Assembly (NCBI GenBank): GCA_965112735.1
Contig: OZ218960.1
Location: 2,604,001 to 2,668,000, forward strand
Direction: 5' to 3'
DNA from: Phaeosaccion multiseriatum
Taxonomy: Eukaryota; Protista; Ochrophyta, other classes
DNA length: 64,000 bases
Shown: one piece after another, positions 1 to 64,000 of the stretch
Layout of the letters: every line of letters begins with the position of its first letter
Numbering within the stretch: the first letter of the stretch is position 1
Notes under the pieces: model-generated
Told to the model about the DNA's origin: nothing
The model's database searches: none
What the model saw: the letters and a program-made list of their open reading frames with translations, nothing else
Position numbers and translations under genes: made by a program

Positions 1-307
1 GAGAGAGAGAGAGGGAGAGAGGGAGAGAGAGAGAGCGAGGGACAGATCTCCAGTGAATGAGTGCACAGGCTTACGTGGTGCCTCCCACAGCGCACGCATC
101 CGCAGTACCCTGCAAATAGAGAGCCCAACAGACCCAACCCAACACACTTAGCCCCCCCCCCCACCCCATCCACCCCATCCGCCCCCTCCCCAACGAGTCG
201 TTCTCCGAGGATGCGCTCTGCTACTCTTGGAGCTTGGCATGGTGTCACCCCACCCACCCACCCCTGCCCCCTCCACTCGCTCACTCCCCCACCCTCCACC
301 TGCTGAC

Positions 308-1197
308 CTGATCGCCATCCTTGCCGCCCTTGGCATCTGTGCTGGAGGAGGCGACCTTCTGTTCCTCCGAGGTCTTGACGGCAATCTTTTCCACCGCCCC
401 TGCCCTCTTCTCATGGTAATCTCCAAAGCCGTCTAGCGTCTTCGTTAGGCCATCCGCCTGCCCGCAGAGACGAGGAAGACGACAGAAGAACAAACACACA
501 AAGGCCATACGTTTGTGCGTTGTGTTACACCCACAGCTGGTCAAGAGTGGGGATTCAGTTCTGTGGACCTCCCCTCCCCTCTACTCTCCTCTACTCCGCA
601 CCGCACACACCTGCTCCTTGAGTGCCTTGAGGGTGTCAAGCTGCACGCCGACTCCGAAGTTTCCCCCGTCCTCTATAGGTGGTACGAGCACTGTTTGTGG
701 TGTGAGAGGGGGGACCGAGGGCGAGGCAGGCACGCACGCAGGCAGGCAGGCAGGCAGAGCGAAGCGGGTAGAGAATGCTTGGGTGAGTGACCTCCCTACC
801 CTACCCTACCCTACTCAGGGCTGTCTTGGCCCTTCGACGGGTGACCACACTGGGATGGCCATGCACACAGGGCAGCCCCCCTCGCCTCTGCCCTCCCACA
901 CAGTAAAACACTGGTTGTGTACTCACTCATGATCCACCCAATGAGCGCTTGTAGCTTGCTCACTCCGGCCAGTACGCAGCTCTGCACCTCCACCTTGAGC
1001 TCCTTGAGGTCGGCATTGGCAGCAGGGGGCGCCAGGGCCTGCAGGTATTGGTTCTCAAGCTCTCCGAGATGATAGGCCTCCTCTGCCGCGTGAAACTTGC
1101 CTCCCTTGAGCAAGTCGTTGATCTTGCCGATCAAGGGCACGATGGTCTTAGTCGCGTCCTCTCCCTCCGACACGGCGATTGCCTTAAGTTGGTCCAT
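308..1197 (-). CDS. PSME3: Proteasome activator PA28/11S REG subunit (PSME3-like); 3' end lies beyond the left edge of the window
   Basis: Exons 1197-927, 690-611, 457-308, all GT-AG and in phase. The spliced product contains the PA28 activation-loop signature WIMMLVPPIEDGGNFGVGVQ (cf. LIPRIEDGNNFGVSIQ), then helix-3-like GDYHEKRAGAVEKIA. No stop before position 1. Confidence 0.88.
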
Positions 1198-1467
1198 GAC
1201 TATGATGTTTGCTGTTTATGTGATCTTTATGTTCTCCGGAACACCATCAACGGACCATCGTCGCCATTTGATGAGACTGGATGCTGTGTTGGGGAAGCGG
1301 GATCGAAGCAGCCAGCCGCGGGACTATCTCTTGCTTCCTTTCCATCGCGCATGTTGCTTTCGCCAATGTGACCCGCCAACGACATAGCAATCATGCAGTA
1401 GTTCTCTGTACGCCGGTCTTGCCCAGAAGGAAGGCCACCGAACCACTGTGTAGGGGAGGAGGTGGAG

Positions 1468-3307
1468 ATGAAGAAGAGCCAGCGCTCCATCTTGCTTCCC
1501 CCATTCCGCTATGGCCAGGTGAGAGAGTGCGAGAGAAGGGTGTGGAATCGAGGCTGGGGCTTTTCGTGGAGCTAGGTGCCGTATCCACGAAGAGGACGCT
1601 TGCAGGCCACAGCCTCAGACTCAGTCTGCCCTTGCCAATCCCCCCGCCCCCCCCCCCATGTACTGCTCGCAACTGCTGCTGCTGCTGCTTGGCTGCTCCT
1701 GCTCGCCCAGATGGAGGAGGGCCTGTTCCGAGGGGCTCACCCCACGCTCAAGACCTTTCGCTTCCTGACGCGGCTCCAGCTGCGCACCATTATCAGCATC
1801 ACACCCGAGGCCCCCATCGCAGACCTCGAGGCCTTTTGCAAGGATGAGGGCATCCGGCTGGAGCACTTCCTCGCTCCTAGATACAAGGGCGAGGATATCA
1901 CCCTCACCCACGCGCAGGCAAGATAAAAAAGGATGCATGCTTTCTTATTTGGACGCAAGCCTTCGTCGAAACACCTTCCCTCTCTCTGTCTCGAAACAAA
2001 CAACGCACCACGCACGGGGCGAGTGCACAGGGGCGCCTGGCGACGGATCTTGGCAGCTTTCGAAGACACAACACACTCCTTTTGTCGCTCATCGCACCTT
2101 CCCGTCCCTCCCCACGCTCCTCCTTCCCCCTCCCCCCCCCCCCTGGTCCCTCCCTCCACAGGTAGCCCGGATGGTGAGTCTAGTGATCGACTCCACCAAG
2201 CTCCCGTGCCTCATACACTGTCTTGACGGTTACGTGCTCACGAGTGTCGTGTTGCTGTGCCTTAGGAAGCTGCAGTGCTGGTCCTCGCAAGCCGCGGTAC
2301 GTAAAAAAAATCCTCCCATCCCCCACCTCTCACCTCTCACCGCATTTCTCGAGGATGACACTCTAAAGACTCGACTTTCTTCCTCGCGCATATGTATCCC
2401 TAAGGTACCCTGCTTGATTTGGTGCCTGTGGACCTCTCTTGCCACCACCACCACCCCTCCCACCCTCCTCCTCCTCCTCCTCCTCCTCCTCCTCCTCCTC
2501 CTCCTCCTCCTCCTCCTCCTCCTCCTCCTCCTCCTCCTCCTCCTCCTCCTCCTCCTCCTCCTCCTCCTCCTCCTCCTCCTTCTCCTCCTCCGCCGCCGCC
2601 GCCCCCACCGCCTTCCGAAGATTGGACTACGCTGCTCCCATCTCCACTAACTCCACCTCTTTCGCTTCTCCTCCATTGGCCCTACATCTTTCATGTCGTC
2701 CTCTCCCCATAGGCTGCGGAGTTTTGCCGCTATTGTCACGTATCCACTCTGCCCAAAACCGTCGACCGTTTCGTGATTGAGTTTGGGAGTCTTGAGAAGC
2801 ATGGAGGGGACGGAGGGGCGAGCGGAGAAGGGAAAGGAGAAGAAGTAGCGGGAAAGGGAGAAGCAGGAGAAAGAGGGGAAGGGGGGAAAGGAGATGGGTC
2901 AGCCGAAGAAGGCGAAGGAGTGGGAGTGGGAGGGGGAGGAGGAGGAGGAGAAGGAGGAGGAGGAGGAGGAGGAGGAGGAGGAGGAGGAGGAGGAGGAGGA
3001 GGAGGAGGAGGAGGAGGAGCAGGAGGAGGAGGGGGTTCAGGTGGAGGGAGAGAGGGAGGAGCAGAAGGAGAAGGAGGCGGAGGGGGGGAGGCAGGGGTGC
3101 CAGACGCGACGGCTGCTGCACCAGAAAACACGGCATCTAGTACGGCAGCAAAGGGGAGGGTGGTCATCCCGGCAAACATTCCGTGGTGGTTGTGGGGGGG
3201 GCGGCGGCAGCATACCCACCCGTCTATGAAGCTTACGTACGAGCCCCCCCTGACGCAACCGGTGTTGTCCAGCGAGAAGATTGGCCTAATGGTGAGGGCG
3301 GTGGAGG

Positions 3308-3389
<82 letters not shown>

Positions 3390-3699
3390 ATGTGTGTGTG
3401 CGTGTGTGTGCGTGAGTGTGTGTGCGAGTGTGTGTATGTGCGTGTGTGCGTGAGGGAGAGAAGAGGAAAGAGGGAGAAAAGGGGGGGGGGGGGGGGGGCA
3501 GGTTTGTGTGGGGGGAGAGAGAGAAGAGATGGAGAGGGACATAAAGAGAGAGGGAGAGAGGGGGGGGAAGTCGGGCAGAGAGGGAGGGAGAGATATATAA
3601 GACGTGGACATGTCTGGAGAGATGTCGAGAAGGAGGAGAGAAGAGGATATGGAGATGCAGGAGACAGGGAGGGGAAATTGTAGAGACATGTGGAGAGAG

Positions 3700-3761
<62 letters not shown>

Positions 3762-3800
3762 CAGAGAGAGAGTGAGAGACAGAGAGAGAGAGGGACAGAC

Positions 3801-3832
<32 letters not shown>

Positions 3833-5284
3833 GCAGACAGACAGACAGACAGACAGAGAGACAGACAGACAGAGACAGAGAGAGAGAGAGAGACAGAGAG
3901 ACAATGGAAGGAGAAAGCGTCACTATACCGGTGCGGTCTCATTCTTGCGAGGGAGGGATCGAGTCCAAAAACCTTAATAGTGTAGAAGGGGCTACCGTAC
4001 GTTTGCGATGAAGAAGAATGAGATAGAAAGAGACAACGCAAGGGATACGAAATGTCAGGCTCGATATCTTAAGTCGACGTCGACTTGCTTGTGGACTGGC
4101 TGCCGTGTCATTCCCTCCCAATTCACCCTAACCAGGCCCGCCAACCCCCTCCTGCCCCCCACCTTGTCACTGTGTGTCGTATTTCTGTAACTGTTTTGTC
4201 CTTTTTCTTCCCGCTTACGTTGTGCTCTTGAACGCTCTTACAGGCACTACGCGATGAGCTGAGTCTCAAAGTTGAAATCGCTCGGGCGGACAGCTTGCGG
4301 AAAAGGGGGGTGCAGGCGGGCGGCAGTGGAAGGGCTGGGGCTGGAAAGGGGGGGGCGAATACCCCGGCCGCAGGAGGAGGAGGAGGAGGAGGAGGAGGAG
4401 GAGGAGGAGGAGGAGGGGGGGGCGGAGGAGGAGGAGGAGGAGGAGGAGGAGGAGGAGGAGGAGGAGGAGGAGGAGGAGGGGCGGCAGCAGCAGTAGTAGC
4501 AGCAGCAGCGGCAGGAGCAGCAGCAGCAGCAGCGGCAGCGGCAGCTGCAGCAGCAGCAGGAGGAGGAGGAGGAGGAGGAGGAGGAGGAGGGGGGAGGGGG
4601 AAAAGGAGGAGGTGTAGCAGCCGCATCAGCAGTAGGAGGAGAAGGAGGAGGAACAATAGGAGGCGGTGGAGGCGAAGGTGGTCTAGGAGGAGAAGGAGAA
4701 AGAGGAGGAGAAGGAGGAGAAGAAGAAGGAGGAGGCGGAGGAGGAAGAGGAGGAGGAGGCGGAGGAGGAAGAGGAGGAGGAGGCGGAGGAGGAGGAGGAG
4801 GAGGAGGAGGAGGAGGAGGAGGAGGAGGAGGAGGAGGAGGAGGAGGAAGGGGAAGAGAAGGCGAAGGAGGCCCAAGTACCAGAAGGAAATCTCCCACCCC
4901 CACGGTAAGGTGGCATCAGCAGTTGGTGATACAGCATCAGCACTCGTGTACACGTCTTCCTTCCAACCGCTCCTGCTGTGCCTTTCTGCCCCCCCTGCCC
5001 CGCCCCGCTCCGGGCCGGTCCTCTCTAGTCTCCTCACTCACCTGCGCGTCCACCTTCACGCGTTCCGTGTCCTTCCCTCCGTAACAAATGGCGACTGACT
5101 GCCGTAGCAGGAGAGGGGGCGGCAATCGCAGTCGCCGCGTCCACAGCCGAGTGCAGGTCGCTCCACGCCCGAGCCATCGAAGATGAAGGTACGTAAGGAT
5201 ACGTAAGGCACAGGCATAACGCATTAGGCGCCCGGCGGGTTGGTTCACCTGGCTTTACTTTACTTTGTGCTGCCGATAATGTCT

Positions 5285-5326
<42 letters not shown>

Positions 5327-6471
5327 AGCATTTGCTTACATGAGTCGCTGCAGAACATGTCGGGGAAGAGTGGTACAGCAGTAGAGCAGTTGGTCCCTCG
5401 CTAAGCCCCGCCTCTCCCGGCCGCATGCTCTGCCTCGCCTCCCCTGCTGCTGTGCATGTGCATGCGTACGCGCGTGCGTGTGTGCGTCACGGCCGTCCTC
5501 CCCCTCCCCTCGCTGTTGACCGCCTGAGCAGAGGGGAAGCGATGCCCGACTTGGGGCCGCAGGGAACGGACAGTCCAAGACTCTGCAGGTGCGTTGCGTC
5601 GCCAGTCCCGTGCGTACGTGCGTGCGTGCGTGCGTTTGAGTGCCAGTCCTTCGACGAGCACATAGAAACACACGAGCAACCACACAAGCACAATGCCTTC
5701 TTCCTCACTACTGTAACACTTCTCTTTCTCCCTTTATCTCTCTCTCTCTCCTTCGTTGTACATTGCCCTCACATCTTGTCTCCCTTCCCTCTGTCCCATT
5801 GCCATCTTCTCTCTCCTTCTTTTCTCTCTCCCTCTCCCTCTCTCTCTTTGTCTCTTTCTCCTTACGTATCTTCCTCTCCCTCTCTCTCTGTATCTCTCTC
5901 TCCTTCGTACGTATCTCCCTCTCCCTCTCTCTGTGTGTGTCTCTCTCTCCTTCTTACTTCTCTCCCTCTCCCTCTCTCTCTCTGTGCTCTCTCTCCCTCT
6001 CCCTCCCTCTCTCTCTCTCTGTGGTCTCTCTCCCTCTCCCTCCCTCTCTCTCTCTCTCTCTCTGTGGTCTCTCTCCCTCTCCCTCTCCCTCTCCCCGTGT
6101 GCTGTTGTATGTATGTCTGTCTGTCTGTCTGTCTGTGGTGTGTGTTCCAGGCCTTGTCATTGGAGGGTCTCGACGTGCGGCACGAGCCGCCCTTCTACAA
6201 CTACCTCGGGTACTCACACGCACTCACACACGCACCCACACACGCACCCACACACGCGCACGAACACGCTAAGCCCCCCGCTATCGCGGCTCGGCCTCCC
6301 GCTCCACCTCCCGCTCCACCTAGGTCCACCAGCGTTCGCCGTGGATCGCAGGTGGGAGGGGCAGGCGGGAGAGGAGGAAGAGCAGAAGGAAGAGCATCAG
6401 CAGCAGTTGGTGATACAGGAGAAGGAGGGCGAGCAGATCCGGCCGGTGCCATCGGTGACGAGGGAACATGA
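1468..6471 (+). CDS. OCA6/SIW14-family (Y_phosphatase2) tyrosine-phosphatase-like protein, probably catalytically inactive
   Basis: Exons 1468-1518, 1711-1917 (GC donor), 2162-2296, 2713-3291, 4244-4904, ~5108-5188, 5532-5588, 6151-6471. Motifs [58 protein letters not shown] and C-terminal SKTLQ|ALSLEGL match OCA6-like proteins. The model needs a 1-nt frame change near the G-runs at ~4590-4600. Confidence 0.8.
2466..2600 (+). repeat. (CCT)n microsatellite, intronic
   Basis: Near-pure CCT run within an intron of the OCA6-like gene. Confidence 0.95.
3310..3900 (+). repeat. Compound (GT)n / (GA)n / (GACA)n microsatellite, intronic
   Basis: Directly visible. Similar tracts fill most introns in the window. 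Confidence 0.95.
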
Positions 6472-6946
6472 GCAACAAACAGCAAGAGAAGCAAACAGAT
6501 TCCCTCATACCTTCTTTGCTCGCAAAGCAAGCAAGGCAAGCAAGGCACGGAAGGAAGGAAGGAAGGAAGGAAGGATAGATTGATCAGCGCACACATTCTT
6601 TCCCTCTCGTGCTTTGCTGGGGAATGATCAGTCCCGTCTTGTTGGCTGCAACAATCCCCTTGCTGGAACGATGCCCTTACTGGAATTGCTGGAACGATAA
6701 ATCCATCCCCTTGGCTGGAACGAACAATCCCTCGGACTGATGAACATGAACCCTTTGATGGAGAGCGTGTTCGTGCAATGCCATCTGCCATCAGTGGGTG
6801 GCCTGCTGGACGAGACAAAGTAAGCATGTGCGATCGATAGATCGACTTCCCTTCAGCCTCTCCCCGAGGCCCCCCCATCCTCCCCATAGGCCAACAGTTA
6901 GGAGGCCTTCCAATGGGAGCATGGCGAAGAGCATAACTCTGGGGCC

Positions 6947-7030
6947 AAAAGGAGACCTCTGCTTTAGAGCTTTAATGTGAGGATATTTCTAAAAGGAGAC
7001 CTGCTTTTGCTTTAGTGTGAGGATATTTCT
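6947..7030 (+). repeat. Imperfect ~44-bp tandem duplication, intergenic
   Basis: AAAAGGAGACCT...GCTTTARTGTGAGGATATTTCT occurs twice. It is followed by an 11-bp CA(A/C)GCAAC(A/G)G(T/G) repeat at ~7077-7128. Confidence 0.8.
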
Positions 7031-8158
7031 GGTAATGAGTACGTTCTCTAAACCCCCCTTGGTTGAGAGACGCACTCAAGCAACGGTCAAGCAACAGTCA
7101 CGCAACAGTCAAGCAACAGGCACGCAAGAGCCGCAGGGCAGAGAGCTGCCGAGAGGGCGGGCATGTGGTTGGTTGGTTGGTTGGTTGGATGGTTGGTTGG
7201 TTGGTTGGTTGGTTGATTGGTTGGTTGGTTGGTTGGCCGTTCTACAGATGGGGGGGGGGTAGGTTCTATCCCGCTTAAACACTCGCAAGAAGTAGAGGTA
7301 GAGGGGCTGGTGGTATCGCATCCCACGGTAGGTAGGCCTATTTTGCTATTTTGTACTTTCCTTGTTGAGGATGATGCCGGTTCTCCGTCGCTGGATGTAG
7401 ATGACGCGAAGGAGAGGGAGGCAGATAGAGGTGGTGTGTGTACAAAGTATGTATGCGTCAGTCAGCAGTCGTACAAGACTGGCAAGGATGGATGTTGAAT
7501 GTCCTATTCTGTGTTCTTCTCTTTTGTGTTCCTTGTCCCCGAGGGGGGAAGATAAGCGTGGCATGATCGACTGCAAGTTGCAGGCCATGTCATCACAGTG
7601 TGGTCGCAGAAGGCGCGCCCACAGAACATGAGTCTAATGTACGACACTCTCACCCATACGAATACCTGTGTAGGGTCATTCTGTGGTTCTGGCTTGGTTC
7701 TTCCAACGTTCCTCCTTGAATCAAGCCCTAAAGAAGAGCGAAAGGTAGGAGTCAAGGCGACCAAACGGGCGCCACACACGTCAGCCGACGCGTGACATGA
7801 CTATCACGGCACACATGGCCAACGCAGGTGGCGATAAGGAACTCACCAAAAGCACTTCAGCAAGCAAGCAAGCAAGCAAGCAACCTGGGCGCTGCTGTTG
7901 TTTACCTTTTCGCTTTTCTTCGGCGACCGTCGTCAATAATGACTGAGGCAAGCGCCACCCACACACACACAGGGAGAGACAGACAGTGTGGAGACCGTGA
8001 AAGAACAAGAACCGTACAGTTTAAGTTAAAGGCCGCCGTGTTGTCGTGTTGTGCATCCAAATTAATGGATCCGTCTCCTGACCTCGATGCTGTTGCGGCA
8101 GGGCAGCGTCGTGCCGCTGGGGGACAGACAACAAACAACAAAACATGCACATCACATC

Positions 8159-10896
8159 TCACCACGCTTCAGCCGCGACACCCTGCGGGTGGGGAGAAAC
8201 ACCAATCGCTCGCTCTTCCCCCTCCTCCTCCCCCTCCTCCTCCTCCCCCTCCTCCTCCTCTTGCTGCTGCTGCTGCTGCTGATGCTGCTGCTGGTCCTTG
8301 GCGACTTTCCACTGCCGAGAGAGCTCCCGCATGACGCTTTGGTGACTGGAGCCCTCAACCAGGCTCGCCTTGACCTGCGCAAAGTGGTGCTTCACGAAGA
8401 GGCTGAAAGCGGTGGGGGCACGCTTTTGCTTGACATTGCCGTCTCTGTCGAACCTGTGTTTGTAGAGCAGTTGGCGGTACAGAGCCAGTTGTTGATACAG
8501 AGCAGTTGTGGGAATAGAGCAGTTGGCATACTGTGGGCAGAGCAGAGCAGTTGGTGATACAGACCTTCTTTCTCACCTGCCCAGGAACACGAGATTGCTC
8601 TTGCACCTCGCACACCGCATCCTGTCCAGATCTAGTGATTCGCTGTGTCTGCCAATTGTGACTTTGCAGCCCAAGCCGCTGCAGCCGTAGCGGTACTCGT
8701 GGTGGATCTCATACCTATGTATGTGTGTTGGTGATACAGCAACAGTTGGGGATGGATAGTAGTTGGCGATACAGCAGTTGGAAAGAGAGGCCCACGAGTG
8801 TTTGAGTGTGTGTGTGTGCGTGCGTGGGACAGAAAGAGACAGAGGAGAGAGCCAAAAGAGGAAATGTGCCTTCAAGCTTGGCCAGCAGAGAGACTTCCCC
8901 TCCCTCCCTCCCTCCCTCCCTCCTTCCCTCCCCTCCGTCCCTCCGTCCCTCCGTCCCTCCCTCCTTCCCTCCCCTCCGTCCCTCCGTCCCTCCGTCCCTC
9001 CGTCCCTCCGTCCCTCCGTCCCTCCGTCCCTCCGTCCCTCCCTCCCTCCCTCCCTCCCTCCCTCCCTCCCTCCCTCCCTCCCTCCCTCCCTACCTACCTA
9101 CCTACCTACCTACCTACCTACCCTCCGTCCCTCCGTCCCTCCGTCCCTCCCTCCCTCCCTCCCTACCCTCCTCACTCACTCACTACTCACGTGTGACAAG
9201 TCGTGACGGGAATGTGCGGCAACAGCTTCATCGCGCGATTGGCCCACGCCCAGAACGCAGGCCCGTGTGGAGGCTTTGCATTGTGATCCCTGACCCAAGC
9301 GGCCGCGTGGCACATCTCATGCAGCAGTGTCTCTCGCAGCTTCCCCTCGCTGTCAATCACCCTCTTTGACAGCTCTACCTCTGCCCGGTAGCCCCACCCC
9401 CTCCCATCACCATCACCATCACCATCACCATCACTTCCCCCTCCACTCTTGTCGTGGTCCGCCTTACCCCCTTCCCTCTGTGCCGGTCGAGAGGGGCGAG
9501 TGCGTCTACAAATGGCTTGTCCGGCTGTCTTGAGCAGTCGACTGTTCCATTTGAGAGTGACTCCAGCCGCACTGAGTTGGTTGCTGAACACCTGATTGTT
9601 GTTGTTGTTGCAGTGTGTGTGTGTGTGTGTGTGCATGTTTTGTGTTGGAGACGGGGCGGGGGAGCGTGCACACAAAGGGCGGGGTATCAGCAGCTGCTCT
9701 GAAAGAGAGAGGGAGAGAAAAGGAGAGAGAGGGGAAAGAGCGAGAGAGAGGGGGGGAGAGGGAGCAGGAGGGAGGGAGAGAGGCAGACAGAGGGCGGGGA
9801 GAGAGAGGAGAAGGGAACACAGCATACACCTACCTGGTCATCAAATTGTCGGAAGTAGGTCTTGGCCAAGGCCTCCCGCTGCCTCGTGAAGTCTGCGGCT
9901 GCCTTCTGAGGGGTCTGGGGCTGTGTGAGTACGAAGGGGCGCGCGGAAGAGTTTTTCAGAGAGAGAGAGTGTGTGTGAGAGAGAGAATGACACACAGCGT
10001 GTGAGAGAGGAAGAGAGGGGGGGGGGCGAGTGAGAGAGAGTGTGTGTGTATGTGTGCGTGTGTGAGAGAGGGAGAGAGTGAGATATCGAGAGATATCGAG
10101 AGAGAGAGAGAGGGAGAGGGCGGGAGAGAGAGGGGGTGGGAGAAAAGAGGAGGTGGGTGGCTTGAAGGAAGAGGGCCATGGGAGCCAACCGATAGCTTGG
10201 TAGCAGCGGAGGGAAGGGAAGGGAAGCCACAGCGGGATGGAGGCGGCGCCAAAACGGTTTTGCTTGGAGAGAACGAGGCACTCACCGCCCCCTCATTCTT
10301 CTTCGACCTTCTCTTCCCAGCAGTGCCACCAGCAGTGCCACCTGGCGTCTCTGCTGCTCCGCGTGGTGGTGGTGGTGGTGGTGGTGTGAGCTTTGCGCCC
10401 TGTCTTGGCTTAGGTTGGGGGGGTCGAGAGGCCCACTCAGTGGACCGCGAGGAAGGTGGTGGCCCTGGCGGCTGCAGAATGGGGGTCAGAGGCGAACGGG
10501 TCTTTCCCCTCTGGTCCTTCTTCCCCCCCTGCCCGTTACCTTCTCCCTCCGGCTCTTGCGAAGAAGCCCTCGGCGCGTACTTTCCCCCAAAGGAGGTGTC
10601 ACCACTGGGCCTGTCGTTCCTCCTCTCTCGATTGTCGCGGTCGTCGTTGCCGTCGTCTTCGTCAGAGGATGATGAGATGGATATGGCCGTGGGTGACCAG
10701 TCACCACCACTGTCCACTGGTGATGGTGGCACCTGATGTCTGCCGGAGGAGGCACCGGCTGGAGGAGCTGCTGCCTCACTACGATGAGGAGCAGGGGCAG
10801 AGGACGGCGGAATGAGAGGACCACACATGCTGTTCTCCACGCCTTGCCCTTCGCTGCCATGGCTTGGGAGGAGCTGGTTGTCTTTGCCGTCCCCGC

Positions 10897-10939
<43 letters not shown>

Positions 10940-11962
10940 GAAACAGACCCAGCCTCTGCGGCCTCTCACCGGCTTCGTGGCCAGCACGCCTGGTGACTGA
11001 GGCTGGGGTTGCAGGGGCTCCTCTTTCCTCCGCACCCACTTTCCCTCATCCTCCTCTCCCTCGCCGCCATCCTCTTCGCCTCCACTGTCCACCTCCACCA
11101 CACTGTGAGCGTCGGTTGACTCCCTCTCTGCAAAGGATCCATCGTCGTCATCCTCTTCCCCGCCACTTCCCACCCATTCCCCCTCCTCCTCTTCCTCGTA
11201 TTCCTTCTCCTCCCCCTCTTCCGCCTCGGTCCACTCTTCCTCCTCGTCGCTGCCAACAATAAAGTCGTCATCGTCATCTTTACGTTGGAAGCCCTCGTCC
11301 TCGCTATCGGAGAGATAGCTGCCCTCGCACTCCTGCTCGTCCCCCCCTTGCCCGCCGTTGAACGACCATTCCCCTTCACTGCTTTCGCCACCACCACTGC
11401 CACCATCTTGTCCACTGCCTTCGTCACCTTCCTCGGTGAAGCTGCAATGGCCCGATGCCGTTCCTGCGAGCGTCTGGGTGGCTCTTCCTCTGCCCAACGG
11501 GGTAGCTCTCCCCCTCGTCGGCACGCTGTCCTCCTCCTCCTCCTCTTCCTCCTCCTCCTCCTCCTCCTCCTCCTCCTCCTTCTCCTCCTTCTCCTCCTCC
11601 TCCTCCTCCTCCTCCTCCTCCTCCTCCTCCTCCTCCTCCTCCTCCTCCTCCTCCTCCTCCTCCTCCTCCTCCTCCTCCTCCTCCTCCTCCTTCTCCTCCT
11701 CCTCCTCCTCCTCCACCACCACCTCCTCCTCCTTCTCCACTTCCTCCACCTCCTCTTCCTCCTCCTCTGACCTGCCTTGCTGCTGCAGCTCCTGGTACCA
11801 AGACCGGACCTCGTTGGTATCACTGATCGATCGCCCAATGTTCCCGTGCACGTCTTGGCTGTGAGAAGCAGGGGCAATGTGAAGTTCCTCAACAGCGGCA
11901 CAGAGGTCAATCTCCTCCTCGCTCTGCCGTTGGAGCGGGGGACGTATATCTCTCCGAGGCAT
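8159..11962 (-). CDS. GCNA: GCNA/ACRC-like protein: acidic disordered N-terminus, SprT metalloprotease, Zn finger, HMG-box-like C-terminus
   Basis: Exons 11962-10286, 9920-9834, 9591-9191, 8714-8577, 8453-8159. SprT motifs WNSRLLKTAG, ELSKRVIDS, TLLHEMCHAAAW (HExxH), PPHGPAFWAWA, VTTCHTY. Zn finger YRYGCSGLGC...CARCK. HMG-like PTAFSLFVKHHF...VMRELSRQW. Confidence 0.9.
8896..9170 (+). repeat. (CCGTCCCT)n/(CCCT)n/(CCTA)n pyrimidine microsatellite in a GCNA intron
   Basis: Directly visible. Confidence 0.9.
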
Positions 11963-12088
11963 TCTCGTCTAATTTGTTTCCATGCAGCTGGAGATTCAAA
12001 ATCTCTCTGCCTGTTACTATAGGGCGCACAGATGGCACCAGAGGGCAGGTCCTTCAACAACTGTTGAAGAGAAAAAAAAAATTGAACG

Positions 12089-14280
12089 ATGCTGCCACGA
12101 CGTGTAGCAGCAGCGGCAGTAGGGACGACAGGACGGGGAGGAGGACGAGGAGGAGCGGCCAGACGGGGAGGAGGCCTGCTCCTGCAGCACAGATGGAGAG
12201 CATGCCTCCTGTCAACTCTGAGAAGCGGTGGTATTAGCGCCAGGAGCGAGGTGGAGGAGAGCAGTCGCGCCTGGAGGAAGCCCAGCAGCTACAGAGTGCT
12301 CAAAAGACACCTCTCTATCACTTCCACCAGCTCCCCCGACTTCTTCGGGGGTGGCCAGGGCCAGGCCTCCTCTGGGGTAGACGACGCATTTTGCTCTTCA
12401 GGGGAGGTGTTTGAGCATGTGGCGAACCTCAAGCGCCTTCGCCCCGGTGATCAGATAAAAGTGCCATACGAAGTCAGCGTCTCAGAGGCGATGCGTGACT
12501 TTTGGCAGGCCTCCTTCTACAGCCATGACCGCATCAACACATCCACGCCCTTCTCTCGGGCCATGGGCTTCCAAGATCAGGTTTCTGGACTTCAAAGGGA
12601 AGGCAGCCCCACTGCGTGTTCCATGGTCGGGCTGGTGCCCACCCACCCACTCACATACCCACCCTCCCACCCACCACTCACGACTTACCGGTTCGTTCGC
12701 CTAAGAGATGCGCTGCTCACTCCTCCTCCTACGCCCCTTCCCCTGTCGCGTGGTGCTTTATTGCCTGTGTGTCGTGTGTGTGTGTGTGTGGATGCTCCAA
12801 CCAAAGGTGCTTCCCTTTGGTCTGGTGCTCTTCCTCGTCGGGGCCATGAGTCACGGTGACGAGGTGTTATTGTCCCATCGAGGAGCCAGCTACCTTTGGC
12901 CGGCCTTCGCGGGAGATACGTTCACGCGAGTATTCCGAGTCAAGGCAAGTGGGGATATGGTTGAGTGGGGGAGGCATGACGAGGGTGGGGCAGGAGGAAA
13001 GGAAGGTCCACAGCTTCGTCACTCATCTGGTTTGGTTGCTTTCAAGAAGTGTCGTCTCTCTCTCTCTCTCTTACCTCTCTCACACACACTCTCTCTCCCT
13101 CTCTCTCTCCCAACACACACACACATATATATATATATACATTCACTAACACTCACACACCAAACGTTGACATGCACAGAGTCTTCGGACAACATCCTCC
13201 GGCAAGAGCAGTTCCATCACCTTCCTTTGTGAGCTCGTCAACCAAAGAGGCAGGGTGTGCTTCCGCTGCGACAAGGAGATGATCTTCCCCTTTGTGGTGC
13301 CGCCCTCGGACAACGTGTGGGAACAGGCTCCTCCTCCCAACCACGACCAGCCGCAACAGAAGCAGCAGGAGCCTAACAGTGCTGCTGCTGGTGGTGGTGG
13401 TGGTGGTGGTGGTGGTGGTGGTGGTGGTGGTGGTGGTGGTGTATCACCAACTTCTGCACCGGATGGGGACGGGTGCTCTCAATTGGGCAAGCATCTCTTG
13501 ACCAAGAGCTCCAAACTCATGGAGTTGGGGGGACAGTCCTTAAAGGTACGCAGCAGCAGCAGCAGCAGCAGCAGTTGGTGATACAGCAGTAGCAAGCACG
13601 AGTATCCTAAGCTTGCTTTCTAACCTTCTTAACCCCCACCCCCCTCCCTTCCTCCCTCCCTACACCCGTCCCTCCCCTCCCCTCCCCTCCTCTCCTCTTC
13701 CCTTCCCCAGCGCTTGAAGGCTGGCCAACTCATTCTCCACGAGCACATGCGTCCCTTGTCGCTCAGCACATCAATGAGCCTCTCCTCCCTCGCTCGCCTC
13801 GCACACCCCAAACACTTCAACACCTTCCGCTACGAGCCGACCGAGCTTGTGGTCCCAGGCGGTCTGGTGCTTGGCCTAGCCACCTCGCTGGCCAGCAGAG
13901 ACCTGCATGAAGTTTTGCATGAGTACATGAGTGAGGCGAGTTACCTCAACCCCTTCCATCCCGGGGACGATTCGGCTGGTGACGTCATGTCAGCCGTTAC
14001 ATTTGTGCATTCCGTGGAAGGGCATGTGGAGGGTGTACTGGAACGGGTGCGTCTCAAGACCATCGGCGTAAAGAACGTCGACATGGTCGAATTGCTGCGA
14101 GGGAGGGAGAAGGGGCTGCCTCTTGCCTTACTCAATGCCATTGGGAATCGACTCACGACGAGGGAGGTGGAAGCCATTTGTAAGGATGCGGGCCTGCCGG
14201 AGTTGGAGGGCAAAATTGTGGTGGTGGCTGATCGAACGGTGCTGCGCCACGCCGCACATGAGGACATGTTCCTACTGTAG
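12089..14280 (+). CDS. Double hot-dog MaoC-family acyl-CoA hydratase/dehydratase (mesaconyl-CoA hydratase-like), predicted mitochondrial
   Basis: Exons 12089-12580, 12807-12944 (GC donor), 13180-13545, 13711-14280. Arg/Ser/Gly-rich N-terminus with no acidic residues in the first ~50 aa. Hot-dog motifs SHDRINTSTPFSRAMGF, YLWPAFAGDT, LVNQRG, HPKHFN, LVVPGGLVLGLA, YLNPFHPGD. Confidence 0.72.
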
Positions 14281-14911
14281 CTAAGGAGTGGGGGTTATTT
14301 CATGCTGTGAAGAGGAGGGAGTGGGAGGGAGATGCCAGGGAGGGGAGGGGGGACACTGCTCTGCTCCTGCTCCCCTCCTTCCCCTTCCTCCCTCTCTGCA
14401 AGCATCAACACTGCTCCCTCTCTCTCTCTCTCCTCTCTCCCTCCCTTTCTAGCAGCCAGGGCACTGTTTCTGCTATTACAAAGAGGAGGGGAGGGAGGGA
14501 GGGAGGGCGAGAGCAGAAATGGTGTCTTGCAATGTATGTATGTTGTATGTATGTAGCTGTGTGGTACTTACGTAAGTAATATGTACGATGGCAAGGCAAG
14601 AGAGATACAGCGATGGTGTACAGAGGGCTCATGCCATACAGAGAGAAAAAAGACTGGAGGAATGGGGAAGGCGGCAATAGAGAAGGAAGACTGGAGGGAT
14701 GGGTGGTGGTCAGGAGCGAGCGTGCGGAGACGTTCGGTAGAGTGGCACAGGTGCACAGCGCTACAATTTCCTCTCTCTTTCCTTTCAAATTTTTTTGAAC
14801 AATTGTAATTACTCTTCCTTTACTGCAGCAAAGCCTTGCGCTGCCTGGGCAGGTGTGGCCCTGGAAACAAAATTCTGCGCCCCTCCTTGCTGACGCTCTC
14901 GGGCCGAGAGC

Positions 14912-14943
<32 letters not shown>

Positions 14944-15095
14944 AGTATGTACGGAGCAGACAGAAACCGCTCCTATAGCTCTATCACTCTCCCGTTCACA
15001 TACATAGTTTTGTCCCAAATCGAGACCGATGTCGAAGCGAGATTCAAGGAGCCAAGCTAAGCAGTCGAAATCGACATCGACATTCGTGTGTTGCG

Positions 15096-15575
15096 CTATG
15101 CCCGGCCTTGGTCTCGGACTCTGTTGAGTGCGTTGTGTACGTCAGCAACAAAGAGCAGCGGACCTTTGCCAATCGAGGCCTGCACTCCTGCTCCACCGTT
15201 GTTCGGGATGGAGGCCAAGGTTGAGCCTGCCTGCTTGAGAGGACAAGAGAGAGGGTAGGTGGGGGGATTGGAGTGGAGATGAGAGGGGCGAGGGAGAGAG
15301 AGTGAGAGGGAGGGGGAAGGGGGAGGTGGGGAGTGAGAGAGTGCCTGACGGAGTGGCGGAGGAGACGGAAGGGAGAGGGGGTTGAGGTGGGATTTATGTG
15401 TTGTGGGGGCTTGCTGGCTTGCTTGCTTGCTTGCTTTACCTCTCCAGTGCGCTGCTTCCACAGCCCCTCTCGGATTTCCAGGGCGGCATGCACCACTTCT
15501 AAACAAGTTCGAGCCGAGCCAGATCGCTGAGGCAAAGAGCGAGAGATGGATAGAGATAGATTGATAGAGAGAGAC

Positions 15576-15622
<47 letters not shown>

Positions 15623-17293
15623 AGAGACAGAGAGCGAGGGGGGGAAGGGAGGGGAGAGAGGGAGAGGGAGGGGGAGAGGGAGAGGGAGAGGGAGAGTGAG
15701 TGAGAGCGGAGGGGGGGAGGAAGACACGATAAGAGACTCCATGATCGAGAGGAGAGAGGAGCAGGGAGAGAGATACAGCAACCCTTGTTGACTTACGTGA
15801 GCCACGGCCTGTACACACGCATCGATCGCCGCGCCCTCTGCCGTCACCAGCACACCGCCCGCTGCCCCGCACCTCTTGGCGGGAAAGGGGTCGTTCCCAG
15901 GGGGGGGCACAGCCGAGTCGAACGCTCCGAGAACGGTGCTCAGAATGTTCTTGAGCTGGAGGGCGGAGTAGGGGAGGAACCCCAGCACGGGGGGGATACT
16001 CGTTGCGCCAAGGCCGCTGCTGCTGCTGCTACTGCTGGTGCTGGTGCTGGTGCTGGTGCTGGTGCTGCTGCTACTGCTACTGCTGCTGCTGCTACTGCTG
16101 CTGCTCATCTGGCTGAGCATACCTCGCAGTCGAAAGGCCTGCGGCAGTGGGAGGGAGGCGAGTGGGGGTGGGGATGATGTTCACGAGGGCATGGGGGCGG
16201 CGTGTGTGGGTGGCGGGGAGAAAGAGGGTAGAGGGAGGAGGAGGAGGAGGAGGAGGAGGAGGAGGAGGAGGAGGAGGAGGAGGAGGAGGAGGAGGAGGAG
16301 GAGGAGGAGGAGAAGGAGGAGGAGGAGGAGGAGGAGGAGGAGGAGGAGGAGGAGGAGGAGGAGGAGGAGGAGGAGGAGGAGGAGGAGGAGGAGGAGGAGG
16401 AGGAGGAGGAGGAGGAGGAGGAGGAGGAGGAGGAGGAGGAGGAGGAGGAGGAGGAGGAGGAGGAGGAGGAGGAGGAGGAGGAGGAGGAGGAGGAGGAGGA
16501 GGAGGAGGAGGAGGAGGAGGAGGAGGAGGAGGAGGAGGAGGAGGAGGAGGAGGAGGAGGAGGAGGAGGAGGAGGAGGAGGAGGAGGAGGAGGAGGAGGAG
16601 GAGGAGGAGGAGGAGGAGGAGGAGGAGGAGGAGGAGGAGGAGGAGGAGGAGGAGGAGGAGGAGGAGGAGGAGGAGAAGAAGAAGGAGAAGCACCTACACC
16701 CACACACCTACACCTACACCTACCTGATCCATACTGGTGGTGGAGCACAGAAGGAGGAGGGGCGGCATGGGCCGGGTGGCGGTTTCGAAGAGGAGGCGCA
16801 GCGACTCGTCCGAGAAGTGCTGCATGTCCTGCAGAGGGGAGGGGAGGGAGGGAGGGGGAGTGGATTGACTGGCTTAGGTCGGGATTGAAATGGGGGATCC
16901 GGGTCCTCCTCCTCCGCCTCCTCCTCCTCCTCCTCCTCCTCCTCCCCCTCCTGATCCTCCTCCTCCTCCTCCTGATCCTCCTCCTCCTCCTCCTCCTCCT
17001 CCTCCTCCTGATCCCCCTCCTGATCCTCCTCCTCCTCCTGATCCTCCTCCTCCTCCTGATCCTCCTCCTCCTCCTCCTCCTTCTCCTCCCCCTCCTCCTC
17101 CTCCTCCTCCACCTCGCCGCTCACCTCCAGCACCACACAGCTGAGCCGCTCCTCATCCGTTACGAGCTCCAACTGCCGCGCCGCCGCCACACCACTCAGC
17201 GCCTCGGCCCGCCGCCCCCCGAGCACACAAGTCAACACACGACCAAAGACGCACCCTACCTCCTCCTCTGCTCTTCTGCTGACACTACTACTA

Positions 17294-17367
<74 letters not shown>

Positions 17368-17700
17368 GGTACTGCTACTACTATTTCTACTACCACTACT
17401 ACTGCCGCTGCTACTGCTGCTTGTGATGCTGCTGCTGGTACCGCCAGTAGTAGCGGGTGCGATGGGCGGGTCGAGGGAGGATCGGCGTTGGTTGTCGTGG
17501 TGATAATCGCCAGTTGTGACTCGGCATTGCCGGAGCTCTCTCGGAGCGTTCTGCAGGGCCGAGGAGACGACGCTGGTCTTCCCCGTGCCTGACGGGCCGG
17601 CGAGGATCAACATTCCGCCTCTCCATGCTTGTCTGTGTGGAGGGCACACCCACGCCACCGCACCACGGTATGCCCAGGGGTATGGAACAGAAAGGCGTAG

Positions 17701-17733
<33 letters not shown>

Positions 17734-18859
17734 GAGAGAGACAGAGCAAGAGAGAGAGAGACACACACACAGAGAGTGAGAGACAGAGAGAGAGAGAGAC
17801 AGGGACGGAGAGAGAGAACGAGAAAGGGTCAGAGGAATCGATCAGCCTCAGTATCATGGCCCACCTGCCCACCCACCCACCCATCCACCCATCCACCTAC
17901 CCACGCAACACCCACCTGTTTCTTCGGAAGCGCTGGTGCTCGTCGTGTAAGAAGCTTCCGACGGCGTTGACTTCTTGCTCCTTCCCCACCACCCCCACCG
18001 AGCAGGAAACGCAGGAGGCGGAAGAGGCAAAGCCACGATGCGGGGTGGCGGGGGAACGGAGAGCGCAGCAGGAGGAGCAAGTGGAGGAGTGGGAGAAGGA
18101 GGAGGAGGAGGGGGGGGGGGGGAGGAAGAAGATAGAGAGGGAGTCGAAGCTCCTCCTCCTCGTGTGTGACCACACATTGGCGACGACGACCCTCTTGAAG
18201 CGGAACACACAGAAGGTGATGCTGCCGCTACCGCTGCTGCTGCTGATGCTGATGATGGCGCAGCTGCTGTATCACCAACTGATGCGGACGTCGCTGTCTG
18301 TGGTGGGGGTGGCGGTGGTTGAGGCTGAAGTTGAGTGGTTCTAGCAGAGAGAGTTCTCTTGAGTTTGAGCTGTAGGGCCCGCGAACGCCGCAGCAGACCA
18401 TCCATGTGCGCCGCCTCCTGTTGCCGCTGAATCACCAACTGCTGTTGCTGTAGTTGTTTCTGTTTCTGCTGCTCTTGCTCACCCCCTCCACCCCCACATC
18501 CTCCTCCTCCTCCTCCTCCCCCTCCCATGGCCAATTTCACGTTGCTCTGCTGCTGGTTCTGATAGATCTTCATTTGCTGCTGCTGCCTGAGCTTCTTCTT
18601 CAGCTGCCCACCCGGCGAGAGTAAGGTAGGTCCCTCCTGCTGCCCCGAGGGTCCGTAAGGCTGGGCTCCGCACCCGCCTCGCAGCATGGCCACCATCGAG
18701 TGGCCCCGCTTCCGAGGAAAGACAAGCAGGGAGTTTGGGTTTGCGTTTGAGTTTGCGGACGGGGTGGATAACGTAGCCTCGCCCCCACCCCCGCCAGCGG
18801 CAGAAGGAACGCCCCCCGGGGAAGGTGAGACGCCCATACTCACTCGTCCAGTAGAAGCC

Positions 18860-18901
<42 letters not shown>

Positions 18902-19166
18902 CTAGGGGAAGTGGCAGCAGTAGCGGCAGTCATATGGGCAGCCGGAGGCGAAGACGGAGTGTTCAGAGAGAGGCTCGCTCGGGGGGGCTGAGGAGAGGGA
19001 GGCGGGGTGGCACGGGGAGGGGGCACAAGCAGTACACTCAGGCCCCTTGCGGCTCGCTGCTGCTGCAGTTTGGAGCACTGGACAGAGTGCTGCTTCTCCA
19101 CTCGCTCCACGCGCTCCTGCGCTGCCCCGCTGGTCGTGGTGGTGGTGGTGGTGGTGGTGGTGGTTG

Positions 19167-19204
<38 letters not shown>

Positions 19205-20280
19205 TCTGTTGTGAGCCTACTGCCACCGATGCTGCTGTCATCCGTACTCGCGTTGCTTTCATCTGCGATTTTGCTGCTGCAGGGCGTGAGGCTATCGCCA
19301 TTGCGAATGCCCGCAGCTGTGGCCTTGCTGGCGCTGTTGCTGCTCCGCTTTACCCCAGGCCCCTCTCTCGGCTGCTTGCATGGGCCGCCCAGTAGGAGGA
19401 TCTGGGCCGAGGAGGTGCGGGGCTGACTCGTGGGCGGCGTGGATGGCTCCCTCTCCCTCTGCGCCTCGGCCCCGAAGGTCACCTTCTGCTTCTCCTCCTG
19501 CTCCTGCTGCTGCTGCTGCTGCTGCTGCTTCTGCTGCTGGTGTATCACCAACTGCTGCTGCTGCTGCTGCTGCTCTTCTGCCCCCTGCTCTTGTGGCTCC
19601 TGCTCTTGTGGCTCCTGCTCTTGTGGCTCCTGCTCTTGTGGCTCCTGTTCGTCGAAAAGGCCCCCGGCGGAGCACTCCAGCTGCGTGGCTTCCAGCAGTG
19701 CCATCTCCTCCAAGTCTTCCGCTTCATCTTCCTCCACCTGCTGTATCACCAACTGCGGTGGGTGGGGCCCAGGCTCGCCAAGAAGGGCAGAGAAAGAGCC
19801 CTCCCCCCCCCCGCCCCTCTTACCCCCCTCTACTGAACTAAGAAACACACCGTCGTCGCCAGCGTCGTCGCCTGTATCGCCAACATGCCCATCTACCTCA
19901 GCAGAGTCCTCCGCCGACGCAGTAGTACCCGAGCGCGTCGCTGCTGCCTTTGGGGGGCTCTTCTCACCGCTCAGATCCAGTACCAGCCCCAGTGCCCCGG
20001 AGGACCCTGCTGGCAGGTTCCCTCTCTCCTCCCCCCCCTCGTGCTGCCGCCGCAGCAGCGGGTCATCGGTGCATCCTGTCCTCCTCCTCGTCCTTCTCTT
20101 CTTCTCCCTCGACTCGGAAGCCTTCTTGCCCTCCTCCTGCTCTTCCTCCTCTGCCTCCTCTTTCCACTCCTCCTGTTGCGCCTGCTCCTGCTCCACCACC
20201 TCCTCCTCCTGCTCCTCCTCCTGCCGCTGCTCCTCCACCACCATCAACACCTCCTCCTCCGCCTCCTCCTCCGCCTCCTC

Positions 20281-20318
<38 letters not shown>

Positions 20319-21119
20319 GCTCCTCTTCCTCCCCCCCTCCCTCCCCCTCCTCCTCCTCCTCCTCCTGCTCCGCCTCCCCCTCGGAGCTGTGCTGACTACC
20401 GTCGTCAATCTGTGGGGCACTGCGAATCAAGGATGGTGTCACAGGGGTGCCACTCAGCAGCTTCCTCGCCCTGCTGATGGCCCCCAGCATCACACCTGGA
20501 GAGGATACCTGCACGTAAAGAGGTAGAGGAACAACGAGTGCGCGAGCAGTAGAAAGTGGGCAGTGTTCAGGCAAGATGAGACGCACGCGCGTCGTCTACG
20601 TCGCGTGGGAGAGGACTGAATTAAAGGGTGGGGGCACTGGGGCGCAGGGTGGCAATAGTAGCACCAGGGGAGTGAGATACAGATGCTCACCAACTGCCTT
20701 CGAAGCCGTTCCTCGTTGTCAATGTAGTGAAGAATCGTGCTCGCTCTCTGGAAGACCCATCGGCAGGGGTCGTTGAGCAGCAGCACCGGTACTTCAGGCC
20801 CTGACTCCCCCCCTTGCTGCTCTTGCCCCCTCCTTGCTCCCCCTCTTGCTCTCTTGGCTGAGTTGCCCTTCGCGCTCTTGGCCTTGGTCTTGGCCCTGCC
20901 CTGCCTCAATGCCTTGCCCCCTCCTGCCGCACTCGCCACCGCTGCGTGACGAGCCGCTCGAGCCAAGTCCTCAGACAAGACGCCGAGTTCCTCGGCTGTC
21001 CTGTGGCTAAACATGGCGATCGCCGGCCAATAAAAGCCCTTTGGACTGTTGGAGTGCCGGAAAGACGCAAGGTCAAGACACCAAACCAAAAATCCCTTCA
21101 CTGGTTCTCCCTGGGGCAT
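15096..21119 (-). CDS. Cdc6/Orc1-like AAA+ ATPase with N-terminal PWWP-like domain and long low-complexity linker
   Basis: Exons 21119-20691, 20508-17916 (frame change near G13 at 18110-18122), 17632-17125, 16828-16724, 16138-15797, 15526-15440, 15230-15096. PWWP-like LVWCL...YWPAI...GAISRARK. Cdc6-type VVGKEQEVNAVGSFL, Walker A LILAGPSGTGKTS, Walker B-like CVVLED, and lid motifs FLPYSALQLKNIL, AAIDACVQAVA, SGSARTCLEV. Confidence 0.7.
16234..16675 (+). repeat. About 440-bp near-perfect (GGA)n tract, intronic
   Basis: Fills most of the intron between exons 16724 and 16138 of the Cdc6-like gene; one GAA interruption. Confidence 0.97.
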
Positions 21120-21426
21120 AGGGACAACTTCGATCAATCTCTTTTCCCTCCTCGCTCCGCCTCTTTTCCCCTTCGATGAAGGCAACTGTCGAGGAGAAAA
21201 AAAAAGATTTGAGATTTGAAATCGGTGAATCAACTCAAGAAAAAATCGAATACATCGATTCCTCTTTCGATGTCTCATGTCTCATATCCCCCACGGTGCC
21301 TTGAGGGCCGCCCAAGGCAAGACAGTTCAAGAAATAAGTCAACTACGGCTAGTCGAAACCAGCCTTTGGTAAGGTAAAAGGGCAGTCTCTGGTTCTTCCT
21401 TGTTGATTAAAAGGAAGTACGTAATC

Positions 21427-21869
21427 TTACGCCGTCCGCAAGATAATATGCACTCCGGACTCCGTCTCTACAATATCGCTCACCCCCCACAGCGGCAGAG
21501 CGAAGGATGCGTCCTCAAACGGCTTCTGCATCTTACCCCTTCCGAAACGTCCCAAATTGCCCCCCTTTTTGGCGCTGCTGCAGTCCGAGAACTCCCTTGC
21601 TAGCTTATCAAACAATCGGGGCCCCCCTGTACCTGGTGCCGTTGCCTGGACTCGGAGAGCCTTGAGCTCAGCAATGGCGTCCTCCTTACTGCGCTTCTTG
21701 ATCACCTCATCGCCCGTTGGGTCTCTCCAGCTGGCGGGTCGGCGGCTGTGCTTGTGCTTCAGGAGGATGTGACTGGCCCTCACCTCTCTAAGCTCGGCTC
21801 CTGCTGCCGCCCCCCCCCCTGCCCCTGCTGCTGGCGCTCCTCCTGCTGGTGATGGTGGTGCTACTCGTT

Positions 21870-21909
<40 letters not shown>

Positions 21910-23505
21910 GGTTGGTGGTGGTGGGACTACTGCATCACCCCCCCCTCCTCCTCCGTTCGACTCCTGGCCGCGCCTAGTCTCTTGGTCACGATCCCGCTCA
22001 CGGTCTCTGTCTCGAACAGGAAGCTCTCGATCCCGCACAGGAAAATCTCTACCCCCTCCTCTGCCCCGCTCCCTGCTCCTACTCCTACTCCTTCGATCTC
22101 TGCTCCTGCTTCGGCTCCTCCAGCCACCACCTCTAGCGCCTCTAGCCCTGCTGTCCCGATCTCTGCTATCACTTCTGCTGCTCCTACCGCCATTACTCCT
22201 ACACCCCCTGCTGCCGTTCTCCCAGTCCCTGCTGTCACCTCTACCCCCCCTACCGTCCCGTTCCCTGCTGCCCTCCCGCCCTCTTCTGGTGCCATCCCTG
22301 CCATCTCCGTCTCTGCTACTGCGGTCCCTTCTACCATCTGAGTGCCCCCCTCTCCCTCCTCCTCCTCCTCCTCCTCCTCCTCCTCCTCGAGGGGGGTGAT
22401 CAAACTTGCAAGTCATTCCTCGCCGACAGAGACCCGTCCGCTGATAGTGTAGACACCGCTCCGCCTCGGGCCTTCGAGGATGCTGTACTAGCCCCTGCTC
22501 GTCCTCCTTGTTCCTTTGCTCCACCGTCACGTGTCGATATTTGCACGCATCCCCGTAAGTGCAGCTGCCTGTGGTCATAAACATATCGCAGTGGGGAAGT
22601 CCGAGGATGATATGCTGCAGTTTTGGGTCGCCCGCCGCCTCTCGCTGCTTGTGTTGGTCCCACTCTTCCGGATTCGAGTCGCTGAGACTGTAAGCGCCAC
22701 CGCCGCTACCACCACCCCCACCACCGCCACTGGTACCACCGGCCTTTGCGATGTGCTTGAAGCGGCAGGAGTCGCCGTACTTGCAACTCCCGTGTCGATT
22801 GTACTCCCGGCACTCGACCTCCAGGCGTTGTTGTTGATGTTGAGACTCCTGCTGCTGCGCGCCGCGTTGTCCATTCACATCTACCGCGGAAGTGTTGTGC
22901 TGTTGCCCCACGTAAAGAGGCGCCTGCTGCGACCCCGGTGGACCTCCTCCTCCTCCTCCTCCTCCTCCTCCTCCTGCCCTGCCGCCGCCCCCACGTGGTG
23001 GGGGGAGAGCGTTGAGTAGCGCTTCCTTGCCGAGCGGCCCACCCGGTCCCGGATGGGAAAAGGGTCGGATGACCCCGTCTGGCCCATAAGTGACTCCGCT
23101 ACAGCTCGTAACAAGCGAGCCGAGCGGGGGGGCGAGGAACTGAGCCTGTTGAGGGGGAAAGCTCTGCTGAAATTGCTGCTGCTGCTGCGGTGCCGGCTGC
23201 TGGTATTGATGAGACTGTTGCTGAGGCTGCTGAGGCTGCTGAGCCTGCTGAGGCTGCTGTGGCTGTGGCTGAGCTTGAGACGGCGGGTAGTAGAGGGGGG
23301 GTGGATGCTGAAGCTGCGCGGGTGCTTGAGCCTGCTGATGCTGATGCTGAAGCTGCTGTGGTGGAGGCTGCCCCTGAGAAGCGGCCTGCTGTGGCGGATG
23401 TTGCTGCTGTAGCTGTTGTGGTGGTTGCTGCAGCTGGTGCGCCTGCAGCTGCTGCTGCTGCTGGGCAGGGGGTTGAGGCTGATAGATCATTTGGACCCCC
23501 TCCAT
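21427..23505 (-). CDS. Q/P-rich + 3x CCCH zinc finger + RS-domain + Pin1-type parvulin prolyl isomerase fusion (single exon)
   Basis: Continuous ORF, open upstream to 23904; ATG chosen at MEGVQM (23505). Three C-x8-C-x5-C-x3-H fingers (CREYNRHGSCKYGDSCRFKH, CDMFMTTGSCTYGDACKYRH, CLHYQRTGLCRRGMTCKFDH), RS/RD repeats, and a C-terminal Pin1 PPIase VRASHILLKHKHSRRPASWR...SDCSSAKKGGNLGRFGRGKMQKPFEDASF...SGVHIILRTA. Confidence 0.9.
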
Positions 23506-24911
23506 CTCCCTGTCAAGTACTCCTCCTCCCTGGGGCCCGCCGCCTCGAGGGATCTCCCGTCCCAGATCGGTCGAGATCCCGCTCTTCCTCCCTCTCTTTC
23601 CTCGCTTGTATCTTTTATCTTTGACTTTTATAGTATCTTCCGGAGAGGGGGGGGGGGTGGAGGGGGGGGGAATTGAAACTGTAATTCGTGTGCATCGCGA
23701 ACTGCGGGTTCGATTCCTTTGAAACCAAGCCCAAAAAAAGGCGAGTCTGGAGAGGAGCTGGAGCGCTCGAGTAGAGAGAAGAGGACGATCGAGAGGGCTT
23801 GCAGGGGTGAATCCACGAGAGTGTTTCGGACTATTAGCAGGACGAGCAGAGGATTGGAAAGAGGGAGGACACAAAGAGAACGAAGGTGCGTGCAATGGTC
23901 CCACGGTCTCAGCGAAGGCGCTAGCTCACTCAATTGGGGTGCCCCGTGTGGCTTGCTGAGGGCTGCTTGCATCAGCGAGGACTCAGGGGAGAGAGGTGTA
24001 CGTAGTCCGAGGGGAGTTGGGGTCCGTCGCTGTGAGGAAGCGCTGTTTTGGCATTTCGGGGCGGGAGGAGGAGCGAAGAAAGAGAACATGGAGCGTGGAG
24101 GAATGGGATGGCATGCTCCAAGCAAGCAGCAGCAGCAGTAGCCTCACACAATTTTCGACAGTAAGGGGGACCGGGGAGAAGGGACTGCAGGGAGGGGGGA
24201 TATGGTGAGGGAGCAGGGCAAGGAGGGGAGAAAGGAAGGCGGCGAGAACAGGGAGCAGAAGACTTACCAGAGAGAGGGAAGGAGAACGAGCGGGGAGAGG
24301 ACCAAGGAGGTTTTGGTGTCTGTCGGCCTTTCATGACTATAAGTCGCTGGATCAGAGGAGGGATCACCACGCTACCACATAATTACAGCGGAGGGAACAG
24401 CAGCAGACTCATTCTGAATTGACGGGGGACCGGGTGGGACAAGCGGAGCTTTGTCCATCGGTGGGATAGTGTAGCAGGACAATGGGACTGCTTTTACGGC
24501 ACTGAATAGTTGCAATACCGACTGTATTGTTTTTGTGCCATGATCCCGATCCACGAGCTTTCATTATTTGTCGGTTCGTCCTCTCCCGTTGTTCCCTTGT
24601 TGCTTGGCTAGTGCTGAGTCTCGTCCTCGCCCCTCCCTTTCCCCTGCCTTTCTCCATTGCCTCCATCTTTCCTTCATGTGCAGGACGGGATCTCAGTGGG
24701 TTATTGTGATTTGGGAGCGCTGAAAGCCCTTTTAACAGCACCAGTCCCGGACCCAGAGGACGGAGGGAGGAGAGAGGAGAAAGAGGACTATTTCTCCATA
24801 GAAGGAAGTGGGGCTCTTGTCGCCCACTCCTATTCGAACCCTCTTCGTGAGAGAGGGGCTTGACAAACTACAGAAAGAAAGAGAGGTGCGCAGTGCAAGC
24901 GCTGTCCAGGC

Positions 24912-27039
24912 ATGGCTCGCAATGACAGCCCCTTCGATATGCAAATCAAGCTCCTCATGATCGGAGACAGCGGAGTGGGCAAGACGTGCTTGCTGCTGCG
25001 CTATGCCAATGACTCCTTCTCGCAGACGTTCATCACCACCATTGGCATTGACTTTAAGATCAAAAACATCGACCTGTAAGTACTCGGGCATGAAGGCGGG
25101 GGCAGGAGGGAGGGGTTGAGGAGATGGGGTAGAGAGAGAGAGGGCGGGGATGGGGTAGAGAGGGGAAGGAATCAGGAAGACGAGGAAACTCGGCACACCG
25201 GACAGTGAGAGCTTTGGTCGTGCATTCTTCCACGAGAGGGGCACAGCACCGGCTTTCCTATTTCCGATGGGCATTGTAAAAGCAAGACTACGTGCCAGCG
25301 AAAGGAGGGTAGGGAGGGAAGGCAAACTGCAGCAGTAGCATGACCAGTTGGTTCTTCTCTGTGTGGTGCTGTGTGTTGTCTGTTCAATGTCTGTCGGCTG
25401 TTTACAAGAGAGGATGGATGGAGGATACTGTTGGCACAGAGAAACGGGAGGGGGAGGAGGGCCATAGAGAAAGCAAGCAAGTGGTCAGGATAGAAAGCGG
25501 GGGGGATGACCAAGACAGGCAGAGCAGCAAGATAAGGGGCCCATGAGCTTGAAGGGGGCGTCGCTTTACTCTCTCCCCCCCCCCCCTCCGGACACGAGCT
25601 GCTTCAGCTTGGCGCTCTCCTCCTCGATTACCATGTGCTCGTTTTCTACCCTCTCCCTCTTCTTCATGCGACGCTTTTCCATCGACCCGAACCAATCCCA
25701 CGCACCCACCTCTGACGGAGATGTTGCCTCTCCATCCCTCCCTCCCTCCCTCTTGTCCGCCACCCACCCACCCGACAACACCCAATCAATGGCGCACATC
25801 AGCGACTCGAAGCGAATCAAGCTGCAGATCTGGGACACAGCGGGCCAAGAGCGCTTCCGTACCATCACCACCTCCTACTTCCGAGGGGCCCAGGGCATCT
25901 TGCTGGTGTATGACGTGACAGACAAGAAGAGCTTCCAAGCCATTCGGAACTGGGTCGGGCAGATCAAACAGCATGCAGACGTGCAGGTGCGTGAAGGGAG
26001 CAGTGTGTGTGTGTGCGTGTGTGTGTGTGTGTGCGTGTGTGTGTGCGTGTGCTCATGAGAGGCTGCGCTGAAAGGACTGAGCAAAGTTTTCCTTACTGCC
26101 TTGATTCAGCACGTTTAACTGAATGTACACCCCCTACCATCGGCGACCATCCCTCCTCCCCGTGAGACCGCGCTGAAAGGACTGAGCAAAGTTTTCCTTG
26201 CTGCCTTGATTCAGCACCTTTTAAATGAACGTACACCCCCTACCATCGGCGACCATCCCTCCTCCCCGCACCATGGGCTGCCATCCCTCAGGTGAACAAG
26301 ATTCTCATCGGAAACAAGTGCGACATGAGCGACGATCGGGAAGTGAGCACAGAGGAGGGCGCGCAGCTGGCAGCCGAGTACGGCATTCAGTTCTTCGAGA
26401 CGAGTGCCAAGAACGATATTAACGTTGAGAAGGTGAGAGAGAGAGACGCAGGGGCAGGGGAGCAATGAGGGAGGGTGGGTGGGAGGATGGGAGGGAGGGA
26501 GGGAGGGAGGATGGGAGGGAGGGAGGGAGGGAGGGAGGATGGGAGGGAGGGAGGGAGGGAGGGAGGGAGGGATCGGAGAAGGGAGGGAGGGAGGGAAGGA
26601 AGGAAGGAGCGAGGCCTAGGTAGGGTCTAGGGCGTCACGTGGTGGGAGGAAGGCTCGCTCGCTCGGGGTCAGAGGGAGAGGGACAGACAGAGACTCCTTG
26701 CGTCGCGTGTGTGGAATCAAATTGAAGGGAGTTCGGAAGAGATTGATGATCTTATCTATCCGTCGCTGGAAACACTTTTGTATCCTCCTCCTCACAGTCT
26801 CCCCCTCCCTTCCTTGCGTATATGCGTGTGCTTGTGTCGTGTGCTGCGTGTGTGTGTGTGTACTTGCGTGTGTGTCTGCATGCGGGTTCCACTCCAAACA
26901 GGGTTTTATCAGCATTGCCAGGGAAGTGAAGGATCGGCTCATGTCCGATGGCGCCGGAGCTCGCCCCGGGGGAAGGGCAGACACAGTGGACATGAATAAG
27001 GCAGCAAGTAAGCCCAAGAGCAGTAAGTGCTGTGCGTAG
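24912..27039 (+). CDS. RAB8: Rab8/RabE/Sec4-family small GTPase
   Basis: Exons 24912-25075, 25803-25986, 26292-26432, 26902-27039. Motifs [52 protein letters not shown] and C-terminal KCCA prenylation site. Confidence 0.96.
26057..26270 (+). repeat. About 107-bp tandem duplication in Rab8 intron 2
   Basis: GCGCTGAAAGGACTGAGCAAAGTTTTCCTT...TACACCCCCTACCATCGGCGACCATCCCTCCTCCCCG occurs twice with few mismatches. Confidence 0.92.
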
Positions 27040-27150
27040 AGCGAGAGCAGCGGCAGCGACAGAGGGAGAGCTAGAGGGAGACAGAGATCAGAGAAGAGGG
27101 AGAGCGCGCGATGGGAGAGAGAAAGGGAGATAATTGGAGGCAGATAGCGA

Positions 27151-27196
<46 letters not shown>

Positions 27197-27405
27197 CATC
27201 ATTGGCAGTTAGTGAGGGGTGTGGAAGAGCAGAAGAGCACAAGAGAGAGCGGCGGGGCGGGAAAAGAAGGCCCTCTTCACACTCATTGTAGACAGACAGG
27301 CGCAGGCAAGCGCTCCCGCCCCATGTGGGGGCGGAAACTGAAGCATCGCGGTATACGGTATACTAGAGAGAGAGAGAGGTTTCCTCCGTCTGCTGTGCCA
27401 GTGGC

Positions 27406-27442
<37 letters not shown>

Positions 27443-28384
27443 TAGCAGCACAAATAAGCAGCAATTTTTGTCAATTTTCAGTCCCCGGGTGTGTGGACAC
27501 GATGGGTGTCAAGTAAAGTTAGGAGAGAGACGTCTCAGACGCACCAGAGGCTTCAGGCAGTCAGTCCGCCAGTCAGTCTGTCAGTCACTCAATCAGTCCA
27601 ATCACGGCCGCAGGCAGTCAGCAGGGGCATGCGGCGGCGGTAACAGCGGCTACTGCTGCTAATGGAAATATAAAGAGGCGCTTTCATCATGGCATCGACT
27701 GGGCTTGACTGTCGTCCGTTGGCCGGTGCGGGGAGGCAGGGTGGAATATTCGTGTTTACATGGGCAAGCAAGTGAGGTGAAAGGAAGGGCACCCAGGGCA
27801 CCCAGGAGCTCCCCCCCAGACAGGGGAAAAGTCTGTCGCTACCTAAAGTTCCTCTATCCTCTTATCTATAGCTGTCTGCCCCCTCGCCGTCGTTTAACTC
27901 TCTTTCAATCAATTTTAACTAAAAAAAACTCTCCCCACCGCTGCGGTACGTTGCCTTGCCGGGTTGCCTCCCTCGATGCAAGCCTGTGACCACTCACTCA
28001 CTTCGGCGACCCCCTCGAAGGGCCCATTCACGGTGGATCCATCGACCCTGCCCACCGTAGGAGCCACGCACACCACGCTCTCGCCCCGGTGCTTACCCTC
28101 TGCGCAGGAAAACATGCCACTCCGGAAACACCCTTCTTACTCGTGCTGCTGCTGCTGCTGCTGCTGCTGCTGCACTGCTGTTGGCTGCTCCACTAGTGGC
28201 TGCGATCACTACTCCCTCCGTACGCCATCTCGGAGTCCCAACACGTTCGTCCCGAGGGGGATGCGATACCTGAGGGGGTGCGATGCACCTGTCTGCCGAC
28301 TTCTTGCTTGAGTAGTTGGAGCTCTTTGGGCAGCCTGCCTACATGCCGGTATACCTGCCTGCCTATATACGTACCTGCCTCATG

Positions 28385-28440
28385 TCTGGCTGGCTGTCTG
28401 GCTATGTGTCTGCCTATCTGTCTGTCTGTCTGTCTGGCTA

Positions 28441-28495
<55 letters not shown>

Positions 28496-28585
28496 GTCTG
28501 TCTGTCTGTCTGGCTGGCTATCTGTCTGTCTGTCTGGCTGTCTGTCTGTCTGTCTGCCTGTCTGTCTATCTGTCTGTCTATCTGT
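28385..28585 (+). repeat. (TCTG)n microsatellite
   Basis: Directly visible, 3' of the photolyase-hydrolase gene. Confidence 0.9.
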
Positions 28586-28628
28586 CTCGCTCTTCGTCCC
28601 TCCTCTCATCGGATGGTGCTGTCACCCG

Positions 28629-28847
28629 CTACTTGTGTCCCGGTGCTTCTGCTGAGCTGCTCGTCTCGGAGCCCCCTACGTTGGCGAGCTCCGGAGAGGA
28701 GGAGGAAGCCGACTCCTTCCCATTCAACTCCACAGCATCGATCCACTCCACCATCGCTGCGCAAACCTCATCGGCATTTTCCTGAGGTGGAACCGTAGCG
28801 AGAGGGAGGGAGGGAGGGAGAGAGGGTAGAGCGAGAGAGAGACAGGA

Positions 28848-28884
<37 letters not shown>

Positions 28885-28888
28885 AGCA

Positions 28889-28949
<61 letters not shown>

Positions 28950-30521
28950 GCAAGACAGAGAGAGAGGGGGGGGGAGACCGGAAGAGAGAGGGTGAGGCCC
29001 AGGCAAACCCTCGCGATGCCCCTCAAATGTCAGTCTTCAGCCCCTGCCCATCCACTGCCATCCCCTGTCCTGACACCCACCTCGTGTGGGCAATGCCCTC
29101 CGTTAATGGGCACCACCTTAACATCGTTATGCACGTCCTTGAACTGCTCTGCCCTGGCCACGGCGTCGTTGAGAGGGTCCAAGGTGCCCTGTGCCACCAG
29201 TACGGGCCCTCCGAACTGCAGGAGGGCGGGGGGGGGGGGTTGGTGGGGTGGGATGGCAGTGGATTGCGTGAGAAGAGCGCGTGAGAAAGGGTATTGATAA
29301 TGTTGCTGAACAAGGCTATCAAGCGCACTACAATACACTTAAACGTACTTGCATTTTGCGAAAAGTATTCCTCACGCCCGCACACACACACACACACACA
29401 CACACACCTTGCCGAGCATTTCGTTGGCGCTCCTGGAGAAAGGAAGCTTTGCCCCTGAGGCGAAGATGCCGACGGCGCCGGGGTCGCAGCTGTCACGGAA
29501 GATGTTGTCAGCCAGACCCTGGGAGAGGAGCAAGAGATAGGGATGGTGTGTGAGCGAGAGAGAGGGAGGGGGGGTGAGAGAGAGATTAGAGACAGACATG
29601 CACACAGAGAGAAACTGAAAGGTCAGTACCAACCAACCAACCTGCCTGCTGACTGACCGACTGACTGACCGGCACTTTGATGCATCTGCCCCTCCCCTTA
29701 CGTAATTCATAGGTTGATTCCTGTTAAGTCGATAAAATTCCCCCCTCCGCCCCACTGCCCCCCCCCCCCCTGCTCTGCTCTCGCACCTCATCCACAACGC
29801 CCGGATTGGTCGGGTAGAGAGAGTAACATGTCTTGGCAATGCGACCTTGAAGCCCCATGAAGAGGAGCTGACTGAGGCCATACAATAAGAAGTTGGGGGG
29901 TGCACCGTAGGACCCAAGCAGGTCCATACGAGTTGCGTCTTCTACCGACACGCCTGGGCCGAAGCGTTCTTGCTGAGAAGGAGGAAGAGGAGGGGAGGCA
30001 AAGCGAACGAGAGAAGGGGGGGGGGGAGGAAGGGAGAGAGGGAGGGAGAAAGGGAGAGAGAGAAGAGAGAGAAAGAGAAGGGAGAGAGGGGGGAGAGATG
30101 GAGAGAGAGAAGAGCAGAAAAAGCGAAAAGAGGGAGATTGTGGTCAATCTCACCCACGCAGGCCCTGTAGGCGAAAGAAGATGATGAGATAACAAGAGCC
30201 CAATCATTGATGAAGTATTCACATCTCAGTCCCACCCGGGAGGGACCCCGCACAGGGACCCATACACCCACGCACGCACCCACGCACCCACCCACGCACC
30301 CACGCACCTCTTGCTCCCACTCATCTTGGTCCAGCAGACGGCCTGCGCTGTTGATAAGGATGACGCCTTTGCAGAGACCGAAGGAGTCAGCGGCCACGCC
30401 CATACTGTAGGCATAGAGGGGAGAGACAAGAGGAGAGGGAGAGAGAGGGGAAGAGCGGGAGAGACGGGGATAAATACACACAGCGAGAGAGGGCGTGTAC
30501 GGTCGAGAAAGAGGGCGTATA

Positions 30522-30576
<55 letters not shown>

Positions 30577-33500
30577 GGGAGGTGGTGCACACAGTGATAC
30601 AGTCAATTCGTATGCCTTTATCTGCCACCCCTGCCGCTTCCCTTCCTTCCCCTCCCCTTTCCTTCCCCTCCCTCCCCTCCCCTTCGCTTCCCTTCCATTT
30701 GCTCCTCTCCCCTTCCTTCTCTCAACACACCCTCCATCTTACCTAACGTAACCGCCAATTGAGTTGCCAGCGATGTAGAACGGCGAGGAGATGATGTTAA
30801 CCGTAAAGTCTCTGACAAAATCACACCACAGGTACTGCGTGTATGTAAGAGGGGGCTGTTGTTGCACAGAGACAGAGGGCAGGGAGAGGGGAAGGATGGG
30901 GAAGGGAGGGGAGGAGGAGAGATGGGCAGTTGGAGATACAGCAGCAACGTCTTGTCTGCCGTGTTCCTCCTCTGCCTGCACTCGACCACGGCGCACCTTT
31001 CATTCCTTCTTTCACGAGAGCGAGAACGAGGGCGTCTGCCTGTCCCGTGCGTGCCTACCCACTCCCTGCTCACTCCCTCACCTACCTTGGAGCTGTGTCC
31101 GAAGCCGATGAGGTCGACAGCAAAGAGCCTGAAGCGAGTGCCCAGTCTCTCGAAGCAGCCCTGCCATTGGTCCACAGACGCCCCAAAACCGTGCACCTGG
31201 ACAACCGCAGCAGTGGGTAATACAGCCGTAGCAGTTGGTGATACAGCAGCATGGAGGAGTGTACATACGCACACAGAGAGAGATACAGCGATGAGGGAGG
31301 GAGGGAGGGAGGGAGGGACGCGTCAAGTCTTGTCCTTTTCTCTTTCTCCGCTCCCTCTTCTCCCTCCCATCTCCCCCATCTTCTCTCTCCACCCCCCCTC
31401 CTCTCCCCCTTCCCTCTTTCTTCGTCTCTAATATACACGTACGTCTCTCTCCCCCTCTCCCGCCACTCACTGTTGCCTCCTCCCTTCCCTTCCCTTCCCT
31501 CCTTTCCTCAATCCACCCCCCCAACACACACTCTCTCCCTCCCTCCCTCACCATGAGTAGCGCCGGGGCTTCTGGATCTGTGCTTCCTCCTACAGCATAA
31601 CGGCAGCTCCATCCGTGCCATTTCCAATACCTAACCTCGAATGGGGGTCTGGCACCCACTTCTGCCCCCCCTGATGTCACTGCTGCTGCTGCTGCTGCTG
31701 CTGCTTCTCCTTTGGTAGGGCCGTGCTCCTCAGGTTGGGAAAATGCCGCCTTCGATGCCTCGACGTCTCTCTCAGCTAAAATATCATGCCACTGTTGGGA
31801 AGATGAAGAGTAGGAGGATGGGGGAGGAGGAGGAGGAGGAGGAGGAGGAGGAGGAAGAGGAGGAGGAGGAGGAGGAGGAGGAGGATGAGGAGGAGGAGGA
31901 GGAGGAGGAGGAGGAGGAGGAGGGTGAGGAGGAGGAGGAGGAGGAGGAGGAGGAGGAGGAGGAGGAGGAGGAGGAGGAGGAGGAGGAGGAGGAGGAGGAG
32001 GAGGAGGAGGAGGAGGAGGAGGAGGAGGAGGAGGAGGAGGAACGACGGCGAGAACAAGAGAGCCACGATGAAAAAACACGTAGAGAGGCCGAGGGGCGAA
32101 AGGAAGGGGCATGAAGCGGGAGAGAAAGGGACCCACACAACCCACACATACAGTGTACACAGAGTGAAAAAGTGCCCCCCTCCCCTCTCTCCTTCCCCCG
32201 CCTCCCTCTCCACCTCCCCTCTCCCCCTCCCTTCCCCTCACTTACCTGCATAGTGGTGACGACTTCCTTACCATAGCAGGTCCAGGGCCGGGCCACAGAA
32301 AGGGGGCTGGGGGCATAGCCGTGCTGCCGTGCAAGCATGACTCGGCGCGGCGAGAGGCAGCCCAGTGACAGCCCGGCTCCAAAGCTTCGAGCGAACACCT
32401 TTGGGGTGGGTGCGTGGGTGGGTGCGTGAGAACAAACGAAAGAAATGAAAGAAGCTAAAGGACAACAAAGTGGGTCAGCGTCGAGGCGTTTCCTGTACGA
32501 CAGACGCTTCGCACGAGCACCTCCTCCCTCCCCCTCCACCCCACCCTCCCTCCCCCCGTGCCCAACCAACGCGTCGACCTTTACCCTTTACCCTTTACCC
32601 TTTGCTCTCTCCTCTCCTCTCCTCTCCTGCCTCACCTCGCCTCTCGCCAGCCCCCCCACACCCCTCGCTTTGACTATTCTGCGTGTGACTGCAGAGTCAA
32701 GCCCCAGCAGCGGCTCGGCGCTTGGTTTGTCTCCGGGCAGCTGAGGGGAGGAGGATGGCAGTGGATGGAGGAGGGAGGCGGCGGCAGGAGGAGGAGGAGG
32801 AGGAGGAGGAGGAGGAGGAGGAGGAGGAGGAGGAGGAGGAGGAGGAGGAGAAGGAGGAGGAGGAGGAGGAGGGGAAAGGCGGAGAGTGAGAAGCCCACAC
32901 CTCACTGATCGCTCACGACTGATTCGCTGACTGTCCATCCCGCACTCCTACCTCTCACTCTACATATATGTACACGTGCGTGCATATGTGTGTATGTGTG
33001 TGTCCTCTGTATGTGCTTTGACTGACCTGAATGTGTGGCTCCGCGTGGTCTTCGAGCTTGTTCAGGAGGTAGGCCCCGAAGGCCGCGTCGCCTTCACTGA
33101 CGTACTTGTCCAGCCACCTGTGCCCCAAACCAGCCAGAGAGAGGTAGTCAAGGTTAGTCGTACTCAGCGCATTACCCAAAACCCAAACCCCCATATGCCT
33201 CTACCCATCAGCTCCCCCTCCCCATATGCCTCTACCCTCCCTCCCTTCCTCCCTCCCATCGCATCGTACTTGAGCATGAAGTTCTCTCCGAAGGTGGGCT
33301 GCAGTGACAACTCCTTCCCTCCCCATATACCTCTACCCTACAACTCCCCATATGCCTCTACCCTACAACTCCCCATATGCCTCTACCCTACAACTCCCCA
33401 TACACCTCTACCCTACAACTCCCCATATGCCTCTACCCTACAACTCCCCATCTGCCTCTACCCTACAACTCCCCATGTACCTCTACGTAACACAACGATA

Positions 33501-35351
33501 TATATAAATGGGAGAGTGATAAAGCTATAAGAACCTACTTGAGCATGAGTTTCTCTCCGAAGGCGGACTGCTCTGACAGCTCCTTGGCCCCCAGTAGCTC
33601 CTCCCCTCTCGCTTGCCCCTGCAGGAAGGTCACCACCTCCGCAGGCCGGTCCCGTAGAGAGGTCGACATAACCTATCGGGAAAAAGACAGGTTTTTGCAT
33701 GTTAACGGGTTAACCTATCGGGAAAACCAGCACAGTTTGCTGCGTGTTAACGGGTTTACAGGATAAACGACGGGTGTGTGTGTGTGGTTGTAGGTCAACG
33801 CTCAACGGGGGTGTAGAAGGGCCAAGGGAGTTGTATAGAATGCTCTGTCCCTCTCTCTCTCTCTCTCTCTCGATCTCTCTCGCTCTCTCTCGCTCTCTCT
33901 CCTCCTCGGTCTCTCGCTCTCACACTCTCAGTCTCTCGCGCTCTGGTCTCGCTCTCTTCGTCTCTCTCTCTCTCTCTCGGTCTCTCTCTCTCTCTCTCCT
34001 GGTCTCTCTCTCTTTCCCCCTCCCTGTCCCTCTCTGCTCCTCTCTGTCTGTCTGTCTGTCTATCTGTCTTTCTGTCTATCTGTCTGTCTGTCTGTCCGTC
34101 TGCCTCTGAATGTGCGTGCGTGTGCGCGGGTGCGTGACCTGGTACCCTCCACGCCCGTATCACCAACACCTCCCTGTCTGTGTTGGGCCTGGAGCGAATC
34201 ACTATCGAGATTTCGACATTGATCAAAGCGTCAACTGAAACTGTAAGTGTGCTGCCCCTGCCCTACTACTACAAGTTGCTCACCTCGTGAAGAGTGGGCA
34301 GATCCGACCCCTTTCCCTCCGTGTCGGGAAGCGGAGGAAGCTGTGTGGACATACACGCACGCACGCACACACGCACACGCACAGGCACACATACAGAGTG
34401 AGAGAGAAGGAGAATGGCCGTGCGTGAGTATGTCGCTCTATGGCTGCTCAGATATGGTCCTGCCGCCTCCAGACGGCCTCTGGTGTAGTACACTGCTGCA
34501 CTATGTGCCATGTGTGACAGCCCTCCTCCACGCTACTTCCCCTGTGCCCCTGTCTCGCTCAGCAGACGGCCCCATCTAAACATACGAAGCCGCTGGACTG
34601 CACTCAAAGCATCATCCATCCTCATCCACATCCGCCTTTAACACATACGCCTTTCCGCGCAACTGGACGGGGGGGGGGGGGCACGAACCTCGGTAGGAGC
34701 AGGGAACGGCTCTCGGAGCGGCATACCCGCTGTAAGGGCCTGCCAATCTCGGTAGTTCCACACCTTCGAGGCCTCGACATCCGCCTCCCCCTGCAGTTGG
34801 CAGCGCCACGTGTGTACCTGTGTGTCCGCCGTAGCACTGAGGGGATGGGAGTACGGTTCCATGGCAAGGTATTGTAGAGGGTAAAAGGGCATTGGCGAAG
34901 ACATGGTCATGTGGTGGTGGTGGTGAGGGTGGTGTTGGTGCTGACCAAAGCCTCTCAAGCAGAAACAGCAACATTTCTCTCCTCCTCCTCCTCCTCCTCC
35001 TCCTCCTTCTCCTCCTCCTCTCTTCCTTCCCATCTCCTCCACTCACCTGAGCTTCTCTACAGCCTCCTGACACGCCCTAACCTCCTGCACCGCGCTATAG
35101 TGATAATATAGCACAGACGCATCGGAGGCAGAAACCAACTCCTGCACAGCTTGAGCAGTCTCAGCCGTGCTATCGGCCTGCAAGACGATGAGGTCACTTC
35201 CCAGACCCCTAAGAGAGGCCTGAAGGTCTGAGACAGCGTGGTAGAGTAGCGACACGTCCAGCGGACGCTCTCGGTGGAGCTCCTCGCTGTTGAACACAAA
35301 GACGGGTAGTACCGCCTTAGCGTGGGCTGCGGCCTGCGGAAAGGGGAGGGG

Positions 35352-35391
<40 letters not shown>

Positions 35392-35916
35392 AACTGAGAG
35401 AAACATCTCGACCCCCTTCACCATCGCCGCGCGCATCTCCTTCTCTACTCTTGCCCCAAAGGTACCAACCACTCGTACCTGTAGAGCATCGTGATCATGC
35501 ACCCGCAAGTCTCCTTGGTTGAACCAAACCACGGCCGTTTGCTCCGGCGTGGCCTTGGGGAGTAGCTCCACAGGCGCTATGGCGGGAGGTCCATCGGGTA
35601 CCGGGAAGATGTGCAGCCTACTCCCTCCACTGCTACTTCTGCTGCTCCTACCTCTGCTGCTTCTGCTCCCGCTGGAGCTGCTTCTGAGGAAGCCAGCGCT
35701 GCTGCGTCTGGCCGCTTCTCTCTCTCTCAATAATGAGGCCTTGTGATTGACATGAGACTGAGACTGGCCGGAGAGGGCAGCAGGAGCGGTAAAGGCGAAC
35801 GCAGAGCAGCCCAAACGGGTCCCACCGCAGGAGTAGCAGCAGAGGAGCAGCAGGCGCCTCATGCACACCATCCTAGCGAGACAAAGCGCAGCGGCTGCTG
35901 GACAGCAAAGCTTCAA
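28629..35916 (-). CDS. Plastid-targeted photolyase/cryptochrome N-terminal domain + alpha/beta-hydrolase fusion (Arabidopsis At4g25290-like architecture)
   Basis: About 16 exons: 35916-35479, 35333-35047, 34836-~34689, 34340-34284, 33672-33539, ~33117-33027, ~32740-32636, ~32398-32246, 31791-31552, 31196-31086, 30855-30743, 30404-30308, 29972-29787, 29518-29408, 29215-29081, 28781-28629. Presequence LLLLCC...GCSA|FAF. Photolyase-N VVWFNQGDLRVHDHDAL, VLPVFVF, DLQASLRGLGSDLIV, LGCLSPRRV. Hydrolase VHGFGAS, DLIGFGHS, GNSIGG (Ser nucleophile), GTLDPL, GHCPHEE. Confidence 0.88.
33188..33485 (+). repeat. 25-bp minisatellite (CCCCATATGCCTCTACCCTACAACT)n, intronic
   Basis: About 6 tandem units at 33321-33485 plus two partial units at ~33188-33238. 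Confidence 0.92.
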
Positions 35917-37052
35917 GCTTCCGTAAGATTTCGCATAAATTACGTAAGGGTTTCCCCTCTCCCCATCCCCCCCCCCCCCCTTGGCACTACTTACTACCAG
36001 CAGACCACCATCTCTTCAACCCCAGCTCCCCATTCTGGACGTTTCATGCCACACGCGCCCGCGCCCCTGTCGACAGCAGCAGAGATGGAGACAGTACTGT
36101 TGTAGAGGCGGAAGAAGGCAGAAGAGCTGCTACAGTATTGTACAGATTAATGAGTGTACAAAGGTCGACGCCTAGTTCACCTGCGCGCCTGATCTGTATC
36201 ACCAACTGCTACTGCTCTTGACGGTGGGAATCCATCCACAGCTCGCCTTGTGCCGGCCCCCATTTCACTTGAGTCTCCACTCTAGTGATGCTGTGTAAAG
36301 AAGAAGAAGAAAAAGAGCCTCCTCACGCCGATTGGCCGACCTACCATGGTAGCGAGACTCCACAACCATAAGGGCTCTCTCTCCCTTACACCCTACTACG
36401 CACAGAGGCTCGGTCACACACCACAGAGGGCCACCTCCCACACACCGACACTCGACCAGCAAGGGCACACACCCAGAGGACATTCACGACGGCACCCAGG
36501 CTGAGCCTCCCTCCCACCCTCTCTCTTGGTCTCGTCGCGTCTTAGCACTTCCCCGCTTCCAGTCCTGCCATCCTGGCAATGACAAGGACACGAGGAGGCC
36601 CTGCTGGCAGCAGCAGCAGCAGTAGTAGTAGTAGTCCCTCTCTCTCTCCGCTCCGCTCAAGCAGTCAAGTGAAAAGTCGAAAGTCGCTCCCTTGCCACTC
36701 ACTCACTTGTGTTGACTGCTTCAGTGGGAAGACAGAGCTGCCCGCTGCTGTTGCCGCCACATGTGAGACTCGAAGGCTGAAGCGCCAACGATGATGACAT
36801 ATCACTCCAATGATAACAATGAATCGAGACACTTTCGCCCCCTGCATCCATCGTCCTCCACGCCTCCCATCGCACGCAGGCGGTTGGGAGGATGGAAGGG
36901 AAAAGGGGGTTGGACACGGCGCGGACTGACTGACTGACTGGCGGACTGTCCCTGACCGATCCTGGTCCGTCGGGTGCGATCCCGGTCCCGGTCCGATCCC
37001 GGTCCGGTCCCGGTCCCGTCCTTCTCTCATCGCGAGGCCTGGGGTCCGTCCG

Positions 37053-38493
37053 TCAACAGGCCTGGGGCGGGTGCGATGGCGTCTGTGCTGAGACCCATGG
37101 CCTGAATCTGGTGCAAGGGCACCCCGGAGTTGTACAGCTCCTTCACTTGGAGGTTCTCCATCTCAATCACCTGCATAAGAGGAGGAGGAGGAGGAGGAGG
37201 AGGAGGAGGAGGAGGAGGGGCGCAGTGTCAGAAGGGAAGGGTAGTGGGGGCGGCGGGAGAAATGAGGTAGGGAGAGACTCAGCATTTGCCAAAAACATAG
37301 GAGGTGGAAGATGCGGCAACAAGGGGCGAGGGAAGTGGGAGGGGCTGGAGAAAAGGATGAACAAGGGCAGAGTGAGGACGAGGGTGCGAGGACAGAGGAG
37401 CCGGAGACGGAGGAGACGAGGTGCGTGTCGGGCAGAGGGGCGCGTGTAGCATACTTGTAGTATCGCGTCACCCCACCCCTACCCTACCCCTCTCCTCTGT
37501 TCGTACGGCGGGTCGCCCGTCACTAACCTGCTCCTCCCTGGAGACCTCGAGAATGAGGGGCATGGCAGTGACGACAAAGAGGGTGGTGGCCACCCACAGC
37601 GTCTGTCCGCCCATGGCCAGACCGGTGCGTCCCCACCGCAGCCCTTTCTTGCTCCACCTCACCGCGCGCGTCTTGAGGGACCCCTTGAGTGTAAGCGCCA
37701 CAGACACGCAGGAGTAGCGGGAGGATGAGGAGGAGGAGAGGTAGGAGGTGGGGTGGGGCAGGAGCAGGGGGGGGAGGAGGTGGGGCAAGGGGGAGAGAGA
37801 AAGGGAAAGAGAGGCGGGGGGTGAGACGAGAGGAGCAGCACTTCTGGGTTGAGAAGAACAGGTACGCGAAGGTTGGTGGTGAAGGAGACAACAACAGGCT
37901 TTCCTAGTCGAAGGAGGAGGTGAAACAAACAGCAATATAAATGTGGACTTGTGCGGGCGACACCCAGACAGTGAGTGTACTGAACAAGGACGGCGGATCC
38001 GCAGTAGCCTTTCGGCCAAAGTCAAGGTGACTGCTTTTCTCTGGGCTCGCGTGAAAGCGCCGCGATGACACGAGGGCGTTGTTAAGGCCCTTCACAGTCG
38101 CGCGGTGTAGTTATTAGCGGCCGGTCAACAGTTATAAGCGCCAGCACTGGGAGGGTGATGGCGCGATGTCTTTACTCCCCCCCCTCCCCCTTCCTCTCCT
38201 TGCTCCCTCCTCTTCATCCCTCTTTGGTTCAGGAGGAGGAGGGGACATGAGGAACCACTCGACAAATAGCACCTGCAACCCTCCTCCCCCCCACCCCCAC
38301 GTTAGGCGTACTATCTGAGGCAGTCAGATATGAGGCGGAGGCCTGCCAGTACAAAGCGGGTCGTCATCTGGAGGAGATTACTTCCTTCCGCCTCCACTGT
38401 TCTCTTTTTGCCTACGCTTACCATGAAGCTCTGCTCGTCAGCAGGCATGTCATCCCACGAAAGACGCCCCCCCGCACGATTCTTGGGCCCCAT
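37053..38493 (-). CDS. TOM22: Mitochondrial import receptor TOM22 (plant TOM9-like short form)
   Basis: Exons 38493-38422, 37683-37528, 37170-37053. Basic cytosolic segment, then GGQTLWVATTLFVVTAMPLILEVSREEQVIEME, the TOM22 W-x2-TT...P-x3-E-x2-RE transmembrane signature. Exon 1 assignment is less certain. Confidence 0.8.
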
Positions 38494-38738
38494 GGCTGCA
38501 CTCTCCTGTGTGTCTTCTTTTGACTCTGACCTCGACCTCACCTTTCTACCTCTCATCCACCTCTACCTCCATTTGGACCAAAACGCCATACCCGGTAGGC
38601 CGTTTGGTTCCTCCCCGCCTGATACGATCGATTTGCTTCCCTCAGTACAGAAGGGTCGCCAGCGCGCCCAGCTTATGAGCGTGTAAGGCCCGGAAGGAGA
38701 CAGAGGAGAGCTTACGCGGGTGGGGGGAGAAGGCAAGG

Positions 38739-41660
38739 ATGGGTGACGCTAGCGATGTTCTCCCGCAACAGGAGAAACAGTTGGCATTTCGGCGTCTCAA
38801 GGCCAGGCCGGAGAACAAGGTACGAAGCTTTGTGTGAACGCCACAAGGAAGACGCTGGAGGGAGGGAATGCGAGCGTATAGGTTCTTTACATCTTTGCAG
38901 CTGGTTTGGTGTTGGTGGGGGCTGCTGGCGGCAGCGAGAGGCGTCGGCGTGGACGGGAGCGTCGGAGCAGGTAGCGGGAGTCAGAGCCAAAGCCTTCTTC
39001 CAGGGGTGTCCTGCTGACAACGAGGGAAGATCGAAAGCCGAGAGTCTACTCTTCTGCTTGCGAGTCTAGTGTCTGCCTCTTCGTTACCCTTCCCCATCTG
39101 CCATAAGCTCGTGTTTTTCTCTCCCGCGTCGTCAGTTAGTTGGTTGGCAGGCCAGCATCGAACACACACTGACCCTCACTTCATTGGCCTCCGCAGGTAT
39201 GCGCAGACTGCAAAACGCGCAATCCCACGTGGGCCTCCGCGACGTACGGCATATTCATCTGCTACGACTGCTCCTCTGTGCACCGAAACATGGGGGTGCA
39301 CATCAGCTTCGTTAGGAGTGTCGAGCTGGACAACTGGAAGAGGGAAGAATTCGCGGTGAGTGAGTGAGAGAGTCAGTCAGGCAGGAATCAGGCAGTAGCG
39401 AGGGATGGACGTGTGTGTGACTGAAAGGGGAGAGTTGGCGGTGAGTGAGTGAGTGAGGTGGGAGAGAAGAGAGGAGCGAGGGGGGGCGTGTGTGTGTGCG
39501 TGTGTGTCTGCTCCTCGCCTGAATGCTTCTTTGACTGAAAGAGGGTGAGTGAGGAGCGTGTCACGCAGGAGTCAGGCAGAAGCGAGATGGCTTGATTGGC
39601 AGCTGCGGTGTGTGGTGTAGTGTTGATGGGAAGGGACGTCTGGTGCCTTCCCACCCCATATGTTCCGTCCCCCGACCCCAACTCAACCTCCCTCCCTCTC
39701 TCCCTTCCCTCTCAGTGCATGAGCATGGGCGGAAACAAGAACATGGCGGACTTCTTCCGCTCCCACGGCATCCGCGACGGCACAAAGGCAGAGGCCAAGT
39801 ATCACAGCCGAGCGGCGCAGCTCTACAAGGCCCACCTCAAGAAGCTTGTCTCCAACTCCTATGGATCCGCAGATGGGGGAGCCTCCTCCCACAGCGCCAG
39901 CGCCTCGGACCTGCTGGCAGGGTTGGAGCACGATCAGTTCGAGCACGATCACGAGAACGACTTTGCAGACCCCTTGGACAAGCTCATGCACGAGGTGGGT
40001 GGGTGTGTATATGTGCGTGCGTGTGTGTGTGAGAGAGAGAGAGTGTGTGTGTGCGTCTGCGTCTGCGTGTGTGCGTCTGCGTGTGCGTGTGTGTGTATAT
40101 GTGTGTGTGCGTGTGCGTGTATGTATATGTGTGTGTGCGTTTGCGTATGCGAGAGGCGCTCTTGCTGGGATGTGTGGGGGGCTTGGCCGGTGCATGTTTT
40201 GCAGTGGCACTCGAGCTCTCCACCTAGGTGTTGGTGTTCCGCCTTGTGGCTGTGGTACCGACCGCAGTTGCCCTTATGCCTGCATCGACTGTCCTTCTTG
40301 TGTCCTGTCTCTGACACACACATACCCACCCACCCACCCACCCATCCATCCATACACCTACACACACGCACGCACACACACACACACACACTAACAGGCG
40401 GGGAGTGACGGAAAGGGCACCCCACCACCTCCAGAGGCGGGGGGCCATGCTGCGGCGACCATTCGGCTTCATCAAAGCGGAGCACACTCCGCCCCTCCGT
40501 CGAGGGCGAGCTCCCCTCCGGTCTCTGGGGTCGCTGCCCTCGGAGTAGCAATACGGGAGAGCGCTCCGGCAAAAGGCACCGGCGCGGCTGCCACCCCCGC
40601 TCCTCTGCAGCCAGCAGAAGCAGCAGCAGCAGCAGGAGCAGCAGCAGCAGTGCAAGTCGCTAAGCCTCCTTCCCCGCCGGCAAGAGGCACGCTGAGTGTG
40701 GCCTCAACGATTGCAGGAGAGGGAGGAGGAGGAGAGCAAACAGCAGCGGCGCCTGTGGTGCTGTTGGGGGGCAGCAAGCTGAGCGGTAGCGGTCGACCGA
40801 AGGCGCCGTTAAAGAAGCTAGGGGGGGGGGCGAGGAAGCTGGGGGCGAGGAAGCTCGGTGCGAGTAAGCTCGGCCCCGGCGGGGGCGGGACGGAGGCGGG
40901 ATCTGGTGGACTGGGTCTCGGTCGAGGCGAAGGAGGAGGGGGAGTGGAGCTTAGAGTGGCTACTGTGGAGGAGGTGTTGGAGGCATCTACACCGACCGCA
41001 AAGAACAAGACGAAGGCTGGGGGGGGGGGCGCGAATCAGCTGGCAGACGATATGGCGCTCGCGTTGAAGCTCCAGCAGGAGGAGGACAATGGGGCAAGGC
41101 CGTCGGGCAGGCTCGCAGCTGCGTATCAACAGTCTTCTTCGTCCTCGACGTCTGTGTATGGTAGTAAAGCTGGTGCGGGCAGTAGCAACGGAGGGGGGGA
41201 GTCCATGTACAGGTCTGCAAATGACGTCTCTTACGGCAATGGCAGCAGCAGTGGGAGTAGTAATGGGGGTAGAGCGATGGGTGGGGGGGGGCAGGGTGGC
41301 AGGCTGAACAACAGCTACCACAGCAGCTACAGCAACAGCAGCACGGACTTTGACACCAAAAAGTACGCCAACATGAAGGGCATTGGCAGCGATATGCTCA
41401 ACGAGGCAGATGAGGATAACGACCCTGCCGTACGGAGGCAAAGAGAGCTCAAGGCAAGCCAATACGCAGGTAGAGGGGCCATCTCTTCCGATATGTACTT
41501 CAATCGGGAGGAGGGGGGAGGAGGAGGGGGTGGGGGTGGAGGGGGAGGCCGTGACGACATGTCTGCCTTTGCCGATGCTGTGGCGCAGGAATTTGAAGGA
41601 GTCACCAAGGCGGCAGGCAAACTCAAGGATATGACAAAAGGCTTCTTCGACAAGATGTAA
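38739..41660 (+). CDS. ADP-ribosylation factor GAP, ArfGAP2/3 (Glo3) type
   Basis: Exons 38739-38819, 39197-39355, 39716-39994, 40398-41660. Zn finger [48 protein letters not shown] basic motif, and Glo3 motifs KGIGSD and GAISSDMYF. Confidence 0.93.
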
Positions 41661-43670
41661 TTTAAGCTTTGGGAGAGAAGGAGTATTACACGGAAGCATC
41701 TCCATGGCTTTCCACAGCTGAAAAGAATTGACACCTGCGCACAGCCTGCGCGTGTTAGTATTTTCAGCCGTGGAATGCCACGGAGATGCTTCCGTTTGGT
41801 GCAGGGGGGGGGGGCTGCTCCTTCTCTCCCACTCTGTTGGTCCGTCGGTGTGTCGTTCGGTCGGTCAGTCTGCGCGAGGGAGGGAGGGAGGGAATCCTCT
41901 GCTTGCTTGCTTTCCGTGCGAGTGGCCAAAGGGTCTACAGAGCACTACACTTGGCGAGGAGCAGACCGGGCAGGAGGTGGACTGTGCTGTGGTACTGAGG
42001 TGTCGGGCCGGAGTCCTTGTGAATGGGGGGGAGGGAGGCAGGGAGTTTATTTCCTCTTTCTTTCACTCCACTCACTCTCCGTCTCCGTCGCTGTGGGCTC
42101 TGCGGAAGACGCAGGGTGGAGTTGCTGCTGTATCACCAACTGCTGATGCTGCGGCTGTTGGTACTACAACTGCTGCTGGCCGAGGTTTAATGGAGCGAAC
42201 GTTGATGCTCACACGGAGAGCGTGGGGCATGCTTTCGCTAGGGATGCGCGGGATGGATGGACGAACCATTCGAGCAAGGTCTTGAGGCAGCGGTGCACGC
42301 CTGGGAATGGGGGACAAGGAAGGGCTGGCCTCTGGTGTGGATGGGGGGTGAAATGAATCAAATGAGTCTCCGGGAGGAAGGCACCCCATGGATGCGCAGT
42401 GGTGTGGCCGAGCTCCGCTCCTCCTCTCTTTCATCCTTTTTCTCGCGTGTACCCCCACGGGCTGACACTGGACAGATGCGCCCCTAACTACCCAGAGCGG
42501 GGCAAGTTTTTTGGGGCAGATGCGATGCTGACTGCAGACTTTTTGACAACAATTGGTTTCTCAGGCCAAACCTAATATCATGACCATTGTGCTTGAAACG
42601 AGATAAGATGCCCTCGTCCCGCAGGGACCGCCGTCCCGCAGGGACGTGGTGTGGTGTTGAAAGTTTGCAGTTTTCCGTTTATGTGAACGAACACCGTAAC
42701 GGGATCGATATCAATGTTGAAAGAATGGACTTTAATGGTGTATTGGAAAGGTGTTATGTTATGGTGGATCGTTCCCTCATGCGTTGTATACACGCCACAT
42801 TGCCTCCTAATCCCCACACCACACACACACACACACATACACATACACACACACGCACCACCACAATCCTCTGTGTCCATTCTATTCCATTGACGGGCCT
42901 CTGCCCCCGCCCACTGGACATGATATAGCAAAAATGTCGCACTTTGTCTGCCTTCGCCTGCCTTCCGTCCTCGGCGCCTCCGCTTGCGTCAGGCGCGCCC
43001 AAACCCGACTCGTGCCACCCCTTACACAAGCAGTAGCGTTGGCCTATTTCGGCGCACTGAGGGCAGGTGCGTCTCACCTCCCTCTGTCCTTCCTCCACAC
43101 ATTCTACAGTGAAGAGATCACACACCGACCCGTTTCATCACCCTGGAACCGGTCCCCCCCTCTCTCCCTTCCTCCCTCCCTCCCTTTCGTCCAGCGTCAT
43201 ATAGCCTGCCTCCACCGGCCCCGGCCGCTGTGTCTGACCTGTCCATACAGCAAGGACAAGACAGAGAGAGCAAGAGCGTCATGGGGGATGGTCGGCGGTC
43301 AGTCCAATGCCAAGAGTGGGGGGGTGGAGGGCTGAGAGACAAACCAGCAGACGGACACACGCAACACCCCTCCTCCTCCCTCCTCGACGGGAAAGCGGAC
43401 AGATGGGCATTGCTTGCTCGGGTTCAAGAGTGTTCTGGGTAAGAGGAGGAGTAGGCCAGCCAAACAAGTTCCCCCGCTCTCCTCACCTGTTCATCACACC
43501 CCCTCCCCCCGCACACGATGAGCTGAGCCGCCGCAGCAGCCAAGAGGGTACAACGCATTCCAGCTTGCCCTCTTCCTCTCCCCCCCCCTTCCCCTTTCGC
43601 ACCATACTGAGTGTAGTTATCTCGGCGTGAAGCGCTAACTCGTGTGATGGAATGGATATAGTGCGGCGCG

Positions 43671-44610
43671 TTATGCCGTCGACTCCTTGAGGTAGGCGAT
43701 GAGGTTCTTCCTCTCGTCCACCTTCTTGATGCCTGCAAACACCATCTTGGTGCCCTTAATGTACTTCTTGGGGGCGAGCAGGTACTCGAACAGCGTGTCC
43801 TCCTCCCACAGGATGCCGCTCTTCTTGTTGGCAGTGGAGTAGGCGTAGCCCTCCTTGCTCCCGGCCATGCGGCCGAAGAGCCCGTTGAGGTTGGGCCCCT
43901 GCTTGTCGGATCCACCCTGTAGATGGAGGAAGAGGAAGGACGTAGTGCACACGGTGGTGTTGGGGTGGGCGGTGAGGCATGGAAGGTGATGAGAGAGGTA
44001 GAACGCAAGTGGGGATGAACCACTATCGGGCAGGGCTGTGCCTCAGTTCCGGGCTGGTCAATCGCAGCATCAGTCGAGCGTTGCGTCAAAGACGAGGCAG
44101 CGAGAGAGCACCCGCTGCACTGCCTGCCGGTCGGACTGAAAAAACCAGCGAACATGAACATGAAAGGCAGAGGAGCGGGAAAAACTCATTCGCGCTGCCG
44201 TGAGGTGAGGCCGCTTCTCCGCCATGCGTGGAAGCGTGGGTGAGGTCGGCGCCGAAGAGCTACACGCTTTCATCGTCCTGCCTTCCTCCCGCCCCTTTAC
44301 TAGGTGTTGCCTGCCTCCATCTGCCATCCACCGCGGTCTGAGTGGGCACGTCCGCTCCCCACTGTCCTTGCAAGGCATTGTCGCTTCCACCAACCGCGGC
44401 CAAGTAGAAGCAAGTAGGGAGGTCCTGGCTGGCAGCACGCGCCATTCTTTTTCACTGCCTAAAAAGGGTCCGCATGTTTCCAGCCTCTGCTGCGTCATCC
44501 CTGAAACTCGCGGGAATTTCCTCGCTCAGTCCGCTCTACTCACGCACCTTCTCCACAGTGTGGCACTGCGAGCACTTGGTCTTGAAGATCTTCGCTCCCT
44601 TGTCCGCCAT
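43671..44610 (-). CDS. CYC1: Mitochondrial cytochrome c
   Basis: Exons 44610-44548 ([21 protein letters not shown], CxxCH) and 43916-43671 ([16 protein letters not shown]...[14 protein letters not shown]). Confidence 0.97.
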
Positions 44611-44711
44611 CTTTGTCTGTAGGTCTCTCAACTAATAGTCCAAGAAGGTGCGGAGGGCTGTGAACAAGCAATGGCAGGCTCCGATCGAACGAGGGAGAAG
44701 AAACGTATTCA

Positions 44712-44756
44712 CAAAATCCCGGGGGTTACGTTTGTCAGGAAATTGACACTCGTACT
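44712..44756 (+). promoter_or_regulatory. Candidate promoter elements shared by the duplicated genes (second copy ~46486-46530)
   Basis: CAAAATCCCGGGGGT and ATTGACACTCGTACT are conserved, with almost the same spacing, ~70-115 bp upstream of both ATGs (44823 and 46601). The intervening and downstream UTR sequence has diverged. Confidence 0.55.
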
Positions 44757-44822
44757 CCCCACCCCTCCTTTTTATTTTTCCTTTTCCTCCTCTTCCATCA
44801 AGTCCCTCGTCTTTATAAGAAG

Positions 44823-45221
44823 ATGCGCGTGCTCCCCTTGTTGATCATCTTGGGATGCGCAGAGGGCTTTTGTCCGGCGACGCTGAGGCCCCGGACGGCG
44901 GCCTTGCATCGGTGCCGTGGGCCCAGTTCTCTGGCCAAAAGCACCAGCGCCGGCGGAGCTGCCACCATGGGAACTCGGCTTCACCTGGATATCCGGACGG
45001 AAAGGGAAGCGGTGGAGAAGGAGGAGCAAGAAATTAGGTGGGCTCTGCGCGGGTATGGTCCTTACTTGGGAGTGACGAATAAGGAGAACAGAGAGGAGCT
45101 GTTGATGCACCTCCAGGCCATCAGGGAGGAGAAGAGGCAGCTGCGAGAGTATGAGAGGGACGAGGACGCGAAGGAGAAGGACTTTGAAAGACAGAAGGAG
45201 CTGCTGCTCCTCCAGGCGTAG
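44823..45221 (+). CDS. Small chimeric ORF: duplicated bipartite plastid presequence fused to an unrelated charged coiled-coil peptide (new gene or pseudogene)
   Basis: The first ~55 codons (MRVLPLLIILGCAEG|FCPA...GTRLHL) are near-identical to the start of the 46601 gene. The remainder (DIRTEREAVEKEEQEIRWALRGYGPYLGVT...) is unrelated to that gene. Confidence 0.55.
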   Translation: MRVLPLLIILGCAEGFCPATLRPRTAALHRCRGPSSLAKSTSAGGAATMGTRLHLDIRTEREAVEKEEQEIRWALRGYGPYLGVTNKENREELLMHLQAIREEKRQLREYERDEDAKEKDFERQKELLLLQA

Positions 45222-45469
45222 GGACACCAGGAAAACGGAGGCAAGAGAAGAGAGGGGGGAAGGAGGTGAGGAGGAAGCGGGGGTGGGACGGGGAAGAGGG
45301 GGTACTAAGCGGCGACGGGAAGTATCAGGAGGAGTTGAATTTCGCCCGGTTGCTGGCCTCCCTCCCTCCTCCTGCAGCGCCGTCCCAGTTTGTGTGTGTG
45401 TCAGTTTCAGCTTGCTGCTTATGTCCGTCAGCTTTGCCTGGTTGGGGGCCAGCTTTACTTCTTGAGAGG

Positions 45470-45930
45470 GGTGATCTCTGAGCGGTGGCCGCACAGTGCT
45501 CCATGGGGAGCGTCTACATGGCAGCAGCGGAGGCATCCGGCCTGGAGCCTCCCTTACGGTCAACCCCTGATACACTATCGCCCACATTCTCGATAGCGCG
45601 CCGGCTGGCGCCGGCGATAGCGGATAGCGGATAGTGTATCAGGGGTTGATTACGGAGTCGGTCTTGCACGAGGACAAGCAACCAGGGGTGCATTCGGCTG
45701 GCGAATGGGGACGCGAGCTCGAAGCACACGCGACACACCGACGTCCGTTATCATTTCCTGCAGTACCACGTGCGAAAGGGGCGGGGATGTTTTCAGTACA
45801 TCAGCACTAAGGACCAGCTTGGGGACATCAGGACCAAGGCGTTGGCACCTCAGGTACACATCGGTCTGGCGGCGCATTTCCTTTTTCTGAATTGCCGACA
45901 AATGGTGGAGGACGACTCCCTGCCCATTAC
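45470..45930 (+). mobile_element. Degenerate Ty1/copia LTR-retrotransposon RNase H fragment
   Basis: Translation across indels gives VAAQCSMGSVYMAAAEA ... LHED(4-nt insertion)NQGCIRLANGDASSKHTRHTDVRYHFLQYHVRKG..FQYISTKDQLGDIRTKAL. This matches the copia consensus EAEYxA...EDNQ...KHIDVRYHF...QLADILTKAL. No LTRs or other pol domains seen. Confidence 0.82.
45560..45649. mobile_element. 90-bp MITE-like hairpin element, copy 1
   Basis: Perfect 20-bp terminal inverted repeats TCAACCCCTGATACACTATC (45560-45579) and GATAGTGTATCAGGGGTTGA (45630-45649). Flanking direct repeat TTACGG at 45554-45559 and 45650-45655. Interrupts the copia relic. Confidence 0.85.
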
Positions 45931-46090
45931 CTATCTGCTATCTGCTATCGCCGGCGCCAGCCGGCGTGCTATGGTCGCCAGCTGATAGCACTCGACCCCT
46001 GACACGCTATCGCCCACTTTCTCGATAGCGCGCTATCGGTCCCCGGGGATAGCGTGTCAGGGGTCGATCGATTAGCACGTCAGGGGTCGA
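45931..46090. mobile_element. Nested MITE-like elements: 76-bp copy 2 (45992-46067) inserted into the end of a truncated inverted copy 3
   Basis: Copy 2 has perfect 20-bp TIRs TCGACCCCTGACACGCTATC / GATAGCGTGTCAGGGGTCGA. TAGCAC is repeated at 45986-45991 and 46073-46078. 45931-45972 is the reverse complement of the copy-1 interior, and a further GTCAGGGGTCGA end lies at 46079-46090. Confidence 0.72.
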
Positions 46091-46600
46091 GCTAGAGGCA
46101 GCAAGCCATCTTGTATTCCGGCGGCGGCGTTGTCCCTAAGCTCCCGAGTCTATGCCTCACTGTAGAACAGATTTAATACACCTATTTCATCAAGTTTTGC
46201 GCACCGCGCGTGAGGGCTTTGCTTCACCTTCCCTCCTTCCCCTTTCCTCTTTGATCCTCTGTCCCTTCTTCACCGGCAGGGCAGGCACTCTCCTTTCGAC
46301 TCCTTGAGCCGTGCCTCGTGCCTCCCCGGCCTCCTCCTCCTCCTCCTCCTCCTCCTCCTCCTCCTCCTCCTCCTCCTCCACCTTCAATATGCTCCCTGTC
46401 TCCAAAACTATTTTTTTTTGCCTCAGAAGAGGATGCAGAGAAAAAGAGGAAGAGAAAAAAAGAAATTGGACCCAGAAACCCTCAGCAAAATCCCGGGGGG
46501 TCCATTTGCGCAGCTGATTGACACTCGTACTGCTACAACCTCCCCTTCATGCGCCTAGAAACAGGCCGCCTGGCCGCGAGGGAACACGATCAGGGAACAG

Positions 46601-49030
46601 ATGCGCGTGCTCCCCTTGCTGATCACCTTGGGATGCGCAGAGGGCTTTTGTCCGGCGACGCTTCGGCCCCGGACGGCGGCCTTGCATCAGTGCCGTGGGC
46701 CCAGTTCTCTGGCCAAAAGGACCAGCCCCGGCGGAGGCTGCCACCATGATAGCAGAAGGCAACGGGGTCGTGTGGTGGGCACTCGGCTGCACCTGGTAGA
46801 TGGCTTGTCCGAGCTGGGCGCGCTGCTGTCCTCGCCCCTTGCACACCATGATTGGTTGCTGCTGTTGGCCGGCGCGGACGTAAGCGACGGCGTGGGGCAA
46901 GCGGTGGCCGGGGTGCAGAGCTTGGCAGAGGCGGTGGGCGACTTGGGCCAATTGGGAGACCACGTGTCGGGCTTCGTAGACTCGGTGGGGGGCGGCTTGG
47001 ATCACTTGGGAGACCACGTCTCGAGGCTGAGCGGGGAGCACGGTGTGGGAGACTTGGTGAGCCAACACTTGGATCAGGTTGGAGACCACGTGTCGAGGTT
47101 TGCAGGGTCTATTACATTGTCGGACGCGGATATCCTTGACGGAGCAACGGCGGCGGTCGACCATGGGGCGGAGGTGTCACATCATTCTGTGGAAGCAGTG
47201 AAGGAGGTGGTCAGTAGTCCAGCGGTGGAGGCAGTGAAGGAGGTGGCAGTCAGTCATCCAGTGGCGGAGGCAGCGGCCAGCCACCCAGTGGCGGAGGTAG
47301 CAAGTCACGCAGGGGAGGCAGTGAAGGAGGCGGCAAAGGAAACAGAAGTAGTTAAGGAGGTAGTGAAGGAGACTGTCAAGGAGGCAGCAAAGGTGGAAGG
47401 CGGAGGGGAAGTAGTTAAGGAAGCAGTGAAGGAAGCGGCAAAGGCGGAAAGCGAAGTAGTTAAGGAAGCGGTGAAGGAAGTAGTAAAGGAGGCTTCGAAA
47501 GAAGGTGGAGGAGAAGTGGTGAAGGAAGCAGTAAAGGAGGCAGTGAAGGAGGTTGCGAAAGAAGGAGGAGGAGAAGCAGTAAAGGAGGCTGTGAAGCCGG
47601 CGGCAGAAGCCGTTGTCAAGGAGGCCACCAAGCCCGTGACCAGTGCCGCAGTGGAGATCAAGAGCGCCGTGCAGGTGAGCCGAGAGTCGCGCACACGCAT
47701 GAGAGCCTCTCCTTCGCACGTGTTGAAATCAAACGGCAGAAGGAAGGAAGGAAGGAAGGAAGGAGGGGATGGATTCCTCACATATTGTCGGTGCTGTTTT
47801 GCCTGCCTCTCCTGTCTCTTTGACACCTGCTGTCCTGTCCTGGCATTGTGTACTGTGCCTTCTTCCTTTTGCCTCTTCCGTACGCAGCCACTGAAAGAAG
47901 TCGCCGTGAGCGGAGGCGGTGTGGACGCTGGGGCAGCGAAGGGAGCGGTGAAGGGAGCGGCATCACTAGGCAGGCAGCCCGGTGCTGCGAGCGCCTTCAC
48001 CAAGGACCCAGCAACACGGGCGCAAGAAGCAGCACAGCGGGCCAAAGAGATAGGGCAGGTCAAGGAGCGACTTGACGGTCAAGTGAAGGAGTTGTCCACA
48101 ACTGTCAAGCAGGCGGCAGGGCAGGCCAAGGAGGTGAAAGGGCAGGTGAAGGAGACCGTGACGAAGGTGGCAGGGACAGCCAAAGAGGTGTCGGGGCAGG
48201 CAGCAGTAGCGAGCCAGCAGGCGGCAGTAGGTGTCAAGGAGCTACAAGAACAACTCCATCAGGTGGGAGGGAGGGAGGGAGGGTGGGGATGCGAAGACTC
48301 AAGCTGTGCATGTGTGTATGTTCCCGAGCTGTCCTTGTGTATGTATGTACTTCTACGTATGTATGTATGTATGTATGTATGTATGTCGCGCGTGCTACAT
48401 TTTGGGGGCGAAATGATGGAGAGGGTTTTTTTCTGTTGAGTCTCTTCCCTTGGCTGAACAAGCGAGACCCTCCGTGGGGCGGTAACCCACCCCGGGTACA
48501 ACATGTCTCCCAGCACCCCACCCACCTACTTACTTGCCCACCCATCCTTCTGACACCCATCCACACTCGGCACATCCCCCTTCCCTCCTCCTCATCGTCC
48601 GTCTAACTTCCTACCTCCCCCCCCCCCTCTTGTCCTGACACCATCTCTACCTCTCATCAGGCCGTGTTAACACTGCAGAAGATCTTCCCTCCCAGGACGG
48701 TCTTAAACTTCGAGAATCTCGCAGTGCTTCCCTTCTGGATGGGGGTCATCTTCAGGCCCCAGTCCCGGATCGTGAACAAAGTCGTGGATAGCTACTGTTT
48801 CGTCGTAGGTACGGGCGGAGGGAGAGAGAGAGAGAGCGAGGGGGTGGGGAGGGGAGGGGAGGGACGGCAATCGAAGCGCGGGCCCTTCCCCGTCTTAGGT
48901 ACTATATTGGTTGACTTTAACCCACCCTCCCCCTTTTGGTAATCTTGAACTCATCCCTCGCCCGTCTGTACTTTCCTTCCTCCCCCCTCCCCCCCTCCCT
49001 CCCTCTCTTGCAACATCTTGCACCGAACGG

Positions 49031-49065
<35 letters not shown>

Positions 49066-52000
49066 GCAGTGACGGGTGCCATCTACCTATGGCTGTCCTA
49101 TGAGGCTTTACAAAACCCCATCAGGTCCGTCGATCAGAGCTCACATGCATGATCATCATCATCATCATCATCATCATCCTTGTCTTGGGCTGTGTTGTTC
49201 GATCTCTCAATTGTTTCATCAATCATTGGGTCAATCATCGCCCTCATAGTGTACCGAAGCCCCACCCCTCTCTACGCGAAACTGATGCCCCTTCCCTTTC
49301 CCCCTCCTCCCCTCCCCCTCCCCATCCCCCTTCCTCCCTCCCTCTCCTCCCTCCTCACCCGCCGCCAGTGTGCAAGGTTTCTACAGCGGTCTGGGCATGA
49401 TGAACTTTGATGGCCTCACTAAAGGCTTTACTCAAGAGGTCTCCGTGGCTACTGTGTGGAGCCACTGTGTCGCACAGGTACGTACGTACATACGTGTGTA
49501 CGCAATCTTATGATACAAAATCAGACGTTTGCATCATTATAAGCCCAGTTAGTCCGAGGTGACACCTGACACCCAATGCCCCCGTCCCCCGGGGTTCTCG
49601 CCTCGAGGGGTATAACCCGAGGGGGGGGGCTCGTAGGAGTAGGAAAGGCTGCTGACTTGCCGGCTGTGCGGCCATCTCTGTCTGGCCTGCCCCTGCCTGT
49701 CCTGTTTGCTGTGGCCTGTCGAGAGGCAAATAGACGAGACATGTATGTGTGTCAGTGTTCAGTTCATGTGACCTTAGCAATGATATCGAGCACATGAATG
49801 GATTCGATAAAAGCTTTTGTTAGTGACCTCTGATGACCTGTTGGTTGTTTTTTCCATCTGTTGGGTCTGACGTCAGCTTGTGTAGTCCGTCGTCCGTCTT
49901 CGTCTTCCCTTCCTCTTGTGTCCTGGCACTCATTTTTTCTCCCTCTTTTTTTTCTTTCCCTCCTTTCCTCTTGTGTACTCTATGTACATATACACATATA
50001 TATATACATATTATATATGTATCATTGTATATGTCATGATATATACATACATATATATATACATCAGGACCTGTTGGCCGGGACGTGGATCTTCCGGGAC
50101 GCAAGGAAGAAGGGTATCTGGTCGGGCCACTCCCTCCTCGCAACGCTCCTCTTTGGGCCTCTTGGAGTACTCAGTCATTTTGCGACACGTGCCATTTGGC
50201 CCTATTTGGACCGGTGAGTGCGTGTGCGTGTGCGTGTGCGTGCCTGAGTGCGTGTACGTGCGTGCGTGCGAGCGTGCGTGCGAGCGTGCGTGCGTGCGTG
50301 CGTGCGTCTGCGTGCGCGTTGCGACTGGCCTTCTGCAGAGGGGGGCAAGCGCGGGACGGAGGAGGAGGAGGAGGAGGAGAAGTAGGATTCTTATTATAGC
50401 ATGTTGGTCAGGAGGAGTTTTAGTTTTATGGTGTAGGAGGAGGGAGGAGGAGGAGGAGGAGTTTTATAGTAGGAGGAGGAGGGAGGAAGAGGAGTTTTAC
50501 TAGAGTAGTAGGAGGAGCCCCTTATATTAGACTATACGTACAGCTTTTGCTCTTGGCTTTGCTCCTCCGCAAAGCTTTGGCATTTGCTGCGACAATACGT
50601 ATCACTCTTCATAGAATATAAAAGCGTTTTAACAAGGGGCGGAGCATGGTTAGAGCCTGCCTTTTCTTCTACTTGCCGGCCCGGCTTTGACTACCCATAC
50701 GCTTTGCCTGCCTGTGTGCCTGCCCGTGTGCCTGCCTGCCTTCCCCTGCCTGTCTGGCTTTCTGCTTGCCTGCCTGCGGTTTGGTACGGCGTGTCTGGGG
50801 GGGGGGGGGAGACGGAGAGGCTGCTATTTTTTCGTTCTTTCTTTCTTTCTTTCTTGTCTTCCACCTCTCTGCGCTACGTTGCGCTGATCATCTCCTCTGC
50901 CCATCTGCAAACAAGGGGAACGCAACTCCCCCCGTCGCCAGTCGCTACTCCTGCACTCATGTCACGTACCACCAACTCCTCCATCCCCCCCCCCCCCTCT
51001 CTCTCTCTCGTGCCCCCCAAAGAAAGGGGCTAGTGAATCGCAGCGGAGGCTCTTCAACATGGATGGACATGTCCAATGGCTTCACTAGCTGGGGGTCAGG
51101 GGGTTGGTCATCGCCCTCTCCTTCGCCCTCCTCCAAGTCGTCGTCGGGTGGGGTGTTCGGCTGGGGATCACCATCACCCTCAAAGTCATCATCCTCCAAG
51201 TCCAAATCATCATCGTCAAGCAACAGCTCGTCATCAAGCTCCAAGGACAAGGGGAAGGACAAGGACAAGGGGAAGGACAAGGACAAGGGGAAGGACAAAG
51301 GGAAGGACAAGGGGAAGGACAAAGGGAAGGACAAGGGGAAGGATAAGGGGAAGGCACCCTCACCATCACCTTCATCATCATCGTCATCATCATCAACGTC
51401 CTCACCAATTCCGATTCCGGAGGGAAAGTGGGGAGTTCCCTCGCCGTCCGTTTCGGAGCAATGGGGCCCCCCTGCACCAATCTACTCGGGCGGTTCATGG
51501 CCCCCGCCGGCGCCAGGATGGGCCTCACCCACACCCACCCCTTGGCCCGCACCTGCAGCCGGTTGGGCATCCCCGTCGTCCACTTCCACCCCCTCCAGCG
51601 TCACCATCTTACCGTCGTCGGCTCCCTCGGCGGCCCCGGTCACTAAATCCCCCCCTTCACCCTCGAAACCATCCTCCTCCTCATCCTCAAAACCTTCATC
51701 CTCCTCCTCCTCCTCCTCCTCCTCCTCAAAACCATCCTCCTCCTCCTCCTCATCCTCAAAACCGTCATCCTCCTCCTCCTCGAAACCCTCTCCATCACCC
51801 TCCAAAACACCATCGAAATCACCCTCACCATCCCCGTCACCGTCAAAACCACCATCTCCCTCCTACGCCAAGGGTACGGTCGCACCCAAGGGGGAGTCCA
51901 AGTCTTTGGCCAAACCCTCACCCTCACCCGCAGCACCCACCCCCGCACCCAACTACGCAAGGGGGGGCTGGCAGTCGGGAGGACCTACGCTCGACAGGAG

Positions 52001-53932
52001 TGGCTCGACAACCACCGTCTCTGCCTCCTCCATCACGCCTGCCCGGGGAGGGTTTGCACCAATGCCGTCTACCTCTCCTTCGAGAGCAGGGTGGCCGTCG
52101 GCGTCGCCCTCGGCCGCCGGGGGGGGGTTTAGCGGTAGTAATAGTATGAACAGCATGTCGGACATCAGCAGGAGCACAATAGGAAGTGTATCGAGGAGCG
52201 GCGTTACCACGACGCCTACCAGCGAGCGCAGCGCCGGGGGCAGCAGCAGGATTACCAGTACGACGACGACAACGACGAGGCGGAGTCAGACGGATTGGGT
52301 TGCGTTCAACAGTGGGTCGACAACTACTATCCCTTCCACGCCACCACCGGTGGTGGTGACACCAGTAGCAGTAGAAGTACCGAAGAAGGATAAAGGAGGA
52401 GGAGGAGGAGATGTCAAAAAAAAGGGAGACAAGAAGGAAGGAGGATCAGGGGATAAGAAAGGAGCAGCAGGAAAGCCAGCGCCCATCCCAACAACGAGGA
52501 ACGGAAAGGAGCTAAGCCAGACGGAGATTAAGCGACGAGCGGCGAGAGCAGCCCTCACTACAGGAGCAGTGCGAGAGGGGGCTCGCATTGTACGGGATGG
52601 CAACAAGAAGGTACCGATGGAAAATGCGCAGGTGAGGAATGACTTGGGGTTGAGTATAGGGTGCGGGCTGTAGGACGTAGGGTATGGGGTGGTGATACAA
52701 TTGGGGTGAAGTATAGGGTATGAGCTGTAGGGTATAGAGTATGGTGTGCTACAATGGGGGTTGAGTATAGGGTATGGGCTGTAGGGTACAGGGTATGGGG
52801 TGGTACAATTGGGGTGTGGAGTATAGGGTATGAGCTGTAGGGTATAGAGTATGGTGTGCTACAATGGGGGTTGAGTATAGGGTATGGGCTGTAGGGTACA
52901 GGGTATGGGGTGGTACAATTGGGGTTGAGTATAGGGTATGAGCTGTAGGGCATGGGGTATGGGGTGGTACAATTGGGGTTGAGTGTAGTGTATGGGCTGT
53001 GGGGTATAGGGTATGGGGTGGTGGTACAATTGGGGTGGAGTATAGGGTATGAGCCGTAGGGCATGGGGTATGGGGTGGTACAATTGGGGTTGAGTGTAGT
53101 GTATGGGCTGTGGGGTATATAGGGTATGGGGTGGTGGTACAATTGGGGTGGAGTATAGGGTATGAGCCTTAGGGCATAGGGTATGGGGTGGTACAATTGG
53201 GGTTGAGTATAGGGTATGAGCTGTGGGGTATATAGGGTATGGGGTGGTGGTACAATTGGGGTGGAGTATAGGGTATGAGCTGTAGGGTATAGGGTATGGG
53301 GTGGTGGTACAATTGGGGTGGAGTATAGGGTATGAGCCGTAGGGCATAGGGTATGGTGTACGGGCTGTAGGGTAAAGGGTCCAGGGTGTTTGGTTTGCTT
53401 GCTTGCTTGCGTACTTTTGAACACAGCACATACTTTTCTGCTTGTTGCCGGATGTACTGTTTCTTACGGGCGTTTTGCTTTCTCACCCTCCACCCCCCAC
53501 ACACACGCACATACACACACGCACACACACGTGCACGAACGTCATCTCCCTTCCCTTCCCTTTCAGGCGATGGTGGAGGAGGCAGCGGAGAGAATTCGCG
53601 ACATGCGCAGAGGAAGCGCAGTGGTTAAGGGAAGTGAGGGAGACAGGCGGAAAAACAGCCTGGGGAATAACAGCAAGGATTCGTCTGGGAATAGTTCAGG
53701 GAGTAGCTCGTCTTCGTCATCTTTACGAGGCGGGGGCGGTGGTGATGGGGTGGGGTTAGGCGGCGCGGAGGGATTTACCCTGGTAGAAACCACACCTGGG
53801 ATGTTCAAGGTGGCAATGAAGGCCGATGTGAAGAACATCAAGGACGAGATCGACAGTCCCTTTGATAGCAGTAGACCCAACCCCAACAGCCCAAGCAACA
53901 CCAGCCTCACCGGCTTAGAACGGAGGAGGTAG
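46601..53932 (+). CDS. Plastid-targeted ABA4/DUF4281 (neoxanthin biosynthesis family) membrane protein with long N-terminal helical repeats and a probable Ser/Pro-rich C-terminal extension
   Basis: Exons 46601-47674, 47888-48262, 48661-48808, 49070-49124, 49369-49477, 50068-50213, then probably 51023-52631 and 53567-53932. DUF4281 motifs ENLAVLPFWMGVIFRP, VWSHCVAQDLLAGTWIFRD, HSLLATLLFGPLGVLSH. If the CG|GTGAGT site at 50213 is not used as a donor, the CDS stops at 50217 and 51023-53932 is a separate gene. Confidence 0.75.
52643..53372 (+). repeat. About 47-50-bp G-rich minisatellite (GGGTATGGGGTGGTACAATTGGGGTTGAGTATAGGGTATGAGCTGTA)n, intronic
   Basis: Roughly 14 imperfect units filling the intron between 52631 and 53567. 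Confidence 0.93.
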
Positions 53933-54316
53933 ACACGAGAGAGAGAGAGAGAGAGGGAAGGAAGGGCAGGGCAGGGCAACCAACGGTTACAGCGGTTATA
54001 TATTAGGAATGAAGAAAGTGGGCGAGAGAACCAACCACTCCAACAAAAGTGTGTATACGATAAAAGAGAGAGGAGAGGGGGCGCAAATAAAGGCAAAGCT
54101 TCGTACGAAGTACCATATACTTAAGCCAATGACAACAAGCTAATGACGCAAGCAAGTGAACAACAGTTTCTGTTTCGATTTTTCATTTCCTTTCCCACCA
54201 TAGAGACTAATTATGTCTCTCTTTGTTCTGCACTGCACCACACACTCTGGACTCTACGTTGCCCTAACCTGTCTTCCCTTCTGTTGTTGTGCTACCACGT
54301 CATCAACCCCCCCCAA

Positions 54317-54353
<37 letters not shown>

Positions 54354-54375
54354 TTCTTCTTTCCTTTGTCCCAAG

Positions 54376-54797
54376 TCAAAAGGCCATATTGAGTTTGAGG
54401 CACTCCGCCTTGGCAGTAAGCTCGTGAAAGCGCTGTCGGCCCGCCATGTACCCCTCGATAAAGTCCCCAACGTCAGCAACACCCGCAGGGTCTTCCTCCG
54501 CACCCTCAAGGAAGCGCTGGGCAAGCTCCTCGCTCGCGTGGTCTGCGTCCTTAGCGGCTGTTTTGACCTTCTTTAAGACTCCGAGTTCGATGTCGTAGGC
54601 GGAATCTGCTGCCTCTTGGAAGTGGGCAGCGCCCTCTTTGTGAACCTAAGGGAGGGGGAAGGGAGGGAGGGAGGGAGGGAGGGAGAGGGCGGAGGAGGGT
54701 GGGGGGGAGAGAGGGGGGCAAGAGGACTTAGTGGGTGGATGGGTGTGAGTGGGTGGGAGGGAGTGTTTCACAAAACTTCTCTCTCCGTCTCTCTCTC

Positions 54798-54840
<43 letters not shown>

Positions 54841-56006
54841 CCCCTCCCCCCTCTCCTCCTCCCTTCTTTCCCACCTTCAACTGGTCCTGCAGCGTCATTC
54901 GCAGTGCATCGATCTCCGCCTCCAGCACGTCAAGCTTCTCCCTCATCTCCAAGTTCTTTGCCGCTTCCGCAGCATTCCCCTTACGCATATCACTCCTCAA
55001 CTTCTCCAACTCCCCTACCCCAGACTCCATGACTGACTCCAGATAGGTTGACAAGGCCACGTCATCCTTCAGCAACCTCTGCAGCTGATTCAAAGGCATC
55101 TCGGCGAGGTCAGGAAAGTGCGTGGGAATGTCTGGCAGCCGAGTGTGACGCTCAGGTCGAGGTGGTGGTTGGGGCTTAGGAGCGGGTTTGCCTGCTGCTG
55201 CTGCTGCTGCTGCTGCTGGGGGGCTGCGGCTGCGACTACTATGTGGGTTTGCGTGTTGTTGTTGCTGGGCGGTGGGGGATGGCATCGGACGACCGTTCCC
55301 ACCACCCCCGCCCCGTCCCTGTGAGTGTTGTGAGTGCGGTCCTCCTCCTCCCCTTCCTCCTCCTCCTCCTCCTCCTCCTCCTCCCCTTCCCCCTCCTTGG
55401 CTGATGGGGCTCGGGTACTGGCTTGGAGCTCCCCTTGGGTACTGTTGATGAGGGAGGAGAGTTGAGAGGAAAGGGTGTAGGGGAGGAGGGCGGGGCAATG
55501 AGAAGCGAATGCAGAAGAGGGGTGGAAGGAAGGGTGTCGGTACAGAAACAGCAGACAGAGAGAGGGAGGGAGGGAGGGAGGAGGAGCGAGAGAGGCAGAG
55601 AGAAAGAGTGTGGGAGACAGACAAAAAGAGAGGGAGAGAGAGCGAGAGAGAAGAGGGGGGGCGTAGAATAGCACTGGAAGGGTGTGTGCGCGTGTGGGGG
55701 GGTGGTGGAGGAGGAGAGGGGAACTATACCACCACACCACACAACTTGCCTGCTGGCTCATGGCTGGAAAGTAAGGCTGATTTTGATGCTGCTGCTGTTG
55801 GTGGTGCTGCTGCTGCTGCTGAGCGTACTGCTGATGTGAAGGCCGCCGAGGGGGGGCCATTCGCCCACCTGCGCCTGCTGCTGCTGCGTGCGGGTGCCCC
55901 CCCCCCGCGCCATATGGACCTCCCCCGCCCCCGCCCCCGACGCCCGGCCTCGGCGCCAAGCCTGGATACATTGATCCCGGTCGCTGCTGCTGTTGTGAGG
56001 TGTACC

Positions 56007-56047
<41 letters not shown>

Positions 56048-56925
56048 GACTGTTGCCCCGCCCCCGTTGCTGCTAAGCAGTGCTGGAACTCCATAAAGAC
56101 TTCGTTGAGTATGTCTCCAATGAGTACGTCCTCGTAGCATGCTTCCCAGTCTGCTATTCGGGGGTGGCCGATGATTTGATTGTATTCGCTTACCCAGGCG
56201 TGTTTCACGGGAGCTAGGAGTTGTAGAACTGGGAGGAGGGGGAAAGCAGAAGGCGGAAAGCGGAAAGCAGCAACACACACACAAATGAATGAGTCTGTAT
56301 ACACCTACGTTGCTGCGCCTCTCCAGCGGTGTTGTCTCTCTCTCTCTCTCTCTCCCCCTCCCCACTTCCTTCTCCCCACCCCCCTCTTTCTCTTCCGCTG
56401 CCCCTCTCCCTCCCTCTCCCTCTCCCCATCCCTACACGCTTCTCCGACTCACTCACCGGGCCTATCCTTGGGGAACTTGGTGGGCAGGAAGAGGCGCAGG
56501 ACTACATACCTCCCATCGGGCGGACACTGAAGGTTGTGCAGCTCAAACACGTCGTCTTTCTGCTGAATACCCGGGACGCTCTCCAGCATGTGGCTGATGT
56601 GGCGCTCTGTTATCGGAGCGTGAGTGAGTGGGCAGGGAAGAGGAAGGTCGTGAGGTAACGCTAACGGATGGCTGATGTGTTGCTCGGGTCAGTGTGCGAG
56701 TGAGAAGGGCGGGGTGGAAAGGCCACGGGCGGCAAGTAGGCCTTGAGTAAGAGAGTACCAAAGGGAGCAATGGTGGTTCGGCTTGGCGAGGAGGGAAGAG
56801 GTGTATCGGAGAGGGGAAGGGTTTTAGAAGTGGTCATCGCAGCAAGCGCGAGGCAGCCTGTTGGCACACGACATACCTCTTTCATCCTCCCCCTTTCCCG
56901 CCCGTTTGCCGAAGATCCACGCCAT
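54376..56925 (-). CDS. VPS37: ESCRT-I subunit VPS37 (VPS37A-like: N-terminal UEV-like domain, Q/P-rich linker, Mod(r) domain)
   Basis: Exons 56925-56877, 56606-56457, 56228-55750 (GC donor), 55441-54875, 54645-54376. UEV-like LFLPTKFPKDRPVLQL..PVKHAWV. Mod(r)-like IPTHFPDLAEMPLNQLQRLL, SEELAQRFLEG, FIEGYMAGRQRFHE..AKAE. Confidence 0.85.
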
Positions 56926-57049
56926 AAGAAGGTGTTTTGTCCTTTTTTCGGCGCACGTTCCACACCTCGGCGGGGCGATCCAGCCTGTGAGGGACAGACA
57001 ACCAACCAGTAACCATCCAACCATCACACTCGACGCGAGGAAAAGCCCG

Positions 57050-59457
57050 ATGCGGTGCTCGCTTCTACTCCTCTTCTGCTGCGGTTTGGGCCATGCTCTT
57101 GCCCGACAATATGATGCTGGCCTGAGAGCTGAGATCCTGTCTGTTCTCGGCGGAGGAGGGGAGCGCAGCAGCAGGCCGGAGCAGGTTGCATTTGGCAGTT
57201 GTGTGCGTGTCAGGGGTGGGGGCGAAGTGATTGAGGAGGGGGAGCTTCCTGTGAATGCCACCACTGCAAATGCCACCACAAGCAATGCAACTAGTGCTGA
57301 CGGTCCACAAGAAGAGGTTAAAGGATATCTACAGGTTTTGTTGGACGGGTCGGACACCTTGCAGCGGGGGGTCGAGTTGTATATAGAGAACAGGAAAAAG
57401 CGGCGGAAGCAGCAGCGGCAGGAGCAGCAGCAGAAGAAGAATCAGCAGGGTGGCGAGGGAGAAGGAGAGAGGGAGGAAGGCGACGAGGACATGCAGCAGG
57501 ACGACGACAACGACGACGAGGACCACGACGAAGAAGAAGAAGAGTTGCTCAGGAAGCTCGAGGCCACAGCCGTTAAGGCCCAGAGCGCACTCAAGGCCAC
57601 AGGGGAGACGGCGGGACGATGGAGAGATATGTTGTGGAGAACGACCGAAGGCACCAAGCAGGTTGACTATGGAGCCGTCCTAAGCTCGGCGGACAAGCTC
57701 TCCGATCGGGTAAGTGGTGGGCAGGATGGGCCTTTATGACCTATCTGACTGCGCAGATGATGGATGGCCCTAGTTTCTTTGTCACACGAAGGGGATAGAG
57801 GGAGAGAGGTGTACGTGTTCCGGCCCGTATAGCTTCCTAAGGGACATTTCTTTTTGACTGGATCACTAACTCCCTAACTCACTCACTCATTCACTCACTC
57901 ACTCACTCACTCACTCACTCACTCACTCACTCACTCACTCACTCACTCACTCACTCACTCACTCACTCACTCACTCAGTCAGTAGTCAGTCCTTAGGAGC
58001 AGCAGCAGTATCGTGGAGCAATCTCTCGAGCTTTCGAGTCGAGGGTGCTGGTGCTCGGAGAAAGGCACTAACGACCTTGAGTGCCATCTATCAGAAAGGA
58101 GCATGTGAGGGGCTAGGAATAAGGCGCAACTACCCAAACCTCGCCGCCCAGCCCTCCTTCCACTGCCATCCGTCCTTCCCCCCCTTTGCTTGCCTCCCAC
58201 CCCTCCTTCCCTCCCTTTGCTCGTCTCACGACCTACGTCCCCCCTCTCCCCCTCCCTTAAACTTCCCTCCTCCCCCCCGGGGCCCAGGCCAAGGCCTTTC
58301 AGACGGAGCAGGGGGATCGGTATACCTCCTTCTTGGGCAAGCACCTGTCTGGCAAGGTGTCTCCTTCCATCAAGTCCTGGACACGCAAAGCCGTCCAGCG
58401 CATTGTGAACAAGGCCGTGCCACAGCCCAGCGAGCGAGCGATGGAGTTTTCCCTCCTGGCCGCAAACCTCACAGCAGAAGTGGTACGGGACCACCTTGAG
58501 TGTCCCGAGTTGAACACAGCGAGTGAAGAGGAGCTTATGGGCGCTTTCGTGGTCTATGTAGAGAACATGGAAGACTCGGTAAGAGCCTACTACCTTGCTG
58601 GTGAGACCAAGGTGGGCAGCGTGGCGGGCAAGCTAGTGTCTGCCTTGACGAGCTACGACTTGGAAACAGGCAAGAAGGAGGTGCTGCAGTTGCTCGAGGC
58701 GAGGATGCTACCGCGGGTGTTGCTGCCGCTCTTTGCCGCGGAACTGTACGGGTTTGATCCTCGTCAAGAGCCCTGGATTGTGGCGTTTGTGGCGGCCTTT
58801 GCCGTGGGGAGTGTCAGTGAGCTTGTGTTGAACAATGTCGTGCGTGTCTTGCAAGAGTTTCTGCGCAAGGGAGAGACATTGGCCTCGGGGAGGGGACGAA
58901 CAAGAAAAAGGAGAAGGGATTGGTGGTTCTTTGGAAGAGGGGGGGGGCGCCGCGAGGATGGGAGGCAGGGTGAAGGACTCAGCGAAGCAGAAGCGAAGGA
59001 GGTGTACTCGAAGGCCACTGTCGGCTTCTTGCAAGTGGCGCCGCACGGGGGGGGGCAGGGAGAAGGAGACACAGATGCCGGTCTGGATGGGGACATTGGG
59101 AAGGAGATTGCTCACTCCGCCCTGATATTCTTCGCACTGCTGAGGGCTAGGCTGCCTTTGAAGGAAGAGCAGGAGAAGCAGCTGGTCATATACCCACAGC
59201 AGGAGGAGGGGGCAGAGGTGGTGGTGGTGGCGGTGGAGGAGGAGGACAAGGAGCAGAAGGCCGAGGAGGAGGAGGATGTCCCTCTTCTCCTCATGGGTCA
59301 CTTGCTTGAGAGATCAGAGCTGACCAGTGCGGGGAAGCTCTTGCTGAGCGTGCTACGGGGATTCGAGACCAAGCCAGTGAGGAAGTACTCCCGCAGCATC
59401 GGTCGGAAGGCCCCGACGTACATGTGGGGCGGTTGGTTCTCCATGAAGGACGAGTGA
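57050..59457 (+). CDS. Hypothetical protein with N-terminal signal peptide and one hydrophobic (possible TM) segment
   Basis: Exons 57050-57709 and 58288-59457 join in phase 0 (SDR|AKAFQTE). Signal-like MRCSLLLLFCCGLGHALA, complex non-repeat coding sequence, hydrophobic WIVAFVAAFAVGSV. No family recognised. Confidence 0.7.
57876..57977 (+). repeat. (ACTC)n microsatellite, intronic
   Basis: Directly visible. Confidence 0.93.
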
Positions 59458-60336
59458 GGGGCACAGATGGCGTATCCAGTTTCCTCGTTATCGAGGTTGA
59501 CTGTCGCACACATACACACGAGGTCTACTTTTGTGAAGTTCGACCTCGATGTTTAAGTTGGAAGTCGTGTACCACTACTGTACCAGGTGGTGTTAGAGTG
59601 GTAGACTGCTCGCATGTGCGGCACATCAATAAAAAGATCAGCAGAGAGAGAGAGAGAGAGAACCTTCGAAGGCCTATTTCTCTCGATGCCTACAATAGTT
59701 CTTGATTGATTGTTTCATTTGTGGATTGTTGATTGAGGTGATTGGTATAAATAAGTAAATAAATGAGAAGGAGAATGTATATTGTTCATTGTTGTGCTCG
59801 TTATGGGAGTCAGAGGAGGAGGAGATGGTTTGCTCACACAAGGAGAGGGAAACCTTCAATAAGCATCCTCAGTAAAGGTCTGCCCACGACAAAAACACTA
59901 AAGTAGTGATGCTGCTGGTGGTGGTGGTGGTGGTGACGCTGTGGTGGTGACGCTGGTGGCGGTGATAAATGTGATTTGTGTGCGATGAACTACCCTCAAG
60001 TGCCCATAAGTGCCCCAGGAGTAGGGGGGGTTTGCATGCATATACCCACCTACCCCTACTGTGCAGTGCCATCCCCGGCTTTCAGTGACTCTTCACCATC
60101 CTCCGGACACAGGGCGCAGGCCCCTCTCCTCCCCTCCCCTCCCCTCCCCTCCCCTCCCTTCCCCTCTCCTCCCCCTGCACTCTCCCCTCCCCTTCCCTCT
60201 CCTCCCCTCCCCTCCCCTCCCCTCATCTCCTTTCCTCGCGCCCTTCTTCTCGCAGACAGTAGAGGTGCAGGTGGGAAGGCAGACACGCCCTTTGAGTCCC
60301 CCCCCCCCCGCCCCCTTGCTCTCTCTCTCCCCCTCT

Positions 60337-60761
60337 TTACTGCTCTTCTGAAGACTTCTTGATGATTGGCTCCTGCGTTGATCAGAAATGGGGGACAAGG
60401 CAACGAAACAGATACATGAGGGGAGCAGGCGGGAGGGTGGTAGGGTATGGGATGGCAGTGGATGGATGAGAAGGAGCAGGAGGCGAGCGAAGTGTACACT
60501 CACTCCTTCCTTCCTTCCTTCCTTCCATCATTCCATTTTAACTAACTTCTCCTCACTTTCTTGAGCTCCATAACGTGCAAACCCTTCTCCCCCTACCCTT
60601 CTTCCCTCCCTCCCTTCTCACATTCTTGAGCTGTATAAAGATGGACTTCATGCGGGAGGTGTCGTGGTAGTCGTCCACAGCGTCCGTCTGAGTGTCCACT
60701 AGAGTCACCACTCGCTCCCACGGGTTGTCGGACTCCAGGTCGGCCTCCAGCTGCACACACA

Positions 60762-60800
<39 letters not shown>

Positions 60801-62694
60801 GAGGTGTGGGGGTGAGAGGGAGGATCAGACAGAGAGGAGGGGCAGTGAGAGAGAGGGTGTGAGGGAGGGGGGATAAGAGAGAAAGAGGGACAGAGAGAGA
60901 CAGAGGCATGGAGAGAGGATGCAGGAAGAGAGACAGAGACAGACAGGAGGGGCAGGGAGGGAGAGGGGGAGGTGAATGCATGGGAGTGAAGAACGGGACA
61001 GGAAGGGGAAGGGAGAAAACACACATGAAAAGCGAAGGTATCACCAACTCACCTGCTCCAGCTTGTTCTGCTCCTCGTTCCTATTGGCGCTCATCTTGGC
61101 ATCCTGCCTCGCCTTCCTATCCTCCATAAACTTGGCCAAGTCCGCTTGTGCCTGGGCCTTTACGCCCTCCTTGCTCGCGTCCTCGGCCTCCTTCTTGCGC
61201 TGAAGCTCCTCTGCCCACTGCGAGTTGAAAGCCTCCAGAGCGGACGATATGGGGGGGGGCAGCGCGTCTATGGCGTCCATGCCGTTCATACCCGAGGCTG
61301 CCTCCTCCTGCTGCGTCTCCTCCTGGTGAAGGAACGAAGGGATGAATCGAAATCCGATGGATGGATGGATGGGTGGATGGATGGATGGGTGAGTGGATTG
61401 GGGGGCGAGAGGGTGGGAGGGGGCGTGGTAATTTCAATTTCGAGCTCGGGCAGGACCGGGGGGGGGAAGGGGGGTGGGTTGTTTGGAAAATTTGGAGATT
61501 TAAGGTTGGGGGAGCACAGGGTGCGGGAGTTTGCATCTAGGAGGGACAAGTTTGGTTGGAGTGAAGCTTGTCAGGCTGTCTCAGCACTAACCTCTTCGCC
61601 GTAGCTTCCTCCTGCAGCTGCTCCTCCTGTCCCTGCTGCTGCGTCTACTCCCATCTCGCCCAGGTCGTCGCCGCCCCCGCTCCCCTGCATATCTGTCTGC
61701 TGCGCTTCCTCCAGGGGCTCCTCTTCACCAAAGGCTGCGTACCCCCCCCCCGCGTCGTCTCCTCCTCCCTCCTCCCCCCCCTGCTGCTGCATGTCAGTGT
61801 CCTGCATGTTGTCACCGTCCTGCAAGGTGTCCGGCTGCTGAGGATGGGACAGGGGAGGAAGCAAGGACGGAAGAAGGAAGGAAGAAGGTTCGTGTGGCGA
61901 ACTTAATTGGGACCAAGACAGAGCGGAAAGAGATATATATATATATACAGAGAGAGAGAGACCAAGAGACAAGAGAGAGAGATAGGGGAAAGACACAGAG
62001 ATGGCCCGCCCTAGGGGTTCGGGAAGAAGGAATCAGAATACTCCTTCGACTTGGAGCTAAGTTGTTCCACGGGCGACGGGATGGAAGTGCAGGGCAAAGA
62101 AAACATCCGTCAACAAACAAATGGGTGTCCAGAACTGCTCAGCTGCAGACATTGCAAGCAGCCCGTTGCCCATGCACTGCACCACTTTTCCCCTTTCACT
62201 CTGTCTACGCCATAATCACCCAACCCGGGCCGATAAAGGTCCGTCAGCAGTTTCTGGACATGAGTCGTAGCGTGGGTGAGTTCGCCTCCTCAGCCCCGCA
62301 AGCCCCCTGGCAGAGTTGTAACATATCCCCACACACTAGAGCAAACGAGCCTCCGTGCCCCTTCGTGCTCTCTATTTTTTGCGCACCGCAAAGTGTGCGT
62401 CTAGAGAACGAACAACTCCCCACTGTAGCAAACCACCCCCCCACCTCCCTCTATGGCGGCTATTCTCGATGCTCTGAGGAGCCGAGGATCGAGCGCACAA
62501 ACAACGCGCATAAAGACCATGTGCCTCCTGGGCGCCGCCCACTGTCACACCCCTCCCTCACCGGCATCCTAAGAACAAACAACCTAAACTCTTTCTCCTT
62601 AAAGGTTGCCTCTCCCCTTTGCTCGTACCTCCCCGTCCTCAGCTGCTGGGGTTGTTTCCTCGCCCCCGGTGAAGAAGTCTCCGTCGCCGTCCAT
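60337..62694 (-). CDS. CLC: Clathrin light chain
   Basis: Exons 62694-62629, 61837-61592, 61322-61053, 60750-60622, 60372-60337. Acidic N-terminus, helical FNSQWAEELQRK...ANRNEEQ, and conserved NPWERVVTLVD...DTSRMKSIFIQLKN. Confidence 0.92.
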
Positions 62695-62903
62695 GATTCG
62701 CGTCGCTTAGCTTCTGTAACACACGCAGCGTTTGAGAGAAGGAAGAGAGAATTAGCGCGGCGATGGCAGCCTGTGGCGCGCCACCCAAAAAATGATTGAA
62801 GTGGGGGGCAGTGTGTTTAAGAAGGTGATCAACGAGCAGAGGGGACCGCCCGAGGAGTAGCTTCTTGGTCCGGAGGATGAAAAGATTGGCTAGATAGGGT
62901 ATT

Positions 62904-63954
62904 ATGGGACCAGGCTCCAAGGCGGGAGCCAGAGCAGCAGCTGTAGTAGGCGCAGGAGCAGGAGCCACAACCCAGAAAGGATGCTGTCGCCACAGCTCCA
63001 GGAAAAAGAGGCGCCTTGCGGTCCTCTTTGCGGCCGTCTTGCCCATCGTCAGCGGCTTCGTTCCGCAGCTGCCCCGGCCCCGCCTCGGGCTGCTGCCATC
63101 TTTTCCAGCGTCCTCTGATGGGCAACGGCGGGCCGTATCCGTGCACACTTCCACTCGCCCTACGAGACGAGTGCTTCGCCTCTCTTCCGCAGACGACCAT
63201 GGAAGCAGTAGTGAACCTGCTTCAGCATCTGCAGGTGCAACCGCAGTACTGGAGGAAGAGGAGGAGGAAGGGGGGCGTGGCAGTGGGTCTGACAAGAATA
63301 AGACCAAGGGAGGCGGGAAAGTGGCCGTTGCGCAGGCGGTGGTGGCGACGGTCGGAGCCAGCGTCATCAACGCTGCTGCGGCGTCGGCGAAGCCAGTCGG
63401 CGCCCTTGTGAATAAGGTCCGGTCCAATCCCCTTTCCCGGCCAAAGCAGGAGAAGGTGGATGAGGCTGGGAAGGTGGTCATCAACTGGGAGGAGAAGGAG
63501 CCTTTCAACCTCGAGACCGCCGTCCTGCTTGCGGGCTTTGCCTTTGAGAGCTACCTTGATCCTGCTGATGTGAGTGAGACAGAAGGAGCAGATGGAGAAG
63601 GAGAAGCTGAAGAGAGGGAGAGAGAAGAAGAGGAAGTGTTTGCCATCTCTGTGTCCAACTTTCCGCCGCAAGGCCTAGAGGCCAGCGAGGTCGTCACTTT
63701 CGCCGCTTTCCCCCGGCTGGAGAGGGCGTCTAATGTTGTCTCGTTTTCGTGCTTCTTCTCTTCTCTTTCTCATCCTCCACCGGCCTCTCTCCCCTTCTCC
63801 CACCCTCTTTCTCTCCTCCCCTCTCTGTACCCCCGTCTCTCCCTCCCTCTGTCGCCTGTCCCTCTGACCACGACCACTCCTCCCCAACCTCTCGCGCTGC
63901 TCAGAGCAAGTGGAGCTTGGGACGCGATGGCACCAAAGTGGCCTTCCGAGACGA
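62904..63954 (+). CDS. Plastid-targeted protein, probably the N-terminus of an algal class-3 lipase (C2/Lipase_3) family member; continues beyond the right edge
   Basis: Exons 62904-63569 and 63905-63954. Signal+Phe motif LAVLFAAVLPIVSG|FVP. FNLETAVLLAGFAFESY..P..KWSLGRDGTKVAF resembles the N-terminal helix motif I recall from algal lipase-3 proteins. The catalytic domain is not in the window. Confidence 0.6.
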
Positions 63955-64000
63955 GTGAGTGCGCATGATGTAACTACCATTTCTTATCATACCATGTCGT

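Follow-up and report, generated by a model that had tools for sequence, protein, structure and literature searches.

A copied ABA4-like leader fused in frame to an ankyrin-family fragment, probably a chimeric by-product of local rearrangement

Does a leader copied in front of foreign coding sequence mark the birth of a plastid-targeted gene, or is it left behind by a rearrangement? What is known of how nuclear genes acquire the two-part leaders for complex plastids derives largely from ancient cases that have run to completion. The locus considered here offers the raw material of leader gain, with parent and copy side by side and a defined in-frame junction. It lies in a 64,000-nt stretch of Phaeosaccion multiseriatum DNA (the window), in which the original prediction had seen the apparent birth of a new plastid-targeted gene. 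The open reading frame in question, ORF A (44823-45221, 132 aa), is an in-frame fusion of a copied leader to foreign coding sequence, as had been proposed.

The parent of the leader is an ABA4-like gene (46601-50213, plus strand). Its exon model consists of 46601-47674, 47888-48262, 48661-48808, 49070-49124, 49369-49477 and 50068-50213, followed by a short last exon; the six exons are phase-consistent and stop-free and have GT/CAG borders. The exons were translated singly, and matches to PF14108 were found at 48700-48807 and 50044-50178, which places the ABA4-like domain in exons 3-6. A Pfam scan of ORF A gave no match to this domain, and the leader is the sole part common to ORF A and the ABA4-like gene. 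A word-based search for relatives of parent residues 1-200, restricted to a length window of 337-1071 aa, returned nothing, which is a weak blank.

Promoter motifs and the first 55-65 codons of this gene had been predicted to be duplicated upstream, and 46486-46796 does recur at 44712-44987. The gapped collinear alignment pairs 44712-44969 with 46486-46748 and, in a second part, 44968-44988 with 46776-46796 (90% identity); it includes a direct repeat of 138 nt (44821-44958 and 46599-46736, 95% identical). The two leader copies are offset by 1.78 kb, with copy A upstream of the parent gene. Leader copy A (44823-44987, plus strand) has 55 codons and is 95% identical in its coding part to copy B (46601-46796, plus strand), the first 65 codons of ABA4-like exon 1, which was recognised by the repeat alignment and its leader features. 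Homology ends at CACCTGG, in the codons for GTRLHL, where the original prediction had put it. The upstream block of copy A, a candidate promoter or 5'-UTR element (44712-44757, plus strand), is ~83% identical to that of copy B (46486-46531, plus strand), which has words in common with the copy A locus only. Between block and ATG, a pyrimidine-rich stretch in copy A (44758-44820, plus strand) is of near-equal length to 46532-46598 and unalignable to it over ~65 nt. A search of the whole 67-Mb genome found exactly two copies of the presequence DNA, and a 14-mer and a 15-mer from the upstream block have exact matches at these two loci only; on this ground the block was rejected as a common promoter motif.

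Copy A is shorter than copy B by 1 nt and by 29 nt at two places 11 nt apart, and the sum of 30 nt keeps the frame, which as an observation runs counter to a relic. These differences had been described as deletions in the copy that together restore the frame. The length differences and the kept frame stand, but the change could instead belong to the parent, in which selection enforces the frame. A second copy of the 29-nt segment was sought in the window and not found; thus, there is no tandem-duplication signature by which this change could be polarised.

That the repeat was collapsed or mis-joined during assembly is extremely unlikely. Unitigs from four DNA short-read runs of one sample, the sole runs recovered in a search for the locus and none of them of RNA, cover both copies with zero differences and connect either copy to the unique DNA on its sides; in all four runs their depth matches that of the neighbouring single-copy sequence. 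The unitigs do break within the shared segment (44855-44878 and 46633-46656), but such breaks are expected from two true copies with k-mers in common.

The copied leader would, judged by its sequence, be of the bipartite type with an AEG/F site (the slash marks the predicted cleavage), in agreement with the original prediction. In copy A, a putative signal peptide of 15 aa (A-x-G/F) precedes a basic, acid-free stretch of 40 aa resembling a transit peptide, with 6 K+R, 0 D+E and 9 S+T; the corresponding stretch of copy B has 50 aa with 10 K+R and 1 D+E. The signal-peptide core (residues 3-12) has a mean Kyte-Doolittle hydropathy, a crude measure, of 2.9 in copy A and 2.4 in copy B. Both copies have A at -3 and G at -1 of the predicted cleavage site, and F16 follows AEG directly, which supplies the aromatic +1 residue. 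The motif for ochrophyte plastid presequences has an aromatic residue (F/W/Y) or L at +1 (PMC4329603). Both leaders thus show the ASAFAP-type combination of hydrophobic core, aromatic +1 and basic, acid-poor stretch expected of such presequences. An F at +1 appears meaningful in this genome, since its LHC genes use an ASAF/M-type site (GGASAF/MAP). The retention in copy A of the signal-peptide core, the A-x-G/F site and the acid-free basic stretch is a further observation counter to a relic.

The passenger behind the leader (44988-45218, plus strand, 77 codons) starts at family codon 3 of the N-terminal coiled-coil module of ~500-aa ankyrin-repeat proteins, which has at least 37 copies in the genome. 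It had been described as an unrelated charged helix of ~77 aa resembling Crinkler modules, and a search of the genome had been suggested. The length and the predicted helical state hold, with helix, loop and long helix at a pLDDT of 83, but the identity is that of the ankyrin-family module. The genome search gave at least 36 other matches, all belonging to the ankyrin-repeat family, and the Crinkler assignment fails, given that no Crinkler family in Pfam matched ORF A or intact family members at E ≤ 0.1. A Crinkler (CRN) header or LFLAK-type module was likewise rejected, the relatives of the family outside this genome being ankyrin proteins at ~30% identity; intact family members match Pfam Ank_4. 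The N-module is nearly confined to its lineage, since a search of 1.84 billion representative proteins gave 2 weak matches. Compared with eight intact paralogues, the passenger is 51-68% identical, contains the N-module motif ELLMHLQ..REEK and keeps 19 of the 24 residues invariant among them, which is within the range of intact members and, as a side observation, counter to a relic. Of the 36 other matches, 25 lie in open frames of 426-592 aa and 11 in short open frames; hence, fragments of this family are common.

Leader and passenger are fused two codons past the family ATG, with a microhomology of 1-3 nt at the junction. A junction so near the family start codon is hard to ascribe to chance, again an observation counter to a relic. 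The TAG at 45219-45221 (plus strand) had been suspected to be premature. This proved correct, with family proteins running ~380 residues further and homology to the linker region of the nearest paralogue continuing at 45259-45387 (plus strand) in a shifted frame; compared with that paralogue, a net 11 nt are missing between 45213 and 45259. From 45388 to 45559 the sequence is genome-unique without ankyrin-family homology, and the ankyrin-coding part is missing from there onward; homology to this part (the C-terminal 330 aa of the family) was sought throughout 44000-47000 and not found. ORF A is accordingly devoid of ankyrin repeats, whereas the family open frame normally has ~480-520 aa. A word-based search among 5.8 billion proteins (length window 73-231 aa) returned no homologue of the 132-aa chimera, which is a weak blank; neither ORF A nor one ankyrin-family member has an exact match in the protein collection. 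Two further open reading frames, one of 271 aa on the minus strand (44772-45587, a candidate antisense gene) and one in the shifted frame (45151-45465), have no Pfam match and were not taken as genes. Although nearby non-coding sequence is indel-rich, the 396-nt ORF is still open, which also runs counter to a relic.

Between the two leader copies, 51 codons are comparable and contain 5 synonymous and 4 non-synonymous substitutions. These counts agree with the original prediction, which took them as a hint of purifying selection. The hint is not significant, however: the pairwise dN/dS (omega), with the changes of both branches pooled, is 0.29 (Fisher p = 0.12), and constraint on the parent suffices to explain it, a neutral copy A beside a constrained copy B being compatible with the counts (P = 0.08-0.23). 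Identity along the duplicated segment is sharply uneven, from 83% through an unalignable part of equal length to 95%. This could suggest an old duplication in which the 95% leader identity reflects recent conversion by the parent and the 65-nt 5' UTR is saturated, a history also in keeping with the heavy decay downstream and with the distance of the family fragment from any extant paralogue (best 87% over 128 nt, 72-76% elsewhere). We regard such a history as rather improbable. Synonymous divergence (0.127) is near that of the non-coding upstream block (~17%), as is expected for one moderately young event without conversion, and the unalignable patch of copy A consists of low-complexity pyrimidines and may have been replaced by slippage. 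It is doubtful to the same degree that the leader similarity is uninformative on how old copy A is or whether it functions, as conversion would entail.

The DNA between the copies contains a copia relic and MITEs, as had been noted from the sequence. Transposon debris occupies 45560-46067, where MITE-like hairpins (45560-45649 and 45931-46067, the latter interval including a hairpin at 45992-46067) flank the C-terminal tail of a copia-type pol (~45701-45853) with at least 35 genomic matches; an intact relative of the copia relic contains RVT_2 (4.8e-41), and the block has very high read depth in the unitigs. It is followed by a unique spacer (46068-46485, assigned by genome-wide uniqueness) with a (CCT)n microsatellite at 46321-46380. 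Other genomic copies of 45370-45562 and 46068-46480 were sought and not found; thus, these intervals hold no recognisable captured fragments.

The reverse transcriptases of copia type in this genome could in principle have inserted a chimeric transcript upstream of the parent, formed between a cryptic donor after CACCTG in parent exon 1 and a cryptic acceptor slightly inside the coding exon of a family gene. Copy B homology does end at a donor-like CTG/GTAGAT, and in family genes GGAG immediately precedes the first codon retained in ORF A, while TTCCAG, which resembles an acceptor, stands directly ahead of the ATG. Yet parent exon 1 is uninterrupted coding sequence across this point, splicing to the obvious family acceptor would keep the ATG-GAG codons, which are absent, and a landing beside the parent would be a coincidence. 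Neither a poly(A) tract nor a target-site duplication follows the fragment, and the upstream block was duplicated too; an RNA-mediated origin is therefore very unlikely, and a processed retrocopy was rejected for the missing A-run and the co-duplicated block.

We consider it probable that ORF A is a chimeric by-product of local rearrangement, decaying or at most a neutral proto-gene, and not an established plastid protein. This reading is favoured by the premature stop, the frameshift and the missing ankyrin domain. The layout is X-insert-X, in which X (~290 nt) unites the first 55-65 ABA4-like codons with the 5' UTR and the 46-nt upstream block. The left X adjoins the cytochrome c gene, and the right X remains at the start of the ABA4-like gene, which is intact; the insert begins with a 5' piece from a gene of the ankyrin-repeat family, joined via the 1-3 nt of microhomology, and the transposons would have been added between the X copies afterwards. 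Template switching during replication, or break repair with filler DNA, could have produced such an arrangement. The first coding exon of the cytochrome c gene (44553-44612, minus strand) was read from the sequence, and its exon 2 (43671-43952) matches Pfam Cytochrom_C. Its ATG is 210 nt from that of ORF A, so that both have a divergent promoter region in common. Since the upstream block is retained and ORF A lies within a divergent promoter that serves a housekeeping gene, its transcription is plausible; if transcribed, it would yield a pre-protein routed via the ER towards the plastid and carrying a 77-aa helical fragment.

The birth of a new plastid-targeted gene, as originally predicted, is not borne out, the passenger being truncated, frameshifted and without its ankyrin domain. 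We judge it unlikely that ORF A is a genuinely new expressed gene under selection, in which the leader delivers a 77-aa coiled-coil module to the plastid or to a different compartment along the secretory route. Such a gene would fit the open frame of 132 codons, the frame-preserving indel pair, the upstream block conserved at and unique to the two loci, and the intact leader features with an F at +1 that is meaningful beside the LHC site; the passenger, predicted as a confident helical unit with most family-invariant residues, and the pairwise dN/dS of 0.29 point the same way. Against it, the dN/dS is non-significant and accounted for if the parent copy alone is constrained, the indels possibly arose in that copy, the passenger without ankyrin domain runs into a premature stop and then a frameshift, and the chimera has no homologue among the proteins searched. 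A live recruitment intermediate, transcribed from the retained block and translated, with the leader taking the coiled-coil head of the ankyrin family into plastid or periplastid space, is improbable as well. Under the preferred reading of a rearrangement by-product, the locus also illustrates the usual fate of such fusions, in that the captured DNA is damaged already. Should ORF A be transcribed, it would provide a natural test of whether 55 leader codons suffice for import; otherwise it serves as a dated instance of the frequent failure of such fusions.

Among known systems, the expanded ankyrin-repeat families of this genome, of giant viruses and of protists include a family to whose N-terminal module the passenger is homologous; ORF A differs from them in having no ankyrin repeat, and the N-module is almost lineage-specific. 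Young chimeric genes of the jingwei type arise by partial duplication and fusion. ORF A resembles these, and insertions of filler-DNA or template-switch type, in that a 5' partial duplicate is fused to part of another gene across a short microhomology with the parent alongside, but its captured part has lost the functional domain. The acquisition of presequences by duplication or exon shuffling from already targeted genes (Long et al. 1996, for cytochrome c1) and diatom presequences (Kilian & Kroth 2004) are treated in the works so cited in PMC3017844 and PMC7456531. As in such acquisition, the leader of a plastid gene has been copied in frame before unrelated coding sequence while the parent keeps its own. 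Here, however, the breakpoint falls within a long first exon and not at an intron, an upstream piece was co-copied, and the recipient is a truncated, frameshifted fragment. The spread of leaders by duplication is a known route, and the present case of it is probably a relic, with a proto-gene as the most that it could be.

Gapped local alignment gave one collinear match between 44712-44969 and 46486-46748, which places the start of ORF A, a 132-codon chimeric frame (44823-45221, plus strand), in a partial copy (copy A, 44712-44988) of the start of an ABA4-like gene (copy B, 46486-46796). The repeat finder reported a 138-nt direct repeat (44821-44958 versus 46599-46736, 95% identical, 1778 nt apart), and the coding part of the duplication is likewise 95% identical between the copies. 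As originally predicted, copy A is shorter by 1 nt and 29 nt; the gaps are separated by 11 shared nt and the frame is equal before and after them. Beyond the 29-nt gap, 21 further nt align at 90%, and the last shared word is CACCTGG (44988 and 46796). Owing to the 1-nt length difference, an ATG in GCCACCATGG context (44964-44973) is in frame in copy A, 7 codons 5’ of the junction with the passenger, the 77 codons following the leader; a start there would yield a leaderless product beginning near the position at which the family proteins described below start.

Upstream, a 46-nt block is ~83% identical between the copies. Exact matches to its two words are confined to these two loci within the 67-Mb genome; therefore, the block belongs to the duplication and a common promoter motif was ruled out. 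The coding segment also has just two genomic copies. The proposed upstream duplication of putative promoter motifs and leader codons was confirmed. The ~65 nt 5’ of the ATG are of near-equal length in both copies and could not be aligned, with similar sequence on both flanks. A recent duplication in which this patch was later replaced, or an old one followed by conversion, may account for the divergent 5’ UTR. Assembly error was excluded, since in four short-read DNA runs, all of one sample, the unitigs connect each copy to its own flanks with zero differences and at the depth of adjacent single-copy DNA.

The ORF starting at 46601 is part of the ABA4-like gene, which has six stop-free exons with GT donors, CAG acceptors and consistent phases. 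Exon 1 comprises 1074 nt, hence the duplicated 196 nt stop within the exon and not at an intron. Approximately 420 residues of in-frame repeats (46797-48262) separate the leader from the ABA4-like domain (Pfam PF14108), which begins in an exon without its own start codon (48661-48808); this architecture is unusual for this family of small membrane proteins. The repeats include three LGDHVS-type units (46924-47098) and numerous KEAVKE-type units, whose spacings are multiples of 3. Intron 1 (47675-47887, 213 nt) is in frame and stop-free, so its retention would leave the frame open, giving a read-through ORF of 612 AA.

Both leader copies contain a hydrophobic core of 10 residues with A at -3, G at -1 and F at +1, followed after the F site by 40 (copy A) or 50 (copy B) basic, S/T-rich residues nearly devoid of acidic ones. 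By these crude measures, both look like a bipartite plastid leader. The classical ochrophyte site, here GGASAF|MAP (PMC4329603), is present in LHC genes of the same genome. In three tandem LHC genes (contig 15, 1.68-1.70 Mb) the frames open inside the signal peptide, just 5’ of this site; thus, their leader-coding region is probably split by an intron.

The predicted count of 5 synonymous and 4 non-synonymous differences was reproduced over 51 comparable codons, but the hint of purifying selection drawn from it was not significant (pairwise dS 0.127, dN 0.037, omega 0.29, changes not assigned to branches; Fisher’s p = 0.12). With a neutral copy A and a parental omega of 0-0.3, 6-8 non-synonymous changes are expected and 4 were observed (P = 0.08-0.23). 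No outgroup was found in the collections searched. The frame-keeping indel pair could equally stem from the parent, where the frame is selected, and is therefore no evidence for constraint on copy A.

The passenger had been taken for an unrelated, possibly Crinkler-like helix. Searched against its own genome, it matches at least 36 other places, 25 of them in open frames of 426-592 AA, and Pfam scans of ORF A and of intact family members gave nothing Crinkler-like; it is the N-terminal helical module of a multicopy ankyrin family. Intact members start with M-E-D-I-Q or similar and continue with the module and then a linker; their C-terminal half carries ankyrin repeats (Pfam Ank_4). Their outside relatives are only ankyrin proteins of Mollivirus, Chloropicon, Balamuthia and metagenomes (~30% identity, C-terminal half). 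A profile of the module gave just two weak matches among 1.84 billion representative proteins; its best outside relative is a 135-AA ORF in a Logan contig of SRR23274242 (867-1274, E = 5.9e-8). AlphaFold predicts helices at residues 2-21 and 32-76 of the passenger, joined by a loop (pLDDT 83). It retains 19 of the 24 residues invariant across eight intact paralogues, equalling or bettering the most divergent intact member. Fragmentation of the family is common, 11 of 36 module copies lying in open frames of < 300 AA. A partial copy in two frames and opposite orientation (L010:26-1110, contig 7) is found immediately upstream of the intact member that most resembles the passenger, and LHC C-terminal fragments (PF00504 positions 114-162; contig 7:3470692-3470835 and 3484858-3485001) adjoin inverted module copies.

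Family genes begin ...TTCCAG-(A/C)-ATG-GAG-GAC-ATA-CAG and ORF A reads ...CAC-CTG-GAT-ATC-CGG at the junction; hence, its family-derived part starts at family codon 3, with 1-3 nt assignable to either source. The TAG at 45219, which ends ORF A, is premature, as had been suspected: the frame of the nearest paralogue continues for ~380 residues, an 11-nt shift in the DNA offsets against it falls between 45213 and 45259, and the family’s linker motif resumes at 45259-45387 in a different frame. No trace of the ankyrin half was found within 44000-47000. The family homology is followed by 170 nt of unique sequence from 45388 on, then by transposon debris (MITE-like hairpins, a copia-type pol tail and further hairpins) and, 3’ of the second set of hairpins, by a unique 400-nt stretch that contains a (CCT)n run.

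The layout is X-insert-X, X being the duplicated segment: the left X lies beside the ancestral neighbor, the cytochrome c gene (43671-44612, minus strand; first exon of 20 codons, intron of ~600 nt), and the right X with the ABA4-like body. On the opposite strand, the start codon of cytochrome c is 210 nt from ORF A, and both share this divergent promoter region. The captured family piece starts very near the family’s start codon. Such a layout would result from template switching during replication or from a break repaired with filler DNA, and the short microhomology and the foreign templated piece at the junction fit either process as well. The transposon insertions would have come after the rearrangement.

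ORF A is a real chimeric structure, well described by the original prediction, in which the upstream block is duplicated and the bipartite leader looks intact. The testable evidence does not support reading it as a newly born gene for a plastid-targeted protein, the cargo being a damaged 5’ fragment of an ankyrin family gene and selection not demonstrable. The idea that leaders are transferred via duplication is established (PMC3017844, PMC7456531), and the ORF A locus is a dated intermediate of such a transfer, probably a failing one.
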